DNA of 23,285 nt from Candidatus Sumerlaeales bacterium (GCA_038243585.1 JBBSQY010000049.1:1-23285); one strand, 5' to 3'; counted from the first letter of the stretch, positions 1 through 23,285 are shown. The notes: a model not told the origin generated them from the sequence alone. Translations and numbers: made by a program.

Positions 1-477
1 ATTCCGCCGGTCCTGCGTAGCACCGTCTATTAAGCTAGCGTGTGCGAGACGATCGAAAAATATCGGCACACGAGAATCATCGGCTCGTAAGGACAGAGCT
101 TGGATTGCCCCCTGACATGCTAGATAACCGGAAGAAAACACAAGGGCGGCATCCGTTGATTTAAGAGCGGCCAGAGCTGTTTCCAGTTCGAAATGGATCG
201 GTAAGGTGCCACAAACAAGCCTCGAAGCGCTGCAACCGGATCCATATTTCTCTATGGCGTCCTTTGCGCCTTTTTTTACCAGGGGGTGTTGCGCCAGATC
301 AAGGTAATCGTTGGAAGCGAAATTGATAATTTTCGTATCTTCGGTTGGCTGAGACGGTCCTCCCCCTGACTCGGCTACGTTGCAGACTGCGTCATTGCGA
401 AGGCGATGAGCGCTGTCCAGTCCTCGAAGGCGATCATGAGCCTGCGTCCATACAGCCTTCGAATCAGGGCCGGTCAA
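1..477 (-). CDS. bioF: 8-amino-7-oxononanoate synthase-like PLP aminotransferase class II (5' part; runs off window start)
   Basis: Not in the ORF track. My translation of the minus strand from TTG at 477 is open to position 1: MTGPDSKAVW...KIINFASNDYLDLAQHPLVKKGAKDAIEKYGSGCSASRLVCGTLPIHFELETALAALKSTDAALVFSSGYLAC...IFFDRLAHASLIDG. The NFASNDYL, GSGxSASRLVCG, FSSGY and DRLxHASLIDG motifs are typical of BioF/Kbl. The start overlaps the clpS stop (TTGA). Confidence 0.88.
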   Translation of the reverse strand, partial: MTGPDSKAVWTQAHDRLRGLDSAHRLRNDAVCNVAESGGGPSQPTEDTKIINFASNDYLDLAQHPLVKKGAKDAIEKYGSGCSASRLVCGTLPIHFELETALAALKSTDAALVFSSGYLACQGAIQALSLRADDSRVPIFFDRLAHASLIDGATQDRRN

Positions 478-809
478 ACGCGTTCGACGCTTACAACCAA
501 CAAAATTTCTCGAAGGACGGATGCAACATCATCAGCGGTAGACTGGTCAGCTATAACGACGGTGGCTGACCCCCTGGTATGGGCCCGTAGCATAATATCC
601 ACAGCCATATCCAGTTCACATTTGAGCGCCTTCAAAATCTGGCCCACCACTTCATCAATGGAATGGAAATCGTCGTTAAACAAGGTGACGCGAAAACCCT
701 CTCCCGCAAAGTGCTCAGGGTCGTCAGCAGGCGCTCCTACCGGGGCAGGTAACACCTGTGGCAGTATATTTGAGTTTCTGTGTGATATGTCGGATTGTTT
801 TTTGTACAT
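474..809 (-). CDS. clpS: ATP-dependent Clp protease adaptor ClpS
   Basis: FRVTLFNDDFHSIDEVVGQILKAL...AVDIMLRAHTRGSATV matches the ClpS core (VxLxNDDx..., A..IM..xH..G.A.V), after a low-complexity N-terminal extension. The exact start is uncertain. Confidence 0.85.
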   Translation of the reverse strand: MYKKQSDISHRNSNILPQVLPAPVGAPADDPEHFAGEGFRVTLFNDDFHSIDEVVGQILKALKCELDMAVDIMLRAHTRGSATVVIADQSTADDVASVLREILLVVSVERV

Positions 810-870
810 ACTTGAGTTTATGTTTTACCGCTTGATACCGCATCATAATCACGAAATAGACCTTTAGCTG

Positions 871-1686
871 ATGGCAGACGATGAATTACGCATAATCCGG
901 ATGACCCTTGAGTATGACGGGACTGATTATGCCGGGTGGCAGCGACAGGATAATTGTAAGACCGTGCAGCAGACGATAGAGAACGCGCTGGCGAGCCGTC
1001 TTAATGAGCCTATCCAGGTAATAGCAAGCGGCCGAACAGACAGCGGCGTTCATGCTATGGGGCAGGTGATCAGCTTTTCGACCAGTTCCACAATTGACGC
1101 TAAGGCTATTGGAAAAGGACTTTTCCGATATTTGCCTCGGGATATATCGATAATTGAAACGCGGGACGCCCCGGCAGGCTTTGATGCTCGACGCTCCGCG
1201 CGGATGCGGTGGTACCGGTTCATGATATGTAATCGCTCGCCCCGTCCCGCCGTTGGAAATCGCTATCTGACCCACATTCATCAACGCCTTGATTTCGACC
1301 TGATGAACGAAGCAGCAGCGCTGTTCACGGGTGATCATGATTTCACTGCATTTCGGTCTTCTAAATGCACCGCGCCGCGCACAGTACTTACCATGCAGCC
1401 AATCACGATCACTCAATTACCAGAAAACATCGTTCAATTTGATTTCAAATGCAGGTCTTTTCTACATAATATGGTGCGCATTCTGACCGGAACTTTAATC
1501 TCGGTTGGAAAAGGCCGGCTCACCATACATGACGTAAAGGTTATGCTGGAAACGCGCAATCGCCATCTGCAGGCGGTCACGGTTCTACCTAATGGCCTTT
1601 GCCTGTATCGGGTGTTATACGACGAGGATATGGAGCCGCTCGAAGATTGGGTTCAGCCCGGACTGGTCAGCTTAGCCGGGGACTAG
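871..1686 (+). CDS. truA: tRNA pseudouridine(38-40) synthase
   Basis: Motifs YDGTDYAGWQRQ, ASGRTDSGVHAMGQV (catalytic Asp), GDHDFTAF and SFLHNMVRILTG. Confidence 0.97.
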   Translation: MADDELRIIRMTLEYDGTDYAGWQRQDNCKTVQQTIENALASRLNEPIQVIASGRTDSGVHAMGQVISFSTSSTIDAKAIGKGLFRYLPRDISIIETRDAPAGFDARRSARMRWYRFMICNRSPRPAVGNRYLTHIHQRLDFDLMNEAAALFTGDHDFTAFRSSKCTAPRTVLTMQPITITQLPENIVQFDFKCRSFLHNMVRILTGTLISVGKGRLTIHDVKVMLETRNRHLQAVTVLPNGLCLYRVLYDEDMEPLEDWVQPGLVSLAGD

Positions 1687-1690
1687 CCCG

Positions 1691-3448
1691 TTACTTCCGA
1701 AGGTGCATCGGCCCTTCTTCACCGGCATCGACCATTCTGGCTTGATGCTCAGCACGGGTAAGAGCTTCGTCAGGAGTCCGGAAAAGCATTCCAACCAGAA
1801 ATACCGTCGATGCCCCAACCAGCGCAAACCAGGTAAACGCGATTGTCACGCGGTTGTCCTGCCATTCCCGCAAGCCCTTTGTTACTTCCCAATTCGGAAC
1901 TATGAGTTCCAGAAATACTACGTGCAAGCCGCCTAGATAGATGGTTACGATAAGTCCGATGGTGATAGCGATCATGTTTCCAGTGTCGGACCCGCGCCGC
2001 TTCGTCAGCATGCCCAACAGAAATACCCCAAGCATTGGACCGAGGATAAAGCCCGCGACGCCTAGCACCACCGGCAGAATCCTCACATCCGGGTCATTTA
2101 CCTTGGCGTAGGCGAAAGCCACTGCCACGCTGATCATAAGGATGGCGAAAACTCCAGTAAAGAATCGCGCCGCCGCCACCTGATGAGCCTCTGTTTGCTT
2201 TTGGTTGGCGTAGGGAATGTACCAGTCGTTGGTTGCGCTGGTCGCCAGGGAGTTTAGAGCCGCACTCAGCGAGCCCATTGTCGTAGCAAAAACTCCCGCA
2301 AGCACGAGACCACGAATGCCTGTCGGCATGACATTCAGAATGTAAGATCCGAACACATCCGCGTTTGATGACGGTTTAAAGGTTGGGTCCTGCTGATAAT
2401 AGACGTAAAGTAAAATGCCGATAAAAGTAAAGACCGCGAAAATCGGGATATCCATCAGTGCGGCAGTAATCAGGCTCCGGCGGCTTTTCTGGTAGGTTTC
2501 GGCCGTCAGCATCCGCTGCACCATGTCCTGGTCCGTACCGAAGGCTGCCATGTTGCCCACGGTGCCGCCAATGATCGCAGAGAACAGTGTGTACTCGCTG
2601 AACAGAATCAGCTTTAAATATTCCCAGACGGTCATCGCGGAAATACTGTGTTTTACCTGCCAGGCTCCAACGGCAGAGGGTTCGAAGCCTGTTTTTAAAT
2701 AACCAGTTATCTGCTTCATCTGGGGCACTGCGTCTCCCAAGGCCCGGAAGCCATTAAGCAGGTTCCAGCTGTCACCACCTACATGATACAAGAGGGTAGC
2801 CACGGCCACAAGCGCGCTGCCAAACATGATTGTCGCTTGAATTACATCAGTCCAAATAACTGCCTTTATTCCGCCCAGAGCCGTGTAAATAAACGTAATG
2901 ACAGTGAGCGCAAGGATGGACCAGAAGTACGGCCATACGCTCTGAATGGCGCTTTCGCTATACTGCACGCTTGATTCACGATCGACAAAAAGCTTCCAGG
3001 CCAGCACGACAACTATAGAAGGCACGAATAAGCGGGTACCGCTCGCCAAAGTGCGCATGACCAGAAACATAGCTGAAACGTAATTTTTGCTTTTGCTGCC
3101 AAACCGAATCGCCAGGTAATCGTAAACCGTGTAAACTTTGTAACGATAGTAAGGTTTCAGGAAAACATAACCCACTAGTACCCGGCCAAGAATCAATCCG
3201 AAAACCAGTTGAACGTAAGCCAGACTTTGGTCCTTATACCCCTCTCCTGGCGCGCCCAGAAATGTCGCTGCACTGGTTTCAGCGGCAATGAGAGATGCCA
3301 TGACCGCCCACCAGGGAACGTTGCGCCCGCCGAGGGCAAAATCATGTAGAGAGTTTTCTCTGCGTCCAACATAGAGGCCAATGGCAACGATGCCAAAGAA
3401 GTAAACAAGGATAATGGCAGCGTCTATTATGATTCCGGTAGTGGACAA
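1691..3448 (-). CDS. Sodium:solute symporter (SSS family); substrate unknown
   Basis: Many hydrophobic helices; motifs DFALGGRNVPWW, AAETSAATFLGAPG, YTALGGIKAVIWTDVIQ, GTDQDMVQRML and MGSLSAALNSLAT. TTG start preceded by GAGGTG. Confidence 0.93.
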   Translation of the reverse strand: MSTTGIIIDAAIILVYFFGIVAIGLYVGRRENSLHDFALGGRNVPWWAVMASLIAAETSAATFLGAPGEGYKDQSLAYVQLVFGLILGRVLVGYVFLKPYYRYKVYTVYDYLAIRFGSKSKNYVSAMFLVMRTLASGTRLFVPSIVVVLAWKLFVDRESSVQYSESAIQSVWPYFWSILALTVITFIYTALGGIKAVIWTDVIQATIMFGSALVAVATLLYHVGGDSWNLLNGFRALGDAVPQMKQITGYLKTGFEPSAVGAWQVKHSISAMTVWEYLKLILFSEYTLFSAIIGGTVGNMAAFGTDQDMVQRMLTAETYQKSRRSLITAALMDIPIFAVFTFIGILLYVYYQQDPTFKPSSNADVFGSYILNVMPTGIRGLVLAGVFATTMGSLSAALNSLATSATNDWYIPYANQKQTEAHQVAAARFFTGVFAILMISVAVAFAYAKVNDPDVRILPVVLGVAGFILGPMLGVFLLGMLTKRRGSDTGNMIAITIGLIVTIYLGGLHVVFLELIVPNWEVTKGLREWQDNRVTIAFTWFALVGASTVFLVGMLFRTPDEALTRAEHQARMVDAGEEGPMHLRK

Positions 3449-3621
3449 TTGAACAACACCTCAGGGGAGTGGACCGTTTTGGTGGCCGAGTAGACTCACG
3501 AGCGCTACAGTGCAGCGGTTGATCAAGAATTAAATGCAGGGTTATTGCGGATGAGGCGCAACATATTGAAAATGACAAACTTCTTACGTGGCGCTTTTAA
3601 GAGATGTCACCACTATGCCTA

Positions 3622-3942
3622 TTAAACTTCCCATACTTCAAAGGCGAAATAAGGATTGCCTGAAGTGTCGAAAGTTGATTCGCTCGTGCGGTAAATAGGC
3701 TGGTTTAATTTGGTGCGTTCCAAGCTTAAATCTGCTCGGATTGCGTCTGCTACATCGGCTAGTTCCAAAAGGGTATCGGCAGGTTTTACTGTGCCTGGAC
3801 GCAACGCAATTGTGATCCGTGCGCCGTCCTCTGTTCGCCGCGCTTCCACTACGACAGCCCATTCGCACTTCTGATTGGATTGCCGCGCTACACCGTTGGC
3901 TAACATCCGCACATGGCTCAATACCTTGTCTGTCATTCCCAT
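3622..3942 (-). CDS. Hypothetical protein (106 aa)
   Basis: Fills the gap upstream of the symporter on the same strand and has globular-looking composition. No family recognised. Confidence 0.55.
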   Translation of the reverse strand: MGMTDKVLSHVRMLANGVARQSNQKCEWAVVVEARRTEDGARITIALRPGTVKPADTLLELADVADAIRADLSLERTKLNQPIYRTSESTFDTSGNPYFAFEVWEV

Positions 3943-3958
3943 GGATGATGCAGAAACC

Positions 3959-3978
3959 TGAACAATGTCAAATGTTCA
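3959..3978. promoter_or_regulatory. Operator-like inverted repeat TGAACA-N8-TGTTCA enclosing a minus-strand TTGACA
   Basis: TGAACA (3959-3964) and TGTTCA (3973-3978) flank TGTCAA (3966-3971), which reads TTGACA on the minus strand, just upstream of the 106-aa ORF. Confidence 0.35.
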
Positions 3979-4149
3979 AAGATCACGCATTGTCTCTGGA
4001 ATTACCTAAAAGGGCAGAGTCGATATTAACGGCCGTATTGCTGATTATATTAAGTTTATAGCCAGCTTGCTTCGCTGTGGCATTGTTACTGCGTTATTAT
4101 TAAGCTCAAACACGAACCGGACAATCTGAGTATATCGGAGGCAATCACT

Positions 4150-4500
4150 ATGAACATTAAAATCTTGATCCCTGCCCTTGCCATAGCCATCGGCACCATG
4201 GGCGTCTCACCAGTCGACGTAATCGCAAAGCCGAAAAAAAATAAAAAAGCTTATAATAAAAAGGCTTATAAGGAAAGTCAAAAGTATCACAAAAATCATT
4301 ACAAACAATCCCACAATCACGGCCATTATAAAGACGTTAAAATTAAATATGAGAGGCCGGATTACGACAGAGAAAGCTATGGTATCTATTCCACTCCAGG
4401 CGGTGGCCTTGGCTTCTACTACTCTGAAAGCGAAGGCCCTGGCTATGGCTATCCCAATGGCTATGGCTATCCGTATGGATACGGATCTAGATATTACTAA
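4150..4500 (+). CDS. Hypothetical exported protein, Lys/His-rich middle and Gly/Tyr-rich tail
   Basis: GGAGG ribosome-binding site before the ATG; signal-peptide-like N-terminus MNIKILIPALAIAIG; terminator downstream. Confidence 0.8.
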   Translation: MNIKILIPALAIAIGTMGVSPVDVIAKPKKNKKAYNKKAYKESQKYHKNHYKQSHNHGHYKDVKIKYERPDYDRESYGIYSTPGGGLGFYYSESEGPGYGYPNGYGYPYGYGSRYY

Positions 4501-4572
4501 CTAATATCTGGTTACGAACAAAGATCATGCTTTTTTAGCACCGGTAATGGTATAAAGTGGTTTTCTGAAAAT

Positions 4573-4606
4573 GGTTTCGGGCCTAAACACCCGAAACCCT
4601 TTTTTT
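4573..4606 (+). terminator. Intrinsic terminator
   Basis: GGTTTCGGG-cctaaaca-CCCGAAACC followed by C and a run of 7 T. Confidence 0.75.
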
Positions 4607-4611
4607 GCCAA

Positions 4612-5392
4612 GGCAATGGAGCGTAGCGTAATGTGTACAATTCTGCCGGGGCGCTTATACGCAGAGGCAGCCAGTTGCCAACCCCGTTTCTTACTACTAA
4701 CCGGGACGCTCCCTGGCGATAGAGCCGCTCCAGTAAGGAATCATCAGCGGTCCTGCTCCAATTTGAGGTGTAAGCATGAGCTGTGTCCGCTATGGGTGTG
4801 GCCTGCTAGAGTAATAGGAATTCCCATCGCCGCAGCGGGTCAAATGCATGGGGATGGCGGGCCACCAGTATGCTGAAGGCTTCCGGGTTGATAGAATCTC
4901 GCATTAGGCGAGGTTTTTTCCGCTCCGGCATCATCAGAGTGATCACGCTGTGCTTCTGTAGCGTCCCATCGCAAGCCACGCATCTGAACATCGCGGCCCC
5001 GCATGCTTACACTCGCGAAATCATTAATCAGCAATGCAAGGCCCGCATCTTTTATGCATGCGCCGCACTGCATCGATGGCTCAACGCAGATCGCCGCAAA
5101 GATTTTTTCCCTATATGGCAAGTTCAGCAACCGCGATCAGGGCTGTGACTATAGGGATTATTAATAGGCGCCAGATATACGCCATGCCGAGTGTAATTGG
5201 CGGCGGCCCGACTTTTAGTTGTGCCCCACGAAACGACATCATCCAAAGAAAGTGGGACAGCATTAATAGGAAGAACGCTGTGATTAGACCACGCCACCTG
5301 GCTTTTTGGGGGAATGCTCCGGTGCGCCACCACGCCCATAAAAACCACGCAACATCAAGCAAGGGATCGGCCAATTATATAAACCTGATCAT
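4612..5392 (-). pseudogene. Degraded membrane-anchored YkuE/YaeI-type metallophosphoesterase
   Basis: Joining frames gives MIRFI*LADPLLDVAWFLWAWW (transmembrane region)...IKDAGLALLINDFASVSMRGRDVQMRGLRW.../PEAFSILVARHPHAFD/AAAMGIPITLAGHTHSG/QLMLTPQIGAGPLMIPYWS/LYRQGASRLVVRNGVGNWLPLRISAPAE/VHITLR. There are at least five frame changes plus in-frame stops, and the DxH, GD and GNH motifs were not found. Confidence 0.85.
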
Positions 5393-5591
5393 AGCAGCAG
5401 GTACAATCCTGCATGTGGAGTTGTATTAAAAAGCACTGTTACTATCCCAATTCTATTTCGACCAGCGATAGCGATCGCGGCAACAAACCAAAATTTTCTT
5501 TGGAAGGTAGTTGATTCCTCTTGATGGTCTTAAACTTATAAGGTTTAAAGTGGAAGTATTGCACCATTATTTTACAAGGATTGTTTCATCT

Positions 5592-6038
5592 ATGTTTAAG
5601 AAGATTGTTCCGGTCGCCATGCTAATCGGTCTCGCCGCAAGCGCCTCTGCCCAGTTCCCTAACGACGTTGGGTCGGAAATAGCCAGTGACTTTACCAGCT
5701 ATAAAGCCAGTAAAAATGGTGCTGTTAAGGTTCAGTTTACTTCAATCGCCACCTATTTTACGCCGAGCGTTACCGACCCGAAGCAGATTTTGAAATCGAA
5801 AGCTTCTGGCACAATCCGGTTCTTTGTCTCTTCTAATAAGACTTTGTCTGACGATGATAGACTTCTTTCGTCTAAAAATCTAAAGCTAAAGGCATTTAGG
5901 CCAAAGTTTATAAAAGCGAAAGCCAACCTGACTGCTGAGGACAAGGGGCGCTATTTATTGTCGGTGGTCGACAGCCCTCAGGATCAGTACGCAGCCAACA
6001 ATGTGGATTCTTCCTGGATCCCTTTCGACGCGTTTTAA
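5592..6038 (+). CDS. Secreted hypothetical protein, CARDB/Ig-like domain
   Basis: Start moved to ATG 5592 (AAGGA upstream; signal peptide MFKKIVPVAMLIGLAASASA). IRFFVSSNKTLSDDDRLL...GRYLLSVVD...ANN resembles the CARDB pattern. Confidence 0.75.
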   Translation: MFKKIVPVAMLIGLAASASAQFPNDVGSEIASDFTSYKASKNGAVKVQFTSIATYFTPSVTDPKQILKSKASGTIRFFVSSNKTLSDDDRLLSSKNLKLKAFRPKFIKAKANLTAEDKGRYLLSVVDSPQDQYAANNVDSSWIPFDAF

Positions 6039-6056
6039 AAAAAAACTTTTATTGTC

Positions 6057-6101
6057 AGCCCCGGGAAAACTCGAAAGAGTTTCCCGGGGCTTATTTTATT
6101 T
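6057..6101. terminator. Intrinsic terminator between convergent genes, possibly bidirectional
   Basis: AGCCCCGGGAAAACTC-GAAA-GAGTTTCCCGGGGCT (one bulged A) followed by TATTTTATTT. Confidence 0.8.
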
Positions 6102-6102
6102 G

Positions 6103-7539
6103 TTACCGCGCTCCCACAGGACGTAAGCCAGAGCCTTTTGCACCAGTCAAAGAGTCGCCCAGCTCTTTGCGGGCTTCTTCAATGTATCCCTGCAGCCGTT
6201 TGGTAATCTTTGGATGATCGCGCATCACGTTTTTTTGTTCGCCCGGATCAGTCTCCACATTATAGAGTGCAGCAGGAATAGTTACAGCGGCCAGTTCTCC
6301 TGCAGGATCTTTCCGGTACACGTCTTCATTGCGCAGGTTGTTCTCCACGCGTAGTTTCCATGGGCCGCTTCTTACGCCGTGTAGCTGATTCCCGAAATAG
6401 TAAAAGAACTTTTCCCTGGGCGAGTCGAGAGCAGGACTTTGGAGCAGCGCGGTAATGTCGACGCCGTCAATGGTGGGGGACGTAGGCATATCAGCGCCGG
6501 CCAAGGCCGCGAACGTGGGCAGAATATCCATATTTGAAGCAAGCTGCCTGCTGACGGTTCCAGCGGGAATGGTGTCCGGCCAACGCATAATGCAGGGGAC
6601 CCGCATGCCGCCGTCGTAGGTTGTTCCTTTGCCGGCGCGGAGCGGCGTGGCCGATCCACCCTGTTCGCCGCGAATCAGCCAAGGGCCGTTGTCTGAGAAA
6701 AACATGACCAGCGTGCGGTCGTCAATACCCAGTTCCTTTACCGTATCCAGTATCTGGCCGACACTCCAGTCGAGCTCCTGCACGGCATCGCCATAGGGGC
6801 CTCGTGGCGACTTTCCTTTAAATTGGGGAGAGGCGCCCAGTGGCGTGTGTGGCATTACATGGGCCAGATAAAGGAAAAATGGTTTGTCTTTTTGTTCGCG
6901 AATATAGGAGACAGCTTCCGTGGTCAGGCGCTGAGTAATCAGGTCGTTGTCAGGTTGCTCTGGAAGGCGCTCCGTTCCGCGCAGGTAGTAAAACGGTTTC
7001 ATGTCGTTGCTGTAGGGCACGCCGAACAGGAAATCGAATCCGTGATTTATCGGGTTAAATTTATCAGCGTCACCCAAGTGCCACTTGCCCACCATCCCGG
7101 TGGAGTATCCGGCGATTTTGAGAATTTCCGGAAGAGTATTTTCCGCGGGATTCAGTCCGAACGGGGAATTGGGGTGAACTACCTGGCCGGGAGAATAGCG
7201 TCCGTTTACGTTGGCGAGATTGTCTCCGAATCCAACCCGTGCCGGATAGGATCCAGTAAGCAATGCCGCGCGGGATGGGGTGCAACTGGCGGCGACGTAG
7301 AAATCGGTGAAGCGAGCCCCCTGCTCCGCCATCTTATCCAGCCGGGGAGTTTTAATATTAGGCGAACCAAAGCAGCCAAGATCGTTGTATCCTAGGTCAT
7401 CCGCCAGAATGATGATAAAGTTGGGCTTCGTGGTGGTGGAATCGTCCGCGATTGAATATGCACCAGTTGACATCGCGACGGTGGCAAAGGTCGCGGTGAC
7501 GGCAATCAGGCGCGGCAGGACAAGTTTGAGATCCGGCAT
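6103..7539 (-). CDS. Formylglycine-dependent sulfatase (arylsulfatase A-like), exported
   Basis: Motifs PNFIIILADDLGY, CTPSRAALLTG (CxPxR), GYSTGMVGKWHLG, SDNG and GKGTTYDGGMRVP; signal-like N-terminus. Confidence 0.95.
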   Translation of the reverse strand: MPDLKLVLPRLIAVTATFATVAMSTGAYSIADDSTTTKPNFIIILADDLGYNDLGCFGSPNIKTPRLDKMAEQGARFTDFYVAASCTPSRAALLTGSYPARVGFGDNLANVNGRYSPGQVVHPNSPFGLNPAENTLPEILKIAGYSTGMVGKWHLGDADKFNPINHGFDFLFGVPYSNDMKPFYYLRGTERLPEQPDNDLITQRLTTEAVSYIREQKDKPFFLYLAHVMPHTPLGASPQFKGKSPRGPYGDAVQELDWSVGQILDTVKELGIDDRTLVMFFSDNGPWLIRGEQGGSATPLRAGKGTTYDGGMRVPCIMRWPDTIPAGTVSRQLASNMDILPTFAALAGADMPTSPTIDGVDITALLQSPALDSPREKFFYYFGNQLHGVRSGPWKLRVENNLRNEDVYRKDPAGELAAVTIPAALYNVETDPGEQKNVMRDHPKITKRLQGYIEEARKELGDSLTGAKGSGLRPVGAR

Positions 7540-7634
7540 TTCTTTTCCCTTATCTATCTAATGTGCGGGAATGGCGCCCGCGGTGCCGCGTTTATACGAA
7601 AGTCGCATTGTAATACTATGCGATGAAATGCGGA

Positions 7635-10600
7635 TCAGACTGCCGCAGTAGGGTAGAGCGTCTCTAACATCCGATTTACGCTCTCTTCCGTGACCGGCAA
7701 TTTGCGTAAATCGCGCATGGCAATTACCTGGTTGAGGGCACCTTTCAGATCTCGAACGTTGGTATCTATTTTTTCGGACAGAAGTCTTGAAACCCAGGGT
7801 TCAAGGGCCAAGTTGTTTTCTTCCACTTCGCGGTTTAAAATCGCCAGGCGGGTTTCCAGATCAGGAGATGCGATATCAACTATTACCCCGGCTCCAAAGC
7901 GGCTGCGGAGACGGCTCTCCAAGTGGGAGATTTCCGAAGGGGGGCGGTCGCTAGTGATCACGATTTGACGCTTCGCCTGAAACAAGCTGTTAAAGATGTG
8001 GAAGAATTCTTCCTGCGCACGTTCTTTTCCGGCCAGGAACTGCACATCATCTATGATAAACAGATCGAGGCTGCGATAGCGTGTGCGAAACTGTTGAACG
8101 TTATTGTTTTTGATCGCCTCCACCAGTTCATCGGTGAAGTCTTCGCTGTTGGTGTAGATGATCTGGGCCTTAGGGTCATGGCCGAGGAGGTAGTTAGCTA
8201 TGGCGTTGCAAAGGTGGGTTTTTCCAAGGCCTACGTTGGCGTAGAGGAAGAGCGGGTTATAAGTACGGGCAGGGGACCGGGCAATGGCCAGCGCGGTGGC
8301 ATGGGCGAAATCGTTGTTGGCTCCGACCACGAACTGGTCAAAAGTGTACTCGGGTACAAGTTGCAGGGTCGGACGTTGCGCTGGGGACGCGTCTGAGGTG
8401 GCGCTCGTGGAGGGGGCGTTCATTGCCAGCTCTACCAAAATTTGCAGTTCCTTCATGGCAAGGTCGGTCTGGCCGAGGGCGGTCAGTAGTTCCGCGCGAC
8501 GTTTCCGAGGAGGCAGTCGCCCTGGTTCCATCTTCAGAATTTCGTCGTAAACCGCCAGTGCGTCTTCTGTATGCCCTAATTCGGCATGGCGCGCTGCAAT
8601 TATTTCCAGTTGATCGGCAGCCTGCTCGCTCCGTCCGGCGGCTATTAAGTTGTCGGCCATCCTGCGACCGATATCCATGCGGGTTGGGTCGATTTCCAGC
8701 GCTTCCCGCTCGGCAGCCATAGCTTCTACGTCCATCTGCTGATTGCGGTATGCATCAGCAAGGCCCAGTAGCTCTTCCACAGCGGCGGCGGAGTTTCCCT
8801 CGGCGCGGTGAATTTGTGCCAACTGGCGGTGGGCGTCGGAATTGCCGGGGTTTGCGGCTAGCACCTGTTGTAGCAGATCTATGCCGGCCTGACTGTTACC
8901 CTCTAAGTGATGGATTCCTGCAATTCGAAGAAGCTGAATCTCCCCCTTCGCGTTTTCACCCAAATGCAAATGCAGGTCTGCGAGCTGCCTGCGGGCGTTC
9001 ATGTTGCGAGGTTCAATTTTAAGAACTTCATTGAGCATTGCTTCAGCGTCGAGAAAGCGTTCCTGCAAGCGATAGACGTCTGCCAACGCCAGGCGCTTCT
9101 CGGCCACCTCAGCGTCTCTACCGGCTTCTTCCAGGAATTGCAGCTGTTCTTTTTTGAGGGCTAAATTGTCTGGGTCAAGAGTGACAATCTGGTCAAAAAC
9201 CAGGGCGGCATCACTGTTTTTGGCTGCCGCACGAAGGATCGTAACCAGTTTTCGGCCCCATGTGATTGCCTGGTTTGGCTGGCGACCCACCCGGTGCAGC
9301 TCATAGATATCCCGGTTTAAATCCAGATTTTCGGGCACTCGCTCAACGGCTTTCAGCATCGTCTTTCGGGCTGCTTCTGATTTCCCTCCCTTGTGCTGCA
9401 GAGAGGCCAGACGACGGGCGGCGACAACGCCGGCCTGCATATCGCCGCGGTTAAATTCTGCGTTCATCAGCATATGCAGGGCTTCTTCGTCATCGGTAAA
9501 TCGCACAAGTACATCGCGAAGCACCCGGGCTTCCCGGTCGCCATCGCTGGCCCCTCGGTACACCCGTGCCAGATGCAGACGCCATTGGCGGGCTGGCTGA
9601 TAATTTTCCTGCTTATCGCTAGCATTAATAATCCGGAGTATCGCTGCGCTATCGTTAGGGGACTCTTTCAGGTACTCTTCCAATATGCCAGTCGCGTCGC
9701 CATACTGGCCTTGCTGCTCATGAAAAGCGGCTATCCGCAGCAGAGCCTGCTGCGTCTTTTCGGTGTTTCCGAATTCCCGATAGTTTTGAAGTTGTCGCAC
9801 AAGAGCGGGCAGGTCCTGGGGTTCCAGATCGTTCGCTTGCTCTATAATTTCGTCTGCCTCGCCCCCGCGATTCAGGCGCTTCAATTCTTCTGCCAGTTGA
9901 CGGAGTCGCGCCACAGCGGCCGGCTTGTCATCAAACCGCAGATACAACTCTACCAGGTCGCGCGCGAGGTCGGTATCTTGAGGGATAAGGTTCGAGTAGC
10001 GTTCGGCCTCGAGGATAGCATCATCCAAGCGGTCGTTGGCGGCCATATTTTCACATGCTGTTATGACAGTGTCTCTCACCTGCGGATAATCCTTGTTACG
10101 GAGGTGAGCCCGGGCCATCTTGAAAAGTAGAGAATTTGGTGGTTCGGCTAGTAGTTCAGCAGCACGTTGCAGGTAAGAGATGGCGCGGCGTCCGGTGGTG
10201 GCTTCCAGATGATGGTCGGCGATGGACTCCAAGGCTGTGACAGCGGCTTCTCGGGCGGAGGTATCTCCTGCGAGGGCCAGTCCCTCCAAGGCCGTGGCGC
10301 GCAGGTCCAGACCATCTTCAGAGTTCTGATCTTCGGCGGGCATTGCGTCGGCCGTTTCGAGCGCGTCGGCGTACGCTTTTTGCGCAAGTTGTGCGCGAAT
10401 CAGGCGCCGACGGGTTTCCCGGCTCTCCGCGCCCTTGTTTTCCTGTTCCTGGATGTGGATAAGGGTTCGAAGCACCGGCACGTGCTGGGGCTGCCACACC
10501 AGTACGCGGTCTATAATTTCCTGCGCCTCCTCAGCGCGGCCCTGGCCATACAGTAATCTAGCAAGGCCAGCTTCCAGATCCAGCGCTTCTTTGGCACGGC

Positions 10601-11747
10601 CGTGATTATTGTATTCATTGATCAGCGCATGGAGAGCCGCTTCATCTTCTGGCGCGACGACAATAAATTTTTCAAGAGCATGGATGGCGAATTCATGCTC
10701 GTTGTGCTCCCGAAGGTGTTGGGCAGATTGAATGACCTGATGGGAAATGACCGGCGTAGGCGGGATGGCAGCGGCGGTTTCGAGAAACCGGCGATGGCTG
10801 TCAGTGCGTTCCGGATCGACCTCAATAGCCATGAGGCAAAACTCGGCGGCGGAGTCGAGATTGTGCTCCGTTGCAGCTTTTTCTGCCAGTCCCTGTAGCA
10901 AGTTCACGGCATCGTCAGACCTATCGGCCTGCGTCAATACTCTTACTATGTGGGGCGTTACGTCAATGACGTCTATATGGTTTTCACGGCTGATTGTTGC
11001 AGCACGCTGATAAGCGTGAAGCGCAGCTTCGAGGTCGTTGGCGCCCTCACAGGCGTCTCCGCCGCCCATAAATTCCATTACGGCGGATTCCGCGTCGCCG
11101 TTTGCATATAGCAGTTCGGCGCAAGCAAAGCGGGCTTCCGGACTGTCTGGGTCCAGCTCTGTCCATTCCTGAATCAGATCCGGCACTTCCGCCGCCCGAC
11201 CTTCCGCGATTTTCAGCCGGCATACAGTTACAAGTTTCTCCGCACGGGCCTCTGTTTCGCCGCGACCTTCGAAGATTTTCAGCAGCCCATGATGCGCATC
11301 GGAACACTGCGGGTCGATATCCAGAATCGTCCTATAGCGAGCTTCGGCGTCGTCGAAGGCTTTAGACGCCAAATCCTGATCAGCTACGGCAAGTTCTGCC
11401 TTCACAAGTTCATGGTTTACCGGTAATTCTACGGGCAATGATTGATCGTGAACTATGGCGCGAATGGCGGAATCTACATCGACGCTGCGTGCCTGGGCAA
11501 ACAGGCTGACGAGGTTGCCCCCCTGGCTGCCTGTGCACTGGGTGTATTGGCAGCGAAAACTGCGGGTTTCCCGGTCAATCACCAGATTTCGAAAAAGCCC
11601 CTCGCGATGGATAGGGCAGAAGCCCTTGGCCGTTTTCGGGTTTTCCTGATATTTCTCGAAACGATAATCAATAGACTGCATCAGCAGGCGGATATCTAGC
11701 CGGCTGTTTACATCGTCTATAATTTCTTGTGGGAAGAAGTTGCTCAT
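7635..11747 (-). CDS. Multidomain protein: CHC2 (primase-type) zinc finger, TPR repeats and DnaA-type AAA+ domain III, without domain IV
   Basis: N-terminal C44-PI-H47...C66-x4-C71-x4-GGN; recurring TPR-like helix pairs ending in IDP/LDP/LEP turns; C-terminal YTFDQFVVG, YNPLFLYANVGLGKTHL, FIIDDVQFLAGKERAQEEFFHIFN, TSDRPP, RLRSRF and NVRDLKGAL. Confidence 0.92.
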   Translation of the reverse strand: MSNFFPQEIIDDVNSRLDIRLLMQSIDYRFEKYQENPKTAKGFCPIHREGLFRNLVIDRETRSFRCQYTQCTGSQGGNLVSLFAQARSVDVDSAIRAIVHDQSLPVELPVNHELVKAELAVADQDLASKAFDDAEARYRTILDIDPQCSDAHHGLLKIFEGRGETEARAEKLVTVCRLKIAEGRAAEVPDLIQEWTELDPDSPEARFACAELLYANGDAESAVMEFMGGGDACEGANDLEAALHAYQRAATISRENHIDVIDVTPHIVRVLTQADRSDDAVNLLQGLAEKAATEHNLDSAAEFCLMAIEVDPERTDSHRRFLETAAAIPPTPVISHQVIQSAQHLREHNEHEFAIHALEKFIVVAPEDEAALHALINEYNNHGRAKEALDLEAGLARLLYGQGRAEEAQEIIDRVLVWQPQHVPVLRTLIHIQEQENKGAESRETRRRLIRAQLAQKAYADALETADAMPAEDQNSEDGLDLRATALEGLALAGDTSAREAAVTALESIADHHLEATTGRRAISYLQRAAELLAEPPNSLLFKMARAHLRNKDYPQVRDTVITACENMAANDRLDDAILEAERYSNLIPQDTDLARDLVELYLRFDDKPAAVARLRQLAEELKRLNRGGEADEIIEQANDLEPQDLPALVRQLQNYREFGNTEKTQQALLRIAAFHEQQGQYGDATGILEEYLKESPNDSAAILRIINASDKQENYQPARQWRLHLARVYRGASDGDREARVLRDVLVRFTDDEEALHMLMNAEFNRGDMQAGVVAARRLASLQHKGGKSEAARKTMLKAVERVPENLDLNRDIYELHRVGRQPNQAITWGRKLVTILRAAAKNSDAALVFDQIVTLDPDNLALKKEQLQFLEEAGRDAEVAEKRLALADVYRLQERFLDAEAMLNEVLKIEPRNMNARRQLADLHLHLGENAKGEIQLLRIAGIHHLEGNSQAGIDLLQQVLAANPGNSDAHRQLAQIHRAEGNSAAAVEELLGLADAYRNQQMDVEAMAAEREALEIDPTRMDIGRRMADNLIAAGRSEQAADQLEIIAARHAELGHTEDALAVYDEILKMEPGRLPPRKRRAELLTALGQTDLAMKELQILVELAMNAPSTSATSDASPAQRPTLQLVPEYTFDQFVVGANNDFAHATALAIARSPARTYNPLFLYANVGLGKTHLCNAIANYLLGHDPKAQIIYTNSEDFTDELVEAIKNNNVQQFRTRYRSLDLFIIDDVQFLAGKERAQEEFFHIFNSLFQAKRQIVITSDRPPSEISHLESRLRSRFGAGVIVDIASPDLETRLAILNREVEENNLALEPWVSRLLSEKIDTNVRDLKGALNQVIAMRDLRKLPVTEESVNRMLETLYPTAAV

Positions 11748-12153
11748 ATGGATACAGTTATATAATTACTTACGGTCTCGTATCAGTGCATTCAAGGATA
11801 AAATGGAGCGCAGTCAGCAAGCAGGTTTTTGAGAGGATTCCGTTGTGGGAGGCGGCTGAGCGGAGGTTTGCAGTTTTCGGGGGTTTTTCTGCGCTCATGC
11901 CCGTGGGATCTGGCTGCGCGCGGTGTTTGCTGCGCATTTACCCGTTTTTTTATTTGAGGGCTTTTCGAACTGAAACAAGGCGTTCAACTAACAGGAGGGG
12001 CGCGGTGCTCCTGAACAGGTTTTTGTTAGTTTGTTCGGGATGTGTAATTATAGGTTTGCGGCTGCATTTGGTGGCTGTATGTAAGAAAGACGCTAGGAGC
12101 AGCGGGACTGACTGTTAATTCCCCTATGGGACCTTAACCCGTTTCCAGCGACG

Positions 12154-12181
12154 GGCCCCTGGCGAAGGTTCGCCAAGGGCC
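12154..12181 (-). terminator. GC-rich hairpin downstream of sucD (terminator or stabiliser)
   Basis: The minus strand reads GGCCCTTGGCGAA-CC-TTCGCCAGGGGCC (one U-G pair), about 20 nt after the sucD stop. No clear U-tract on that strand. Confidence 0.5.
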
Positions 12182-12202
12182 TTTGCTAAGATTGCATTTG
12201 TA

Positions 12203-13078
12203 TCAGGAGATGCCCAGCTTTTGCTTAATCAGCGCTGGAACCTGATCTGGGCGTTCGGCTACGGGGATGTTGGCCTCATTCATGGCCGCGATTTTTTCTT
12301 TAGCGGTGCCCTTGCCTCCGCTGATGATGGCTCCGGCGTGACCCATGCGCTTGCCTGGGGGCGCTGTAAGTCCGGCGATGAACCCTACTACAGGCTTCTT
12401 CATGTGATTTTTTACGAATTCGGCGGCTGCCTCTTCGTCGGTGCCGCCAATTTCGCCGATCATGACCACGGCGTCGGTGTCGGGGTCATTTTCAAAGAGC
12501 CCAAGGGCATCGGTAAAGCTAGTCCCGATGATAGGATCTCCGCCAATGCCGATACATGTGGACTGCCCAAGGTTGTTGGTAGAAAGTTCTTTAACGATTT
12601 CGTAAGTCAAGGTGCCGGAACGGGATATCAGGCCGATGCGGCCTTCCATGTGGATGTGGCCGGGCATGATGCCGACTTTGGCGCTGCCGGGCGAAATAAG
12701 GCCGGGACAATTTGGTCCCACCAGGTGGACGCCTTTTGCCTTGGCGTAGTGATAGACCTTAACCATGTCCAGCGTCGGTATGCCTTCGGTGATGACAACC
12801 ACCAGCGCAACGCCGCTGTCTATAGATTCGAGGGCGGCGTCGGATGCAAACTTGGCCGGAACGTAGATGATGCTTACGTTGGCGTCGGTCGCCTGCACGG
12901 CCTCTTTCATGGTATTGAAAACCGGCACGCCAATGACGGTCTGGCCGCCGCGGCCCGGCACAACGCCGCCTACGACGTTTGTGCCGTAGTCTATCATCTG
13001 CTGACCATGAAACTGGCCTTCATTACCGGAAATCCCCTGGATTAACAGGCGGGTGTTCTTATCAACAAGAATGCTCAT
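12203..13078 (-). CDS. sucD: Succinyl-CoA synthetase alpha subunit
   Basis: [18 protein letters not shown] start (ATG 13078, 291 aa); motifs [27 protein letters not shown] and [11 protein letters not shown] (phospho-His). Confidence 0.97.
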
Positions 13079-13316
13079 GGTGCGGGTAAAGTCCCTTTCA
13101 TTTAAGCCGCTATACCGGACTTTATTTAGCCCAGCACGTGGCGCCGCCAACTATATCAGGCAGACACTACGGGGACTGAATACGCAAAGACCATTGACCG
13201 CAATCACGAAATGGACAAAAATCTTTAATTCAGGCTTGCAAGGGCGGATTCCTGTGGCATTTAAGACAGCACACAAGTTCGGAAGTATCCATTTTGACAT
13301 GACGGGGTAAGGCGTA

Positions 13317-13460
13317 ATGAACAAAAATGTTGTAGGTATCATTTTAATCATTCTTGCAGTTGTGGCAGTCTATTTTGGCTGGAAGCAGATGAAGCCATAT
13401 CTGGACGTCGGCGGCGACGTAGTAGAAGAGACAACTGGCACTGCCGAAATGCCTATGTAA
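13317..13460 (+). CDS. Small single-pass membrane protein (47 aa)
   Basis: Shorter than any ORF in the track: MNKNVVGIILIILAVVAVYFGWKQMKPYLDVGGDVVEETTGTAEMPM. Clean hydrophobic helix, purine-rich upstream sequence and a terminator 20 nt after the stop. Confidence 0.7.
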   Translation: MNKNVVGIILIILAVVAVYFGWKQMKPYLDVGGDVVEETTGTAEMPM

Positions 13461-13480
13461 TATTTTTCTCTGGAGAATCA

Positions 13481-13517
13481 GACGGCATCCGCATCAATAG
13501 GCGGGTGCCGTTATTTT
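13481..13517 (+). terminator. Intrinsic terminator after the small ORF
   Basis: GACGGCATCCGC-atcaatag-GCGGGTGCCGTT followed by ATTTT. Confidence 0.7.
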
Positions 13518-13543
13518 GCAGGTGGATGAGTGTAATTATGATA

Positions 13544-14524
13544 ATGCCTAAAATCATCAAGACGTTTGCTAATGGATTTTTATTAACACTAGCTACTACG
13601 GTTTGCTGCGGTCAGGAATCCGGGTTTAACCTTGTGCTGTTGCCGGATACGCAAAACTACGCTCAAAGCCATCCTGATATTTTTAAAGCACAAACCCAAT
13701 GGGCGGCGGACAACGCCTCGACCATTTCCTTCGTGTTGCAGCAGGGTGATATTACAAATAAGAACAATCCTCCCCAGTGGAAAGTGGCGGCAGAGGCCAT
13801 GACACTGATGGACGGAAAGGTCCCTTACACTTTTGTGCCGGGAAACCACGATGTTGGCACAAGCGGTAGTTCGGACGTTCGCGACACAACTCTAATGAAC
13901 GAGTTTTTTCCGTACGATAAGTACAGCAAAACCCCTAACTTTGGCGGAACCTTTGAAGTTGGGCGGGTGGACAATACCTGGCATCTTTTTAAGGCGGGGG
14001 GCCTGGACTGGCTCATTTTGTCGCTGGAATTCGGTCCGAGAAACCGCGTGATCGAGTGGGCGGCTAAGGTTATCGAGGATCATCCAAACCATAAGGTGAT
14101 CATCAATACCCATGCCTATATGTATTCTGATGAAACCCGGATTGACGAGAATGACAAGTGGAGCCCTCAAACCTACGGCCTGGGCAAGGCCACAGGTGAT
14201 GAGGAGGTTAATGACGGGGAAGAAATCTGGGAAAAGCTGGCTAGTCGCTTTCCAAACGTCTTCCTGGTCGTCAGCGGTCATGTGTTGAACGATGGCGCTG
14301 GCAAACTGGTCAGCACGGGCAAGGCCGGCAACAAGGTGTATCAGATGCTGGCCAATTTTCAAAGTGGAGTCAAAGGGTCTGAGAATGGTGGGAACGGTTT
14401 CCTGCGAATCGTTCATATTGACCCGGCGGCGAAGAAGATGAGTGTAAAGACCTGGTCTCCGTATTTAAATGAGTATAAAACGGACGCTGATCAGGAGTTC
14501 GTGTTTGAGGATGTGACGTTTTAG
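13544..14524 (+). CDS. Calcineurin-like metallophosphoesterase, probably exported
   Basis: Motifs LPDTQNY, QQGDIT, PGNHD, INTHAY and VSGHV; signal-like N-terminus. The track's GTG at 13505 lies inside the terminator hairpin, so ATG 13538 or 13544 is more likely. Confidence 0.9.
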   Translation: MPKIIKTFANGFLLTLATTVCCGQESGFNLVLLPDTQNYAQSHPDIFKAQTQWAADNASTISFVLQQGDITNKNNPPQWKVAAEAMTLMDGKVPYTFVPGNHDVGTSGSSDVRDTTLMNEFFPYDKYSKTPNFGGTFEVGRVDNTWHLFKAGGLDWLILSLEFGPRNRVIEWAAKVIEDHPNHKVIINTHAYMYSDETRIDENDKWSPQTYGLGKATGDEEVNDGEEIWEKLASRFPNVFLVVSGHVLNDGAGKLVSTGKAGNKVYQMLANFQSGVKGSENGGNGFLRIVHIDPAAKKMSVKTWSPYLNEYKTDADQEFVFEDVTF

Positions 14525-14572
14525 AGTATTTGATTGGGCGGGGGAGGCGGTCGGGAGGCGGCCAATTTTAAT

Positions 14573-14600
14573 TCAGCCTGGGTAAGAAAACACAGGCTGA
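14573..14600. terminator. Inverted repeat between convergent genes
   Basis: TCAGCCTG (14573-14580) and CAGGCTGA (14593-14600), with AT-rich flanks. Confidence 0.35.
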
Positions 14601-14608
14601 TTCAAAAC

Positions 14609-14730
14609 GGAAAAGCTTACACAGGCGGGACGCCTATGCTACTTCATCCTGGAAAAGCTTACACAGGCGGGACGCCTATGCTACTTCATCCTGGAAAAGC
14701 TTACACAGGCGGGACGCCTATGCTACTTCA
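14609..14730. repeat. Tandem 42-bp repeat (about 2.9 copies), each with a GTAG-type REP-like palindrome
   Basis: Unit GGAAAAGCTTACACAGGCGGGACGCCTATGCTACTTCATCCT starts at 14609, 14651 and 14693 (last copy 38 bp). The minus strand reads GTAG-CATAGGCG-TCC-CGCCTGTG. Confidence 0.92.
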
Positions 14731-14750
14731 ATATGTGCGTGACGCTTCTG

Positions 14751-17564
14751 CTACTTTATGAATTCGGCGCTTTGAAGATACCATGTGCGGGCTTCGTCAA
14801 TAATTTCCGTATTTAGAATTTGTATTTCCAGCCTTGCACGATGTCCCCGTACGTATTGCGATATCGGAAACGTGTAAGTGTCTATGCTTACTGATTGCCA
14901 GTAGCCCTCAAACAGCTTGTGGCGGTTGTTGTCTTCTGTGATCAGACTGATGCGCAATCTAGGAAATATATTGCCGGCGACACGCGAGCGAGCCGTAACG
15001 CTCAAGGTGGTTGCGCCTTCAGGGACCAAAATCTCTTTAGATGATACCGGCGCCTGGACAATGAGCACCTGGTCCCGGTAAACGTTTACTGTTGGGAAAT
15101 CTTCAGTCGTTAATCTGAGCAGCGTTTCCGGTTCTGAAGTTGCCTGGGAATCGTATGCCGGAAAAATGACCTGTTCGTTTTTAAGCTCAAAAACCGTAGA
15201 GGTGGTGGATACTGCTGTCTTTATGCCGTCGCCCTGACGGATTATTTCGATGCAGGGGTCGCCCAGGAATGTGAAGGAATTATAGAGAGCCTGATTCTGA
15301 CCCGCTGGAATATGGGCCTGGTGGGCGCGCAGGCTTGCTTCGCCCAAGGTTTCTACCGTCGGGTCGAAGTAGCTTTCGAACAGGTGGCGATTGAAGGCGT
15401 GACTGTCCTGAACCGTGGCTTTCCATGATGCGCCGATTACGGCAATGGCTCCGCCGTCTGGCTGAATGACAAGAGCTTCGCCAATGCTTTTCGGCTGATC
15501 AAACGCGGTGGTGTAACAGCTTGCGCAAACAACGACAGGATAGTGGTTCCTGTTTGTCAATCCGGCAACGTCCGCCGGTGTGAACAGGTCCTTCTGTCGC
15601 GCAAAATCCGTGGGCCCAACGCGCCATACGAGGCTGCCGCCATGGCCTACATAGTATAGGAGTTGCACACCCCCACTGATCTCTTTTTGCAGGTTGGAGA
15701 CTTCTCTGCCGACACTTTCTGCTTCGGGGAAGAGATAGGTGACGGTGGACAGGTCGTCCTGATAGGCGTTTCCTATTTCGCTGACATAAGACTGAAAGCT
15801 TTTTTCTACGCTGGAGATGAGCAGGCCTTTGTCGTCGGCGCCTGCGCGAAGGGTTTCGTGAGCTATTACTTTGCGGACATACTCCATCCCCTCGGCGTCG
15901 CTGTTAACGGGGATGCGGCCCACGGCAATATCGGGGCGAAATTCATTTGCGATGCTGCCATACCAGTTGTCGTCCTGATAGCCGCCAGACCAGGTCACTC
16001 CGGGGCGATACACCCAGTGAATGGGGATGAGGACGTCGAGCTGTTGCGAATCATTGAAGGAGCGGGCTTCTCGGTAATCAAAATAGGCGTCGCCTATAAG
16101 GACAATGTGCGAAAGACTGGTAGCGACATCTGCGACGCTCATAATATAATCCCGCAGTGCCGCATCGCTAATAAATCCATGGTTGTGCTGATCAAATATG
16201 GCACGAACGGAGACCGATTTGATGTTCCAGCCGCGTTCCTGGCGATACGTGGTGTAGGTGTCGGCGGTTTGCTTAAGGCTCGGATGGTAGACGACAAGGG
16301 CTTCCATATCGGGTGGAATGACGGGCAGCGGAGACGCGGTAAGCGCTTGAATGTGGTCGACCTTCATTCGAGAAAACGGAGCGGCAGCGGTGCAGGTGGT
16401 CAACGCGGGGCTGTTGTCAATGCGGGTCGATGTTTGATCCGGAGACAGCTGCCAGACGGTGCCGTTGCCGGGATCAAATATGGATGCGCCGGCGGGCAGA
16501 TTTGATATTTCGAGGGTGGATGTGGAGGTTTTGGACAGGTTGGATTTGTCGGGAAGGAGATCATTGTTAAAGGTGTAAAGTTCAGCGCCGCCGGCGTCAT
16601 ATTGGCTGGGATAACGCGCTTCGATGGAATCCAGGGAAATGCTGTCTACGACGGCTTTGCGATCTGCGGGCGCGTTGAAGCTGAATCGTGAGGGCTTATC
16701 TACAACCTGTTCTGGCGGGATTTCGAGGTGAGACGTGTGCATGATGGTCCCGTCAAACCGGATTTCTCCCACCGGTTTCATGTCGTAGAGAAAAGAAAAC
16801 AAATGCGACGGTTTCAGGTTCGCCGCATTGGTGCGGCCCAAGGTTTTTACGGCGAGCTCAACCGGCAGGCCAAGAGATTTGTCAAAACCTGGGAATGACA
16901 GGTTGGTTTTAACAGTCGCTTCAGGTGCCATATTGGCGCGAAATTCCATCCAGTAGAAGTTATCCGTAACATCGGGGGGAAGAGTTGAGAATGAGTAGAG
17001 GTAATTTGATTCCCAGTGACGCCACTGCCAGAAATGCTGTTGGGGCTGATTCGTCTTTGTATCCGTGAGCGGTGCGGGTTTTAACTTATATTGCAGCGGT
17101 CCACTTTCGCTTGCGATATCCTCGGCGCTTTTGTCCCAACCTAAGAAGTAGACGTTCGTTTTGTTCTCCGGCATAAACCAGGAACCTGACGTTGTCGCGT
17201 CTTCGCCGAGAAGTTCGCTGCGCGGGGCGTCGCCGACGAATTCAATGGCGTCATCCGAATCGAATGACGGGTCTTGCCCGTCTATTACCAGGATTGGCAC
17301 TGGCTGACCGGCGCAGGTTAGAGTCAGTTTTTCCGGGGCCACATATGAGAGGCGCACTCCGGCCTTTGCCAGCTCTGCGCCGGTTATCCGGTAAACGCCG
17401 GGATATCGCAAATCGATTCTAACGCCGGTTGGGGACTCGGCTGGTGATAATGCCGTGGTAAAGCTTGTTACGGCGGAACCGGCACCGCAGAAGGATGCTA
17501 ATAAGGCGGGAGCTAATCCGAAAATTGCCTTAAGCACGCTACTCGTTGGAAAGAGCTTTTGCAA
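14751..17564 (-). CDS. Peptidase C25 family cysteine protease (gingipain/PorU-like)
   Basis: N-terminal GVYRITGAEL...VPILV.DG...FDSDDAIEFVG...NVYFL; motifs HIVLIGDA, DIAVGRIPV, YYVGHGG (catalytic His), ASCYTTAFD (catalytic Cys), GGAIAVIG and FLGDP. The start is TTG 17564 or GTG 17537. Confidence 0.9.
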   Translation of the reverse strand: MQKLFPTSSVLKAIFGLAPALLASFCGAGSAVTSFTTALSPAESPTGVRIDLRYPGVYRITGAELAKAGVRLSYVAPEKLTLTCAGQPVPILVIDGQDPSFDSDDAIEFVGDAPRSELLGEDATTSGSWFMPENKTNVYFLGWDKSAEDIASESGPLQYKLKPAPLTDTKTNQPQQHFWQWRHWESNYLYSFSTLPPDVTDNFYWMEFRANMAPEATVKTNLSFPGFDKSLGLPVELAVKTLGRTNAANLKPSHLFSFLYDMKPVGEIRFDGTIMHTSHLEIPPEQVVDKPSRFSFNAPADRKAVVDSISLDSIEARYPSQYDAGGAELYTFNNDLLPDKSNLSKTSTSTLEISNLPAGASIFDPGNGTVWQLSPDQTSTRIDNSPALTTCTAAAPFSRMKVDHIQALTASPLPVIPPDMEALVVYHPSLKQTADTYTTYRQERGWNIKSVSVRAIFDQHNHGFISDAALRDYIMSVADVATSLSHIVLIGDAYFDYREARSFNDSQQLDVLIPIHWVYRPGVTWSGGYQDDNWYGSIANEFRPDIAVGRIPVNSDAEGMEYVRKVIAHETLRAGADDKGLLISSVEKSFQSYVSEIGNAYQDDLSTVTYLFPEAESVGREVSNLQKEISGGVQLLYYVGHGGSLVWRVGPTDFARQKDLFTPADVAGLTNRNHYPVVVCASCYTTAFDQPKSIGEALVIQPDGGAIAVIGASWKATVQDSHAFNRHLFESYFDPTVETLGEASLRAHQAHIPAGQNQALYNSFTFLGDPCIEIIRQGDGIKTAVSTTSTVFELKNEQVIFPAYDSQATSEPETLLRLTTEDFPTVNVYRDQVLIVQAPVSSKEILVPEGATTLSVTARSRVAGNIFPRLRISLITEDNNRHKLFEGYWQSVSIDTYTFPISQYVRGHRARLEIQILNTEIIDEARTWYLQSAEFIK

Positions 17565-17814
17565 GTTGCGATAATTCCTTTATGCGACTGCGGGAAATGC
17601 GAACCGTGGTTCCGGTCCAGCTGGGAGAGCTTGCGAGATCCCGCTTTGCTTCGTCGACAAGTTCTTCCATCAGGTTTATGATCTGGCGAATCTGTAACGC
17701 CGCATCGATGTCTATGGCCGCTTCTTCCGGCGAGTAGGAGAAGCTGCTCCCTTTAATGTGCGTCTGGCAGATTTTGGCCGCCTTTAGTGATCCGGTTGTA
17801 AATTTAGTCTGCAT
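17539..17814 (-). CDS. Hypothetical protein (91 aa)
   Basis: Overlaps the upstream gene by 11 nt, has AAGGAAAG upstream of its ATG and abuts the C25 gene. Amphipathic helix IRQIINLMEELVDEAKRDL. Confidence 0.65.
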   Translation of the reverse strand: MQTKFTTGSLKAAKICQTHIKGSSFSYSPEEAAIDIDAALQIRQIINLMEELVDEAKRDLASSPSWTGTTVRISRSRIKELSQLAKALSNE

Positions 17815-18529
17815 CAGTCGTTTCTTTCCTTATTTCCAACGTTAAGTCATTTGGTTCCTGAGAATCGGAGGGGGAGCCGTCCTCGCTGGAACTCGTTTCT
17901 TCGGCTTCCTGCTGCCGCGCCGCCACATCTACCGGATCGGTTAGATCGGTGATTGGCTCTTCGGAAACCTCTTCGCCGTAAGTCGTATCTAATTGGGCGT
18001 CATCGGACGGGAGATTGATCGCTTTTGGCTCAGCCATCAGCCGCTCGGCCTCCGCTTCATCCTGCGCGCCAATGGCTGATTTGTAAGCGTCCTCGACGGC
18101 CTCTTCATCGCCAGTGGCGCTGTCGACGCGTGGCGCATCCGGAGTTACGGCCGAGTCTACGGTTGCGGTTTCTTGTTCGTCAGGAGGTGATGGTGCCTGC
18201 GGCCCGTAGGCGCGGGGTTGGCTTGATCCTTTTTTCGCGCGGCATTCGTCGCAGATGCCGCCGGGAAGTGACGTCAGAAACGCCATTTGGCATTCTTTAC
18301 AGATGTAGCGGGTCTGCTGCTCGGGCGGCTTGTGGAGGTTGTTCAGTTCCTTGTAAAGGACCTGAACGTTTTCTTTAAGGTTCTCTTCCACCATTTTCGC
18401 CAGGTTCGGCATCATCAGGTTAGGGCGCGCTTTCCGAAATGCGACGAGTCTCTCCAACGCCTCATTCTGGAGGCGTATAACTTCGCCCAGCTCTATGACA
18501 GCCTGCATTTTATCCAGATCAAAACTCAT
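17804..18529 (-). CDS. Hypothetical protein: helical N-terminus, CxxC-x11-CxxC zinc ribbon, acidic disordered tail
   Basis: GGAGAGGG ribosome-binding site; motif YICKECQMAFLTSLPGGICDECRAK; Asp/Glu/Pro-rich C-terminal half. Confidence 0.85.
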   Translation of the reverse strand: MSFDLDKMQAVIELGEVIRLQNEALERLVAFRKARPNLMMPNLAKMVEENLKENVQVLYKELNNLHKPPEQQTRYICKECQMAFLTSLPGGICDECRAKKGSSQPRAYGPQAPSPPDEQETATVDSAVTPDAPRVDSATGDEEAVEDAYKSAIGAQDEAEAERLMAEPKAINLPSDDAQLDTTYGEEVSEEPITDLTDPVDVAARQQEAEETSSSEDGSPSDSQEPNDLTLEIRKETTDAD

Positions 18530-18937
18530 TGGCGGTGTCCCTCTCCGGCGGCGCGGCGTCGGTAAATAAATATGAAGATTAAAATCAAGTTCAAGCGTAA
18601 AAGCTGATCACGAATCTACTACTCCCCGTGGACAACGTCCATTCCTTTCCATACGGTTCAGGGTGTTTTAATTGTCCAGCCGTTTCACCTCTTCAGCAGA
18701 TTTGTCGCGCTGGAAAAGAGGGTTCCGGAACAGAGAAATCGTCACCTCTTGCCAAGAGTATAAGGTTCGGATGCAATGGATCAACCATTATGGTGTATAA
18801 CCCGCCTTGGCAAGCGGCGCGCGCGCGTTTAATGCGGTGTTGCTAGTCTGGTTATCAAGAAACCTTGTTAACAAAAAAATAATTTTAATGATCAGCCGGA
18901 GGCTTATTGGTCGCTCGGTTGACGGAGGATATCAACA

Positions 18938-21900
18938 ATGGCGAAGAAGTACGTTTACTTCTTTGGAGACGGCAAGAGCGAAGGCCGCGGCAACCAGAAA
19001 GAACTGCTCGGCGGCAAGGGCGCAAACCTTTGTGAAATGGCTCGCCTCGGCATACCTGTTCCGGCGGGTTTTGTCATCAATACGGAAGTCTGCACAGACT
19101 ACTATAAGAGCGGCCGCAAGCTGCCATCAGGCCTGGATAAGGAACTGCGCGCCGCCATGGCGCGGACAGAAAAAGTCATGGGCGGCAAATTCGGCGACGC
19201 CAAGAATCCCCTTCTGGTTTCAGTGCGCTCCGGCGCACGCATTTCCATGCCTGGCATGATGGAAACCGTCTTGAATCTCGGTTTAAATGAAAAGACTTTG
19301 CAGGGCATCATCGCCCGCAGCGGCAACGAGCGTTTCGGCTGGGATCTTTACCGCCGGTTCGTGCATATGTATAGCGCCGTGGTTATGGAAATCGACAACG
19401 AACTTTTCGGCCATCGCATGGACGAGATGAAGGCCGATCGCGGTACCAAGAGCGATATGGACCTGACCGCCGACGATTTTAAAGAACTGACCAACGACTA
19501 CAAAAAGATCTACCGCGATAAAGTTGGTTCTGATTTCCCGGAAGACCCATGGACCCAGCTTCGTGCCGCCGTGGGTGCCGTGTTTAATTCATGGATGAAG
19601 AAGAAGGCCGTCGACTACCGCAAAATTTATAACGTGCCTGCCACGTGGGGCACGGCCGTCAATGTGCAATCCATGGTGTACGGCAACATGGGCGACGACT
19701 GCGCCACGGGTGTGGCTTTTACCCGTGACCCTGGAAATGGTGACCAGAAATTTTACGGTGAATGGCTGAAAAACGCCCAAGGCGAAGACGTGGTGGCCGG
19801 TATCCGTACTCCGCAGCCCATCAATGAAGAAACTCGCAACGCAGGCAACGAGACCACGACGCTTCAGGAAGAAATGCCTAAAGCGTATGCTGACTTGGTT
19901 CGCATCTATAAGCGCCTGGAAAATCATTACACAGACATGCAGGACATCGAGTTCACCATTCAGAACCATAAGCTTTGGATGTTGCAGACCCGTAACGGCA
20001 AGCGCACCGCCTCTGCGGCCATCAAAATTGCAGTAGACCTGGTCAAGGAAGGATTGATCGACAAGCGGACCGCCATCAAGCGTGTTGACCCGGACCAACT
20101 CAATGAACTCCTTCACCCTATGTTCAACCCTCAAGCCAAGAAAACCCGTATCGCCAAAGGCATCAGCGCCAGCCCCGGCGCAGCGGTCGGCAAGGCGGTC
20201 TTCAACGCTGAAGACGCCGTGGCCGCCAAAGCTCGCGGCGAGTCCGTGATTCTTGTGCGCCTGGAAACAAGCCCGGAAGACGTGGCGGGTATGTATGCCG
20301 CCGCTGGAATCCTGACGGCTCGCGGCGGCAAGACCAGCCACGCGGCAGTGGTTGCCCGCGGCATGGGCAAGAGCTGCGTGTGCGGCGCCGGCGACCTGAG
20401 CATCAGCGAAAAAGCCAAGAAGTTCACCGTGCAGGTTAACGAAGAAACCATAACCATCAACGAAGGCGACTGGGTTTCCATCGACGGCACGAAGGGCGAG
20501 GTTTACGTTGGTAAGGTCGACCTGATGGACAGCGAAATCCTTCAGGCGCTTAAGGGCGACATTGATCCGAAGCAGAGCATAATCTACGGTTATTACGGCC
20601 AGTTCATGAAATGGGCCAACGAGCTTCGCCGGTTGCGTGTTCGCACCAATGCCGACACCCCGGAAGACAGCCGCGTGGCGCGTCAGTTCGGTGCCGAAGG
20701 CATCGGGCTTTGCCGCACTGAGCACATGTTTTTTGACACCGAGCGCATCTTGTATGTCCGCCAGATGATCGTGGCGGAAAACGAAGCGGCGCGGCGCAAG
20801 TCGCTCGCGAAACTTATCAAGTACCAACGCGAAGATTTCACCGGGCTTTTCAAGGTAATGGACGGCCTGCCGGTCACGATCCGCCTGCTTGATCCGCCGC
20901 TCCACGAGTTCCTGCCCCACAGCAGCGAGGACATTGATCAGCTTGCGAAGGATCTGGGAATTGAACCAGAGGTTCTTCATCGCAAGGTTGAACAGCTTCA
21001 CGAAAGCAACCCGATGCTGGGTCATCGCGGTTGTCGCCTGGGAATCGTGTTTCCGGAAATCACGGAAATGCAGGCGCGGGCTATTTTTGAAGCCGCCGCC
21101 GATCTTACTAAGAAGAAAATACGAGTGATTCCGGAAGTCATGGTGCCGCTGATCGGCACGTCTGAAGAATTTAAAAATCAGCGTGATATCATCGTGGGCG
21201 TTGCTAATGAAGTGATGAAGGAAAAAGGGATTCGTTTCAAATATCTGGTCGGAACAATGATCGAAGTTCCCCGGGCCGCGTTGACCGCGGGCGCTATCGC
21301 GGAAGATGCGGAATTCTTCAGTTTTGGCACAAACGATCTCACCCAGATGACCTACGGTTACAGCCGTGACGATGCCGGAAAATTTCTTCCTTATTACGTT
21401 GAAAATAATATTCTGCCGGGTGATCCGTTTCAGAGTCTTGATCAGGTGGGCGTCGGTCGTCTCATGGAAATTGCAGTTGAGACCGGACGCCAGGCCCGCC
21501 CTGGACTGAAGTGTGGTATCTGTGGTGAGCATGGCGGCGACCCAAGATCAGTAGAATTCTGTCACAAAACGAATCTGGACTACGTCTCCTGCAGCCCCTA
21601 CAGAGTGCCTATTGCTATACTTGCCGCAGCTCAGGCAAGTGTCAACGATGAGGGTAGTGGAATGGCCGCGGTTTCCCCTCGGGGCGCCGCGAGCAAAAAG
21701 AAGGAGGTAGTCGTGAAAACAGCAGCGACAGCAAAGAAGTCTTCCTCGAAGGCCTCTGCTCCGAAGAAAGCGGCGCCAGCCAAAACAGTCGTAGCGGCCA
21801 AATCAGCCGCCCCGGCAAAAAAAGCGGCGACCGCCACAAAGGCAGCTCCGGCTAAAAAAGCGGCTCCTGTCAAAAAGGCAGCGACCGCCACGGCGACTCC

Positions 21901-22174
21901 TGCGAAAAAAGCAGCGCCTGCTAAAACGGCTCCTGCCTCAAAGACCGCGCCGGCTAAAAAAGCGGCTCCGTCCAAACCGGCAGCTCCCGCCAAAAAAGCA
22001 ACAACTGCTTCAAAGCCTGCTGCAAAATCTGCGGCAGCGAAGCCAGCAGCACCGGCTAAAAAAGCCGCCCCTGCCAAATCGGCAGCACCAGCTAAAAAAG
22101 CCGCTCCGGCTCAAAAAGCTGCTGCACCTGCCGCCAAAGCTCCGGCTAAAAAGCCAGCCGCAAAAAAGAAATAA
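18938..22174 (+). CDS. ppdK: Pyruvate, phosphate dikinase with C-terminal histone-H1-like tail
   Basis: GGAGG ribosome-binding site; motifs LLGGKGANL, LLVSVRSGA, AQGEDVVAGIRTP, GGKTSHAAVVARG (phospho-His), GLCRTEHMFF, FSFGTNDLTQ, GICGEHGGDP and YVSCSPYRVP. The core ends near aa 902. Confidence 0.97.
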   Translation: MAKKYVYFFGDGKSEGRGNQKELLGGKGANLCEMARLGIPVPAGFVINTEVCTDYYKSGRKLPSGLDKELRAAMARTEKVMGGKFGDAKNPLLVSVRSGARISMPGMMETVLNLGLNEKTLQGIIARSGNERFGWDLYRRFVHMYSAVVMEIDNELFGHRMDEMKADRGTKSDMDLTADDFKELTNDYKKIYRDKVGSDFPEDPWTQLRAAVGAVFNSWMKKKAVDYRKIYNVPATWGTAVNVQSMVYGNMGDDCATGVAFTRDPGNGDQKFYGEWLKNAQGEDVVAGIRTPQPINEETRNAGNETTTLQEEMPKAYADLVRIYKRLENHYTDMQDIEFTIQNHKLWMLQTRNGKRTASAAIKIAVDLVKEGLIDKRTAIKRVDPDQLNELLHPMFNPQAKKTRIAKGISASPGAAVGKAVFNAEDAVAAKARGESVILVRLETSPEDVAGMYAAAGILTARGGKTSHAAVVARGMGKSCVCGAGDLSISEKAKKFTVQVNEETITINEGDWVSIDGTKGEVYVGKVDLMDSEILQALKGDIDPKQSIIYGYYGQFMKWANELRRLRVRTNADTPEDSRVARQFGAEGIGLCRTEHMFFDTERILYVRQMIVAENEAARRKSLAKLIKYQREDFTGLFKVMDGLPVTIRLLDPPLHEFLPHSSEDIDQLAKDLGIEPEVLHRKVEQLHESNPMLGHRGCRLGIVFPEITEMQARAIFEAAADLTKKKIRVIPEVMVPLIGTSEEFKNQRDIIVGVANEVMKEKGIRFKYLVGTMIEVPRAALTAGAIAEDAEFFSFGTNDLTQMTYGYSRDDAGKFLPYYVENNILPGDPFQSLDQVGVGRLMEIAVETGRQARPGLKCGICGEHGGDPRSVEFCHKTNLDYVSCSPYRVPIAILAAAQASVNDEGSGMAAVSPRGAASKKKEVVVKTAATAKKSSSKASAPKKAAPAKTVVAAKSAAPAKKAATATKAAPAKKAAPVKKAATATATPAKKAAPAKTAPASKTAPAKKAAPSKPAAPAKKATTASKPAAKSAAAKPAAPAKKAAPAKSAAPAKKAAPAQKAAAPAAKAPAKKPAAKKK
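21713..22174 (+). repeat. Lys/Ala/Pro low-complexity repeat region (8 x PAKK); possible nested in-frame gene
   Basis: No Asp or Glu in aa 924-1078. AAGGAGGT at 21701-21708 precedes the in-frame GTG at 21713. Confidence 0.75.
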
Positions 22175-22223
22175 TCTAATGGACTGACGCACAGGATGCG
22201 TCAGCCACTGCAGATGCATTTAT

Positions 22224-22261
22224 CGCCGGCCCGGGCTTTCCGGGCCGGCGGTTGTTTTTTT
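22224..22261 (+). terminator. Intrinsic terminator of ppdK
   Basis: CGCCGGCCCGG-gcttt-CCGGGCCGGCG followed by GTTGTTTTTTT. A second hairpin, CTGACGCA-cagga-TGCGTCAG, lies at 22184-22204. Confidence 0.88.
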
Positions 22262-22406
22262 GTGGAGGTGGTCTGCTGTGAGAGGGGTTTTTCTATGGTG
22301 TTGGGGTGGCGCGTTTAACCTTGAACCTGCGTCATATATCGAGGCAGTTCAATCCAGCATGTAAGGACACAGTCTAACCTACTTCTTCTTTCGTTAAGGT
22401 GAACTC

Positions 22407-23285
22407 ATGATATCTCCCTTAGGCAAATTCGCCTGCATCTCGATCTTCACGATTGCGTTCGGAGCCGGTCCCGGCGGCGCTTTGGCCCAGCCGGCATCGT
22501 CCGGCCCTTATGAGTATCTTCCTTTTGGGGATGGCTATATAGTTGAAGCTTTCATGGATTTGCTGCCGTCCACGAGCGCCAGGGCGGATTGGACCGGCTG
22601 GAGCGGAAGCACATGGGTTTCTCCCAACGCTTACAACAACCACGACGGCACAGACTGGTCTATGGCGACTGGCACGCCGATCTACGCTGCCACTACCGGC
22701 ACGATTACAGAGGTCGAGAGAACGATTCCTGCGAATACATTTCCAGCGGGCGGCGATTTCGGCAACTTCGTCAAAATCAGGGCCGACGGCCTGTCGCCCA
22801 AGGGCGAAATAATCGCGGTGAAAGCCGCTCACCTGCTGCCGGAAAATCAAACGGGCCTGCCGACTATTTCCGTAACAGTCGGCCAACAGGTTAACGCAGG
22901 GCAGCACATTGGCTATTCCGACAACACGGGGAATTCCACGTCTGAGCATTGCCACGTTCAAAGCTCTATCGTTTCAGGCGACGTTTTTACCTGCCCGTTC
23001 TATCACGGGCATTTTAAGTACCCTATCATGTTTAGCCCGAATGGTAAAGTTCAGGTCGGACATATAGTAAAAGTCCGTACCACGTCCACACCCATAAGAA
23101 ATGAGCGTTTTGAGGACAGTACAATTATCGGGATTGCGCGCAAGGATCAGATGTATTTCGCATCCTTTGACAAGCGCGGGTACTGGCGAATCTTTATCCC
23201 GAACAATCCTGGCAATCGGTCCGGTTGGGTGCGTGCGTTAGATGTAGACGAAGTGCTGACGGGTACGGTCATTCAGCCCTTGCCG
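22407..23285 (+). CDS. Secreted M23 family metallopeptidase with SH3-like domain (5' part; runs off window end)
   Basis: Not in the ORF track. AAGGTGA ribosome-binding site; signal peptide MISPLGKFACISIFTIAFGAGPGGALA; motifs NHDGTDW (HxxxD), GTPIYAATTG, GNFVKI, AHL and GYSDNTGNSTSEHCH (HxH); then the SH3b-like IR...STIIG...GYWRI...GWVRA. Confidence 0.9.
   Translation, partial: MISPLGKFACISIFTIAFGAGPGGALAQPASSGPYEYLPFGDGYIVEAFMDLLPSTSARADWTGWSGSTWVSPNAYNNHDGTDWSMATGTPIYAATTGTITEVERTIPANTFPAGGDFGNFVKIRADGLSPKGEIIAVKAAHLLPENQTGLPTISVTVGQQVNAGQHIGYSDNTGNSTSEHCHVQSSIVSGDVFTCPFYHGHFKYPIMFSPNGKVQVGHIVKVRTTSTPIRNERFEDSTIIGIARKDQMYFASFDKRGYWRIFIPNNPGNRSGWVRALDVDEVLTGTVIQPLP

Follow-up and report, generated by a model that had tools for sequence, protein, structure and literature searches.

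The reading frame and its three modules

The locus raised the question of what a single protein could do that joins a zinc ribbon of the DnaG-primase type, a long scaffold of TPR-like repeats and the ATPase domain of DnaA. The window, the whole stretch of 23,285 nt that was analysed, had been read from the sequence alone as encoding such a protein. The open reading frame (P0001) lies on the minus strand at 7635..11747, starts with ATG and specifies 1370 aa plus the stop codon without interruption, exactly as had been described. All three modules named in the sequence-only reading were recovered by Pfam together with AlphaFold2 and Foldseek, and Pfam scans also confirmed that DnaA_N, Bac_DnaA_C and TOPRIM are absent. 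Homologues aligning over the full length are 27-70% identical.

A chimeric origin of the frame had to be considered. In Logan contigs of X1, the probable source run assembled a second time, positions 7400-9357 and 9352-11818 are covered with 0 and 1 differences, and both domain junctions are bridged. The independent run X3 contains a relative about 88-90% identical, of which the pieces at 8344-8621 and 10891-11632 cross the same junctions. No single Logan contig of X1 holds the whole gene, the break being at 9352-9357, and nothing else could be brought forward for an artefact (assembly chimera, pseudogene or chance ORF), an explanation refuted by the contigs from both runs and by full-length homologues in dozens of separately assembled genomes. 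ORF 7635-11747 encodes a real protein.

The DnaA-type ATPase core

Residues 1128-1350 (7698..8366, minus strand) constitute DnaA domain III, that is, the AAA+ core and lid. Pfam Bac_DnaA (PF00308) matched this domain with an E-value of 3.2e-66 and the whole protein with 5.6e-65 at aa 1132-1291, and the PDB chains 8btg_A and 8bv3_A of B. subtilis DnaA were found with 4e-79. When the last 261 aa were scanned alone, Bac_DnaA and generic P-loop families were obtained. NCBIfam TIGR00362 aligned aa 1111-1365 to profile positions 84-339 of 437, corresponding to domain III only, and its score of 327.8 bits stayed below the equivalog cut-off of 343.9. Aligned to full-length 8btg_A, the protein reaches no further than chain residue 347 of 446. 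While the identity of the domain had been recognised correctly, its proposed extent (aa ~1130-1370) had not: it ends near aa 1350 and is followed by a tail of 20 aa (aa 1351-1370; 7638..7697, minus strand), which terminates where the connector to domain IV of DnaA would begin. Bac_DnaA_C (PF08299) was not detected in the last 261 aa at E <= 1, nor was DnaA_N (PF11638) in aa 1-161 at E <= 10. In the same scan, DnaA_N, Bac_DnaA and Bac_DnaA_C were all found in the genome's own DnaA, the first with 9.4e-19 and the last with 8.6e-24.

The motifs of an initiator ATPase are all present on the minus strand: Walker A (aa 1170-1177 with K1176 and T1177; 8217..8240), Walker B (aa 1230-1234 with D1233 and D1234; 8046..8060), Box VII (aa 1279-1283; 7899..7913) with the arginine finger R1283, equivalent to B. 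subtilis R264 in the 8btg_A alignment, and the sensor II arginine R1332 (7752..7754). K1176, D1233, D1234, R1279, R1283 and R1332 are each conserved in all 91 AAA+ domains of the family. The domain is thus of the Bac_DnaA type with Walker A and B, arginine finger and sensor II intact.

Contacts of B. subtilis DnaA to single-stranded DNA (I190, I193, R202, K222 and E228, with N187 contacting adenine) were taken from PMC10721633. The family has K1241 for K222 in 84 of 91 domains, R1221 for R202 in 88, E1247 for E228 in all 91, I or V at 1209 for I190 in 89, and I1212 for I193 in 90. The N187 equivalent is N in 31/31 Sumerlaeota DnaAs and relaxed in the fusion family (S 33, G 17, T 14, A 11 of 91), and the equivalent of T225 is A or S in all 91 domains. 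With these two changes, ssDNA may be read differently from the way DnaA reads it. Arginines at 1221 and 1243 are shared by the fusion family and the DnaAs of Sumerlaeota (30/31 and 23/31) but rare in those of other phyla (7/68 and 16/68). Four positions are class-specific, T1151, A1244, E1307 and K1335 in the fusion family versus A, T, K and E in DnaA. Judged from these alignments, the core has kept all checked catalytic and arginine-finger residues and most ssDNA-contact residues.

Zinc-ribbon head and TPR-like solenoid

The N-terminal head, aa 1-108 (11424..11747, minus strand), is predicted to fold as a zinc ribbon of the DnaG-primase type. By sequence, Pfam Zn_ribbon_DnaG (PF01807) gave an E-value of 0.0034 and 17.6 bits, below the cut-off of 24.9; several homologues have a precomputed match to this family. 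It was the fold that identified the CHC2 zinc-binding domain. An AlphaFold2 model of aa 1-125 (pLDDT 87.1, pTM 0.78) retrieved 1d0q_A from the PDB with Foldseek (E 5.6e-4, prob 1.00, TM 0.73 on target, rmsd 2.6 over 106 columns), followed by 2au3 (E 0.011, prob 1.00), both of them DnaG zinc-binding domains; the third match had an E-value of 0.69. Putative zinc ligands are C44, H47, C66 and C71 (C-x2-H ... C-x4-C; 11535..11618, minus strand). The complete C-H-C-C set is present in 59 of 74 aligned members, while three of the four ligands, H47, C66 and C71, are missing in the other 15; C44 is invariant.

Between head and ATPase, a helical solenoid of about 18 three-helix repeats occupies aa 112-1110 (8418..11414, minus strand), followed by a linker rich in Ala, Ser, Pro and Thr, as read from the translation (aa 1111-1127; 8367..8417, minus strand). 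Many Pfam TPR families matched aa ~126-1115, for example TPR_19 in nine stretches with E 1.4e-40. In an AlphaFold2 model of aa 1-480 (pLDDT 90.9), everything after residue 112 is an all-helical solenoid, with helices at aa 112-474 and three of them per 53-55 residues. Alignment of the profile to itself by hhalign gave shifts of 54, 108-110, 166-168 and 220 residues. The roughly 1000 aa of TPR-like repeats noted earlier are therefore present, but with a period of about 54 aa instead of the 34 aa of a classical TPR. Foldseek matches of the solenoid model were generic TPR superhelices.

Distribution and evolution

Homologues with the same domain order occur throughout the phylum Sumerlaeota. Matches to aa 1-1100 were detected in 72 of 75 genomes, including 41 of the 43 of high quality. 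Exactly two strong PF00308 copies are present in 61 of the 75, never three, and DnaA domain IV was detected in 68. Carriers in the phylum also possess canonical dnaA, a point on which the sequence-only reading had asked for a check. For the window's genome, this holds for a complete dnaG as well; three PF00308 matches were obtained there, to DnaA, the fusion protein and a DnaC/IstB-like protein, and Hda was not detected by this search. Eight genomes contain a canonical DnaA ATPase and no second copy, four of them at least 90% complete (G064, G009, G013, G014); in these eight the fusion protein may be dispensable, or its gene unassembled.

In the phylogeny, the fusion family forms one clade of its own with a support of 100/100. 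Identity between the fusion domain and domain III of DnaA from the same genome is 44.6-50.7% (nine genomes). Compared across 36 genome pairs, the fusion ATPase domain is on average 60.6% identical and DnaA domain III 67.6%; by this measure, the former evolves nearly as slowly as DnaA. Longer forms of the family arose by duplication of a 381-aa block. The fusion protein is a DnaA paralogue that occurs throughout the phylum in single copy and is inherited vertically.

A possible role at the opened origin

With ATP bound, the C-terminal domain would be expected to form DnaA-type head-to-tail oligomers on ssDNA. Since the protein should be unable to find DnaA boxes itself, its most likely partner is the oligomer of the genome's own DnaA at the opened origin, which it would join or cap by contacts between AAA+ domains. 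A large protein-binding scaffold would thereby be positioned at the initiation complex, and the role would be that of an adaptor or regulator of initiation. To this reading, a DnaA paralogue that oligomerises with ATP on ssDNA, probably together with DnaA, and carries a scaffold, we assign a probability of roughly 40%. The independent alternative initiator suggested previously is unlikely, because the DNA-box-binding domain is absent and canonical DnaA coexists.

A heterodimer of the fusion domain and domain III of the genome's DnaA, predicted with two ATP and two Mg, scored 0.48 versus 0.00 for the best control. Of 157 solved complexes, 116 reach the mark applied, as do 2 of 215 mismatches; among those passing, scores of 0.60 or less were seen for only 18 of the 157 complexes and for both mismatches. 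Runs agreed in at least 94% of the contacts, with a partner pLDDT of at least 85. The pass may reflect structures already familiar to the predictor, since DnaA oligomers have been solved, and the prediction weakly supports a contact with DnaA domain III.

Paralogues, gene neighbourhood and other explanations

The head is not confined to the fusion protein. A profile of the family's N-terminus detected, in the window's genome, a 2948-aa protein consisting of TPR throughout (E 5.3e-30), a 531-aa protein (8.7e-21) and DnaG (4.1e-6); the zinc ribbon and first repeats thus also top two TPR-only paralogues. In total, 277 protein clusters bear this head at E <= 1e-10, falling into length classes near 1360, 1750, 2150 and 2600-3600 aa in addition to shorter ones. 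These paralogues, together with the 15 members lacking three ligands, weaken the proposal that replication has borrowed the zinc ribbon as a second, dedicated reader of ssDNA. Immediately upstream of the giant paralogue, on the same strand, lies a gene for an 832-aa SPOR-domain protein (PF05036, E 5.9e-18), and such a neighbour is found directly upstream in 8 of 11 loci of other genomes (tblastn).

From the shared head, its many length classes, the SPOR pairing and the dispensable zinc ligands, another role could be envisaged, in which the protein serves for ATP-switched assembly within a Sumerlaeota-specific zinc-ribbon/TPR scaffold system at the envelope or division site, its DnaA-derived domain mainly oligomerising the scaffold or tethering DNA to it, without control of initiation. 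This appears doubtful. The SPOR pairing belongs to a paralogue, and no SPOR gene is present in the window. Furthermore, the ssDNA-contact residues are kept at 92-100%, although a module that did no more than oligomerise could do without them, and the domain evolves nearly as slowly as DnaA, whereas other fusions of DnaA domain III (P0094-P0098) sit on long branches, with 0.5-2.6 changes per column. A further reading is a two-component DnaA system of Sumerlaeota, in which the box-blind paralogue would co-polymerise with the origin-reading DnaA on the unwound strand and, by way of its 1000-aa solenoid and its zinc-ribbon head, link origin opening to a family of giant zinc-ribbon/TPR scaffolds peculiar to the phylum, one of them genetically paired with a SPOR cell-wall-binding protein; we regard such a system as unlikely.

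The surroundings of the fusion gene do not point to replication. Its neighbours in the window are genes for a sulfatase and a SucD-like CoA ligase, and over 12 fusion loci only nadC and panB (3-4 loci) and a gene for a SHOCT protein (3 loci) recur. Sites resembling DnaA boxes are not enriched in the window (6 versus 3.64 expected, with 6 reached in 15 of 100 shuffles) and are lacking in the 455-bp upstream region. No genes for repair, recombination or uptake recur next to the fusion gene in the window and the 12 loci, which speaks against an independent ssDNA-filament ATPase acting without DnaA in another DNA transaction, for instance when forks are restarted, DNA is repaired or incoming ssDNA is processed. 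Such an enzyme would fit the intact oligomerisation and ssDNA-contact residues; the missing domain IV, which leaves it untied to DnaA boxes; the relaxed adenine-contact position, suggesting looser sequence specificity; and the fusion of domain III to non-replication partners elsewhere (PF05157 + PF00308, P0095-P0097). The lineage-specific residues of the ssDNA pocket, common to the family and the phylum's own DnaA, argue against it as well, and we consider it improbable.

Finally, the protein might act as a negative regulator like Hda, its arginine finger triggering hydrolysis of DnaA-bound ATP or the protein capping oligomers, with the scaffold supplying the activating cue as the clamp does for Hda. 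The absence of domain IV as in Hda, the invariant R1283, the failure to detect Hda in the window's genome and the predicted contact with DnaA domain III, with the caveats given above, agree with this. Nevertheless, it is quite improbable: the Hda model TIGR03420 reached 88.5 bits versus a cut-off of 194.8, and the ssDNA-binding apparatus, for which Hda has no need, is fully conserved. It would in any case be a special case of the adaptor or regulator explanation and not a separate kind.

Naming and significance

A literature search yielded no published description of the fusion protein. In public databases the family goes by generic names, DnaA/Hda-family or TPR protein, and one closed genome annotates a member as 'chromosomal replication initiator protein DnaA'; the label "unrecognised" holds for the literature and not for the databases. 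New here are the head on two TPR-only paralogues, the loss of ligands in 15 of 74 members and the origin of longer forms by duplication of the 381-aa block. Annotation as DnaA misleads origin prediction. Here an entire phylum has retained, on a giant scaffold, another DnaA motor that has hardly diverged. Co-assembly with DnaA would make the protein a new class of initiation factor and a natural experiment on what a DnaA ATPase/ssDNA module does once freed from origin recognition; without it, the DnaA module would be re-usable elsewhere with its ssDNA-contact residues retained. A two-component system, if true, would connect initiation physically to the cell envelope or the cell cycle in a way not known before. 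As the protein can be produced recombinantly, its biochemistry is accessible without a cultured host, Sumerlaeota being uncultured.

Comparison with known systems

DnaA is nearly universal and has a very stable domain plan; relatives without the DNA-binding domain, such as Hda and DnaC, are to our knowledge short and strongly diverged. The fusion protein shares with DnaA the complete AAA+ core and lid and the initiator-specific motif, and besides the B. subtilis chains matches 2z4r (2e-56) and 2hcb/1l8q (4e-47). It differs by the lack of domains I and II, which bind helicase and regulators, and of the helix-turn-helix domain IV, which reads DnaA boxes, by forming its own clade and by a TIGR00362 score below the cut-off. 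Head and solenoid take the place of the missing domains.

Hda, a clamp-dependent protein of ~230-250 aa, uses an arginine finger and a contact between AAA+ domains to act on DnaA. Both are DnaA-family AAA+ proteins without the box-binding domain, but the fusion protein has kept its ssDNA-binding residues, and 1370 aa do not make a short single-domain protein. Identity with Hda was rejected on this ground, on the TIGR03420 score and on the E-value of 1.7e-9 to the Hda chain 5x06. With the zinc domain of DnaG (PF01807; 1d0q, 2au3), the head shares the fold, by model comparison, and the C-x2-H ... C ... C ligand logic; its second knuckle is C-x4-C, and TOPRIM polymerase and helicase-binding domains are absent among the Pfam families found (the best 25 of 35, the other 10 being weaker than E 0.024). 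The middle of the fusion protein is TPR-like throughout, and membership in the DnaG primases was rejected. An anti-phage defence ATPase was also rejected, PADLOC giving at best mad8 (E 2.4e-4, 18.7 bits) on the P-loop.

Docking of AAA+ domains of the DnaC/DnaI type onto DnaA oligomers is an established idea, and these loaders likewise combine a C-terminal initiator-clade AAA+ domain with an unrelated N-terminal adaptor. A helicase loader is not indicated by the scores (IS21_help_AAA/IstB 57.8 bits versus 200; DnaI PRK08939 31.4 versus 228), and the window's genome has a separate DnaC/IstB-like protein of 237 aa. The other fusions of DnaA domain III, GspE_N/MshEN with a DnaA ATPase (P0095-P0097), resemble the protein in their C-terminal domain III and missing domain IV, but carry PF05157 at the N-terminus and an ATPase that is far more diverged.

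Architecture and integrity of the long-form gene

The long-form gene occupies positions 7635 to 11747 on the minus strand of the window and runs from an ATG start through 1370 codons in a single unbroken frame. In its product, P0001, Pfam assigned residues 1132-1291 to the Bac_DnaA ATPase (E = 5.6e-65), and TPR families covered about residues 126-1115. Of the 437 positions in the NCBIfam DnaA equivalog, 84-339 aligned, with residues 1111-1365; this stretch corresponds to domain III only, and its score of 327.8 bits is under the cut-off of 343.9. Scores of the Hda, IstB and DnaI models of NCBIfam on P0001 were far under their cut-offs. When the last 261 residues were scanned separately, Bac_DnaA was found and Bac_DnaA_C was not; the canonical DnaA of G000, the genome holding the window, was scanned alongside and showed DnaA_N, Bac_DnaA and Bac_DnaA_C. 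The absence of Bac_DnaA_C, which the sequence-only reading had expected, was thus seen directly.

At the N-terminus, the only match of the first 161 residues was to Zn_ribbon_DnaG and was sub-threshold (E = 0.0034, 17.6 bits against a cut-off of 24.9); a C-x2-H ... C-x4-C pattern is present. A structure of residues 1-125 was predicted from an alignment of 26 relatives out of the fetched loci (pLDDT 87.1). Its convincing matches in the PDB were DnaG zinc-binding domains only, 1d0q_A and 2au3 (probability 1.00), the next match having an E-value of 0.69, and the primase-type zinc ribbon proposed before is therefore upheld. In a model of residues 1-480 (pLDDT 90.9), the ribbon is followed by an unbroken helical solenoid, in which every 53-55 residues contain three helices. 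Self-alignment of P0001 yielded shifts of 54, 108-110, 166-168 and 220 residues, consistent with the modelled helix periodicity, and the solenoid of the model matched generic TPR superhelices in the PDB with low TM-scores. The repeats are TPR-like, as had been noted, and can now be described more precisely as about 18 units of 54 residues. Scans, models and self-alignment together bear out three modules in one uninterrupted frame.

The arrangement is not an assembly artefact. Sequencing run X1, which may come from the source sample, was assembled separately; its contigs match 7400-9357 without a difference and 9352-11818 with one, and extend across both domain junctions. Run X3, from a different study, contains a relative about 88-90% identical, again with pieces across both junctions. 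The junctions are spanned, and the long-form frame is a real, ordinary-looking gene for a DnaA-family member of unusual architecture.

No description of this architecture was found in the literature. Searches for DnaA with TPR or a zinc ribbon, DnaA fusions, paralogues and DnaA-like proteins returned nothing relevant, and no paper on DnaA in Sumerlaeota was found. In a term search of a comparative paper on Sumerlaeota (PMC8092238), DnaA, TPR, tetratricopeptide and primase had no occurrences.

The zinc-ribbon head is shared with paralogues

An HMM of the first 112 residues of the long-form family detected four matches among 31,798 six-frame ORFs of G000. Besides P0001 itself, these were a giant all-TPR paralogue of 2948 aa (G000:C3:89591-98488; E = 5.3e-30), a zinc-ribbon/TPR protein of 531 aa (G000:C18:10705-12318; E = 8.7e-21), and DnaG (E = 4.1e-6). 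The giant paralogue and the 531-aa protein share the zinc-ribbon head and the first repeats, the rest consisting of TPR-like repeats only. Sumerlaeota therefore possess several zinc-ribbon/TPR proteins that are paralogues and make up a small family. With a profile of the head, 277 cluster representatives were found at E <= 1e-10 and 2243 at the looser limit of E <= 0.001; in the 150 best of them, the head nearly always starts within the first 32 residues, and once at residue 101. The head is a family trait and not a replication-specific add-on. Its earlier interpretation as a single-stranded-DNA-handling module from a replication protein is weakened, since TPR-only proteins begin with the same head.

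C44, P45, R53 and G77 of the head are invariant in 74 aligned members. In the zinc site (residues 44-71; window 11535-11618), all four C-H-C-C ligands are retained by 59 of these members; H47, C66 and C71 are missing in 15. It seems from this pattern that the fold of the head matters more than the metal. The members without the ligands (P0068, P0071, P0073, P0076-P0078, P0080, P0081, P0085-P0088 and P0091-P0093) conserve the remainder of the domain.

Directly upstream of the giant paralogue and on the same, minus, strand lies a gene for a SPOR-domain protein of 832 aa (G000:C3:98525-101023; L137:126-2624). By tblastn, a SPOR homologue is located directly upstream of the giant paralogue in 8 of 11 loci from other genomes (L140-L150), with the C-terminal 180 residues best conserved (45-59% identity). 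FtsK was considered as another conserved partner and rejected; it is a convergent neighbour in G000, but in 0/11 of the other loci.

Homologues and distribution in Sumerlaeota

From 5.8 billion protein clusters, 103 proteins were retrieved. Of these, P0002-P0093 align to P0001 over most or all of the length (E <= 5e-111), so that the same domain order recurs in homologues. Most are 1353-1440 aa long, and further length classes are found near 1750 and 2150 aa, offset from P0001 by 381 and 760 aa, so that one or two blocks are added. Each 381-aa block consists of seven 54-aa repeats and lies inside the solenoid; longer forms of this kind occur in the taxonomic family of the window itself (P0015, 1749 aa; P0019, 2152 aa; genomes G055-G058, G060 and G066). 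From contigs, 80 loci were kept, one genome per species. Eleven encode long forms; the MAGs of nine carry the label Sumerlaeota, Sumerlaeia or Sumerlaeaceae, and those of two the label 'bacterium'. In the remaining 69, the match is an ordinary dnaA of another phylum, with 41-51% identity that is confined to the ATPase. One cluster is labelled Hydrogenedentota, a label that is doubtful because the same cluster contains AXA36875.1 of Candidatus Sumerlaea chitinivorans, annotated as 'Chromosomal replication initiator protein DnaA'. A word-based search of longer proteins with the 130-aa head gave 12 close relatives only and no new architecture, the best ESM Atlas score was 0.76, with generic TPR and TPR-plus-AAA clusters that serve as leads only, and a PADLOC scan gave a negligible match.

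Among 75 Sumerlaeota genomes, residues 1-1100 of P0001 were matched in 72, including 41 of the 43 of high quality. Two Bac_DnaA copies at E <= 1e-30 are present in 61 genomes, one in 13, none in a single genome that is 66% complete, and three never. Five of the 13 single-copy genomes have the long-frame type only and eight the canonical type only, four of the latter being at least 90% complete. Four of these eight (G013, G014, G018 and G019) belong to family f8, where they represent 4/7 genomes; the remaining ones are G009, G062, G064 and G074. In f8, lineage-specific loss or unassembled repeats could account for the lack of a second copy. In G074, a 1376-aa frame with a zinc-ribbon head runs off the end of a 4395-base contig.

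The sequence-only reading had also raised the question of whether carriers possess canonical dnaA, dnaG and hda. Domain IV was detected in 68/75 genomes, within DnaA-sized frames. In G000 (89.7% complete), the gene for canonical DnaA lies on contig C5 and that for DnaG primase on C18, and a DnaC/IstB-like protein of 237 aa is also encoded; since there was no further Bac_DnaA match, Hda was not detected in this genome. In G021, G026, G027 and G029, several extra, weaker Bac_DnaA_C matches were observed, up to nine in G027. The frames that contain them are about 320-400 aa long and resemble a family of small DnaA-type helix-turn-helix proteins present in multiple copies.

Genomic context

The long-form gene is flanked by a sulfatase gene downstream and a gene for a SucD-like ligase upstream. 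Across 12 loci, synteny is weak: nadC and panB recur in 3-4 of them and a SHOCT protein in 3. No replication-related neighbours were found in the window or these loci, and the context gives no clue to function. DnaA-box-like sites are not enriched near the gene or in the window, in which neither RNA families (Rfam) nor tRNAs were found. Elsewhere in the window, a peptidase C25 (gingipain-type) protein of 937 aa (14751-17564, minus strand; E = 9.7e-66) and a pyruvate phosphate dikinase-like protein of 1078 aa (18938-22174, plus strand) are ordinary annotations. The region 3600-6100 contains five small ORFs (101-175 aa) without Pfam or PHROG match and has a lower G+C content, 0.46-0.49 versus 0.52-0.57 around it.

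Two closed or single-contig genomes, G066 and G069, carry the long-form gene. Measured from dnaA, not from a mapped origin, it lies on the far side in both: on G066:C1 the distance is about 1.34 Mb out of 3.29 Mb, or 0.41 of the circle, and on G069:C1 about 3.11 Mb out of about 6.0 Mb, or about 0.52.

Phylogeny of the ATPase domain

The long-form family formed a single clade in a quick tree of 126 rows (SH-aLRT 99) and in a careful tree of 52 rows (100/100; rows kept: 14/27, 15/31 and 23/68, with the long-branch row L105 left out). Branching inside the family tracks genus and family kinship, a pattern that fits vertical descent. For the quick tree, a constraint uniting the family with Sumerlaeota DnaA raised the likelihood 33 units above that of the free search (p-AU 0.824). 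In the careful tree, the family was sister to Sumerlaeota DnaA in 5% of bootstrap trees, and the sister constraint was as good as the free tree (+0.21, p-AU 0.513), not being rejected by the AU test. The 68 DnaAs from other phyla were picked by similarity to P0001 and are a biased sample. Other DnaA-domain-III fusions from the protein search, P0094-P0098, have much longer branches than the long-form family. In these five long proteins, domain III is terminal or internal and domain IV is missing; divergence of the ATPase is far greater than in the long-form family. PF05157 (GspE_N/MshEN) occurs in three of the five, and P0094 and P0097 have two copies.

The DnaA-type ATPase and its possible function

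The ATPase domain of the long-form family is strikingly similar to that of DnaA. For a residue comparison, 91 domains of the family and 99 of DnaA were aligned. Invariant in family and DnaA alike are K1176 of Walker A, D1233 and D1234 of Walker B, R1279, the arginine finger R1283 and the sensor II R1332. Across nine genomes (36 pairs), mean identity between species is 60.6% for the long-form ATPase domain versus 67.6% for DnaA domain III; compared with DnaA of the same genome, the long-form domain is 44.6-50.7% identical. An ATP switch of a scaffold system is an unlikely alternative to the action on DNA proposed below.

In B. subtilis DnaA, single-stranded origin DNA is held by K222/E223 (phosphates), R202 and E228 (guanine), N187 (adenine), I190 and I193 (PMC10721633). 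Ungapped alignment to PDB DnaA chains places P0001 residues at the B. subtilis number plus 1019. K222 corresponds to K1241 in 84/91 family members, R202 to R1221 in 88, E228 to E1247 in all 91, I190 to I or V at 1209 in 89, and I193 to I1212 in 90. The position of N187 is N in 31/31 Sumerlaeota DnaAs and is relaxed in the family, where S is found in 33, G in 17, T in 14 and A in 11 of the 91. The family shares arginines at 1221 and 1243 with Sumerlaeota DnaA; they are uncommon among the 68 DnaAs of other phyla.

The C-terminal domain may undergo ATP-dependent, DnaA-type oligomerisation on single-stranded DNA. Most plausibly, it would join the oligomer that the genome's own DnaA forms at the opened origin, and the scaffold would thereby be brought there. 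For a heterodimer of the long-form and DnaA domain IIIs with ATP and Mg, a score of 0.48 was predicted versus 0.00 for the best control, with contact agreement of at least 94% and partner pLDDT of at least 85. The mark applied is reached by 116/157 solved complexes and 2/215 mismatches; scores <=0.60 are those of only 18 of the 157 and of both passing mismatches. The prediction weakly supports a long-form/DnaA contact, and the pass could stem from solved DnaA oligomers already known to the predictor. A single-stranded DNA ATPase acting without DnaA is an improbable alternative.

A clean distinction between family and DnaA is seen at four positions only, where T1151, A1244, E1307 and K1335 of the family stand against A, T, K and E, respectively. 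The last two correspond to K288 and E316 of B. subtilis DnaA. Position 1307 (nt 7827-7829) is K in 99% of DnaA and E in 81% of the family, and position 1335 (nt 7743-7745) is E in 100% of DnaA and K in 99% of the family. This reciprocal charge swap relative to DnaA could reflect a compensated lid salt bridge or a changed protomer interface.

In comparison with PDB entries, the ATPase domain of P0001 matched B. subtilis DnaA (8btg_A, 8bv3_A) with E = 4e-79 and Hda with E = 1.7e-9. An Hda-like inactivator is the most doubtful of these three alternatives. The long-form protein is a conserved, box-blind paralogue of DnaA, which coexists with DnaA and has kept the ATP, arginine-finger and single-stranded DNA apparatus intact.
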